Assembly (NCBI GenBank): GCA_048886185.1 | Contig: JBHLKY010000010.1 | Span: 48,526 to 80,525, forward strand | DNA from: Candidatus Hermodarchaeota archaeon | Lineage (GTDB): Archaea; Asgardarchaeota; Heimdallarchaeia; Hodarchaeales; Hodarchaeaceae | Direction: 5' to 3' | DNA: 32,000 nt | Shown: one piece after another, positions 1-32,000 of the stretch | Layout of the letters: every line of letters starts with the position of its first letter | Position numbering within the stretch: position 1 is the first letter of the stretch | Notes under the pieces: generated by a model | Database searches by the model: none | Seen by the model: only the letters and a program-made list of their open reading frames with translations | Told to the model about the DNA's origin: nothing | Program-made: the position numbers and the translations under genes

Positions 1-140
1 CAGCAATCGTGTTTCTTATAAGTGATATTGAATTGAGCAGTTCCAGATAGTTGTTCCAATAAATTAAATTATAATTTCTTGTAATGACTTCTTCAACCAT
101 CAAATGAGTATTACCGAGATTCAGGAGATTGGTTATTACA

Positions 141-1166
141 ATGACTTCTTTACGATCATTTATAGTGATGAGGATAGCCCTTTTACTGCCAATGATGTGG
201 TTATTAATAACTATTGTATTCTTTCTGTTACGAGTTCTTCCAGGAGCAAACCCTGCTCTTGTTATGAATCCGAAGTTGACACCAGAACAAGTTGAATTAA
301 TGTCAGAGAGATTTGGGTTAGATCGTCCATTACATGAGCAATATTTTGATTTTCTATTTAGATCCATGGTCTTCGATTTTGGAGTGTCATTTCGGACCAA
401 TAATTTTGTGGCAGTTGAAATAAGACAAGCTTTTGGATTGACATTAACATTAGGAACATTTGGTACTTTGATTGGTATTCCATTAGGGGTCATACTAGGT
501 GGTATTTCTGGAGCAAACAGAAACAGTATAAAAGATCATGCAATTCGATTATACACTATAGGAATTTATTCAATTCCAATATTCTTAGTAGGGATTTTAA
601 TGCAAATGCTGTTCTCTAAATCAGGAATTCTTATCCCACTACTACCTGCATTGTCACCAATGAGAGCAGGAGCGACTGGTGAATTTACAAAATATACAGA
701 TATATGGTTGATCGATACATTATTATCTGGGAGACCTGATCTAACTTTTGATCTAATTCTTCATATGATAATGCCCAGTGTAGCTCTAGGCATGTTAATA
801 GCTGGTGTAATCGCTAGACAAGTACGAACGAACATGATTTTTCAATTAGAGCAAGATTATGTCCATTTCGCAAGATCGAGAGGAATTCCAGAGAATACTG
901 TTGTTTATCGATATACTTTGAAGAATGCAGTTGTACCAACTATTGGCTTGATAAGTTTACAATTTGCTTTATTGCTAGCTGGTGCAATATTAACAGAGAC
1001 TACATTCAATATCCCAGGATTAGGAAGATATTTGTTTCTTGCAATTCAAGAGAAAGACTTTCCAGCAGTGCAAGGAGTCATGGTAGTTTTTGTTTTAGTA
1101 GTAAGCATTGTTAGCTTAATCGGGGATGTCCTTTATGCCCTCTTAGATCCTAGAATTACGTATTAA
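141..1166 (+). CDS. dppB: Dipeptide/oligopeptide ABC transporter permease (DppB/OppB family), operon 1
   Basis: N-terminal LLRVLPGANPA...FGLDRPLHEQYFDFL, EAA loop (FARSRGIPENTV), C-terminal ETTFNIPGLGRY...DFPAVQG...LDPRI. ATG 141 is preferred over TTG 129 because it aligns with the start of the second DppB. Confidence 0.93.
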   Translation: MTSLRSFIVMRIALLLPMMWLLITIVFFLLRVLPGANPALVMNPKLTPEQVELMSERFGLDRPLHEQYFDFLFRSMVFDFGVSFRTNNFVAVEIRQAFGLTLTLGTFGTLIGIPLGVILGGISGANRNSIKDHAIRLYTIGIYSIPIFLVGILMQMLFSKSGILIPLLPALSPMRAGATGEFTKYTDIWLIDTLLSGRPDLTFDLILHMIMPSVALGMLIAGVIARQVRTNMIFQLEQDYVHFARSRGIPENTVVYRYTLKNAVVPTIGLISLQFALLLAGAILTETTFNIPGLGRYLFLAIQEKDFPAVQGVMVVFVLVVSIVSLIGDVLYALLDPRITY

Positions 1167-1178
1167 ATCGGATTGTAG

Positions 1179-2105
1179 GTGAAAAATTTGGTAACGCCAC
1201 CCATAACTCAAAAAGGTCAAATTGGAGAGTCTAAAGCTATTATTATCAAATTTTGGGAGTTTATTAGATATAACAAGACATTAACTTTTGGGATTATCCT
1301 CTTAAGCATTATTGTGATAGTAGCCGTCTTTGCTGACTTTATTTCCCCCTATCACTATGCTGAAAGATTTCCTCAATTACGTTATGGGCCTCCCTCCTCA
1401 GAACATCCTTTTGGAACAACATTATTGGGATTTGATGTCTTAGCGAGAGTGATATATGGTGCTCGCGTTGCATTAATAATCGCTTTTTCTGGAACGATTC
1501 TGGCTTATATAATTGGTGTTCCTCTCGGTATTCTTTCAGGATATTTTGGAGGAAAGGTAGATAGGTTATTAACCCTTATAGCTGATGCAATCTATTCATT
1601 TCCCTCATTATTATTGGCAATTACTTTTGCCATCTACCTCTCAGGATTTGGTATACTCAAAACTGTTGCTGCTGTATCCTTTGCAACAGCAGTAGTTTAC
1701 ATCCCAACCTATTTTCGGGTTGTTCGTTCACAGGTTCTGCAAGTTAAAAAAGAAGGGTATGTTAATGCAGCAAAATCAATTGGTGCTGGAAAATTAACAA
1801 TATTAATTAGATATATAACTCCCAATATATTAGCAACTACAATTGCTATAATACCATTTAATATGACTGATGCAATTCTTACCAATGCAGGTTTAGCTTT
1901 CCTTGGACTCGGTATCCAACCCCCTACAGCAGATTGGGGATATGATGTTTATGATGCTAGAGCTCTTTCAAAAGTGCGTGCATATCCTTGGTTAATCTTT
2001 TTCCCTGGATTGATGATTTTTTTATTATCCTTTGCCCTTTCACTCATAGGTGATGCGCTCAATGACAAATTCAATCCCCTTATTAAACAAAAAGGAATTC
2101 AATAA
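1179..2105 (+). CDS. dppC: Dipeptide/oligopeptide ABC transporter permease (DppC/OppC family), operon 1
   Basis: PPSSEHPFGT..GFDVLARVIYGAR, EAA loop (YVNAAKSIGAG), AGLAFLGLG..PP..DWG, GDALND. The start is GTG 1179 or TTG 1188 (AGGTGA at 1177-1182). Confidence 0.93.
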   Translation: MKNLVTPPITQKGQIGESKAIIIKFWEFIRYNKTLTFGIILLSIIVIVAVFADFISPYHYAERFPQLRYGPPSSEHPFGTTLLGFDVLARVIYGARVALIIAFSGTILAYIIGVPLGILSGYFGGKVDRLLTLIADAIYSFPSLLLAITFAIYLSGFGILKTVAAVSFATAVVYIPTYFRVVRSQVLQVKKEGYVNAAKSIGAGKLTILIRYITPNILATTIAIIPFNMTDAILTNAGLAFLGLGIQPPTADWGYDVYDARALSKVRAYPWLIFFPGLMIFLLSFALSLIGDALNDKFNPLIKQKGIQ

Positions 2106-3093
2106 TAGGCCAACTCCTTTATTAGAAATTAAGAACTTAACGGTTGACTATCCAACCACTGAAGGAAATATACGAGCAGTTGATAATGTTTCTCTTAATC
2201 TCTATAGTGGAGAGGTTTTAGGACTTGTTGGCGAATCAGGTTGTGGAAAAAGTACTCTTGGATTTTCATTACTACGCTTATTAAGAGGGGGAGTTGTACG
2301 AAGTGGAAATATATTTTTTGAGGGTACAGATCTCTTATCGCTTTCTAAGTCAAAAATTCGGAAACTGCGAGGCTCTGATATTTCCATGGTATTTCAAGCA
2401 TCTCAAAACGCTCTAAATCCTCTTCAAAAAATTTCTAAACACTTCATTGATACATTAAAAGTTCATAATCTTTGGAATCCTGAGAAATGGGAAGATGTTA
2501 AGAACTTACTTCAACGTTTGGAAATTCCAGAATCACGTCTTGACGATTATGCGTTTCAATTTTCTGGTGGAATGCAGCAGCGTATTGTTATCGCTCTAAC
2601 ACTTATTTTAAACCCTAAATTAATAATTGCTGATGAACCAACAACAGCACTTGATGTTTTAGTTCAAGCACGGTTATTACAACTTCTTAAGGATATAATA
2701 AAGGAGTTTAAATTAACTGTTATCTATATTACTCACAATTTAGGAGTTGTTGCTGAAATCACTCAACGAGTTGCAATCATGTATGCTGGACAGATTCTTG
2801 AGGTGGGGGATACATTCACAATTTTTGAGGATGCTGCCCATCCTTATACACAAGCATTAATCTCAGCTATTCCGAACGTTAAAGATGAGGAAAAAAGAAA
2901 GATGAGTTTTATCCCAGGTCATCCTCCTGATTTAAGAAATCCTACTATAGGATGTTGTTTTGCTGATCGTTGCTCCTTTGCAATTGGGATATGTAAAACT
3001 ACCCTTCCCCACCCTCTCTCTCTCTCCTCAAAAAATGGCCACATGGTTAAATGTCTAATGTACGATGATAATTTTAGTTCAAAGTTTAAATGA
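2062..3093 (+). CDS. dppD: Dipeptide/oligopeptide ABC transporter ATPase (DppD/OppD family), operon 1
   Basis: Walker A GESGCGKST, signature FSGGMQQR, Walker B IIADEPTTALD, H-loop ITHN, C-terminal four-Cys oligo-HPY domain. ATG 2062 lies 7 nt after AGGTGAT and overlaps the dppC 3' end. Confidence 0.93.
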   Translation: MTNSIPLLNKKEFNNRPTPLLEIKNLTVDYPTTEGNIRAVDNVSLNLYSGEVLGLVGESGCGKSTLGFSLLRLLRGGVVRSGNIFFEGTDLLSLSKSKIRKLRGSDISMVFQASQNALNPLQKISKHFIDTLKVHNLWNPEKWEDVKNLLQRLEIPESRLDDYAFQFSGGMQQRIVIALTLILNPKLIIADEPTTALDVLVQARLLQLLKDIIKEFKLTVIYITHNLGVVAEITQRVAIMYAGQILEVGDTFTIFEDAAHPYTQALISAIPNVKDEEKRKMSFIPGHPPDLRNPTIGCCFADRCSFAIGICKTTLPHPLSLSSKNGHMVKCLMYDDNFSSKFK

Positions 3094-3100
3094 ATCTGGG

Positions 3101-4321
3101 ATGAAATTGACTCAAAATACAGATCTTAGTAAAGATCCCCCTTTACTTACAGTTAAAAACTTAAAGAAATACTTTCCTATTGAAGGTGGATTCTTTCAAC
3201 GCCTTTTCTCTAAAGAACAAGAATATGTGCATGCTGTGGATGATATCACTTTTTCAATAAATAGGGGTGAGATCTTTTGTCTTGTTGGTGAAAGTGGTTG
3301 TGGCAAAACAACAGCTGCAAATGTCATAATTGGGCTAGAAAACCCCACAGCTGGAGAATTTGAATGGAAAGGGTCTAACATAACTCATGATGAATTGAAG
3401 CCCAAAAAAGGGAACATAAAATCCCAAGTTGTTTTTCAGAATCCATTTTCTTCGCTGAGTCCACGAATGAGATTAGGGGACGCTGTTCTTCATTCATTGG
3501 TGATTCATGATAGAGTAGATGATCAAGATACTAAGAAAAAGAATAGAAACTCGATCTATTCAGAAATATTATTTGTATTAAGCAGTTTATTAGCCATGGT
3601 TCTACTTATTCTTGCTTTTGTTCTTGAAGAGATGGCAGCTGGGATAAGTGCGTTGTTAGGAGTTTTTATATTTGCAATTGCTTTATTTTCTTATTTTTAT
3701 TTCGCGGTGTATCAAAAAAACAAAATTGCAGATAGGACTGTATTGGGATTTTTTAATGAAATAGGTTTAACACCACCGAATCAATATTATTCTAAGTATC
3801 CTAACGCTGTTAGTGGGGGAGAAAGGCAGCGTGTTTCAATTGCACGAGCGATTGTACTTAATCCCGAGTTACTTGTGGCTGATGAACCCACAAGTATGTT
3901 AGATGTAAGTTTAAGGGCTGGGATTTTAGATCAATTAAAAGAAATACAATTAACTCACAATATTTCCATCCTTTTCATTACGCACGATCTAGCAACAGCA
4001 AGACATTTTGGGGATCGAGTGGCGGTAATGTATGTTGGAAAGATAGTGGAAATAGGGGACGTTGAGCAAATGTTCAAAAATCCTTTTCACCCGTACACAA
4101 ATGCTTTAATAGATGCAATTCCTACTCCTATACCTGGAGAAAAGAAAATCAACCTTCCGAAAGGTGAAGTACCTGATTCAATCACCCCACCATCAGGTTG
4201 TCGATTTCATCCCCGCTGTTCTATTGCTGATCTATCTATTTGCAGTACAGAAGAGCCAAAATTAGTGGAAAAATATCCAAATCATTTTGTAGCCTGTCAT
4301 TTTCCATTAGTCAAAAAATAA
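3101..4321 (+). CDS. dppF: Dipeptide/oligopeptide ABC transporter ATPase (DppF/OppF family) with an inserted two-helix hydrophobic segment
   Basis: GESGCGKTT, Q-loop VFQNP, VSGGERQR, VADEPTSMLD, ITHD, GCRFHPRC...C...VACH. About 60-65 extra residues, mostly hydrophobic, sit between the Q-loop and the signature. The start is uncertain (3065, 3101 or 3107). Confidence 0.9.
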   Translation: MKLTQNTDLSKDPPLLTVKNLKKYFPIEGGFFQRLFSKEQEYVHAVDDITFSINRGEIFCLVGESGCGKTTAANVIIGLENPTAGEFEWKGSNITHDELKPKKGNIKSQVVFQNPFSSLSPRMRLGDAVLHSLVIHDRVDDQDTKKKNRNSIYSEILFVLSSLLAMVLLILAFVLEEMAAGISALLGVFIFAIALFSYFYFAVYQKNKIADRTVLGFFNEIGLTPPNQYYSKYPNAVSGGERQRVSIARAIVLNPELLVADEPTSMLDVSLRAGILDQLKEIQLTHNISILFITHDLATARHFGDRVAVMYVGKIVEIGDVEQMFKNPFHPYTNALIDAIPTPIPGEKKINLPKGEVPDSITPPSGCRFHPRCSIADLSICSTEEPKLVEKYPNHFVACHFPLVKK

Positions 4322-4684
4322 GGAAAAAATTGTTTCTGATATCGAAAATGATGATAACTATTTAATCTTGAAGATTAGAATATAGAATAGAATTCTATAT
4401 AATGGGAAAAGACGAAGATTTATTAAAGGAAATGACAATTTATTCTAAATGGAGAAAATAATTAAAAAGGTTCGCGCCCAAATTGATATTTTTTAGGACT
4501 CATTGAAATAAAATGCTTTCTTAACTCATCCAGGCATGAAGCATCGAATAAAGATGATAATAGATGTTTTCAACTTAACATTCTAATCATACCATAGTCT
4601 ATTTCATCAAAGCATTTATTTATTAATAATCTAGTAATTTGCACAAATATCAGGTAAGGCTTCTTTAATAAGATTTAGAATTTC

Positions 4685-5434
4685 ATGGTGAAAATATTAA
4701 TGGAATTTGTTGGATACTCAGACTCCTACGTTCGTGATTTAGTTAGAAATCGAAATAAATTTCCAGATAAGGAAAAACAGCATGAAACTATTAATGAAAC
4801 TAATATAAAACGTACATTAACAGCATTATCAAAAGTAGAAAGGCCTGAATCACAAATTAAGGATATGATCACTTGGTTGGAGAAGATATCGCGATATATT
4901 CCAATACCAAGTGAAAAAGAATTAGAAGAAATAATCCAGCTTATGATATTGTTAGGTAAAGTAAGATCTCAATTCAATTTTCTATATGACAAGCCTGGTC
5001 TAGATTTAATGAAGCGTGTCAGAGAATGCATGATTAGATACTTAGTTGTTTTATCTGAAATTCGAGTAAGCAGAAAGGAATACTTAGCTCATTGGTTCAC
5101 TGAGGAATCTTGGATATTCGATTGGAGTCGTACTTTCCTTGATCTTATGCCATCAGATAATATGGAAATGTTCTCTTTTCCAGATATAACTGCCCACGAT
5201 TTCCTCCATCTATTAACACTAGAATTAGCGTGTGCTGACTCTACTTCGAAGCTAGAAAAACCAATGTTGAAAATGCAAACATTAGAGGATAAGCATAACG
5301 AGTTCATTATCATTCCTACTGAAGCAGCGGCACAAGAATATAAGATTCAAGTAACAAGAATATTAAATAATGAATTGACCTTTACTGACTGGGTTAATGA
5401 AATATTAAAGGCCTATGAGTTACCAAAACCTTGA
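4685..5434 (+). CDS. Hypothetical soluble protein, probably alpha-helical
   Basis: 249-codon ATG ORF in AT-rich DNA with natural, charged composition; no family recognised. Confidence 0.75.
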   Translation: MVKILMEFVGYSDSYVRDLVRNRNKFPDKEKQHETINETNIKRTLTALSKVERPESQIKDMITWLEKISRYIPIPSEKELEEIIQLMILLGKVRSQFNFLYDKPGLDLMKRVRECMIRYLVVLSEIRVSRKEYLAHWFTEESWIFDWSRTFLDLMPSDNMEMFSFPDITAHDFLHLLTLELACADSTSKLEKPMLKMQTLEDKHNEFIIIPTEAAAQEYKIQVTRILNNELTFTDWVNEILKAYELPKP

Positions 5435-5506
5435 AATGATGAATAATTCTTTTTTGCAATCGAAAATGCCTCATAAAAAGAAATATTGAAGAATTAATAT
5501 CAAGAA

Positions 5507-6232
5507 ATGAAAATGCTATCTTTAAAAGAAAAATATTATAAAAAATTGGTAATAAAACTCTCATTGATACTTATCATAGGATTTCTATTTATATCACACA
5601 TTATTACCTCTCCGTCCAAAGCTGATTATGTTGTGATAGATTGGGGGGATCTTGTGAAAATGAAGGTTAAAATAACATACAGAAGGCCTGGAGGAACTGA
5701 TCAGTTTTTTTCCGATGGTTTTGTAGAACTCTATCTTGGAGATACTGTGCCTCCAGAAGTAAATGAAACATCAAATAGAATAAAAACAATGTCTGCGGTA
5801 TTTAGAGAACATGTAATAGGTATGAGGGTGGGAGAGGAGCGAACTTTCAAAGTAAATTATAAAGAACTCAATATTACTCGTCCAGATAATACTCTATATG
5901 GAGCTGATATTACTTATACTGTTAAATTTCTAGAAATGCTTCTAGATGCACACTATGACCCAATCTTCGAATTAACACCTACTCATCCAGTCTTTTTATT
6001 TTCAATGGCTGCTCTCGGAATCATCTTATTTCTCATTTATTATACTGATTTACATCATATTGTGTATCAAAAGGTTCAAAGAGTCCGTGTCCCCCATTGT
6101 GTGATATGCGGAACTCGTACAAGTTTACACTGTGGTTTTGCGGGCTGTAAAAAATCAATTTGTCGTTCGTGTTTTACTAAAGAAGGACGATGTCCTTTCT
6201 GTAATAGTAATAAGCTTGTAGGTCAAAAATAG
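5507..6232 (+). CDS. Membrane protein: signal peptide, FKBP-type PPIase-like domain, TM helix and C-terminal 8-Cys (RING-like) zinc finger
   Basis: Signal-like N-terminus ending SPSKA. FKBP-like motifs GDLVKMKVKITY, LYLG, VIGMRVGEERTFKV, LYGADITYTVKFLE. TM at about aa 162-180. Cys at aa 198, 201, 209, 214, 219, 222, 229 and 232. Confidence 0.8.
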   Translation: MKMLSLKEKYYKKLVIKLSLILIIGFLFISHIITSPSKADYVVIDWGDLVKMKVKITYRRPGGTDQFFSDGFVELYLGDTVPPEVNETSNRIKTMSAVFREHVIGMRVGEERTFKVNYKELNITRPDNTLYGADITYTVKFLEMLLDAHYDPIFELTPTHPVFLFSMAALGIILFLIYYTDLHHIVYQKVQRVRVPHCVICGTRTSLHCGFAGCKKSICRSCFTKEGRCPFCNSNKLVGQK

Positions 6233-6241
6233 CAATATCTA

Positions 6242-6943
6242 TTAAGAGCTTTGTATTTTATTGATTACTGATAATTTACCATTTTGAAGCAAAAAAATTT
6301 TATCAGCGTTTTTAGCCGCTTCAGGATCATGTGTGGTCATGATAATTGCATGATTTCCTCTTTGATCAACAATATGTCTAAAAAGGGAAATAATTTCTTT
6401 TCCAGTTTGTGAATCTAAATTCCCAGTTGGTTCATCGACCAACAGGATTAAAGGATTGTTTACAATAGCTCGTGATATAGCAATACGTTGTTTCTCCCCT
6501 CCTGATAGCTGATTTGGATAATGGTTTGCTTTTTCAGTCATGTCAGTTTGTTGGAGGGCTTTGAGTGCAAGTAACTTTCGTTCACTTTCAGGAACCTCAG
6601 CAAATATTAAGGGGATTTCAACGTTTTCTTCTGCTGTGAGATGAGGAAGTAAGTTAAAATCTTGAAAAACCATGCCTAGTTTGTTTCGTCGTAATTCAGA
6701 AGCAATATCATCCGATATCTTACCAATATTATAATTCTCTACGAAGACATCACCTTCAGTTGCTTGTTCCAATCCAGTGATTATATTTAATAGAGTAGTT
6801 TTACCTGATCCAGAAGCTCCCATAATAGCAACAAATTCATTAGGAAATAGCTTGAGATTTACATTATCAAAAACTTTTAAGGTAATTGAATCCTCATCAA
6901 ACTCTTTTTTTAACCCTTTAACGACCAAGATAGGCTCTATCAA
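6242..6943 (-). CDS. ABC transporter ATPase, LolD/MacB/FtsE family
   Basis: GASGSGKTT, GMVFQDFNLLPHLTAEENV, LSGGEKQRIAISRA, VDEPTGNLD, TTHD. TTG start; an in-frame stop lies 7 codons upstream with no ATG between. Confidence 0.92.
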   Translation of the reverse strand: MIEPILVVKGLKKEFDEDSITLKVFDNVNLKLFPNEFVAIMGASGSGKTTLLNIITGLEQATEGDVFVENYNIGKISDDIASELRRNKLGMVFQDFNLLPHLTAEENVEIPLIFAEVPESERKLLALKALQQTDMTEKANHYPNQLSGGEKQRIAISRAIVNNPLILLVDEPTGNLDSQTGKEIISLFRHIVDQRGNHAIIMTTHDPEAAKNADKIFLLQNGKLSVINKIQSS

Positions 6944-7101
6944 GCTAATTTCCCTGGTGGATCATTTATTCAATGGTATTATGATATTTATGGTTTATGT
7001 AAGAATCAATTTACTTTTAATCTTAGAGTTCTTATATATCATAGCAATAAATGAAAAGATAAAGAAAATTTAATTTATAAATCAAGATTTTTTTATCTTC
7101 A

Positions 7102-8166
7102 ATGAGATGTTCTAACGTGACCAAAAACCATACTAAAGACAATTATGATAATTCTGACCTTCCAGAAGATTTACTTATCGGAATAGCGAATGTATACAAG
7201 ATTTATCGAAGTGCAGAAATTGAAACAGTTGCGCTGCGAGGAGTAAGTTTATCATTATTTGAAGGAGAAATTATGGGTGTTATTGGTCCATCAGGAAGCG
7301 GTAAAAGTACCTTGGTTAACATAATGGCTGGATTGATAAAACCAACCGCAGGAATTGTATATTGGTCATCTGTTAGGGCTGACATTGCACGGATGCCCGA
7401 TAATTTTATAACTCAAATAAGAAATCAATTCATTGGGATTATTTGCCAGATATCGGAGTCTAATTTATTACCACACTTATCTGTTATCGAAAATGTTTTG
7501 TTACAAGGTCAAATTGGTAATTTAAATCGAACCGAGTTGAAAAAACATGCTTTGGAACTCTTGGATCGTGTTGGCCTCAGATCTCGTCAAAATAGTAAAC
7601 CAATGGTATTATCAATGGGCGAAAGACAGCGAATAGCTTTAGCTGCAGCATTAATTAATAAGCCGAAGATAATTCTAGCTGATGAGCCAACTGGTTCTCT
7701 TGATTATAAGAATGGAGAAGAATTCTTAGAATTAATACATGAAATAAATGAGAATTTAGGAACAGCATTTCTAATCGTGACTCACTCTCAGCAAGTTGTT
7801 CCTCATACTCATCGTATCATAGAACTTCGTGATGGAATCAAAGCAGGACAGCATGAAGAGATTGAATTAGACAATCTTGATTATAGTCGCATTATTATTC
7901 CTGATGACCAGGGACGAATACTACTTCCCCAAGAGTTGATAACACGATTTGATACAGACACAAGTCACTTTAAAGCTGTTCTTAAAGATGGTAAGATAGT
8001 ACTTGAGCCAATAGTAACTTCTCTTTCGAGGAAAAGTATTATCTTTCAACGGCGTTCGCATAAGGAAATAGCTTGTCCTGTTTGTAAAACTGTTAACATT
8101 GGTAAAAGCATTCTATGCTCTAATTGTGGAAGCTTATTACGAAAAGCTGGTCGTTGGTCAACATAA
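7102..8166 (+). CDS. ABC transporter ATPase (LolD/MacB family) fused to an AbrB-like domain and a zinc ribbon
   Basis: GPSGSGKST, NLLPHLSVIENV, LSMGERQR, ADEPTGSLD, VTHS. These are followed by DDQGRILLPQELI...DGKIVLEP (AbrB/SpoVT-like) and CPVC-x10-CSNC. Confidence 0.88.
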   Translation: MRCSNVTKNHTKDNYDNSDLPEDLLIGIANVYKIYRSAEIETVALRGVSLSLFEGEIMGVIGPSGSGKSTLVNIMAGLIKPTAGIVYWSSVRADIARMPDNFITQIRNQFIGIICQISESNLLPHLSVIENVLLQGQIGNLNRTELKKHALELLDRVGLRSRQNSKPMVLSMGERQRIALAAALINKPKIILADEPTGSLDYKNGEEFLELIHEINENLGTAFLIVTHSQQVVPHTHRIIELRDGIKAGQHEEIELDNLDYSRIIIPDDQGRILLPQELITRFDTDTSHFKAVLKDGKIVLEPIVTSLSRKSIIFQRRSHKEIACPVCKTVNIGKSILCSNCGSLLRKAGRWST

Positions 8167-8179
8167 GAAGAACCTCTTG

Positions 8180-11101
8180 TCATAAATTACGAAGGAGGTT
8201 TGAGACGTTTACATTTCGAGCATTTTTAGCAGCCATTCCTGAAGCTAATACTAGGATGCAAAATTCAAGAATTAGGATCACTCCGACTAAAAAAGGGGAA
8301 GCAAAAAACTCAAGTCTGAAGACATTTTCAGTTGAAAGAATAAAACTCCTTGAAGCAAGCATAAAACCAATTGTAAAACCTGAACCAATAATGAACCCGA
8401 GTGAAATCCCCAAAAAAATGATTATTAGCGCTTCTGCGAATGAAATCCAGAGTATTTGTCTTTTAGTCCCCCCACAAGCTCTTAAAATCGCGTATTCTTT
8501 CAGTCTCTTAGTGATGATATAATTATAGAATAAACTAATCCCAATAACAGCGATAAATAGAGACATCAAAAAGTTAACTGAGAGAATACCAGCAACACCT
8601 GTGATTTTCATAAAATTAAAGAACAATTCGTTACTTTGTTGTTGATCTATTACTTGTATTACTTGTGGTTGTGCTTTTAAACTGTCTGTAACGGAATTAA
8701 GTGTCTTAAGACTACGATTGTCAACTTTAATTAAAAAAATCCTAGTAGTGGTTATCCTAAAAATCTTCATAAGGTCTTGATTGATTAAAACTATTCCCCC
8801 AAACTTGGAAAAGCCACGAATTGTATATGCTTCAGAATGTAATTTCCCTATACCTGGAGCTGAATTCATAATTCCTACAACAGTAAAGTTCCAAACTGTG
8901 CTAATAGATCCAAAAAGGCCACTTACATTCAGTGAGTCGCCAATTTTTAACTTCAATCTTGAAGCTATAAAATCATTGATAATCATTCCACTAGTATTGT
9001 CTGTTTCTAACTTGTTTAACATGTCTTTCACTGTACCGCCAGCAACAGTTGATTCTTTAGAGAACTGACAAGCTGATAGGTAATTACTAGGACTAACTGC
9101 TGCAAGAGTAACTGAATAACTGCCGACACTGACTTGAGGGTTTGATGTCTGACTTATTGCGGATACTGCTAGTACACTTTCGATTTTTTCAAGTTCGAGA
9201 GAATAATCTAACGAAGTTTCTTCTGTAAAAACCTTAAAATCTGACCCAACTAGATATTTTAGATTTTTTTGGGTATTATAATCGATTGTTTGAGCGTAAT
9301 AAGTTGAGAATATCCCCAATGAGACGGTTAAAATCACTAATGTAATGATATTTAATACATGAGGTCTTTTTCTCACAAGATTCATTGTAATAACTTTACT
9401 TTTTGATTTAAATAAAAGACTAGTAATTTTTGATATTCGGGGAAGAATTTCCCCACTGAGAATCGTAAGACGTTTACATAATAAAAACCAGAGAATAGTG
9501 GCACCAGCTAAGTAAAATCCCATTAATTGAGGATCAAGAGTAAGTCGATTAATAATATCTGACTGTAATATAAGCAAAAAAATGAAAACAATGAGTACAA
9601 GAATAATTATATCAAAATTTCTTCTGGAGAACTGTTTTGTTAATCCAGAATTCTCTTTTTTGGGTTCTTGTTCTTGAAGCTCTTGTATAGCTCTTCTTGT
9701 TTTTTGAACAGCAATAAGAATGTAAATGAATCCAATAAACATTGCACTGAAAACCCATGTGGGCCATGATACCAACGAAGTGTTTACAAATTCTATTGGG
9801 AAATTCTGAGGATTAATGACAAGAAAATTCTCTGTTGACGAAATAACCAGTGTAATGATAAGTCCCAATCCAATACCAATTGAAACTCCAATAATCGAAA
9901 GAATAACGAATTCTACAATGAACAAAGTCATGATGATTCTAAAAGGAGCGCCTTTTAACCTCAATAATTCAATCTCGTTTTTTCTTTTTTCTAAAAAGTG
10001 AGAAGCTGTTGTCGCAAAGAAAATAGAGGCTACAATTATTAATGGTACAAAGATAAAGAAAACCAACACCTGAGAATCCTCATAATTTGTTAAAATTTGA
10101 TCTATTTCATCAAGATAAACTTCAGCAACAATTATCGTATTAGTAGTAGAGATACGGAATGCTAATGCTTCAATCTCTTGTGTTACTGAAAAAATAGACA
10201 TACTAGCAATTGCTTCACGCTTAATCTGAACATAAAGGCTTGGGCTTATGACTTGGACTTCCATAGCCTTTATAGAGCTCCTATTGAAAAGATCACGAGC
10301 AATGAATATTCCATCACCAAGGCTTTCGGGGAAAAAATATGGATATAAAAGATTTTTTTGGACTTTGCGGTCAAAAATGGCATTAATTGTAAAATTATAG
10401 AATTTAATTGGGTTAAAATACTCTAATGAAAATTCCCCACTTTCAGGATCCATTATTCTAGTGGCTATTGCGAAATCGATCTGATCACCTGTTGTAAAAG
10501 TCTGATTTGTTGCAAGTTCGATCTGATGCAGCATCCTTTTTGAAATAACAACCCCATTATTGGCTAGAGTAAGATTATCTTTCGTAGATGAAAGGATCAA
10601 TTGTTGTGATAGATGAAAAAGGTATTCTTCTTCAACTAGGTATGCTGATTGCCCAAGAATTTCAGAGACATAAAAATCGGATTGATTTTCAGGAGCTTCA
10701 TACACAGTAAAATTATCATCCCGATCGTTCAAGTTGAACAACATCAAAGTCGGTTGTACAAGAAAGGAGACCCCAACAAGAGGTTCCGATTCCTCTAAAT
10801 ATACCTGAACATCTTCAAGTCTATCATTAGGATAAAGTCCATAAACAAGATTATGAACCCTGATTTCAAAAGATCGCTCCTTCATTGCCGAATTAATAGC
10901 TAATCTTGGATATGTCTCAATCCACATGATTAAAGCTGTCGTTAAAGAAACACAGATAATAATTGCAATGATGATTGTTGAAGATCTTTTTAGATTGTGT
11001 AAAATGGTTTTGAATACATATCTAGGAATGAATCCATTGAAAAATTGTGTTTGAGGGTTTAATTTCTTTTGTTTCTGCTTCTTACTGCTGAAGTGGTTCA
11101 T
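8180..11101 (-). CDS. FtsX/MacB-family ABC permease with two tandem halves
   Basis: Two FtsX-like modules (RKNEIELLRLKGAP and RLKEYAILRACGGT), each preceded by a large extracytoplasmic domain with many N-x-S/T sequons. ATG 11101 is preferred over GTG 11122. Confidence 0.9.
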   Translation of the reverse strand: MNHFSSKKQKQKKLNPQTQFFNGFIPRYVFKTILHNLKRSSTIIIAIIICVSLTTALIMWIETYPRLAINSAMKERSFEIRVHNLVYGLYPNDRLEDVQVYLEESEPLVGVSFLVQPTLMLFNLNDRDDNFTVYEAPENQSDFYVSEILGQSAYLVEEEYLFHLSQQLILSSTKDNLTLANNGVVISKRMLHQIELATNQTFTTGDQIDFAIATRIMDPESGEFSLEYFNPIKFYNFTINAIFDRKVQKNLLYPYFFPESLGDGIFIARDLFNRSSIKAMEVQVISPSLYVQIKREAIASMSIFSVTQEIEALAFRISTTNTIIVAEVYLDEIDQILTNYEDSQVLVFFIFVPLIIVASIFFATTASHFLEKRKNEIELLRLKGAPFRIIMTLFIVEFVILSIIGVSIGIGLGLIITLVISSTENFLVINPQNFPIEFVNTSLVSWPTWVFSAMFIGFIYILIAVQKTRRAIQELQEQEPKKENSGLTKQFSRRNFDIIILVLIVFIFLLILQSDIINRLTLDPQLMGFYLAGATILWFLLCKRLTILSGEILPRISKITSLLFKSKSKVITMNLVRKRPHVLNIITLVILTVSLGIFSTYYAQTIDYNTQKNLKYLVGSDFKVFTEETSLDYSLELEKIESVLAVSAISQTSNPQVSVGSYSVTLAAVSPSNYLSACQFSKESTVAGGTVKDMLNKLETDNTSGMIINDFIASRLKLKIGDSLNVSGLFGSISTVWNFTVVGIMNSAPGIGKLHSEAYTIRGFSKFGGIVLINQDLMKIFRITTTRIFLIKVDNRSLKTLNSVTDSLKAQPQVIQVIDQQQSNELFFNFMKITGVAGILSVNFLMSLFIAVIGISLFYNYIITKRLKEYAILRACGGTKRQILWISFAEALIIIFLGISLGFIIGSGFTIGFMLASRSFILSTENVFRLEFFASPFLVGVILILEFCILVLASGMAAKNARNVNVSNLLRNL

Positions 11102-11546
11102 TTTCTCTCGCTTGTTTTCCACAATGAGTTATCTGTAAAACAAAAGATGATAGTACGATATGTTAAAGTTTAATTCTTGATTCTTTAGGTTAATGCAAAA
11201 AATGATTTTAAAAGTAGACTAATAATCTCACAGGGGAGTAAGTAATCCTTACTAAAAGGGTATTATTCGATTGTAAATAAGTTAAGTGCTGAAATATCAG
11301 CTTAAAAAGGAAATGAGAACAAAAAACATTTTGAAAGGTGGTTAAATCCCGAGAAAAAGGTAATTGGTTTTTTTTATCATTTCTTCTTGTTATTAATAGT
11401 CACCAAACCAGAAATTGAAGGTGCATTCCTCAAAAGATTTATTAATTGAAAAATGAATTTTCTTGAACTTGTAAGATACTACACAACACCTCGGTTAAGA
11501 GGATGATGTATCTTATTACAATCAATTTCATTTTGAAGGAATCAAT

Positions 11547-13688
11547 ATGAAAGATAGAAAAACGCTTTTTAAGGTGATTACTCTTTTTTTGGCGCTTACG
11601 CTTTTGGGTAACATAGCCATGATGGTTACAGCTCAAGATGAGTTAGAACCTTTCTTCAGCTGTCACCTACTTGCTCCTACTAATAACCCAGTCAGGATGC
11701 AATACGCTCAATTACTTGAAACGGAATTCTCTAAAATTGGAGTAGATGTAGAGTTAGATCTTGTCGCTTGGTCCGCTATGGGGCCTCGATGCTATTATGA
11801 TGAGGCTGGAACCTATTTGGAAGGCGGATATGATATGGTTTGTATGGGTATGTCAATAGGCACACCTGCGAGTCATCCTGGGAATAGTATGCTCGGTATA
11901 TATCACAATGACGCAGTACCTCCATTTGGGTATAATGTAGCGATGTGGAGTAATCGCAGCACTGAGTATAACGACTATCGAGCCGGTGAAGCATCTGATT
12001 TGATTGATGCACTTAACCAAGAGTTGGATTTCGATGAAGCTAAAAAACAACTTATTGACTGGCAGAAAATCCATTATGATGCAATGCCTCAGACTTACGT
12101 CCTAGTTCAATCTGAAGTACATGCTGTTTCGACAGGCTTGTATGGATATGATCCTACTGGTTACCCAATCGCCTCTGCTGAAGATCAGTGGCTTACAGAC
12201 GATTATGTTGGTGCTGCTGGGAAAGTGGTTCTTGGAACCTCTGATTCTGGCACCAGATTCTACGATTTCCTCGGGAAGTCTGTTTACGATCAATATACCT
12301 CTGCCCCTGTTCAAGATGCTCTTGTAGGTAACACCCCATCAAGTGAAATGATCATTCCCACTGGTGTTGATCGTGAAACTTGGATGGACGAACATTACCA
12401 CAATCGTTATGCTACAACTGGATATCTTGAACGTTATCCCCGAGTAGCTGAAGCTATGGGTACCTACTCATCTGATGGGCTTAAATATACTATTTCCATC
12501 CGAGATGATGTCTATTGGCATGATGGTATACAAGTAGATGCCTGGGATGTTGCGTTCGGCTTCCAAGCAGAACTTCAACCAGATGCGGGATCATCAACGT
12601 ATTCTACTCTAAAAACGGAATTTGGTCTTGATGATAAAGAGAATAACCATGGAAATTACTCTTTCGTTGTGACAGACGACGATGACGATGGTTTCGATGA
12701 GACTATCGAATTTAATTTTGCAGCAATTTATGCTCCATTCGTCCTTGCGGATCTAGGATTATCAATTAAACCTGAACATATTTTAGGTGATCCAGATAAT
12801 CACGGATTCAATCCTACAACTGGTGATTTTGAGGTCAGTCGATGGCTGGTTCAACCAAGCAATTGGGTTACACACTCCATGAACACAGCAAATCCTGAAG
12901 ATACAGGTGGATACAAAGGGCCCATTGGCTGTGGATCAATGGTATTCTACAATCGTGATCCAACAAGTAAAGTGGTGACCCTCAAGAAGTTTGATGGGAT
13001 CAGATGGGACACAGCAACAAGTAAGTGGGTTGATGATCCAGACCTCCGCCATTATCTCGCTGAGGATGGTTTATTAGATGATATGCCTGACGAATACACC
13101 ATGGTTCAGGGTGATATGAACAGTATTGTAGCTGATGCTAAAGAAGGTGATGTAAACTTAATTGATCCACAATTCACTATGGCGCCCATCCTTACTGAGC
13201 TGCAGGAGCATGAAAAGATCACTGCCGTCCTTAGTACAGAATCTGGTTGGCAATGTCTTTATTTCAATCCAAAGTATGCTGATGCTGATGGCGTCCATCA
13301 CTTGAAGAACAAAGGAGTTCGTCACGGACTTTCTCACGCAATTCCACGTGAAGATATCGTTGAATACTTACTCGCTGGTCAAGGTGTACCTGGTTATACC
13401 GCTGTACCAATAACTAATTGGGGTGCAGCTCCACCAGCAGATTTCTTAGAATACAAGAAAACAATTAAGGCTACTGATGGAACAACACCTGAGGCTGATG
13501 AAACAACGCATTATGATTCGTATGATCTGGACTTGGCTTTAGATTGGTTCGAAACTGAGGGATATGAAGTACAACCCTTCCGAGACGCCCTTGCCGCAGA
13601 AGGAGGAGGAGCTCCAGGTTTTGGAATCATCGTTGGATTAATCGCTTGTGTCGGTGCAGCAGCCTATCTCCGTAAAAAGAACCGCTAA
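11547..13688 (+). CDS. Extracellular solute-binding protein, family 5 (DppA/OppA-like), circularly permuted, with PGF-CTERM anchor
   Basis: Signal peptide (..MMVTA|QD). Family-5 motifs DGLKYTISIRDDVYWHDG..VDAWDV, GPIGCG and VRHGLSHAIPREDIV. C-terminal APGFG, hydrophobic helix and RKKNR. Confidence 0.9.
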   Translation: MKDRKTLFKVITLFLALTLLGNIAMMVTAQDELEPFFSCHLLAPTNNPVRMQYAQLLETEFSKIGVDVELDLVAWSAMGPRCYYDEAGTYLEGGYDMVCMGMSIGTPASHPGNSMLGIYHNDAVPPFGYNVAMWSNRSTEYNDYRAGEASDLIDALNQELDFDEAKKQLIDWQKIHYDAMPQTYVLVQSEVHAVSTGLYGYDPTGYPIASAEDQWLTDDYVGAAGKVVLGTSDSGTRFYDFLGKSVYDQYTSAPVQDALVGNTPSSEMIIPTGVDRETWMDEHYHNRYATTGYLERYPRVAEAMGTYSSDGLKYTISIRDDVYWHDGIQVDAWDVAFGFQAELQPDAGSSTYSTLKTEFGLDDKENNHGNYSFVVTDDDDDGFDETIEFNFAAIYAPFVLADLGLSIKPEHILGDPDNHGFNPTTGDFEVSRWLVQPSNWVTHSMNTANPEDTGGYKGPIGCGSMVFYNRDPTSKVVTLKKFDGIRWDTATSKWVDDPDLRHYLAEDGLLDDMPDEYTMVQGDMNSIVADAKEGDVNLIDPQFTMAPILTELQEHEKITAVLSTESGWQCLYFNPKYADADGVHHLKNKGVRHGLSHAIPREDIVEYLLAGQGVPGYTAVPITNWGAAPPADFLEYKKTIKATDGTTPEADETTHYDSYDLDLALDWFETEGYEVQPFRDALAAEGGGAPGFGIIVGLIACVGAAAYLRKKNR

Positions 13689-13700
13689 GGATCAGAAGAA

Positions 13701-13738
13701 GGAAAATTCTTTTCCATCCTCCCTCTTTTCTTTTTTTT
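13701..13738 (+). terminator. Probable terminator after the binding-protein gene
   Basis: Short stem GGAAAA-ttc-TTTTCC (13701-13715) followed by a pyrimidine/oligo-T tract ending in T8; typical of archaeal terminators. Confidence 0.6.
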
Positions 13739-14061
13739 AATTTTAAATTTAAGTCGAAACAAGAACAATCTTATTTAACTAAATGTAGAATTCGATTCCA
13801 GAAATCTAATTCCAATTTTAATCACAAAATTTGATTAAAGCTTAATTTTCTGAATAAAATCCTTCCTGAGACCCCCTTTCTGATTTTTAAGATCATTTTT
13901 AAGAGTAATTCAGTTGCTAGTAGTACAAGTTGACATCAAGAGGAAAGGTTAAAAGAAAAAGGAAAACTAAAAGGCAAGTTGAGGATCAAAGAGAAAATAC
14001 CCTCAATAATTAAAACATTGATCCTTTAATCATGAAATGAAATGTTGGAGAATAAATTAAA

Positions 14062-15009
14062 ATGAAGAAAAGATATCTTTTTACCATTCTTCTTCTTACA
14101 ATTGCATTCTCTTGTGTCAGCACAGTTTCTGCAGATATTTCTCTATCTTGGGGACCTGCGAACAAGACTGGGGCAATTTTCGAATGGAATATTGACGAAG
14201 TTGAGGATGAAAATGGTTCTACGTCATGGGAATGGCCCTACTTAGGCATGACCTTGACAAAGGATGATACGATTAAATTTGAATGGAAAGAATTTAATAA
14301 AACACTGATTGAGATCACTAAAGATACACCTAGTACAGGTATATCCTTTTTGAATTGGAGTGACATCGAGATTACTGTTGGAGACACAAAAGCTGATATA
14401 AATGAAACGAAGGCTCTAATGGGACTAGTTCTTCCAGTTTATCTGTATTATTCTGGCGAAGTAGTCTCTGGGATCAAGCTCATGGAAGGTTACTGGTGGA
14501 AAGATTATCCATTACCACTGTCCACTAAGACTGAAGACGTCTGGAACCTCAACGTTGAAAAAGCTACTGCTGAATTAGATGTGATTGGTGAAAATGCGGA
14601 AGAAGATGCGGAAGTGAATGCATGGATAACCACTGTACAATACGCAATGTGGCCTAATGGAACAGAGATGCCAGGGGATCCGCCTGGAATACCAGCAGGT
14701 TATGCTGGACAACAGCTCCATATGGTTTTTGATCTTAAAATCGATTCAAAGCATGGAGTCATTAAAACAATAGACTATCCTTCTACACATCCCCAAACAA
14801 CACCGAATTCTACATACCCCTATATTAAATACCCAGTGATTGCAAATAATGCCACAAAACTTACTAACGGATTAATAAAGCTTGAAATATCATTAAAGAC
14901 TGAATTAGAAGGGAATTGGCCTGCAGCGGCACCTGGATTTGAAATTGCTGTAGCTACAACAAGCCTAGTTATCCTGGCTGCAATAATTACTCGTCGTCGA
15001 AAGAGATAA
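14062..15009 (+). CDS. Secreted cell-surface protein of unknown function with PGF-CTERM anchor
   Basis: Signal peptide (MKKRYLFTILLL...TVSA|D), several N-glycosylation sequons (NKT twice, NWS, NET, NGT, NST, NAT), and C-terminal AAAPGFE, TM and RRRKR. Confidence 0.85.
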   Translation: MKKRYLFTILLLTIAFSCVSTVSADISLSWGPANKTGAIFEWNIDEVEDENGSTSWEWPYLGMTLTKDDTIKFEWKEFNKTLIEITKDTPSTGISFLNWSDIEITVGDTKADINETKALMGLVLPVYLYYSGEVVSGIKLMEGYWWKDYPLPLSTKTEDVWNLNVEKATAELDVIGENAEEDAEVNAWITTVQYAMWPNGTEMPGDPPGIPAGYAGQQLHMVFDLKIDSKHGVIKTIDYPSTHPQTTPNSTYPYIKYPVIANNATKLTNGLIKLEISLKTELEGNWPAAAPGFEIAVATTSLVILAAIITRRRKR

Positions 15010-15027
15010 CCTATAGGGATTAAAAAC

Positions 15028-15061
15028 TTCTTTTTGCCCCTTTTCTCTTTTTTTTATTTTT
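15028..15061 (+). terminator. Probable oligo-T terminator
   Basis: Long T-rich tract about 20 nt after the stop at 15009. Confidence 0.55.
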
Positions 15062-15150
15062 AGAGATAGCTTTATCTACTACTGTTTGGCTTATTTTTTT
15101 GCTATTACTTCTATTGAAGTAATAACCTTCTCCTTAGGACTGAAAAAAAT

Positions 15151-15774
15151 ATGTCACAACACTTTGGCTTAGAAAAAGGCTTAAAACAGTTATCAAAAGA
15201 CATTTCGGAGGAACTATCACGATTTAATAGTCAAGAAACCAATTATGAATGGAATGGAGAAGGAGTTCCAACTATTTCTGATTCTGAAGATATTCACCTC
15301 GTTCTTGAAGGAAAATTTACCTTATTCAAGGAAGAAAAACTTAACAACAGTACAATTATTTGGACAAGTGAAAGAGTTATTCTTTATGGAAGTGAAATTC
15401 GGAAATCACTTTTATCAAACATGGTTTCACGTGAGGTGGAACAAAGACGTGGATTGGAAAGGAAACATGGAGAACTCTCTCTTGCCAGAAATAAAGGTTG
15501 GGATTTACCTCATAGAAGAATTAAAAAAATAGAAATAATAAAAAATGCCGCTATTTACTCTATTTTCGCTTTTAGTGACAAAAAAAGGCTTTATATTATT
15601 AATGATCTAGATTATAAGGAGGCAGAGGTCCTTAAAACCTTACTAGTCCAGAAGGGAGATATTGAGATCATTGAGGATGAGTTTCAAATCCCAAAATTCG
15701 ACATTTTATTGTTGTGTCTCGGGGGGATTGGACTCACAATTGTTGGTTGGTTTTTAATAGTATTATTTCTTTGA
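15151..15774 (+). CDS. Hypothetical tail-anchored membrane protein, possibly with a PH-like fold
   Basis: Soluble domain with IIWTSERVILY...LPHRRIKKIEI pattern reminiscent of bacterial PH domains; a single hydrophobic helix at the extreme C-terminus. Confidence 0.7.
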   Translation: MSQHFGLEKGLKQLSKDISEELSRFNSQETNYEWNGEGVPTISDSEDIHLVLEGKFTLFKEEKLNNSTIIWTSERVILYGSEIRKSLLSNMVSREVEQRRGLERKHGELSLARNKGWDLPHRRIKKIEIIKNAAIYSIFAFSDKKRLYIINDLDYKEAEVLKTLLVQKGDIEIIEDEFQIPKFDILLLCLGGIGLTIVGWFLIVLFL

Positions 15775-15785
15775 GAACCCAAAAC

Positions 15786-16130
15786 TTACATTTGGATTAT
15801 CCAGCAAATTAATGATAAGGCAATTAGAAGAATACCTGCTATAATATCTTCTCCTGCTTTTCCAAAACCATGCAAGTAAATCGTATTAGGTGAAACTGTT
15901 TTCTTTCCTCTTAACCTTGATATTATTAGGGACTCAAAAAAATCTCTTGTGCCTCCAATAATGAAGAAAATTCCTCCTATAAAGAAAAAAGCCATCCCTA
16001 GTAGTTCAAAGGATATAATTTCTCTAGTCAGACTAGTATGAACTACAATAAGTGTAATTGTAAAGAAAAGGCCACAGCTGATTTTTAATGCAATACCTTT
16101 TCTTGGTTTATTTTGAGGGACAGTGTTCAT
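15786..16130 (-). CDS. Small hypothetical membrane protein (about 3 TM)
   Basis: 114-codon ATG ORF with three hydrophobic segments and an AAGGA-type site upstream. Confidence 0.65.
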   Translation of the reverse strand: MNTVPQNKPRKGIALKISCGLFFTITLIVVHTSLTREIISFELLGMAFFFIGGIFFIIGGTRDFFESLIISRLRGKKTVSPNTIYLHGFGKAGEDIIAGILLIALSLICWIIQM

Positions 16131-16281
16131 TTTGTCATTTCCTTACGAATTTTTGCATTCTATGGTAGGAAAAATGAGGATTACTATACTTTAATATTTA
16201 TGTAAAAGAAATGATCATAACACAAAGAAATAGTTTCTCTATCTTGGAGATTATCTCTTGAAAGCTGTATCTGGCGGAATT

Positions 16282-16623
16282 CTACTTGAACTCTTGCACT
16301 TTTGTGAAAGATGTTTTCAATTTTTCAGTATTCATTCTAGCTGTTGCTGTTTCTTTTTGTGCTGATGCTTTAGTCAGTGCTGCTATTTGATATTCAGTAG
16401 TTTGTATGTTTAATAGATTTATTTTTTTTTGTACTAGTCCATGTTCGAGTAATGGCTTTAAGGAATAATAAATTGTGCGAATAGAGTATCCTGATCGCTT
16501 TTTGAGTTCAATAGCAGTCATTGGCTCTCCTGAACTCAGTATATCAAGAACTGTAATGGTAGATGGTGTCATTAATCCTGATTTTGAATTTTTCACATTA
16601 TGAGAAAAAGGCATATTAATCAT
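16282..16623 (-). CDS. Winged helix-turn-helix transcriptional regulator (MarR/ArsR/TrmB-like)
   Basis: VLDILSSGEPMTAIELKKRSGYSIRTIYYSLKPLLEHGLVQK, followed by a beta-wing; archaeal wHTH pattern. Confidence 0.8.
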   Translation of the reverse strand: MINMPFSHNVKNSKSGLMTPSTITVLDILSSGEPMTAIELKKRSGYSIRTIYYSLKPLLEHGLVQKKINLLNIQTTEYQIAALTKASAQKETATARMNTEKLKTSFTKVQEFK

Positions 16624-16737
16624 TATTATATTTCATACATCACTTAAATTTATCGCAAAATGAAATGAAGATAGTGACTTGTATTTTAATCAGTAAAATT
16701 ATCATTCAAGTTTTTCTTGCCCATCAAGCAATTTTAA

Positions 16738-17187
16738 TTATATCTCGTACCTTCTTTCAAGAAAAGGATTTTCCTCTACTCCTGCAAGTCTAAAAATAAA
16801 AATCAGTGCAAGCATGTATAATCCAGCTATAATACCAAAATTCGGGGCGATGATCAAAAAGGTTATTATTGAAAACAATAACCAAGTGACAATGATACCA
16901 ACATTTCTGCGGGTTTTTTGCTGTACCCATTGTTTTTCAATTGAAGATAACCCTTCTTGTAGAACTAATGCGAGAATTAATGAAGTTGTATTAAATAGAA
17001 GAAAAATAGAACCTATTATTACTTCCATAATTATGATAATTATCGCCATTGTCATATAAAAGCCAATTTCTTGTGTAAAGAAGAAATTACTGAGAAATAA
17101 GAAAAAAGTGGCAATTATAGCTATTAATATTTCATAATTTTTCTCTAAATACCTTAAGACTCCTTCTATAGATTTATTTGATCGCAT
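16738..17187 (-). CDS. Hypothetical membrane protein (about 4 TM)
   Basis: 149-codon ATG ORF with four hydrophobic segments, directly downstream of dppF of operon 2. Confidence 0.7.
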   Translation of the reverse strand: MRSNKSIEGVLRYLEKNYEILIAIIATFFLFLSNFFFTQEIGFYMTMAIIIIIMEVIIGSIFLLFNTTSLILALVLQEGLSSIEKQWVQQKTRRNVGIIVTWLLFSIITFLIIAPNFGIIAGLYMLALIFIFRLAGVEENPFLERRYEI

Positions 17188-17241
17188 GAATTATCATTCC
17201 GGTTTTCTCTGCGGAATCCTGATCTTTTGTGTTTGAAGAAA

Positions 17242-18228
17242 TCATTTTGGGAACCAGCATGCAACAAGATGCCTGGGTGTTGTCTCTTCTAATGGAGGCT
17301 CTTCTTCACATTTTTTCTTCGCATAAGCACATCTGTCCTTAAATCGGCAGCCTGGTTTAGGATTAAAAGGGGTTGCAGCATCCCCATGTAGAAGAATTCG
17401 TTTTCGTTTACCTCGAATTTTGGGATTTGGAATTGGAACAGCAGATATAAGGGCTTCTGTATAAGGATGCATTGGATGCGAATACAATTCATCAGTATCC
17501 GTGATTTCAACAAGTTTGCCAACATACATTACTGCAACGCGATCTGAAACATGGCGAATGACTGATAAATCATGTGCAACAATAATGTATGTTAAATTAA
17601 GCTCATCTTGAAGATCATCAAGAAGGTTTAGGATTTGAGCCCGTATTGAAACATCAAGAGCTGAAACAGGTTCATCAGCAACAATTATATCAGGACTAAC
17701 AGAAAGAGACCGAGCAATACCAATTCTTTGTCTTTGGCCCCCACTAAATTCATGAGGATATCGATAAATGTGAAAAGGTGCTAATCCTACTAAGTCCATT
17801 AATTCCATAACTCTTTCTTCTGTCTCTCTTTTACTCTCTGCAAGATGATAAAGTTTTATACCCTCAGAAATTATATCATAAACAGTCATTCGGGGATTTA
17901 AGGATGAATAAGGATCTTGGAATACCATCTGAATCGATTTACGGAAGGATGGCATATCTTTTTTCTTGATTGTAGCGATTTCAATCCCATTAATCCAGAT
18001 TTCTCCTTTAGTTGGTTTATCAAGCCTTAAAAGCATTCTAGCAGTAGTCGTTTTGCCACACCCACTTTCACCGACTAAACCTAATGTTTCTCCTTTGTAA
18101 ACCTTGAAAGAAATGTTATCTACAGCATGAATATGCCCTTTTACTGTCTGACGGATTATTCCCTCTTTAACAGGAAAAAATTTGAACAAGTTGTTTACTT
18201 CAATAATTGGTTGTCCACTTGTTGCCAA
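17242..18228 (-). CDS. dppF: Dipeptide/oligopeptide ABC transporter ATPase (DppF/OppF family), operon 2
   Basis: GESGCGKTT, QMVFQDPYSSLNPR, YPHEFSGGQRQR, ADEPVSALDVS, GCRFKDRC...C...VACW. TTG start 6 nt after TGAGGT. Confidence 0.95.
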   Translation of the reverse strand: MATSGQPIIEVNNLFKFFPVKEGIIRQTVKGHIHAVDNISFKVYKGETLGLVGESGCGKTTTARMLLRLDKPTKGEIWINGIEIATIKKKDMPSFRKSIQMVFQDPYSSLNPRMTVYDIISEGIKLYHLAESKRETEERVMELMDLVGLAPFHIYRYPHEFSGGQRQRIGIARSLSVSPDIIVADEPVSALDVSIRAQILNLLDDLQDELNLTYIIVAHDLSVIRHVSDRVAVMYVGKLVEITDTDELYSHPMHPYTEALISAVPIPNPKIRGKRKRILLHGDAATPFNPKPGCRFKDRCAYAKKKCEEEPPLEETTPRHLVACWFPK

Positions 18229-18242
18229 TTGAATACCTCACT

Positions 18243-19238
18243 TTATTCCCTTATCTGTCCTGCATAATGGCAATAAACTCTATGATTTGTTTCGACATCA
18301 ACATAAGGAGGTTTCTCCTCCTTACATAACTTGGTTGCATATGGGCAACGGGGATGGAATCTACATCCTGATGGCGGCGTTATTAAATTTGGAACTGTTC
18401 CTTTAATTACACTTAACCTATTTAATTTCTTATCCATTCGTGGTATCGAACCTAATAGGGCTTGAGTATAGGGATGTTCAGGACTTTCAAACAGCGGTTC
18501 AACGGAAGCATATTCAACAATGTTACCTGCATACATCACTGCAACATTGTCAGAAATCTCTGCAATGACACCAAGATTATGAGTTATGTATAGAATAGCC
18601 ATATTCAGTTCCTCTTGGAGATTTCTCATAAGATCGAGAACTTGTGCTTGAATTGTAACATCTAATGCTGTTGTTGGTTCGTCAGCTATAAGTAGATCCG
18701 GTTGACAGGATAATGCCATAGCAATCATTACGCGTTGCCTCATACCTCCACTAAATAAATGTGGGTAATCGTGTATTCGTTTTGAGGCTTCTGGGATACC
18801 TACTAAGTCTAGCAATCGAATTCCTGCTTTTAAAGCTTCCTTGTCATTTAAATTTTGATGCAATTTTATATTCTCAAGAATTTGATTCTCTACTGTGAAA
18901 ACTGGATTTAAAGATGTCATTGGATCTTGAAAAATCATTGATATTTCATCACCACGAATCTCTCTAATCTCATCTTCAGTTAGCTTTAAGAGATCTCTTC
19001 CATTAAAGAAAATCTCTCCAGCTACAATTTTACCTGGTGGATCAGGTATTAGACGGAGTATTGAGAGTGATGTCATTGTCTTACCGCAACCTGACTCCCC
19101 AACAAGCCCTAAAACTTCCTTTCTCCTAATTTTAAGGTCTACACCGTCAACAGCTTTCACTACTCCGTCCTCTGTGAAAAATTGTGTTTTCAATCCCTTC
19201 ATTTCGAGGATAGTTCCATCTGTAGATGTTGTACTCAT
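18243..19238 (-). CDS. dppD: Dipeptide/oligopeptide ABC transporter ATPase (DppD/OppD family), operon 2
   Basis: GESGCGKT, MIFQDPMTSLNP, YPHLFSGGMRQR, ADEPTTALDVT, GCRFHPRCP...C...YCH; GAGGT site upstream. Confidence 0.95.
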   Translation of the reverse strand: MSTTSTDGTILEMKGLKTQFFTEDGVVKAVDGVDLKIRRKEVLGLVGESGCGKTMTSLSILRLIPDPPGKIVAGEIFFNGRDLLKLTEDEIREIRGDEISMIFQDPMTSLNPVFTVENQILENIKLHQNLNDKEALKAGIRLLDLVGIPEASKRIHDYPHLFSGGMRQRVMIAMALSCQPDLLIADEPTTALDVTIQAQVLDLMRNLQEELNMAILYITHNLGVIAEISDNVAVMYAGNIVEYASVEPLFESPEHPYTQALLGSIPRMDKKLNRLSVIKGTVPNLITPPSGCRFHPRCPYATKLCKEEKPPYVDVETNHRVYCHYAGQIRE

Positions 19239-19253
19239 TCTATAACCTCTTAT

Positions 19254-20945
19254 TTAATTTTTTAACCTTGGATCTAGTGCGTCTCTGAGAGCATCCCCTA
19301 AAAGATTAAAACCCACTACTGCTACAAATATCGCAAGACCTGGTATTGTTGCTACCCATGGCGCAAATCTCAGTGATTGCCCTGCTATCCCCCATTGAAT
19401 TGCTGTTCCCCAGGATATTGCTAAAGGATCACCAAAACCTAGAAAGGATAGTCCTGCTTCAATTAGAATTACTGTAGCAACTCCTAGTGAAGCAGTTACA
19501 ATAACGGGGGCCATAGCATTAGGTAAAAGATGTTTGAAAATTATTGCTTTATCAGAAACACCTAAGGATCTAGCTGCATCAGTATATTCCATTTCTCGTA
19601 AATGAAGAAACTCTGCACGTACAATTCGTGCGGTTTGTGACCAACCAAATAATCCAAGGGTGATGGATAACACAATTAAACTTACCTGTTCCCATATTGT
19701 GATTGCAATAAGAATAAGAAAGAAAAAAGGAATTGCTAAGAAAATATCAGTCAGTCTCATAATAACATTATCAATTTTCCCACCATAATAACCTGCAATC
19801 GAACCTAAAGCCAAACCAATGATAATTCGGATAGATATTGCTACAAAAGCTACAATAAGAGAGGTTCTAGCGCCGTGGATAGTGGCTGACAGTATGTCTC
19901 TACCTAAAGAATCTGTACCGAGTAGGTGGAATTTGTTTGTACCAAAGTAAACATTTGTACGAGGTAGCCTTCCCTCTTCTGATAATGAAATAGCATCCCA
20001 TTCTTGATAGTTATTCCAGTTCTTTCCCCTTAAATTTAGGGGATCCAGAGGATCACTGCCTGAATCCATGAATAAACGCAAATCTACATTTGGAGATTCC
20101 ATTATAAGGAGGTTTGTGTCAAGAACAAGCCAATAATTTTGTTGTGGAATTACTTTTACACCTTTATAACCGAAATTAAAAGTAACTCCAGTAGGGGTTG
20201 TAGCACCAGGTCCAGAGACAATATGTTGACCTTTAATGCTTGCACTAGCTATTTCATTTCCGGAATCGAAATCCACTCCCTCTTCGAAAATTAATAATTC
20301 TACTGGCTCTGGCCATGAAATTTCTGCATAATCAGTAGCTACTTTCATCCACATCTTAATCTGAGAAATGTCAGAATAGGAAGGGGTAATCCTTAAAGCA
20401 CATTTTCCTCCTACCCGATAATCAATAAGGGCTGTTCCACTAAAGCTATTATCAGCAAGAGTTATCTGACCTGAATTATGGTCAAAATCGCCTTCAGAGT
20501 TGGCCCAAAGCTCTTCGTTACTACTTTTTGATACTATACTATCAATTTGACTAAGTAGTTGATATTTTGTTAAGTTTTGTTGAGATATCCCATTAGTAAA
20601 ATTGATTTCTTTATTATAATATACAGCAGCCAATGTTTTTTCAGAACCTTGAGCTGCCAAAGAGGCATATCTATCTTTATTCAGTTCATATCCTAATGGT
20701 GCAACATATTGAGCTTCGAGACGTTCATCTGAAGGTCCATATGGTACAAGTGCCCCAGGTCCAGCTAAAACATCCGCAAAAATCGCTAGTAGTGTAATGA
20801 AAGCAATAATTGATAAGCCTAAAACACCCATTTTATGACGACGGAATCGCCTCCAAAAGACCATTAATCGGCCAACGCTTCTTCGTTTCTTTTTCTCTTT
20901 TTCAAGTTCATCTAATTTTTCTTCATCGATTCTGTACTCTGTCAT
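19254..20945 (-). CDS. dppC: DppC/OppC permease with a ~250-aa extracytoplasmic insertion, operon 2
   Basis: FWRRFRRHKMG N-terminus, HLLGTDSLGRDILSATIHGAR, EYTDAARSLG, EAGLSFLGFG, GDALRDALDPR. The length is 563 aa, against 308 aa for the operon-1 paralog. Confidence 0.92.
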   Translation of the reverse strand: MTEYRIDEEKLDELEKEKKKRRSVGRLMVFWRRFRRHKMGVLGLSIIAFITLLAIFADVLAGPGALVPYGPSDERLEAQYVAPLGYELNKDRYASLAAQGSEKTLAAVYYNKEINFTNGISQQNLTKYQLLSQIDSIVSKSSNEELWANSEGDFDHNSGQITLADNSFSGTALIDYRVGGKCALRITPSYSDISQIKMWMKVATDYAEISWPEPVELLIFEEGVDFDSGNEIASASIKGQHIVSGPGATTPTGVTFNFGYKGVKVIPQQNYWLVLDTNLLIMESPNVDLRLFMDSGSDPLDPLNLRGKNWNNYQEWDAISLSEEGRLPRTNVYFGTNKFHLLGTDSLGRDILSATIHGARTSLIVAFVAISIRIIIGLALGSIAGYYGGKIDNVIMRLTDIFLAIPFFFLILIAITIWEQVSLIVLSITLGLFGWSQTARIVRAEFLHLREMEYTDAARSLGVSDKAIIFKHLLPNAMAPVIVTASLGVATVILIEAGLSFLGFGDPLAISWGTAIQWGIAGQSLRFAPWVATIPGLAIFVAVVGFNLLGDALRDALDPRLKN

Positions 20946-20971
20946 AGTCTATCATCCCACTATTCATTACT

Positions 20972-22084
20972 CTAGTACCGTATTCTTGGATCTAAAAACG
21001 CATAAGCTATATCTGTAGCTAGATTAGCCAGAATCACCATTATCGCAATTAGCATATTAATTCCCATCATAAAGTTGTAATCTCGAAGATTTACTCTAAA
21101 AACTGCTTCTCTTCCCAGTCCTGGCCAGGAAAAAACTGTCTCAGTTAATGCTGCGCCAGCTAATATGAATCCAATGCTTAGACCGACAACTGTTACTACA
21201 GGTAAAAGTGCATTACTTAAAGCATGCTTATAGATTACTAATCTTTCAGATAGTCCTTTAGATCTAGCAGTCAGTATATAATCCTGTCGTAAAACCTCAA
21301 GCATGCTTGAACGAGTTAAACGGAGAATCAAAGCAGTTCCACTTAGCCCTAATACTACTGTCGGAAGAATCATATGAAATAGTTCATCAAATAAGAGTTC
21401 AAGAAAGGTTTCATTTCCAGTTAAGTTGTAGCTATATGCTCCAATTGTTGGGAATTTGATTCCAAAGAATATTTTCCAGTCAGAGAAGAGGAGAATACAC
21501 ATGATTCCAGTCCAAAAGACGGGCATTGAGACACCAAACAAAGCTAAGGTAGTGGAGATATTATCAGTTTTGGAATAAGGTCTTCTAGCAGAAAAGATTC
21601 CCAAAGGAATTCCAAGCATCAAACTCATTATAAGTGATGCCAATCCTAATTTCATAGTTTGCCATGCTAATGCTCCAATTAGTGAGTTAATTGTGGATCC
21701 TGAATAAGAACGGCCAAGATTTCCAAAAATAAACCCAGGTGTGAATTTACATGCCCCAATTCCTAAATTAATTTTGAATATATTTTGTATTCCACGACCC
21801 AGTCCCAGCAGAACATAATCTGAAAACTCTGTAAGGTAATCGCTGCCTTCGGAGTTTTTTCCAAGTAACCAGTAGATATATTGTTCTTGAGGAGGTCTAT
21901 CTAGTCCTAGCTGATGACGCATGTTTTCCATTTCCTCCTGTGTTAAGGTAGGGTCACTTTGTTTTAGTACATCAACATAATCCATAGGACTAAGCCACAT
22001 CAGTGTGAAGAGGAGGATAGAAATACCTAATACTAATGGAACACTGAGAATCACACGCCGGATAACATAATTACGCAAACTCAT
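20972..22084 (-). CDS. dppB: DppB/OppB permease, operon 2
   Basis: MSLRNYVIRR, LGLDRPPQEQY..WL, TRSSMLEVLRQDYILTARSKGL, ETVFSWPGLG, LDPRIRY. ATG 22084 lies 7 nt after AGGTGAT. Confidence 0.95.
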   Translation of the reverse strand: MSLRNYVIRRVILSVPLVLGISILLFTLMWLSPMDYVDVLKQSDPTLTQEEMENMRHQLGLDRPPQEQYIYWLLGKNSEGSDYLTEFSDYVLLGLGRGIQNIFKINLGIGACKFTPGFIFGNLGRSYSGSTINSLIGALAWQTMKLGLASLIMSLMLGIPLGIFSARRPYSKTDNISTTLALFGVSMPVFWTGIMCILLFSDWKIFFGIKFPTIGAYSYNLTGNETFLELLFDELFHMILPTVVLGLSGTALILRLTRSSMLEVLRQDYILTARSKGLSERLVIYKHALSNALLPVVTVVGLSIGFILAGAALTETVFSWPGLGREAVFRVNLRDYNFMMGINMLIAIMVILANLATDIAYAFLDPRIRY

Positions 22085-22495
22085 ACCTTTTATCACCTAG
22101 TTTAATGGAAAAGTCTTTTCTCTGAACTGTTTATTTAATATGTCAAATGATATTCTAATCAGACTACTTACATTTAGTCTTAAGAATTTATTGCTCTCTG
22201 CATTGGTAAATAATATGGATTTAAAATAAATGAAATTAGGATAATAATATTTAACTTTAGAGAAAATAATGAGTTCTTTCAATGGGGACATCAATTGAGA
22301 TTATGTCATCATTCAAGGATTGCAGCTCCGATAAGTGGTCACTGGAACTCTTTAATACCTTTTTAATAAGGGATAAGAGAGATAAATTGAGAAATGTAAT
22401 GGTTTTAACGTTTAAAGAGGTTTGAATTTAATATAAATTAAAGGAAAATCTTTGAAAAAAGTTAAAACGGAAGATGTAAATTAGAAATTCGCTTT

Positions 22496-22501
22496 GGAGG
22501 T
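22496..22501 (+). promoter_or_regulatory. Shine-Dalgarno site of the first gene of the metabolic operon
   Basis: GGAGGT 7 nt upstream of ATG 22509. Confidence 0.65.
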
Positions 22502-22508
22502 CTTCTTT

Positions 22509-23795
22509 ATGAATAATTTGCTAGCTAAATTGCGAATACCAGATCAGAATTTAAAAGAAATCAATGATTTCTTATTAAATGAGGATAATCCTCTAATTAA
22601 CAATCTTTTTGAAGTTATAGAAAAATATGGTGGAATTGATGAAATTAATCGAAAAGCTGACGAAGCTAGGAATCTAGATAATCTTCTAGGAAGGCTAGAA
22701 AGGAAAAGACCAGAATATGTTAAGGATCTCAAATGGCTATCTTTTCAACGAGATGAGCAAGCATTCATAAGTGATCAGCAATATCGTCATAAAGTTTTGG
22801 GGGATGATGTTGGTAATTTTGAGTTTGATGAATCTTTTGCTGTCACCTTGGAGCTTTCAGCATGCCAGTATTTTCCTTTCCTTATCGATGGAGCTAAACG
22901 TGCTATTACAAAACAGGAGTTACTCCCAGGACGGATCATCCGAGTCAGAAGAATGAAAGAACAGGAAGAAGATGGGGATTTATTGGCGATGGCAGCAGCC
23001 ATGCAAATCATTGGTGCAACTTATGTCGAAACCTTAGACACTAAGGGTACAGCTCCAGGGCCCGATGGAAATCCGATCAATATTCATTTAGGTGGTCCAG
23101 AGACAATCACAGGTTATTTTGGTGGTGTTGGTCAACCTAATGATTTTGCTCTCAAATGGGTCGATGAATATTTATATTATTATACAAATTATGGGGTTCA
23201 GCAAGTTCTCAATATTAATCTAGGAACTATTCTTTTAGGTTATTTTCTCCATAAGTTAGGAATTAACAACGAATTCAAGATTTCAGTATTTGTTGGGAAC
23301 GACAATCCATTCTCTTGTTTGTGGACTCTTCTTGCTGCAAAATTATTCGCACGTGAAGATGGCAGTAGTCCGTTGATTGGATTTAATCTAGCAAACTCTG
23401 TAAATAATCACACAATTGAGCTGAGTGCTTACATTAGAAACGAGTTTGGTTTTGAAGATGTAGTACGGTTGGAGCATCATGTGATTGAAACTTGGAAAAG
23501 TATTGTACGACAGCCCTATGATCGTCGTGAGGAGTTAGTAAAATTAGCTAAACGAGTTAAAAACATTAGTGCGAAGCATGAAGGGGGTAATGTTGAAGTT
23601 GAAAGGACCCGAGATCATCCTTCGGATATTTTAGATTATTTTCGTCCTAAGGAAGATATTATAAGCGCTAATGATTGGAAAGCCTTACGTACGAACTATT
23701 TCGATCGACAGGATGCGATTAATACAACTGCCCGGATTCTTACCCAGAATGGTATTCCATTTATTGCAGCACGTAATCTTCATCATCGTGAGTGA
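22509..23795 (+). CDS. Uncharacterised enzyme-like soluble protein (about 428 aa)
   Basis: Long ORF with a strong SD. Gly-rich, enzyme-like blocks (VETLDTKGT, IHLGGPETITGYFGGVGQPN, RLEHHVIETWKSIVRQPY, SAKHEGG). No family I can name. Confidence 0.85.
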   Translation: MNNLLAKLRIPDQNLKEINDFLLNEDNPLINNLFEVIEKYGGIDEINRKADEARNLDNLLGRLERKRPEYVKDLKWLSFQRDEQAFISDQQYRHKVLGDDVGNFEFDESFAVTLELSACQYFPFLIDGAKRAITKQELLPGRIIRVRRMKEQEEDGDLLAMAAAMQIIGATYVETLDTKGTAPGPDGNPINIHLGGPETITGYFGGVGQPNDFALKWVDEYLYYYTNYGVQQVLNINLGTILLGYFLHKLGINNEFKISVFVGNDNPFSCLWTLLAAKLFAREDGSSPLIGFNLANSVNNHTIELSAYIRNEFGFEDVVRLEHHVIETWKSIVRQPYDRREELVKLAKRVKNISAKHEGGNVEVERTRDHPSDILDYFRPKEDIISANDWKALRTNYFDRQDAINTTARILTQNGIPFIAARNLHHRE

Positions 23796-24961
23796 AGAAT
23801 ATGCTCGATTTTGAGGGCTTACGGACAGGAGCGGGGATTTTTGATGTTTTATCGCGAGCTCAGAGACTTGAACGAGAAGGAAAAAGGGTTTTGCACTTTG
23901 AAATAGGTCAACCTGATTTTTATACTCCTGAATGCGTGAAAAAGGCAGCAAAGAAGGCGTTAGATGCTAACTTCACTGGTTATGTTTCTGCTCAGGGGAT
24001 TCTTGAATTGAAAGAGGCCATTCAAGATGAGATAGAAATAACTCGTGGATTCCGCCCAAATCTGGATCAGATACTCATCGTACCTGGAGGAAACTCAGCA
24101 ATTTACTATATGCTTCGTGCTACGGCTGACAATCCTCTCGCTGAAGAAGTTATTCATCCTAACCCTGGCTTTCCGACATATAGAGCTGTTGTACATTATT
24201 TGAATACTGGAAATGTTTCACTTCCTCTCAAAGAAGAATATGAGTTTCGATTGAATCCATCTGACGTAGCAGCAAATATTTCATCCAAAACAAGAGTTAT
24301 TATTATAAACAGTCCACAAAATCCGACTGGTTCTGTCATGAAAAAGGAGGAAATAATCGAAATTGCTGAATTGGCTGAACAGAAGGATATTTACATTTTA
24401 TCTGACGAAGTTTACTCTAAAATGACCTATGATGAGAAGTTTTACTCTTGTTCTGAGCTTGATGAGTGTAAAGAAAGAACAGTTGTTTTAGATGGTTTTT
24501 CCAAAGCTTATTCAATGACGGGATGGAGATTGGGTTATGTAATTGGACCAGAGAGAATTATTGATCGGATGAGTCTCTTAATCTCGATGACTGTCTCTTG
24601 TGTTAATAGTTTTATCCAAAAAGCTGGTGTGGCAGCTCTAAGAATGAAAGAACCACAAGAAGAGCTGAAGCAAAATATGAAGGCATTTCGTAAAAGAAGA
24701 GATACTATTGTTACAGGTTTGAATGAGATCCCAGGGTTTTCCTGTCTGAAACCTCAAGGCGCTTTCTATGTTTTTCCTAATATCAAGGGTACAGGAAAGA
24801 CCTCTAAAGAATTAGCTGATAATTTATTAGAACAAATCGGTGTTGCGTGTCTTCCTGGAACGGTTTTTGGAGATGCTGGAGAGGGATATCTTAGATTCTC
24901 ATATGCAACATCCGTGGATATTATAAATGAAGCAATAACAAAAATAAAGAAGTCATTTTAA
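23792..24961 (+). CDS. PLP-dependent aminotransferase, class I/II (aspartate aminotransferase-like)
   Basis: HFEIGQPDF, INSPQNPTGSV, LSDEVY, DGFSKAYSMTGWRLGY (PLP lysine), QGAFYVFPN, GEGYLRFSYA. GTG start overlaps the upstream stop (GTGA); ATG 23801 is an alternative. Confidence 0.93.
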   Translation: MKNMLDFEGLRTGAGIFDVLSRAQRLEREGKRVLHFEIGQPDFYTPECVKKAAKKALDANFTGYVSAQGILELKEAIQDEIEITRGFRPNLDQILIVPGGNSAIYYMLRATADNPLAEEVIHPNPGFPTYRAVVHYLNTGNVSLPLKEEYEFRLNPSDVAANISSKTRVIIINSPQNPTGSVMKKEEIIEIAELAEQKDIYILSDEVYSKMTYDEKFYSCSELDECKERTVVLDGFSKAYSMTGWRLGYVIGPERIIDRMSLLISMTVSCVNSFIQKAGVAALRMKEPQEELKQNMKAFRKRRDTIVTGLNEIPGFSCLKPQGAFYVFPNIKGTGKTSKELADNLLEQIGVACLPGTVFGDAGEGYLRFSYATSVDIINEAITKIKKSF

Positions 24962-24965
24962 AAAA

Positions 24966-26015
24966 ATGGTGATAAATTTGATTATTAGAATCGCGTTTAT
25001 TGGATTTGGTGTCGTAGGTCAAGGTCTAGCAGAAATACTTCTAGAACAGAAAGAAGATTTGGAAAATCAATACAATTTTGAATTTGATGTCGTAGCAGTG
25101 TCTGATAAGATGAAAGGATCAGTTTACGATGAGAATGGGCTAGATCTTCAAAAGCTAATGGATTTAGTAAAAAACACAGGTAAGATTGATGGTTATCCTG
25201 CAGGGATTAAGGGATGGGACAGTATAAAAACAATTACAGAAACAAATGCTAATTTTATTATTGAAGTATCTTGGACCGATATTAATACTGGAGAACCTGC
25301 AATTTCACATGTGAAAGCTGCTATTGCATGTCATAAACACGTTGTCATGACAAATAAGGGTCCAATTGCCTTAGCTGCAAGAGAATTAATGTCAATGGCT
25401 AAAACAAATGGAGTTGAGTTAAGATTTGAGGGAACAGTCTTGAGCGGGACTCCAGCTCTTAATTTAGGATTATATAATCTTGCTAGCTCAAAGATTACAA
25501 AGCTCCGAGGAATTGTTAATGGAACTACGAATTATATAATAACGGAAATGGAAAAAGGATTAAGCTATGAAGCAGCTTTAAAACAGGCTCAGAAATTGGG
25601 TTATGCTGAAGCGGATCCAACAGCTGATGTAGAGGGTTACGATGCTTTAGGAAAAATTGTAATTCTAACCAATGTTGTGATGGGTGGAAGTATTTCTAAA
25701 GATCAAGTTCCTTGTGAGGGAATTACCAAAATCACCGCACAGGACATAACAGATGCGAAAAATGAGGGGAAACGTTGGAAACTTATTGCAGGAACGGAAT
25801 TAAAAAATGATGGATCAATTGAGGCATATGTTCGGCCAGAAAAAATACCTTTGGAACACCCACTTGCTGCTGTCAATGGGCCTATAAATGCTCTTACTTA
25901 TACCACGAAATATTTAGGTGATGTGACAATTGTTGGACCAGGGGCAGGTCGTGAGGCTACAGGATATGCATTATTAACTGATCTGTTGGATATCCATCGT
26001 AAAATCTCTAGATAA
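24966..26015 (+). CDS. hom: Homoserine dehydrogenase (no ACT domain)
   Basis: Rossmann GFGVVGQG, VVMTNKGP, FEGTVLSGTP, GIVNGTTNYI, GYAEADPTADVEGYDALGK, GPGAGREATG. Confidence 0.93.
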   Translation: MVINLIIRIAFIGFGVVGQGLAEILLEQKEDLENQYNFEFDVVAVSDKMKGSVYDENGLDLQKLMDLVKNTGKIDGYPAGIKGWDSIKTITETNANFIIEVSWTDINTGEPAISHVKAAIACHKHVVMTNKGPIALAARELMSMAKTNGVELRFEGTVLSGTPALNLGLYNLASSKITKLRGIVNGTTNYIITEMEKGLSYEAALKQAQKLGYAEADPTADVEGYDALGKIVILTNVVMGGSISKDQVPCEGITKITAQDITDAKNEGKRWKLIAGTELKNDGSIEAYVRPEKIPLEHPLAAVNGPINALTYTTKYLGDVTIVGPGAGREATGYALLTDLLDIHRKISR

Positions 26016-26041
26016 CCTATCTGATTATGTTGGGATGATAA

Positions 26042-27832
26042 TTGGGATACATGGGTAAATATTTGGATGTAAATCTCTCCACAGGAAAGATAATTGAGCC
26101 TAAGCTTAATATGCGTCTTGCAGAGAAGTTCATTGGGGGCAAGGGCCTTGGTGCAAAATTCCTTTTCGATACATTAAAGAGAGGAGTTGATCCATTATGC
26201 CCTGACAATATTTTACTTTACATGACGGGTCCTTTATCTGGTACATCTGTTCAAACTTCTGGTCGATGGTGCATTGTCACAAAATCTCCTCTTACAGGTA
26301 TTTACCTTGATAGTCAGATTGGGGGCAAATTTGGTCATCGCTTAAAACGTGCTGGCTATGATTTTATCATTTTTAGGGGAAAAGCCGAGTCTCCTAGCTA
26401 TTTAGAAATTTCCTCCGATAGAGTTGATATTCACCCAGCGGGGGATCTCTGGGGTAAAGGGACGTATCAAGTGGAAGAAGTTTTAAAGAAAAAGTATGAT
26501 ACTTCAGAAGTATGCACTATCGGGCCTGCAGGTGAAAATTTAGTAACTTTTGCTAATATTATGACTGATCGAACTCATATGGCTGGTAGAGGAGGTGCTG
26601 GAGCGGTCATGGGATCGAAGAATTTGAAAGCAGTCGTTGCTGGAGGAACCCATAAAATCGAAGCTGCGGATCCAGATAAGTTTCAAGTATTATCTAGAGC
26701 CTTTACAAAGAGAGTACGAGAAAATCCTGGTGTTAAACATCGACATGAGATTGGAACAGTCATGTGGGTCAAGATGGCAAATGATGGTGGATTTCTACCA
26801 ACAAGAAACTTTCAATCTGGAGTATTTGAGGGTGCTGATAAGATCTCTGGAGAAAGAATGCGTGATGAATACGTTGTAGGTCATACTGCATGTTATCGGT
26901 GCTTAATAGCATGTGGAAAGACGACTCGCTTCACTGAAGGTAAATATGCTGGTTTAGAGGTTGATGGCCCTGAATATGAAACAAGTGCCCTCATGGGAGC
27001 CAGTTGTGGAATCGATGACTTAGGTGCTATAGCGAAAGCCAATGAGATTTGTGACAACCTTGGAATTGATACCATCTCTGCTGGTGGAACAGTAGCTTTT
27101 GCAATGGAATGTAACAATAAGGGAATTCTAAACCAACAGGATATTGATAATTTAGATTTTGGTAATCCTGATGCACTACATAAGATGCTAAATTTAATTG
27201 CACATCGGGAAGGAATTGGAAAACTGTTTTCTAAGGGTTCAAGGGCTGCTGCCCAAAAATTAGGTCATAATAGCACTGATTTTGCAATTCAGGTTAAAAA
27301 TATGGAACTTGCAGGGGTTGAACCTCGTGGATCTTTTGGTATGGCATTAGCATATTCCACTTCGGATCGTGGAGGTTGTCACCAACGCTGTTGGACACCA
27401 GGAGCGGAACTTTCTGGTTCATTACCGCGATTTAGCTTTAATGGGGTGCCGAAGTTTGTAAAAGAGTCTCAAGATGAAAGAGCTGCATGCTTCTCTTTAG
27501 TTCTTTGTGACTTTCTTCCATTTAATGTTCCAGAAATGATCGAGATGCTTAATGCGGCCACGGGTTTTTCCTACACGCCTGAAACTTATTTAGAAACTGG
27601 TGAACGGATATGGAATCTTACTCGTTTAATTAATACATCCGAAGGAATGACCATCTTCAATGATGTTTTACCTGCCCGATTTTATCAAGAAAAAGTTCCT
27701 GATGGAGATGCTAGGGGTCAGAAGATTGATTTAACAACATTTGAGGAAGCCAAAACAGAGTATTATCAGTTAAGGGGGTGGGATCGTGAAGGGTTCCCAA
27801 CAAAAGAGAAATTAAAGGCCTTAGGATTGTGA
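26042..27832 (+). CDS. aor: Aldehyde:ferredoxin oxidoreductase family protein (W/Mo-pterin, 4Fe-4S)
   Basis: GYMGK.L.VNLS start, GGKGLG, AGRGGAGAVMGSKNLKAV, C-x2-C-x3-C (CYRCLIAC), GPEYET, CDNLGIDTIS, RGGCH, LCDF, YYQLRGWD.EG.P. The start is TTG 26042 or ATG 26051. Confidence 0.93.
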   Translation: MGYMGKYLDVNLSTGKIIEPKLNMRLAEKFIGGKGLGAKFLFDTLKRGVDPLCPDNILLYMTGPLSGTSVQTSGRWCIVTKSPLTGIYLDSQIGGKFGHRLKRAGYDFIIFRGKAESPSYLEISSDRVDIHPAGDLWGKGTYQVEEVLKKKYDTSEVCTIGPAGENLVTFANIMTDRTHMAGRGGAGAVMGSKNLKAVVAGGTHKIEAADPDKFQVLSRAFTKRVRENPGVKHRHEIGTVMWVKMANDGGFLPTRNFQSGVFEGADKISGERMRDEYVVGHTACYRCLIACGKTTRFTEGKYAGLEVDGPEYETSALMGASCGIDDLGAIAKANEICDNLGIDTISAGGTVAFAMECNNKGILNQQDIDNLDFGNPDALHKMLNLIAHREGIGKLFSKGSRAAAQKLGHNSTDFAIQVKNMELAGVEPRGSFGMALAYSTSDRGGCHQRCWTPGAELSGSLPRFSFNGVPKFVKESQDERAACFSLVLCDFLPFNVPEMIEMLNAATGFSYTPETYLETGERIWNLTRLINTSEGMTIFNDVLPARFYQEKVPDGDARGQKIDLTTFEEAKTEYYQLRGWDREGFPTKEKLKALGL

Positions 27833-27965
27833 TTTTTTCTACATAGAAGTTTAAAATTCCCCCCTTAATTAGAGAAAAATGATCTGAAAAACAACATCTG
27901 AGTTTTAGATTCAAGTGAATAACAAATTGTGTTATCTACTAGCAATTTAATCTTGGTGTGAAAAC

Positions 27966-29159
27966 ATGGCCAAGTTTGATATTAGTATTTTCGATGAAGT
28001 CATTGATCGTTCAAATACAGGATCTATTAAATGGGATCCCTTTTATTTAAAGATGATATTTGGGAAAGAGGATCTCCTCCCACTATGGGTAGCAGACATG
28101 GATTTTCGTGCTCCTCAACCTGTCATTGATGCACTTGTGGAGAGAGCAAAACACGGAATTTTTGGGTACACTGGGCCTGATCCCTCAAGATATTATAAGT
28201 CTGTAATAAATTGGTTTAAACGTCGACATAATTGGTTCTTAGATAAGGATTGGTTTATTTTCTCTCCAGGTATTGTTCAAGCGTGTACTTACTTAATTCA
28301 AAGGTTTTCCCAACCTGGGGATAAGATAATTATTCAAAATCCAGTCTATTATCCTTTTGCTGATATTATAAAGAACAATGGGAGGAGAATTGTCTCAAAC
28401 CAACTAGATTTAATTGATGGTCACTATCAAATGAACTTTGAAGACCTTGAAGCAAAAGCCAAAGACCCAAGATTAAAAGCTCTGATCCTTTGTAGTCCCC
28501 ATAACCCAGTTGGTAGGGTATGGTTAAAGGATGAATTAAATAGGTTAGGAGACATCTGTCTAGAAAATAACATCTTGGTTTTTTCAGACGAAATCCATTG
28601 CGATTTAATATTCCCAAATAATAAACACACAGTATTTGCGTCGATTTCTGAAGAGTTTGCTCAGTATTCTATCACCTGTACTGCAGGTAGTAAGACATTC
28701 AATTTAGCAGGTTTTCAACATTCTAATGTCATAATTCCAAATAAAAACTTAAGAAAAATTTTCAAAATTCAAATGGAAAACAATGCTCTCACTACTCCAA
28801 ATGTTTTTGGAGCTCTGGCCCTACAAGTAGCATATGACGAAGGAGAGGAATGGTTGGAGTCACTTATTCAAGTTCTTAAGCGTAATCTTGACTTTCTAAA
28901 ATCTTTCATCAAGGAAAATCTCCCTCAAATTTCTGTAATCGAACCTGAAGGAACCTACTTGGTTTGGTTAGATTTTCGAGAATTAGGTTTAGAGCATAAA
29001 GAATTAGAAAAAAAGATGTTAGAAGAGGCAAAATTGGCTTTGGATTCAGGATATAAATTTGGAGTAGGTGGTGAAGGTTTTGAAAGGATAAACATTGCCT
29101 GTCCAATTTCCATTCTGAGAGAATCTCTTGAACGAATCGCTCGTGTATTTTCCAATTAA
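27966..29159 (+). CDS. malY: MalY/PatB-family PLP-dependent C-S lyase (cystathionine beta-lyase-like)
   Basis: IDRSNTGSIKWD, LPLWVADMDF, HGIFGY, LCSPHNPVGRVW, SDEIHCD, SKTFNLAG, EGTYLVWLDF, GFERINIACP. Confidence 0.9.
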   Translation: MAKFDISIFDEVIDRSNTGSIKWDPFYLKMIFGKEDLLPLWVADMDFRAPQPVIDALVERAKHGIFGYTGPDPSRYYKSVINWFKRRHNWFLDKDWFIFSPGIVQACTYLIQRFSQPGDKIIIQNPVYYPFADIIKNNGRRIVSNQLDLIDGHYQMNFEDLEAKAKDPRLKALILCSPHNPVGRVWLKDELNRLGDICLENNILVFSDEIHCDLIFPNNKHTVFASISEEFAQYSITCTAGSKTFNLAGFQHSNVIIPNKNLRKIFKIQMENNALTTPNVFGALALQVAYDEGEEWLESLIQVLKRNLDFLKSFIKENLPQISVIEPEGTYLVWLDFRELGLEHKELEKKMLEEAKLALDSGYKFGVGGEGFERINIACPISILRESLERIARVFSN

Positions 29160-29171
29160 TGTCTCAGGGGT

Positions 29172-30587
29172 TTAGGTTTTTATTTTCCAGATGGAACTTT
29201 CTGGTTTATCCTCAATTTGAATTCCCATCTCCAATAGTTTAGCCCTTATCTGATCGGAAAGCTCATATTGTTTGACATCTCGTAATTTATCTCTTAAATC
29301 CACTATTAGATCCACTAAAGCAGAAATAGAAACCAAACCTTTTTGTTCCTCCTCCTTAAGCGAAATTCCGAGAATTCCAACAAGAGTTACTATCTTGTTC
29401 CTTGCATCTTCTAATATATGCTTCTCATTATCTAAGGATGCGTTCACCTTTTTAATAAATTGCATTATAGCCTGGAGAGCCCCAACAGTATTTAGATCGT
29501 CGTCCATTGCTAATATAAAGTCTTTCTCAACTTGGACTACTGACTCGCGTAGATCTGTTTTACTTCCTCCTGACGCTTGATCAATTGCCGCAATTGTGGT
29601 TCTGATCCGATCAAGAAGGACTTTTGTTTGAGTAAGTGCCTCACGATTGAAATCGACTCCCTTACGATAATGAGAATTGACCAAGAATAAACGTATTAAC
29701 ATCGGATCATACTCTCGAAGGAGATCGCGTACAAGGATGAAGTTACCTTTAGATTTCCCCATCCTTTCACCATCCACTGTCAGAAATGCAGCGTGCAACC
29801 AGTAGTTCACAAACTTCTTCCCTGTACGAGATTCAGACTGTGCTATCTCGTTTGGATGATGTAAATAAAGATGGTCTATTCCACCCCCATGAATGTCTAA
29901 AGTATCACCGAGGTACTTCTGAGACATAACACTACATTCAAGATGCCATCCTGGATACCCCAATCCCCAAGGAGAGGGCCATTTCATTAAATGCTCTGGT
30001 GGGGCGCGAATCCACAACGCAAAATCTTGTGGATTACGTTTTTCAGGATTTACAGCTATTCTAGCTCCTGCGGATTCATCGGAATAAGTCGAAGGACTAA
30101 GTTCTCCATATGTTGGAAATTTTGTAACATCATAATAGATTGAACCATTTACCTCGTACGCATATCCCTTTTCCAACAAATCTTTTACAAATTCAATCAT
30201 TTCAGGAATTTCTCCTGTAGCACGAGGGTAGATGTCAGATCGTTGAATATTGAGGGCATCCATATCTTCGAAAAATCTCCGAATTTGACTCTCCACTAAA
30301 ACCATAGGTTGAATTTCTTTTGCCTTAGCTGTTCGAATTATTTTATCTTCTCCACTGTCAGCGTCATCAGTTAAATGACCAACATCTGTGAAATTCTGAA
30401 CCCAAAAAACATTATAATTCCTCCAGCGGAGATACCGAACTAGGATATCCCAGTAGGAATAAGTTCTTGCGTTTCCAATATGAGCATCCTCATAAACTGT
30501 CTGACCACACGAGTAAAAATGGACTTTTTTATCCTCAATAGGGATAAATACTTCTTTCTCTTGCGTTAAAGAGTTATATAGCTTCAT
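29172..30587 (-). CDS. cysS: Cysteine--tRNA ligase (class I)
   Basis: MKLYNSLT, YSCGQTVY, HIGN, QNFTDVGH, DFALW, PGWHLECS, HHPNEIAQSE, RMGKSKGN (KMSKS variant), AMDDDLNT, IRAKLLEMGIQIED. ATG 30587 is preferred over TTG 30602. Confidence 0.96.
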   Translation of the reverse strand: MKLYNSLTQEKEVFIPIEDKKVHFYSCGQTVYEDAHIGNARTYSYWDILVRYLRWRNYNVFWVQNFTDVGHLTDDADSGEDKIIRTAKAKEIQPMVLVESQIRRFFEDMDALNIQRSDIYPRATGEIPEMIEFVKDLLEKGYAYEVNGSIYYDVTKFPTYGELSPSTYSDESAGARIAVNPEKRNPQDFALWIRAPPEHLMKWPSPWGLGYPGWHLECSVMSQKYLGDTLDIHGGGIDHLYLHHPNEIAQSESRTGKKFVNYWLHAAFLTVDGERMGKSKGNFILVRDLLREYDPMLIRLFLVNSHYRKGVDFNREALTQTKVLLDRIRTTIAAIDQASGGSKTDLRESVVQVEKDFILAMDDDLNTVGALQAIMQFIKKVNASLDNEKHILEDARNKIVTLVGILGISLKEEEQKGLVSISALVDLIVDLRDKLRDVKQYELSDQIRAKLLEMGIQIEDKPESSIWKIKT

Positions 30588-30763
30588 CCGGATTAATTCC
30601 AAGTATATATGTTAAATTCAGTTTCTAGCTCTAAAATGTTTTAATATTTATTTAATGTTTGAAAATTTAGAATAATCTAATAAGGATTTCAACTAAAATA
30701 TCCAAATATACTTACCCATAAATAGTTAATAATATTGGCACTAAGAGAAGTATTGTTTATCTT

Positions 30764-31582
30764 TTGAAATCTGATAATGAAGGAATGATGATGGATTTTT
30801 CAAAAACATGTTTTGATTGGGCATCATCATTCTACGATTACTCTCGCGCCGTTCCTGATGACTTAATTAATAAAATCAGTATAATCTTAAAGAAACATAT
30901 AGAAATATTATCTACTTCAAAAATTCTGGAAGTTGGTGTTGGAACAGGGAGAATTGCGATTCCACTTTCAAAAAAACTAAACATAACAACAATTGGAGTT
31001 GATATCTCTTATAAAATGCTACAGAAATGTCACACGAAAATAAAATCTTCTAATTCACTTCAATTGCTTCTTGCTGATGCTCTTTCATTACCTTTCTCAA
31101 ATACTCAATTTGATGTAATTCTTACTTGTCATCTACTCCATCTTTTACCAAACATTTTCGATTTCATAAAAAATTTAAAACCAATATTAGTTCGACACGG
31201 ATATTTTATTAATTTAGAAGCATACATTAATTTTCATCAGACTATTCCTTTTGTGATTTATTATGGAAAACTGGCTGAAAATGGATTTCATCATATCTTC
31301 AGAGGGGATATCGTTCGACGAAGCCTTATCATTTACTTAACTAGAAAAGGGTGGAGTCATACTCAGTATGTAGTTGAAAGTAATAGATATATTCTAATGA
31401 ATGATCTTGTGCGTTTCATTCGTGAGCGTGTTTTTTCACATCAGCGAGCTATTGCAGATGATCTTCATCTACGTTCGTTAGAATATCTCAATATGGAAAT
31501 CGAAAGAAAAATTATTGATTTATCAGAAGAAGTAATTGTACCTGCTACCTCTCGTATCAATATATTTCAGTGCCCTAATTAG
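30764..31582 (+). CDS. Class I SAM-dependent methyltransferase
   Basis: Motif I ILEVGVGTGRIA, GVDISYKML, ADALSLPFSNTQFDVI. The start is uncertain (TTG 30764 or a downstream ATG). Confidence 0.88.
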   Translation: MKSDNEGMMMDFSKTCFDWASSFYDYSRAVPDDLINKISIILKKHIEILSTSKILEVGVGTGRIAIPLSKKLNITTIGVDISYKMLQKCHTKIKSSNSLQLLLADALSLPFSNTQFDVILTCHLLHLLPNIFDFIKNLKPILVRHGYFINLEAYINFHQTIPFVIYYGKLAENGFHHIFRGDIVRRSLIIYLTRKGWSHTQYVVESNRYILMNDLVRFIRERVFSHQRAIADDLHLRSLEYLNMEIERKIIDLSEEVIVPATSRINIFQCPN

Positions 31583-31614
31583 CGAAGAAGTGAAGTACAA
31601 GGAGCCAAACTACT

Positions 31615-32000
31615 ATGGATAATGAAAATTTGGATAGTTTATTCCCAGAGGAAAAGACGGAAAAAACCTCAACAGAACCAATTTTAGTGACCGAATTTGA
31701 TCCCGAACGTCGTGAGTTAGCAATTGCTTATACGCGTACTTCTCGTCGTTACAGTGTTCGATTAATGATTATCTCTTTCATAATCTCTCTATGTGTTCTT
31801 CTTACAAGAATTTCTGTATTCTTTCAAAACTTACTCAAGGAATTCACCCTATCGGATCCTTTCATTCTCACTGGTATTTTTTTCATTATTGGTTTTCTAA
31901 TAGTAAACGTTGCAGAGCTACCTGTATCTTTTTACCTACACTCTAGATTGTCCCGTAAATATGGTTTATCTAAATTAACAAACAAGAAGTGGTTTTGGCG
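31615..32000 (+). CDS. Probable M48/Ste24 (CAAX prenyl protease-like) zinc metalloprotease, 5' part, running off the window; not in the ORF track
   Basis: My translation from ATG 31615 stays open to the window end: MDNENLDSLFPEEK...ELAIAYTRTSRRY...(two TM)...LPVSFYLHSRLSRKYGLSKLTNKKWFW. The LP..Y....L...YGLS..T...W motif matches the Ste24 N-terminal domain. The HExxH site is outside the window. Confidence 0.65.
   Translation, partial: MDNENLDSLFPEEKTEKTSTEPILVTEFDPERRELAIAYTRTSRRYSVRLMIISFIISLCVLLTRISVFFQNLLKEFTLSDPFILTGIFFIIGFLIVNVAELPVSFYLHSRLSRKYGLSKLTNKKWFW

Follow-up and report, generated by a model that had tools for sequence, protein, structure and literature searches.

In textbook ABC importers the ATPase is wholly cytoplasmic, and its attachment to the permease depends solely on the coupling-helix groove and, in the family considered here, also on an Fe-S domain. 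The present locus raises the question of whether such an ATPase can, in addition, be tied to the membrane by helices of its own. The locus lies in a window of 32,000 nucleotides, i.e., the whole stretch of DNA that was analysed, from a Candidatus Hermodarchaeota archaeon, and it encodes a DppF-type ATPase with a long hydrophobic insert inside its nucleotide-binding domain (NBD). From the composition of the insert, its conservation and its predicted structure, it probably makes DppF an integral membrane protein.

The gene is the last one in an operon for a PepT-type importer, in which the order is family-5 binding protein, DppB, DppC, DppD and DppF:

L004 8209–9852 (G000:C10:46734–48377), just upstream of the window: family-5 binding protein (PF00496 3e-71).
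129–1166, plus strand: DppB/OppB-type permease (PF00528 3e-36, PF19300), with syntenic orthologs in 9 related genomes.
1179–2105, plus strand: permease of the DppC/OppC type, on which DppF is expected to dock (PF00528 6e-28, OppC_N PF12911).
2050–3093, plus strand: DppD/OppD-type ATPase, insert-free in alignment A1 (PF00005, PF08352).
3065–4321, plus strand: DppF/OppF-type ATPase with the insert (PF00005 3e-28, PF08352 8e-19), 418 aa from the ATG at 3065.

The complete operon is kept in 9 related genomes, when synteny is read from the matching genome loci together with local tblastn. Among the operon proteins only DppF bears a hairpin, and DppD manages without one. The binding protein has an N-terminal signal sequence, and its C-terminus consists of GVPGF, a hydrophobic helix and KRKTKN, resembling a PGF-CTERM archaeosortase tail. 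Further upstream of the window lies a gene for a Ras-family small GTPase (L004:4539–5093, minus strand; PF00071 9e-47), typical of Asgard genomes.

The open reading frame at 3065–4321 on the plus strand (P0001) has an ABC_tran domain (PF00005, 3.3e-28) followed by a C-terminal oligo_HPY domain (PF08352, 7.6e-19). Its start is ambiguous within 3065–3109: the ATG at 3065 gives an overlap of 29 nt with DppD, a second ATG occurs at 3101 and a TTG at 3107. The database records begin DppF at the last of these, which gives a protein of 404 aa (P0004, 404 aa), and the Atlas start corresponds to residue 15 in the numbering used here. The functional motifs are distributed along the chain as follows:

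3287–3310, plus strand: Walker A motif GESGCGKT, residues 75–82, invariant in family alignments A2 and A3.
3431–3445, plus strand: Q-loop VFQNP, in which Q125 is invariant.
3809–3826, plus strand: ABC signature VSGGER, residues 249–254, in which S250, G251 and G252 are invariant.
3869–3889, plus strand: Walker B motif LLVADEP, residues 269–275, in which D273 and E274 are invariant.
4199–4297, plus strand: the four cysteines C379, C385, C393 and C411 of the oligo_HPY domain, invariant in A2 and A3.

The D-loop and H307 are also present, and all ATPase motifs are invariant or nearly so across the family. Judged by its sequence, DppF is thus a catalytically intact ABC ATPase of the OppF/DppF type, belonging to the PepT family (TC 3.A.1.5). 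In the E. coli DppF, four cysteines of the C-terminal domain bind a [4Fe-4S] cluster (PMC12136057), and by analogy C379, C385, C393 and C411 are probable ligands of such a cluster here. The scores of DppF fall below the NCBIfam equivalog cut-offs, with 257.9 bits against 660 for DppF_dipep and 267.8 against 540 for OppF (PRK15079), and for this reason the substrate of the importer is left unassigned.

The size of the insert follows from the spacing between the end of Walker A and the SGG of the signature. This spacing is 167 residues in DppF, compared with 101 in the paralog at 17242–18228 of the same window and with a median of 99 for the 65 NBDs of the genome, so that DppF has 66 extra residues. 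They are in frame and lie between the Q-loop and the signature motif, in the helical subdomain. In a MAFFT alignment with three insert-free paralogs of the window, the block unique to DppF covers about residues 150–224, and the module is spliced into the loop that joins two helices of this subdomain. In E. coli DppF, the corresponding point falls between about residues 130 and 145. The in-frame translation of 3533–3730 reads KKKNRNSIYSE-ILFVLSSLLAMVLLILAFVL-EEMAAG-ISALLGVFIFAIALFSYFYFAVY-QKNKIA. The original prediction had put the extra in-frame residues at about 60–65, had described the layout as KKKNR, a hydrophobic helix, EE, a second hydrophobic helix and QKNK, and had stated that all catalytic motifs remain. 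The count by spacing comes close to its estimate, the translation matches its layout exactly, and each of Walker A, Q-loop, signature, Walker B, D-loop and H307 was located and is invariant or nearly so.

The insert is divided into five parts:

3524–3565, plus strand: basic helical stalk, residues 154–167 (QDTKKKNRNSIYSE); the helix in the AlphaFold2 model starts at 154.
3566–3625, plus strand: predicted membrane helix 1, residues 168–187, 20 uncharged residues.
3626–3643, plus strand: short outer loop, residues 188–193 (EEMAAG), acidic or Gly/Pro-rich.
3644–3712, plus strand: predicted membrane helix 2, residues 194–216, 23 uncharged residues.
3713–3733, plus strand: basic C-terminal flank, residues 217–223 (QKNKIAD), leading back into the helical subdomain.

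The pattern of charge over these parts is kept in the family. The fraction of K or R at positions 157–161 of the stalk is 0.69–0.86 across members, the N-terminal flank has on average 4.2 K/R (43 members), and the stalk ends at E167, which is conserved in 98% of members. In the C-terminal collar (217–220, Q-K-x-K), position 218 is K or R in 96% of members and position 220 in 82%, and the C-terminal flank typically has 3 K/R and a mean net charge of +1.8 (43 members). Between these flanks, positions 169–186 have zero charged residues in all family members, while at positions 194–211 acidic residues are absent and K/R almost absent (49 members); Y210 of helix 2 is conserved in 92%. The outer loop has 0 or 1 K/R in 42 of 43 members and a mean net charge of −0.95. 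Its length is 5–8 residues in most members, 15–19 in five members, and is increased by 64 in one subclade. This is the composition expected for an integral hairpin, with two uncharged stretches of about 20 residues, flanks rich in K/R and a loop poor in K/R, and it differs from that of a canonical importer NBD, which has no membrane-spanning segment, in having two hydrophobic segments predicted to be such.

The hydrophobicity of the insert sets DppF apart from the other ATPases of the genome. The 19-residue mean on the Kyte-Doolittle scale reaches 3.04 within the insert and stays below 1.0 for every other NBD, so that a hydrophobic stretch in the interval from Walker A to the signature is found in only 1 of the 65 parsed NBDs, namely DppF. 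The membrane grade of the segments was judged by hydropathy scales; in crude 19-residue sums on the Hessa scale, helix 1 averages −2.8 kcal/mol and helix 2 −0.55 kcal/mol (43 members), compared with an average of +9 kcal/mol for the window of highest hydrophobicity in the rest of the protein. For helix 2 the hydrophobicity is marginal in some members, with sums up to +2.7 kcal/mol, and this counts against a full crossing of the membrane. Pfam matches to DUF6142 and DUF6442 on the insert are below threshold and were set aside as compositional matches between hydrophobic segments.

Small residues (G, A or S) recur at 166, 173, 177 and 184 in the first helix and at 192, 199, 206 and 214 in the second, in 80–100% of members, giving a heptad-like stripe on each. 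The helical periodicity, measured as a moment at 100 degrees, has a p value of 0.005 for small residues in helix 1 and of 0.001 for conservation in helix 2. Such a spacing of small residues is characteristic of antiparallel membrane helices in tight packing. The remaining helix faces vary freely in sequence and yet stay hydrophobic, as would be expected if they faced lipid.

An AlphaFold2 model, built with an alignment of 50 sequences, has the insert as an antiparallel hairpin with helices at 154–186 and 190–219 (pLDDT 86–95) projecting from the NBD core. The best match of the core is E. coli OppF (8z21_D: Z 33.5, rmsd 2.5 Å, 311 of 328 residues aligned), E. coli DppF (8z1v_D) gives a Z of 32.4, and Foldseek gives an E value of 4e-27 to solved DppF/OppF; in none of the solved structural relatives is there anything at the position of the insert. 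The nearest neighbours of residues 140–240 in the ESM Atlas are membrane hairpins, which is a lead only; among them are a CDP-alcohol phosphatidyltransferase fragment, SPW, DUF202 and an ABC_membrane fragment. The membrane hairpin with a positive-inside pattern, proposed in the original prediction, is therefore supported at the level of prediction, by segments of membrane grade, K/R flanks, an acidic or neutral loop and the modelled hairpin.

The insert is a property of a family, present in a group of Heimdall-class Asgard archaea, rather than of a single gene. Among 5.8 billion proteins, about 50 homologs were found (395–569 aa, 50–88% identity), which come from independent assemblies and are labelled Hodarchaeota, Kariarchaeaceae, Promethearchaeota and similar; some of the NCBI taxon labels disagree with the genome grouping, such as 'Thorarchaeota' on P0018. 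Two hydrophobic segments occur at the insert site in 49 of 49 homologs, and the insert-free paralog has no hydrophobic segment. The lineage conservation that had been proposed for checking by aligning homologs is thereby borne out, in that all close homologs have the insert. Two more distant carriers, P0213 and the ATPase of genome G397, bring the total to 51 relatives with about 45–88% identity. In the representative library, the family collapses to a few clusters at 50% identity (P0031, P0039 and P0213), and the profile search there was dominated by fused double-NBD proteins and thus has little power for distant insert-bearing relatives.

When 400 Asgard species genomes are considered, the insert segment occurs in 15 by search with a single sequence and in 16 by profile. 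Of the 22 genomes in the genus of the window, 10 are carriers, with the genome of the window counted; the others are 5 genomes from three further families of the class and one distant carrier, G397, in another class. The ATPase of G397 (L036:5853–7037, minus strand; 395 aa, 44% identity) has a two-helix insert; its gene immediately follows that for DppC and is itself followed by one for a DppD-like ATPase, so that the two ATPase genes stand in the reverse order when compared with the operon of the window. Five genomes of the genus that are near-complete and without the hairpin were searched for an insert-free ortholog, and only matches at the level of paralogs were found (42–51% identity, C-terminal half); from this follows that the whole operon appears to be absent from them, rather than the insert to have been lost. 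In a tree made without the insert columns, the 50 proteins with the insert group together, apart from the 12 paralogs of the genome (SH-aLRT 92), and this sequence grouping, with an outgroup as narrow as the 12 paralogs of one genome, fits a single origin of the insert. A second copy of the insert sequence in the genome was not found at E ≤ 1e-6. The insert thus exists, its character as a hydrophobic hairpin is conserved within one clade, and it is confined to DppF, which retains the ATPase motifs and the Fe-S cysteines.

Some members of the family are elaborated further. P0021, P0022, P0023 and P0026 (482–484 aa) form one subclade with 64 extra residues in the outer loop, and here AlphaFold2 predicts four helices (154–187, 195–218 with a kink, 220–248 and 255–283), with a pLDDT of 73–84 for the added part; on this model, the addition could make a four-helix membrane module or a helical pair on the outside. 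P0039 (561 aa) and P0036 (569 aa) bear the insert and have about 150 extra residues at the C-terminus, which in P0039 match a PAS fold (PF08448 1e-06, residues 398–471), a hint of regulation in some such importers.

The reading that best accounts for these observations, and which is probably correct, is that the hairpin truly spans the membrane with both ends in the cytoplasm, making DppF an integral subunit beside the permease; its purpose may be anchoring, coupling or regulation. The two tightly packed antiparallel helices would then cross the bilayer, with the basic collars holding both ends in the cytoplasm and only the short acidic loop reaching the outside, while the basic stalk of 14 residues and the short collar at the C-terminus would raise the hairpin into the bilayer from that face of DppF which is turned to the membrane. 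Within the NBD, no other region varies as much as the helical subdomain, which engages the EAA loops or coupling helices of the permease (PMC6906923). In the E. coli complex DppBCDF, it is DppC on which DppF docks, and from one state to another the helical subdomain turns by about 20 degrees (PMC12136057). Because this subdomain faces the permease and grips its coupling helix, the hairpin is expected beside DppC, at the edge of the translocator, and with DppF as an integral subunit the complex would have 12 + 2 helices. During the rotation of about 20 degrees in the transport cycle, the helical subdomain would carry the hairpin along as a rigid body. The simplest role under these assumptions would be permanent anchoring, by which the pairing of DppF with DppC in the asymmetric complex is stabilised. 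It counts against this reading that DppD, and also five paralogous importers in the same genome, have no hairpin.

The hairpin may also span the membrane and yet have regulation or the binding of a partner as its main task, so that it would be a built-in accessory subunit that either senses a signal within or beyond the membrane or docks another protein, and signals this to the ATPase via the helical subdomain. This is a serious but rather unlikely alternative, for which LptC offers the analogy: there, a separate transmembrane helix modulates LptB2FG. In its favour are the position of the insert within the very subdomain that transmits ATP-driven motion, the conservation of E167 and Y210 at the cytoplasmic base (92–98%), which goes beyond what a plain anchor needs, the outer loop as a hot spot of elaboration (the five members with 15–19 residues and the subclade with two further predicted helices), and the one member with an added C-terminal PAS domain. 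On the other hand, a loop of 5–8 residues, as found in most members, leaves no room for a binding site, packing inside the hairpin accounts for the conserved stripes, and no conserved extra gene lies beside the operon in the loci examined. The original prediction had suggested that the helices perhaps recruit a binding protein or an accessory partner. The C-terminal helix of the binding protein could be thought of as a partner, but it resembles a PGF-CTERM tail. Such tails are cleaved off by archaeosortase, and a lasting contact from helix to helix with the anchor of the binding protein is therefore not an obvious role. At a similarly low level of expectation, the hairpin could be a functional accessory membrane subunit within the motor, which either makes ATP hydrolysis responsive to the state of the bilayer or to that of a partner on the outside, or else completes the lateral wall of the DppC half-channel.

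That the hairpin is a monotopic, re-entrant anchor, which dips into the cytoplasmic leaflet without crossing the membrane, is improbable, although both its ends must stay in the cytoplasm and most members have a very short connecting loop. With 20–23 uncharged residues, each helix is long enough for a full span, and an acidic or polar loop that tolerates 10 to 64 added residues is hard to bury in the core of the bilayer. Because the loop is acidic and accepts such additions, it is expected to lie in water, which argues for a full span over a re-entrant wedge.

Still less probable is a helical arm that is soluble or buried in protein and mediates oligomerisation in the cytoplasm, in analogy with the arm of ABCF proteins or the coiled coil of Rad50/SMC. 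The site between Q-loop and signature is a known hot spot for helical insertions, and this genome has its own example in the OppD-type paralog L002:1471–2667 (contig C1, minus strand, 398 aa), where a hydrophilic, basic insert of about 75 residues occupies this very site of the NBD (180 residues between Walker A and SGG, with a Kyte-Doolittle maximum of 0.83); from this it follows that the site accepts soluble inserts in the same genome. The other long-spaced NBDs of the genome also have hydrophilic inserts. In DppF, however, 43 consecutive positions between the K/R collars are nearly free of charge, with the Kyte-Doolittle value of 3.04 against less than 1.0 for the hydrophilic inserts of the genome, and the sequence varies freely while staying hydrophobic, as lipid-facing surfaces do. 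The composition of a charged or amphipathic coiled coil is not found, D, E, K and R being absent at 169–186 and almost absent at 194–211 in 49 members. The insert is accordingly far too hydrophobic for the soluble, buried bundle that the original prediction had named as the contrary outcome. An assembly chimera, which it had named as well, a frameshifted pseudogene or an artefact of gene calling has a negligible probability, since the insert is in frame and free of stops and recurs, with the same boundaries and with conservation of the purifying type, in 16 of the 400 genomes that represent species and in some 50 metagenome proteins of independent origin; with 51 relatives from independent assemblies, an assembly artefact is excluded by the conservation data.

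Compared with solved systems, DppF combines a familiar core with an unfamiliar addition. Its NBD fold is that of E. coli DppF and OppF (8Z1V, 8Z21; PMC12136057) and of M. tuberculosis OppD (8J5Q), with Z values of 32–33.5, an rmsd of 2.5 Å and 31–38% identity. Like E. coli DppBCDF and OppBCDF, the importer of the window has all ATPase motifs, the four-cysteine oligo_HPY domain and the logic of a five-gene operon. In the solved DppF, OppF and OppD proteins, which are soluble and have 325–334 aa, a short link is found where DppF of the window has its 66-residue hydrophobic hairpin. The arms of ABCF/EttA and the coiled coils of Rad50/SMC are charged or amphipathic, remain in the cytoplasm and are likewise inserted between Q-loop and signature. 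The hairpin of DppF resembles them in being antiparallel and helical and in emerging on the side of the helical subdomain, and is unlike them in being uncharged over two stretches of 20–23 residues and in having a positive-inside pattern.

Extra or joined membrane helices are known from the LptC helix in LptB2FGC and from half-transporters with fused TMD and NBD. Such systems resemble the present one in that additional membrane helices are placed on a core transporter and the ATPase ends up tethered to the membrane; LptC is, however, a separate protein and the TMD-NBD fusions are joined at the ends of domains, whereas the helices of DppF are spliced inside the NBD fold. No description of an NBD with an internal membrane hairpin, or of one in the peptide ABC ATPases of Asgard archaea, was found in full-text searches of the literature available without subscription. 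The layout of a hairpin within DppF is real and conserved, and apparently unpublished.

If the insertion into the membrane is true, the chain of DppF departs from the catalytic fold, passes through the membrane two times and then comes back to the fold, and this would break the rule of modularity for importers. It raises the question of how an internal hairpin enters the membrane when 150 residues of a cytosolic domain have been synthesised before it, and also of whether a bilayer tether on the rotating helical subdomain alters the coupling between ATP use and transport. For annotation and proteomics, it means that proteins of this kind are to be expected with the membranes, while automated pipelines name them ordinary soluble ATP-binding proteins.

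Follow-up and report, generated by a model that had tools for sequence, protein, structure and literature searches.

The protein encoded at positions 5507 to 6232 of the window (the whole 32,000-nucleotide stretch of DNA that was analyzed), here called P0001, is bitopic and belongs to a membrane protein family spread across the class Heimdallarchaeia, in which an extracytoplasmic FKBP domain is joined through a single transmembrane (TM) helix to a very small, cysteine-rich finger at the C-terminus. This FKBP-TM-finger architecture is real and is conserved in the class. No archaea known are more closely related to eukaryotes than Heimdallarchaeia, and the family bears on how the folding and quality-control apparatus of the eukaryotic secretory pathway arose. 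Two classes of extracytoplasmic folding catalysts, FKBPs and thioredoxin-like oxidoreductases, are tethered to the membrane and carry the same cytoplasmic RING/B-box-like finger, which raises the question of whether a cross-brace finger coupled outside events to ubiquitylation, chaperones, or the translocon already before eukaryotes. The family is also a small, expressible object for a direct test of such cross-membrane coupling.

Protein Architecture and Membrane Topology

The gene and its parts are as follows.

5507..6232, + strand: P0001 gene, 241 aa, ATG start, stop codon included (open reading frame list and translation)
5507..5623, + strand: N-terminal region, aa 1-39, basic N-terminus plus hydrophobic helix (hydropathy, AlphaFold2)
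5624..5956, + strand: divergent FKBP-fold ectodomain, aa 40-150 (AlphaFold2, Foldseek, Pfam in homologues)
5762-5770, + strand: sequon N86, N86-E-T (translation)
5870-5878, + strand: sequon N122, N122-I-T (translation)
5978..6052, + strand: single TM helix, aa 158-182 (Kyte-Doolittle 2.23 over 158-182; AlphaFold2 helix 161-179)
6053..6094, + strand: basic, K/R-rich juxtamembrane helix, aa 183-196 (AlphaFold2 helix 182-194)
6095..6229, + strand: eight-Cys finger C198...C232 with a conserved N-K-L tail, aa 197-241 (AlphaFold2, VIA, Foldseek)

All the elements read by the original prediction, namely the open reading frame, a signal or anchor, an FKBP ectodomain, a TM segment, a basic stretch, and an eight-cysteine spacing, are present in the translation and in the AlphaFold2 models, which are confident (pLDDT about 90). 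The N-terminus holds a hydrophobic stretch at aa 10-38 by hydropathy (modeled as a helix at 3-33) and a candidate signal-peptidase site, SKA/DY, at 39/40, and the junction P-x-x-A-DYVVIDWGD is conserved; as judged from the sequence, this region may be a signal peptide or may stay uncleaved as an N-terminal anchor.

The core of the TM helix spans aa 161-179. The net charge is -4 in the 15 residues that precede the helix and +3 in the 15 that follow it, and the same pattern, negative before and positive after, occurs in most of the 28 homologues aligned. Charge pattern and hydropathy both fit the placement of the FKBP domain and the finger on opposite sides of the membrane, as originally proposed. 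The last 50 residues carry a net charge of +9 (family median, +7). Both sequons are retained in 10 of the 11 close orthologues, and the FKBP domain is probably N-glycosylated.

FKBP Ectodomain

The ectodomain (aa 40-150) was modeled with a pLDDT of 91-98, and Foldseek places the model in the FKBP fold, a five-stranded sheet around a short helix (probability, 1.00). Among the best 50 Foldseek matches in the PDB, all are FKBP, SlyD, Mip, or trigger factor structures except two, the HEN1 methyltransferase (3htx) and a PSI-NDH subunit (7f9o). The top matches are FKBP13, SlyD, FKBP11, and trigger factor, with TM-scores by target of 0.57-0.70, and they thus include FKBP13 of the endoplasmic reticulum (ER) and translocon-bound FKBP11 (9n9j). 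P0001 alone misses the threshold of the Pfam model FKBP_C (PF00254; 12.7 bits versus 21.1, E=0.17), and all other matches of the single sequence in Pfam and the PDB were likewise below threshold. The assignment is secured, and the domain originally read as FKBP-like is real, because 8 of the 28 aligned homologues match FKBP_C (best E, 4.3e-14) and the model finds FKBP structures with Foldseek.

A by-eye alignment to FKBP12 would place the invariant F99 of P0001 at W59 of the FKBP12 pocket and Y137 at F99; the pocket tyrosines Y26 and Y82 are presumably replaced by V54 and I123, the alignment being rough there.

ER FKBP11 and FKBP13 (9n9j, 4nnr, 2pbc) resemble P0001 in having the FKBP fold on the noncytoplasmic side and a single-helix anchor. 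However, neither these proteins nor the bacterial PrsA and PpiD possess a cytoplasmic zinc finger; the identity between P0001 and the tethered prolyl isomerases is only 12-18%, and P0001 has an insert at 77-94 that contains a conserved sequon. PrsA and PpiD are of the parvulin type, so their likeness to P0001 is functional only.

Cytoplasmic Finger

The translation gives the cysteine spacing exactly as earlier claimed: C198-x2-C201-x7-C209-x4-C214-x4-C219-x2-C222-x6-C229-x2-C232, with the end CRSCF...GRCPFC. Across 28 full-length homologues, six of the cysteines never vary, and at least 90% have C201. The ligands of the second zinc (3, 4, 7, and 8) are invariant and losses occur solely at ligands 2 and 6, the first zinc site being degenerate in three family members; since ligands 2 and 6 belong to one site in a cross-brace, this pattern of loss counts toward the prediction of that fold. 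Outside the ligands, G202, K216, R220, F223, and the N-K-L tail are conserved in the same 28 sequences. The finger is very small, 31-36 residues in the family and 35 in P0001, and the spacing of the wider family is C-x2-C-x(7-12)-C-x2 or x4-C-x4-C-x2-C followed by x4-6.

The finger is modeled with a pLDDT of 90-97 and has a helix at 220-226 starting at C219/C222. It superposes over its full length onto RING, U-box, ZZ, and B-box structures. Almost all of the best 50 VIA matches are RING-like, the first being the Prp19 U-box (Z 4.5, rmsd 1.8 over 44 aa), while the top Foldseek match is the B-box of ZFYVE19 (TM-score 0.60, E 0.23). The finger is therefore a predicted cross-brace (treble-clef) two-zinc fold of the RING/U-box/ZZ/B-box superfamily, and the AlphaFold2 model, VIA, and Foldseek all favor this RING-like fold, as had been proposed, over sequential zinc ribbons. 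Because the VIA Z values are 3-4.5 and all within 1 of each other, the fold cannot separate a B-box or ZZ domain from a true RING.

The original prediction had also cautioned that another type of two-zinc finger might be present, and this caveat proved apt: the PDB sequences nearest to the finger profile are PML B-box1 (E 0.0067), the CPEB1 ZZ domain (0.047), and the ZFYVE19 B-box (0.065). No RING or B-box Pfam model reaches its threshold on the finger; ANCHR-like_BBOX, for instance, scores 16.2 bits against a cutoff of 27. When the B-box spacing is taken as C-x2-C-x(7-12)-C-x2-C-x4-C-x2-C and then two His, or His/Cys (PF00643/PF22586), the first six ligands fit it in the wider family, P0001 itself having x4 between ligands 3 and 4. 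Ligands 7 and 8, where a B-box has H...H, form a C-x2-C that reads as a RING-like C-P-x-C, and the Pfam B-box models are not reached.

The RING of CNOT4, whose loops are x13, x1, x4, x2, and x11, belongs to the C4C4 type that shares the all-cysteine ligands and one x4 loop with the finger, whereas the other loops differ. No CNOT4 chain occurs among the listed sequence and structure matches of the finger, though a relationship may exist.

Distribution and Modularity of the Family

Of the 83 genomes of the class, 65 encode the full FKBP-TM-finger architecture, which was not encountered in other lineages. The homologues gathered for P0001, thirteen close ones and 26 representatives, are labeled Heimdallarchaeota/Hodarchaeales, in keeping with an Asgard source of the DNA. 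The sequencing runs listed are of sediment metagenome DNA, with no RNA run among them. The architecture has apparently not been described so far; the literature on Asgard B-boxes, FKBP-TM-zinc finger proteins, and TM-RING proteins yielded nothing specific, and a prior description in Burroughs et al. 2011 is possible.

The finger is not confined to FKBP proteins. At E<=1e-4 its profile matches FKBP-TM-finger proteins, Trx-TM-finger proteins, and one protein of about 575 aa. The Trx-TM-finger proteins form a sister family of about 270 aa that has a WCPPC motif and matches AhpC-TSA/Redoxin with E values of 1e-18 to 1e-21; a related finger is found in a cytoplasmic multi-finger protein as well. 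Conversely, some FKBP-TM relatives (P0023, P0027, and P0035) have other cytoplasmic tails, and simple charged tails ending in poly-Arg exist. Matches of 54 aa in two genomes (G049 and G052) looked at first like stand-alone fingers; they are probably remnants of a paralogue locus, as they have the same CTP_transf_1 neighbor.

Gene Neighborhood

The following neighbors of the P0001 gene are relevant.

4685..5434, + strand: soluble protein, 249 aa, without family assignment, on the strand of the finger gene and 72 nt upstream of it
6242-11122: MacB-ATPase/ABC/FtsX block, between the finger gene and the SBP_bac_5 gene in this window
11547..13688, + strand: membrane-anchored SBP_bac_5 peptide-binding protein (Pfam SBP_bac_5, 1.1e-36)

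The gene for the 249-aa partner lies directly upstream of orthologues of P0001 at loci with different flanks (L024, 73% identity; L025/L026, 53%; L028, 52%) and adjoins the finger gene in genomes G000, G058, and G067. This protein has no Pfam or PDB family match and no ESM Atlas model. Its family is confined to one genus, in which it is present in 1-4 copies, most of them apart from finger genes. One homologue of the partner is fused to an Arf/Ras-type GTPase, and the language-model features of one homologue are weakly like those of integrase SAM-like DNA-binding domains (108 of 256 features shared), which is a lead only. A complex prediction for the partner (A4) with the P0001 tail (aa 178-241) and two zinc ions had a score of 0.00, which weighs neither way.

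An SBP_bac_5 orthologue lies directly downstream of the finger gene at L025 (43% identity), L029 (45% identity), and L039 (phmmer 2e-215), and linkage of the two genes was counted in four arrangements. The linkage is confined to this orthologue group and is absent from paralogues and distant members. At 20 paralogous or distant loci no ABC, Sec, or ubiquitin (Ub) genes lie nearby. Neighbors conserved at such loci encode an RNase E/G-like protein, DUF2797, an aminotransferase, a HIT protein, and a Ras-like GTPase, and they look like plain synteny among related genomes.

A Proposed Tethered Foldase with a Docking Finger

The explanation that we prefer, and to which we give roughly even chances, is that P0001 is a membrane-anchored extracytoplasmic foldase with a B-box/RING-like docking module in the cytoplasm. 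The FKBP domain would act at the outer face of the membrane as a tethered foldase or chaperone for exported proteins, like PrsA, PpiD, and ER FKBP11/13. Its client in this orthologue group would probably be the large peptide-binding protein, anchored in the membrane, whose gene accompanies that of P0001, the adjacency of the SBP_bac_5 gene being taken as a linkage to an exported client. The finger would be a module for docking or assembly, not an enzyme, and would position the foldase, or gather several copies of it, at a cytoplasmic partner, be it the translocon or ribosome, a chaperone or protease machinery, or other copies of itself. The occurrence of the same finger behind the thioredoxin-like ectodomain of the sister family suggests that it marks membrane-tethered extracytoplasmic folding catalysts. 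Points against this reading are the presumed replacement of two pocket tyrosines in the FKBP domain, the finger residues typical of E2-binding RINGs, a fold that does not tell a B-box from a RING, and the restriction of the SBP linkage to a single orthologue group.

Known prokaryotic domains offer a comparable context. The summary in PMC4506424, which draws on Burroughs et al. 2011, connects prokaryotic B-boxes with the folding, stability, and proteolysis of membrane proteins, and PMC5481349, citing the same work, mentions fusions of B-box/AN1 domains to J-domains in bacteria and archaea. As far as these summaries go, prokaryotic B-box and RING-like treble clefs share with the finger a small two-zinc cross-brace and a setting of protein or membrane-protein folding; neither mentions a B-box joined through a membrane helix to an ectodomain of the FKBP or thioredoxin kind. 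If the finger is a docking module alone, then the family still carries the connection reported for prokaryotic B-boxes with the folding of membrane proteins into a new architecture and a new lineage.

A Possible Transmembrane Ubiquitin Ligase

The strongest competitor, which we regard as unlikely, is that P0001 is a TM RING-type E3 ligase whose ectodomain engages misfolded exported or membrane proteins and whose finger recruits E2~Ub to mark their cytoplasmic parts. P0001 would then be a prokaryotic analogue of the PA-TM-RING or ERAD ligases. The genome does contain, as expected by the original prediction, Ub, E1, and four or five E2s. Four of the E2 genes lie at G000:C14:45202-45573, C1:295215-295682, C8:10436-10912, and C14:34641-34898. 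That prediction had also named the findings that would speak against it: sequential zinc ribbons, a missing Ub/E2 system, or both domains on one side of the membrane. What was found is a finger with no predicted zinc ribbons, a genome with Ub and E2, and a topology that fits domains on opposite sides. Of the proposed E3-like finger, the RING-like fold stands as a model-based prediction; the ligase role is not supported, given sub-threshold Pfam scores, nearest solved sequences of B-box and ZZ type, no kinship with operon RINGs, and no Ub neighbors.

In favor of a ligase, many of the top structural matches of the predicted RING-like cross-brace are E2-bound RINGs (cIAP, IDOL, RNF4, and BIRC7). 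With the tail alone, there are weak matches (E 0.006-0.019) to zf-RING_5, zf-C3HC4_3 (0.019), and Prok-RING_4. All of these are, however, far under the gathering scores (17.0 bits against a cutoff of 27.9, 15.2 against 27, and 15.3 against 27, respectively), and any single RING model is matched by at most 3 of the 28 members (best E, 0.007). The RING consensus, C-x2-C-x(9-39)-C-x(1-3)-H-x(2-3)-C-x2-C-x(4-48)-C-x2-C, is departed from at three loops by the x2, x7, x4, x4, x2, x6, x2 spacing of the finger, which also has Cys at ligand 4.

The IAP/IDOL/MUL1 RINGs (zf-C3HC4_3) come close: like the finger, they lie at the extreme C-terminus and have a second half of the form C-x2-C-x6-C-P-x-C, and the finger superposes on them with a TM-score of about 0.58 and an rmsd of 2.5 A. 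The C6-x6-C7 spacing is the same as in IAP-type RINGs. Their first halves differ, the first loop being 11 residues long with His after x1 as ligand 4 in the IAP type, and 7 residues long with Cys after x4 in the finger. RINGs contact E2 through a hydrophobic residue at C1+2, another in the helix, the Pro of C-P-x-C, and a basic "linchpin." I200 and P230 of the finger lie at E2-contact positions of IAP/Cbl-type RINGs, and Ile or Val at C1+2 together with the Pro of C-P-x-C is typical of E2-binding RINGs; by eye, both are kept in P0001 and its four closest orthologues. Yet C1+2 is Ile or Val in only 6 of 11 orthologues and Gln, Ser, or Arg in the rest, conservation of Pro230 is limited to the subfamily, a conserved Glu sits at C6+4, and no basic linchpin residue follows C8 (by eye).

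Two RINGs are encoded beside Ub, E1, and E2 genes in the same genome (L035:9164-9502 and L036:4060-4449). They share with the finger the core spacing C-x2-C-x4-[CH]-x2-[CH] and the final C-x-x-C; in contrast to it, they have loops of 14-16 and 9-10 residues (x16 and x10 in the L035 RING, which matches zf-RING_2 with an E of 3e-5), His ligands, and a Trp in the helix. An hhalign comparison of the finger profile with both gave only 9-10-column matches and no similarity. Such small RING proteins of archaeal Ub operons are known from the Caldiarchaeum cascade (Hennell James 2017, cited in PMC9192718).

The genomic setting of the finger gene provides little for the ligase: none of the roughly 25 family loci examined has a Ub, E1, E2, or JAB gene beside it, and the E2-like gene nearest to P0001 shares its contig at a distance of about 100 kb. 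Co-occurrence with E2 carries no information, since every one of the 83 class genomes has E2, even the 15 without the finger family. Support of another kind comes from modularity, as two different folding-related ectodomains on one finger suit the logic of quality control, and a protein that has a UFL1-like winged helix (PF09743, E 1e-5) contains two copies of a related finger (E 1.9e-4).

The PA-TM-RING ligases (RNF13, GRAIL, and RMR) had been proposed as a parallel. They resemble P0001 in layout, with a domain that binds proteins on the luminal or extracellular side, a single TM helix, and a cross-brace finger in the cytoplasm, and to that extent the parallel stands. It does not extend to membership, as their ectodomain is PA and their finger is a RING-H2 that measures about 45 aa, as opposed to an FKBP domain and a 35-aa C4C4 finger devoid of His ligands; no sequence relationship between P0001 and PA-TM-RING proteins was detected, so the likeness is one of layout alone. 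If the E3 reading were true, P0001 would represent a prokaryotic precursor of the ligases of ERAD and of the PA-TM-RING type. That Heimdallarchaeia have such minimal TM quality-control ligases, composed of FKBP or thioredoxin-like sensors, one helix, and an E2-recruiting finger, is, on the whole, rather improbable.

Possible Signal Transduction or Passive Anchoring

A less probable alternative, and one that we doubt, is a one-pass signal transducer, in which the FKBP domain would sense peptides or the liganded binding protein, and the finger and the 249-aa partner would relay the signal to transcription or transport in a ToxR-like or anti-sigma-like manner. The order of partner, finger gene, and SBP gene, kept in different flanks, is consistent with it, as are the strongly basic tail, the fusion of a partner homologue to an Arf/Ras-type GTPase, and the SAM-like lead noted above. 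On the other hand, the partner family is limited to one genus and mostly does not adjoin the finger gene, the finger family is class-wide without the partner, no DNA-binding domain was detectable in the partner with Pfam or the PDB, and cross-brace fingers are mostly protein-binding modules.

Very improbable, finally, is a passive anchor, in which the finger would be a compact, positive, folded plug that fixes the topology and prevents extraction of the foldase with no specific partner: its small size and high basicity, the simple charged tails of other FKBP-TM relatives, and the degenerate first zinc site of three members agree with such a role, but the non-ligand positions conserved across 28 sequences weigh against it, and the finger probably has a specific interaction surface, given that it recurs behind an unrelated ectodomain and in a multi-finger protein of the cytoplasm.

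Architecture and topology of P0001

The original prediction described an extracellular FKBP domain joined through a transmembrane (TM) helix to a cytoplasmic RING-like finger, and every element that it listed is legible in the translated open reading frame, as read from the sequence:

5507-6232, +, P0001, translation of 241 residues
N-terminus, Lys-rich, then a hydrophobic helix (aa 10-38); SKA followed by DY at 39/40
N86 (NET) and N122 (NIT), sequons
aa 158-182 (core 161-179), second hydrophobic helix, with a basic stretch after it
C198-x2-C201-x7-C209-x4-C214-x4-C219-x2-C222-x6-C229-x2-C232, Cys array (ligands 1-8)

The net charge is -4 in the 15 residues N-terminal of the TM helix and +3 in the 15 residues C-terminal of it, and most of the 28 homologues show the same asymmetry. 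Under the positive-inside rule, such a pattern puts the FKBP part on the outer side of the membrane and the Cys-rich tail on the inner side, in keeping with the predicted opposite-side topology. A cytoplasmic tail also suits zinc-thiolate chemistry.

P0001 alone matches Pfam FKBP_C only marginally (E-value 0.17), but 8 of the 28 aligned relatives match it (best 4.3e-14). The AlphaFold2 model, with the family alignment as input, has a mean pLDDT of 89.8 (91-98 over aa 40-150). Its 50 best PDB matches by Foldseek, apart from the HEN1 methyltransferase and a PSI-NDH subunit, are FKBP13, FKBP2, SlyD, Mip, trigger factor or translocon-bound FKBP11 (TM-score by target 0.57-0.70). The ectodomain is therefore a divergent FKBP, as had been proposed. 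In an alignment by eye, with FKBP12 numbering, the residues that we take to be equivalent to Trp59 and Phe99 are aromatic (F99 and Y137), and those presumed equivalent to Tyr26 and Tyr82 are Val54 and Ile123, the latter being the middle residue of the conserved N122-I-T sequon.

Fold of the finger

In the tail-only model (pLDDT 90.4), a helix begins at C219/C222, which is a treble-clef signature. Nearly all of the top 50 matches among representative structures are cross-brace domains, the best being the Prp19 U-box (Z 4.5, rmsd 1.8 Å, 44 residues), together with the ZZ domains of p62, CBP and CPEB1, many E2-bound RINGs, and TRIM and PML B-boxes. Foldseek returned a like composition, first the ZFYVE19 B-box (TM-score 0.60) and then the cIAP and IDOL RINGs, with no significant E-value for this very small domain. 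Three family members have lost ligands (ligand 6 in P0025 and P0029, ligands 2 and 6 jointly in P0033), and ligands 3, 4, 7 and 8 are unvarying in the family alignment, degenerate members included. Losses confined to ligands 2 and 6 are what a cross-brace predicts, unlike two sequential ribbons. The modeled fold and the pattern of losses thus favor a cross-brace over the sequential zinc ribbons that the original prediction had named as refuting it.

Distribution and related proteins

Near homologues of P0001 (43-74% identity) occur only in MAGs labelled Heimdallarchaeota, Hodarchaeales or Hodarchaeota, every one named "hypothetical protein"; more distant relatives came from an exhaustive search of representative sequences. 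Across the alignment of 28 full-length members, six of the Cys never vary, while C201 and F223 are almost invariant. A whole-genome profile search found the full FKBP-TM-finger architecture in 65/83 genomes of the class Heimdallarchaeia: by family, f1 20/21, f2 1/2, f3 1/1, f6 12/12 and f4 30/31, in f4 often as two or three tandem copies, with none in f5 (0/3) or f7 (0/12). Among the matches listed outside the class, from 300 more genomes sampled from the phylum, the FKBP part alone is covered, mostly within 884-1233-aa frames. As far as these searches show, the architecture is undescribed.

The genome of P0001 holds a second full copy. Beside this paralogue type, in two genomes, lies a convergent gene for a CTP_transf_1-family (dolichol/phytol-kinase-like) membrane protein:

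L015:910-1644, second FKBP-TM-finger copy
L015:1652-2326, -, CTP_transf_1 neighbor
L060:5233-5892, CTP_transf_1 neighbor in the other genome

When a profile of the finger alone was run against 40 genomes (E<=1e-4), three kinds of protein matched, the FKBP-TM-finger proteins and two others:

L057:591-1403 (G029) and L058:517-1461 (G024), family f4, Trx-TM-finger proteins of ~270-314 aa
L016:1390-3117 (G000:C27), -, N-terminally anchored 575-aa protein with repeated winged-helix units and two C-terminal fingers

In the f4 protein (~270 aa), a signal peptide is followed by a thioredoxin-like domain with a WCPPC motif (AhpC-TSA/Redoxin, E 1e-18 to 1e-21), a TM helix and the same eight-Cys finger that P0001 has. 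One cytoplasmic finger is thus common to two unrelated extracytoplasmic folding catalysts. In the ~575-aa protein, the winged-helix units match the UFL1 E3_UFM1_ligase family above cut-off (E 1e-5), and both fingers are related to that of P0001 (E 1.9e-4).

FKBP-TM relatives without a finger (metagenomic P0023, P0027 and P0035; G000:C6:70868-71353) carry a charged, probably coiled tail with an Arg/Lys run at its end, so the cytoplasmic module of the scaffold is interchangeable.

PMC4506424, citing Burroughs et al., ties prokaryotic B-boxes to the folding, stability and proteolysis of membrane proteins, and PMC5481349 describes B-box/AN1 fusions to J-domains. The FKBP/Trx-TM-finger family fits this theme.

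Functional readings

The best-supported reading, with about an even chance of being correct, is that the FKBP domain would act as a membrane-tethered foldase or chaperone on the extracytoplasmic side and the B-box/RING-like finger as a docking or assembly module on the cytoplasmic side. In the orthologue group of P0001, the foldase would probably be dedicated to a large exported peptide-binding protein (SBP_bac_5), whose linkage is particular to this group:

6242-11122, MacB-ATPase/ABC/FtsX block of three genes: MacB-type ABC ATPase (-, 233 aa); second ABC ATPase with a C-terminal MraZ/AbrB-like segment and zinc ribbon (+, 354 aa); FtsX/MacB_PCD permease (-, 980 aa)
11547-13688, membrane-anchored SBP_bac_5 protein, downstream of P0001

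SBP_bac_5 orthologues lie immediately downstream of the finger gene at three loci (L025, L029 and L039), and in the window and near relatives the block stands between the two genes. The block was apparently inserted into an older finger gene-SBP pair.

That P0001 is a true transmembrane E3 is unlikely. The predicted fold is RING-like, and the genome has a rich ubiquitin system with two RINGs located within its Ub operons. In favor of an E3 role, P0001 and its four nearest orthologues have Ile/Val at the second position after ligand 1 and Pro after ligand 7, and the x6 loop between ligands 6 and 7 equals in length that of IAP-type RINGs. However, evidence for a functional RING thins beyond the fold. 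RING Pfam models score 13-17 bits against cut-offs of 27-28, not above the ANCHR B-box model, and the sequences of known structure nearest to the 28-tail profile are PML B-box1 (E 0.0067), CPEB1 ZZ (0.047) and the ZFYVE19 B-box (0.065). Across the wider family, ligands 1 to 6 (x2, x7-12, x2, x4, x2) are spaced as in B-box1, only the final C-P-x-C being RING-like. The operon RINGs have His ligands and a helix Trp, in the pattern C-x2-C-x14-16-C-x2-C-x4-H-x2-[H/E]-x9-10-C-x2-C:

L035:9164-9502, +, Ub-operon RING (zf-RING_2, E 3e-5)
L036:4060-4449, -, Ub-operon RING

Using hhalign, no relationship was found between the finger profile and either of them. Both have x4 between ligands 4 and 5; this spacing therefore belongs to the archaeal RINGs of these operons too and does not set P0001 apart. 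Ub, E1, E2 and JAB genes are absent from every family-member locus examined, and E2 occurs in 83/83 genomes of the class, those without the family included. The RING-like fold of the original prediction therefore stands better than its E3-like role. The family is of interest chiefly for its lineage, and because a domain of 50 residues now allows a clean test of the E3 question.

A signalling device acting with the protein encoded upstream is more doubtful still:

4685-5434, +, soluble 249-aa protein, 72 nt upstream of P0001

This gene directly precedes P0001 orthologues whose flanks are otherwise unrelated (L024, 73% identity; L025/L026, 53%; L028, 52%), and P0111, a homologue from metagenomic data, is a fusion with an Arf/Ras-type small GTPase. 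The family is highly conserved and restricted to a single genus (20/21 species, 1-4 copies per genome), and most copies do not adjoin a finger gene; further members are at G000:C4:189454-190170 and G000:C22:35759-36469. No relative was found in Pfam or the PDB, and language-model features resemble integrase SAM-like domains weakly. A finger serving as a passive anchor is very improbable.

Farther upstream lies an ATPase gene:

3065-4321, +, OppF-type ATPase (Pfam ABC_tran over residues 59-277, profile 137 positions)

It has a ~60-aa hydrophobic insert mid ATPase domain, with a weak DUF6142 match.

Follow-up and report, generated by a model that had tools for sequence, protein, structure and literature searches.

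In an Asgard genome, the genes for a barrel protein (here UNK), a class I aminotransferase (AT), homoserine dehydrogenase (Hom) and an aldehyde:ferredoxin oxidoreductase (AOR) form a conserved operon. We tentatively propose, with a little less than even confidence, that this operon runs from aspartate through aspartate semialdehyde (ASA) and homoserine to 4-hydroxy-2-oxobutanoate (HOB), and that its AOR stands in for aspartate kinase and Asd. If true, aspartate, homoserine and HOB would be linked by a route not described before. The preliminary description of this DNA knew of no pathway with this gene set, and our literature search likewise found no paper describing a UNK-AT-Hom-AOR operon. 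That description had offered a catabolic model, a ferredoxin-driven bypass of aspartate kinase and Asd, and a model in which HOB is cleaved to formaldehyde; its central claim stood, in that the gene set proved to be conserved, with an orphan Hom and no ordinary ask-asd-thrB route, and its models were partly supported.

Organization of the operon

The operon consists of four + strand open reading frames read from the sequence of the window, the whole 32,000-nucleotide stretch of DNA that was analysed. It is preceded by a divergent, AT-rich intergenic region of 412 nt (22097–22508; initially put at about 420 nt), presumed to be its promoter region, which is bordered by an OppB/DppB-like permease gene on the - strand (ending at 22096) and by the UNK start codon. 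The UNK gene (22509–23795, 428 amino acids) starts at ATG 22509, with GGAGG 8 nt ahead of it; the mechanical reading frame begins at TTG 22494. Its TGA stop overlaps by 4 nt with the GTG start of the aminotransferase gene (23792–24961), which could also start at the in-frame ATG 23801. Next come hom (24966–26015), 4 nt further on, and, after another gap of 26 nt, the gene for the tungsten-type AOR (26042–27832), which starts with TTG and has a further in-frame ATG at 26051. A TTTTTT tract on the same strand (27833–27838) lies directly 3' of the AOR stop codon and is a possible archaeal terminator. The overlap, both gaps and the closing T tract are as first described, and profile searches agree with the gene families originally assigned.

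The aminotransferase is of the aspartate/aromatic type, matching PF00155 at 217 bits and carrying the PLP-lysine motif SKAYSMTGWR at residue 237. Its best NCBIfam model, archaeal AspAT, gives 324.9 bits, under the equivalog cut-off of 550, and the protein scores below every equivalog cut-off; the nearest PDB entries are 1dju and 1gd9 from P. horikoshii (276.8 bits). Hom exceeds the cut-off of the NF004912 equivalog (424.5 bits against 373), matches PF00742 (Homoserine_dh) at 199 bits, has the Rossmann motif GFGVVG and is closest in the PDB to the Hom structure 3do5. AOR matches both AFOR_N (254 bits) and AFOR_C (443 bits), with a CxxCxxxC cluster motif at residue 284.

A gene for a PatB/MalY-type C-S lyase (27966–29159, + strand; TIGR04350, 475 bits against a cut-off of 340) follows AOR after a 133-nt spacer. 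It is possibly tied to the operon via the branch from homoserine to methionine, but its position after AOR is confined to the Hodarchaeota genus (loci L057–L059 and L129), so that it counts as a candidate member only.

Missing aspartate-family genes and consumers of ASA

The genome is a MAG of 75 contigs, 96% complete with 4.96% contamination, and holds a single copy of hom (one PF00742 match). Across this 96%-complete genome there was no Semialdhyde_dhC match that would indicate Asd, nothing above 23 bits for aspartate kinase and no ThrB above cut-off, so that the lack of ask, asd and thrB, first remarked for the window, extends to the whole genome and leaves it with no recognisable ordinary ask-asd-hom-thr route. 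Two threonine-synthase-like genes are present and are a possible sink for homoserine; tblastn of the genome detected neither DHDPS/DapA nor Fae. The families carrying UNK-AT-Hom-AOR are mostly without Asd. Hom occurs in 17 of 21 genomes of family f1 and 23 of 31 of family f4, and Asd in two of the 21 and one of the 31.

The genome does encode enzymes that would consume ASA. ADH synthase is present (TIGR01949 equivalog, 304.1 bits against 299.45; NF005556, 327 against 241), two genes downstream of DHQ synthase II (PF01959, 280 bits) and with AroD in between, while the same contig carries chorismate synthase and a GHMP-type kinase, probably a shikimate kinase of the archaeal type. In the reaction of the MJ0400-type enzyme, ASA is condensed with DKFP (PMC4162585). 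Judging from these genes, the genome appears to require ASA for aromatic amino acids via ADH synthase and DHQ synthase II. No match to DHQ synthase II was found in three sampled genomes of lineages that have no Hom or Asd.

Conservation of the gene set and a dedicated AOR clade

The synteny that the preliminary description suggested testing was found: two Asgard families (Hodarchaeota and Heimdall-type) together have about 20 loci with UNK-AT-Hom-AOR, and one Bathyarchaeon (locus L170) has the order Hom-AOR-UNK. AT is the next gene after UNK in locus L098 and in every Hodarchaeota and Heimdall locus, and wherever a locus contains both Hom and AOR, these two are neighbours. Because the arrangement recurs in so many loci of two families, and is reordered in a Bathyarchaeon, it is not due to chance.

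The genome encodes 13 AOR paralogs. The operon's AOR shares 66–81% identity with the cluster AORs of relatives and 53% with those linked to UNK in Bathyarchaeia, whereas its identity to the 12 other paralogs does not exceed 39%. All UNK-linked AORs fall into one clade (SH-aLRT 97), apart from the other paralogs. The enzyme matches the P. furiosus AOR (1aor), at 461 bits, better than the formaldehyde oxidoreductase FOR (1b25), at 349 bits, and so scores closest to the broad-specificity AOR proper.

These observations bear on a looser reading, in which the aminotransferase and AOR would serve ordinary peptide fermentation, where an amino acid becomes a 2-oxo acid, then an aldehyde and finally an acid, with Hom and UNK as neighbours for unrelated reasons such as homoserine salvage. 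Aminotransferase-AOR pairs are common in anaerobes, and in family f4 the UNK-AT and Hom-AOR pairs, each intact, can be separated by 1–6 kb with genes on both strands. However, the four gene families are kept together across two Asgard families and three of them reappear, differently ordered, in a Bathyarchaeon; moreover, the AOR comes from a dedicated clade rather than being a generic paralog, and the single Hom of the genome lacks an Asd partner. We consider such a loose association improbable.

UNK and its other gene partners

UNK has no match in Pfam, NCBIfam or PDB sequences. A helical domain (residues 1–105) and a TIM barrel (residues 108–426) are predicted, and the AF2 model has a pLDDT of 89.8 and a pTM of 0.90. 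Foldseek matched this model best, though weakly, to class II FBP aldolases (E 5e-5, TM 0.33–0.47), while VIA returned generic TIM barrels only (Z about 12); the model of the shorter neighbour-family d3 also has class II aldolases as its first matches. UNK may then be a metal-type barrel enzyme, remotely class-II-aldolase-like. Judged by identity it is very conserved, with at least 8000 homologues (all scored candidates match) and 71–100% identity among the 120 matches listed; among 400 Asgard genomes 227 have it, and Bathyarchaeia carry it at 64–67% identity.

This wide spread, together with its other partners, is the main clue. Of the first 45 loci, 21 have directly after UNK, at a distance of -4 to 28 nt, a gene fusing a DHDPS-type pyruvate aldolase to Fae (DHDPS::Fae). 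The same order occurs in about 37 further loci, the fusion adjoins UNK divergently in at least 19 Bathyarchaeia loci, and in another Bathyarchaeon (locus L185) UNK, AOR and the fusion are found together. The fusion has no DapA arginine and carries the motif YNIPACTG. It was not found in any of the 21 genomes of f1 or the 31 of f4, where AT-Hom-AOR stands in its place. Lineages f7 and f31 have UNK with the fusion and have no Hom or Asd, and UNK is therefore independent of ASA. In bacteria, three separate UNK homologues lie near a PanB-like hydroxymethyltransferase gene. A role for the fusion as a PanB substitute is ruled out, as PanB is present almost everywhere in Asgard. Both the fusion and the PanB-like partners suggest that UNK may work around HOB, the keto acid that corresponds to homoserine.

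HOB also figures in the formaldehyde model, where the aminotransferase would convert homoserine to HOB, UNK would cleave HOB to pyruvate and formaldehyde, and AOR would oxidise the formaldehyde. In reverse, AOR would reduce formate and UNK would join formaldehyde to pyruvate, leading to homoserine and ASA in one line through all four genes. The partners of UNK and the aldolase-like first matches of both UNK and d3 fit this model, and another formaldehyde sink would be needed in f1 and f4 because Fae is absent there. However, most lineages pair UNK with DHDPS::Fae, which already supplies a pyruvate-formaldehyde aldolase, so a second HOB aldolase would be redundant. The operon's AOR is nearer to AOR proper than to FOR, its invariant adjacency to Hom suggests ASA as a common substrate, and such a breakdown of aspartate would be pointless given available oxaloacetate decarboxylation. 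We regard this model as very unlikely.

Proposed pathway

We propose a short homoserine-centred pathway in Asgard lineages from which aspartate kinase and Asd were lost or always absent. AOR would interconvert aspartate and ASA with ferredoxin, and Hom would interconvert ASA, the intermediate common to both enzymes, and homoserine with NAD(P)(H). The aminotransferase would link homoserine to HOB, possibly with aspartate and oxaloacetate as partner pair, and UNK would convert HOB or homoserine into, or from, some further product. The favoured net direction is reductive, from aspartate via ASA to homoserine, with ASA drawn off for the ADH synthase and DHQ synthase II entry to aromatic amino acid synthesis. 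As AOR would take the position of Asd, the route would use neither ATP nor acyl phosphate. Of the earlier models the bypass gains most, from the ASA consumers, the Hom-AOR adjacency and the dedicated AOR clade. Against it, ferredoxin reduction of aspartate is uphill and to our knowledge has never been shown, and we know of no AOR that acts on ASA; the operon's own AOR is nearest to the broad-specificity enzyme.

Enzymes of the AOR family normally oxidise aldehydes, which favours the opposite, catabolic direction. A C4 compound would enter via UNK as HOB or homoserine, and homoserine would pass through ASA and aspartate to oxaloacetate, with Hom yielding NAD(P)H and AOR reduced ferredoxin. One aminotransferase could exchange the amino group between aspartate and HOB while releasing oxaloacetate, and aromatic amino acid synthesis would take its ASA from this flow as a side branch. 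The genome's many peptide transporters and 13 AORs are typical of fermenters; an MFS transporter gene follows AOR in f4, oxaloacetate-decarboxylase-like genes lie downstream in L170, and bacterial UNK homologues occur in operons that look catabolic, alongside transporters and GntR/IclR regulators. However, no source of homoserine or HOB was identified and free homoserine is uncommon as a substrate, while the fusion-bearing lineages, which would split HOB to pyruvate and a C1 unit, would likewise need a feedstock. The demand for ASA with no other supply fits biosynthesis at least as well, and we consider the catabolic direction unlikely.

Comparison with known systems

The proposed reductive pathway shares aspartate, ASA and homoserine with the canonical aspartate-family pathway (LysC/Ask, Asd, Hom, ThrB and ThrC), as well as an equivalog-level Hom and threonine-synthase-like genes. 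It differs in that searches for Ask, Asd and ThrB found none in the genome, nor in most relatives, in having AOR where Asd would act, and in the coupling of a barrel enzyme and an aminotransferase to Hom.

In acetogens and engineered Pyrococcus furiosus, ferredoxin-driven AOR reduces an acid to an aldehyde and an NAD(P)H-dependent step pulls this to the alcohol. The operon would follow the same logic with aspartate, ASA and homoserine, but on the side-chain carboxylate of an amino acid and for biosynthesis.

The archaeal DKFP route (ADH synthase of the MJ0400 type and DHQ synthase II of the MJ1249 type; PMC4162585) uses ASA, and with both enzymes encoded it would be a biosynthetic customer for the operon. 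In methanogens and haloarchaea the ASA for this route comes from Ask and Asd, whereas both are missing from the Asgard genome.

Archaeal Fae-Hps fusions and bacterial PanB transfer C1 units between pterins and carbon skeletons, and it is with a Fae fusion or with a PanB-like gene that UNK is usually paired. The aldolase of UNK's fusion partner is, however, a DHDPS-type pyruvate aldolase and not Hps, and neither partner occurs in the operon of the Asgard genome itself.

The synthetic homoserine cycle, or HOB route, is man-made from promiscuous E. coli enzymes and converts pyruvate and formaldehyde to HOB and then homoserine. As there, the operon would join HOB and homoserine by an aminotransferase, but its genes appear to be natural and dedicated.

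Gene content and layout of the operon

The preliminary description had proposed four coupled genes on one strand, and all four were found on the + strand of the window. The first encodes a 428-aa barrel protein (UNK; 22509-23795), whose ATG start is preceded by GGAGG. The aminotransferase gene (AT; 23792-24961) starts at a GTG within a 4-nt overlap with the TGA of UNK, with an alternative in-frame ATG at 23801, and is followed after a 4-nt gap by the gene for homoserine dehydrogenase (Hom; 24966-26015) and, after a further 26 nt, by that for an aldehyde:ferredoxin oxidoreductase (AOR; 26042-27832). These spacings agree with those first described, as does the divergent spacer of roughly 420 nt, which measures 412 nt and lies between the operon and an Opp/Dpp permease gene; the T tract, read from the sequence, is a TTTTTT that follows the AOR stop codon. 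A promoter and terminator scan, using a bacterial model on this archaeal host, returned signals no better than those of shuffled sequence. On the 3' side of the operon lie genes for a PatB-type C-S lyase (27966-29159) and a cysteinyl-tRNA synthetase (29172-30602), an order kept only inside the Hodarchaeota genus (loci L057-L059 and L129).

Hom can be assigned with a score of 424.5 bits to the NCBIfam equivalog NF004912, above the cut-off of 373, and of 199.4 bits to the Pfam catalytic domain PF00742. Its closest PDB entries are all homoserine dehydrogenases, and the N-terminal Rossmann GxGxxG nucleotide site reads GFGVVG at residue 13. The aminotransferase carries the fold-type I domain PF00155 (217 bits, Pfam) and the PLP lysine motif SKAYSMTGWR at residue 237. 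Its best NCBIfam match is the archaeal aspartate aminotransferase NF041091, at 324.9 bits below the equivalog cut-off of 550, and it falls below the cut-off of every other NCBIfam equivalog too.

The AOR contains both domains of its family, AFOR_N (PF02730, 254.5 bits) and AFOR_C (PF01314, 442.8 bits), together with the CxxCxxxC [4Fe-4S] motif CYRCLIAC at residue 284 and more cysteines at 483 and 489. It scores 461 bits to AOR (1aor), 349 to FOR (1b25), 279 to WOR5 and 50 to the GAPOR model. The source genome, a MAG of 4.84 Mb that is 96% complete with 4.96% contamination and carries the window on contig 10, encodes 13 AOR-family paralogs; open frames of 822 aa and 731 aa occur at two of these loci. 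The other 12 paralogs share at most 39% identity with the window AOR, the AORs of Asgard clusters share 66-81%, and two UNK-linked AORs from Bathyarchaeia share 53%. A quick maximum-likelihood tree of the sequences at hand gathers every one of the 20 UNK-linked AORs into a single clade (SH-aLRT 97).

Conservation of the gene set

To compare gene neighborhoods we took the 9 kb or so that flank UNK on each side, from 45 Asgard genomes, and added 80 loci from species-representative genomes. The order UNK-AT-Hom-AOR was found in the Hodarchaeota family f1 and the Heimdall-type family f4 (Heimdallarchaeota in the records), at about 20 loci when truncated contigs and duplicates are allowed for, so that the linkage on which the preliminary description depended extends well beyond this contig. 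At these loci UNK is adjacent to AT, and Hom to AOR, without exception. In part of f4 the two pairs stand 1-6 kb apart with intervening genes on both strands, and we therefore regard the operon as two sub-modules. Outside the Asgard archaea one Bathyarchaeon (L170) has Hom-AOR-UNK on one strand, and another (L185) has UNK, a convergent AOR and an aldolase::Fae fusion gene together. The genes that follow Hom-AOR-UNK at L170 (10590-12562) encode an OAD-gamma/biotinyl carrier protein and then an HMGL-like carboxyltransferase, of the oxaloacetate decarboxylase or pyruvate carboxylase type.

Aspartate semialdehyde supply and demand

Aspartate semialdehyde (ASA) and homoserine open the way to threonine, methionine and lysine and, in many archaea, also to the aromatic amino acids. 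To our knowledge the textbook holds only one way of making ASA, by aspartate kinase (Ask) and ASA dehydrogenase (Asd). The Semialdhyde_dhC domain (PF02774) has zero matches in the 96%-complete MAG, which argues that it encodes neither Asd nor ArgC. Aspartate kinase was not found either, the best TIGR00657 score being 22.9 bits where the cut-off is 208.7; nothing exceeded the cut-off for ThrB, and tblastn found neither DHDPS/DapA nor Fae. Hom is single-copy. The absence of the usual Hom partners, first remarked on for the window, thus holds across the MAG for ask, asd and thrB. Two genes have threonine synthases as their best match. Among 400 Asgard genomes Hom occurs in 17/21 of f1 and 23/31 of f4, and Asd in only two and one of these genomes, respectively.

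A consumer of ASA is encoded in the same MAG. The ADH synthase of the archaeal aromatic route exceeds the cut-offs of both the TIGR01949 equivalog (304.1 vs 299.45) and NF005556 (327.3 vs 241), and lies on contig 42 in a shikimate cluster (L210: 4998-7626 and 13282-15306). DHQ synthase II, which had no match in the three genomes sampled outside the window's lineage, and AroD are encoded by the two genes upstream of ADH synthase; the cluster also holds a UbiA prenyltransferase, chorismate synthase, a GHMP-type kinase that is probably the shikimate kinase, and two genes without a family. Enzymes of the ADH synthase type join ASA to a deoxy-keto-hexose phosphate (PMC4162585), so, as far as gene content can tell, this MAG appears to require ASA while the textbook suppliers Ask and Asd are absent.

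The UNK family

UNK has no match in Pfam, NCBIfam or, by phmmer, PDB sequences, and the Atlas feature search gave none that was usable. All 8000 of the 8000 scored candidates in a protein search were hits, and the 120 listed are 71-100% identical and all labelled hypothetical. The gene is present in 227 of the 400 Asgard genomes, and relatives are encoded at at least 589 loci of species-representative genomes, many of them Bathyarchaeia at 64-67% identity. Clustering at 50% reduces the family to a few full-length representatives, and its range takes in Asgard archaea, Bathyarchaeia, some bacteria and one viral contig. This last is a 41-kb ENA virus-sorted contig (L120) on which a 385-aa homologue about 50% identical to UNK (P0124; 8001-9158) sits by itself; its neighbors are small phage-like genes and genes for an RFC-like clamp loader, ERCC4, ThiF and a radical-SAM protein, and an archaeal virus may carry it as an auxiliary metabolic gene.

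The AlphaFold model of UNK (pLDDT 89.8) combines a helical N-domain with a TIM barrel. Its top 20 Foldseek hits are class II (FBP) aldolases, all weak (E 5e-5 to 1e-3, TM 0.33-0.47, rmsd about 9 Å); a VIA search placed many unrelated TIM barrels equal at Z of about 12, and no Pfam model, that of the class II aldolases (PF01116) included, matched UNK when the threshold was relaxed to E = 10. In the Atlas the closest clusters come from Chloroflexota and Actinomycetota and contain proteins of about 310 aa that are either unnamed or labelled U32. Class II aldolases have a three-histidine metal site and a catalytic Asp/Glu; in UNK, residues H193, H324, H357, E115, D265, E322 and E358 are invariant. 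UNK was also considered as a fold-type III PLP enzyme or as a 2-oxoacid decarboxylase, and both ideas were dropped, on chemical grounds and because no fold hit matched them.

Partners of UNK in other lineages

In many other lineages UNK is accompanied by a DHDPS-type pyruvate aldolase fused to Fae. The fusion gene directly follows UNK, with a gap of -4 to 28 nt, in 21/45 loci of the first set; the same arrangement is seen in about 37 loci of the second, and in Bathyarchaeia the fusion adjoins UNK divergently in at least 19 loci. Neither f1 (0/21) nor f4 (0/31) has the fusion. The fusion retains the Schiff-base lysine (GIKDSSG) and passes the TIGR00674 cut-off, as a true DapA would; we rejected that assignment because the motif YNIPACTG places a cysteine at what we take to be the site of the ASA-binding arginine of DapA, and because the fusion is widespread in lineages without Asd or Hom. 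Thorarchaeota-type genomes (f31; L111-L119, about 6600-9470 in each) carry two tandem fusion paralogues away from UNK, with 42-46% identity to the Loki-type fusion.

Where an Asgard family has no UNK, its place 15-25 nt upstream of the fusion is taken by d3, a protein of 315 aa without a Pfam match, as at L105 (9506-10453, - strand) and in seven relatives (alignment A3). The d3 model matches the same Atlas clusters as UNK (TM 0.77-0.87) and the same class II aldolases (E about 1e-8). Comparison of the UNK and d3 profiles with hhalign gave a probability of 2.5-14%, so that homology is suggested by shared structural neighbors alone, and d3 may be a short relative of the UNK barrel.

Three unrelated bacterial UNK homologues each have a gene for a PanB-like hydroxymethyltransferase nearby. 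One of them, P0277, is common in human gut metagenomes, where it was found on 616 contigs. At one of these (L125: 4323-15489) the operon runs PanB-like enzyme, Liv-type ABC transporter (5 genes), UNK homologue, IlvD/EDD dehydratase, MBL-fold hydrolase, Dak1, Dak2 and then IclR. Upstream of it come an FGGY kinase gene and two AP_endonuc_2 isomerase genes, and the set has the look of a catabolic pathway not yet described. A role in pantoate synthesis, with UNK as a ketopantoate reductase or the fusion as a stand-in for PanB, was considered and rejected: PanB is near-universal in Asgard archaea, with or without the fusion, and the MAG has a complete archaeal CoA-precursor operon, CoaBC-PanE-pantoate kinase-PPS-PanB, on contig 19 (L124: 3793-8449), its genes lying on one strand with overlaps or short gaps.

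Discussion

The fusion and the PanB-like enzyme would each convert a 2-oxo acid and a pterin-bound C1 unit to a 4-hydroxy-2-oxo acid, reversibly. With pyruvate as the 2-oxo acid the product would be 4-hydroxy-2-oxobutanoate (HOB), the keto acid of homoserine. In f1 and f4, without the fusion, UNK is coupled to AT and then to Hom, enzymes that would connect HOB with homoserine and ASA. Since these two independent contexts converge on the homoserine/HOB node, we place UNK there. Its chemistry on HOB or homoserine could be of the aldol type; because ThrB is missing, we also considered that UNK could activate homoserine for the threonine-synthase-like enzymes.

For Hom and AOR, ASA would be the sole plausible common metabolite. 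As the two enzymes would share ASA, Asd is missing and ASA appears to be needed, we propose the chain aspartate - ASA - homoserine - HOB - (UNK), all of whose substrate assignments we infer. AOR would replace Ask and Asd, and one aminotransferase may handle both the aspartate/oxaloacetate and the homoserine/HOB pairs. The chain could run oxidatively, from homoserine towards aspartate. We favor the reductive direction over this, because aspartate should be plentiful in a peptide user and because Hom would pull the unfavorable reduction of aspartate.

A bolder reading, which we hold to be possible though doubtful, has Hodarchaeota, Heimdall-type Asgard archaea and some Bathyarchaeia producing ASA and homoserine with no use of ATP: a dedicated tungsten AOR would reduce aspartate and Hom would trap the aldehyde. 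On this reading UNK would define a new family of enzymes whose substrate is homoserine or HOB, and other archaea would feed the same node from pyruvate and pterin-bound C1 via the fusion.

The intermediates of this scheme are textbook ones; the enzyme set is not, and the UNK family is uncharacterised. We know of no AOR that acts on ASA and of no pathway that joins Hom to AOR. Our search of the literature found no description of the fusion, of HOB in archaea, or of ASA in connection with AOR or with Asgard archaea. Lineages without Ask and Asd, which count the closest known relatives of eukaryotes among them, have nonetheless retained enzymes that use ASA, along with an orphan Hom tied to a specialised AOR. 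If that AOR makes ASA, it would open a new, ATP-saving entry into a central pathway and give tungsten enzymes a new role in physiology, and metabolic reconstructions that score Asgard archaea as auxotrophs would need correction. The operon would also offer a first chemical handle, homoserine or HOB, on the very conserved UNK family. Were the whole reading true, nature would have its own alternative ways into the aromatic and aspartate-family amino acids, and one of them would parallel the synthetic HOB/homoserine pathway.
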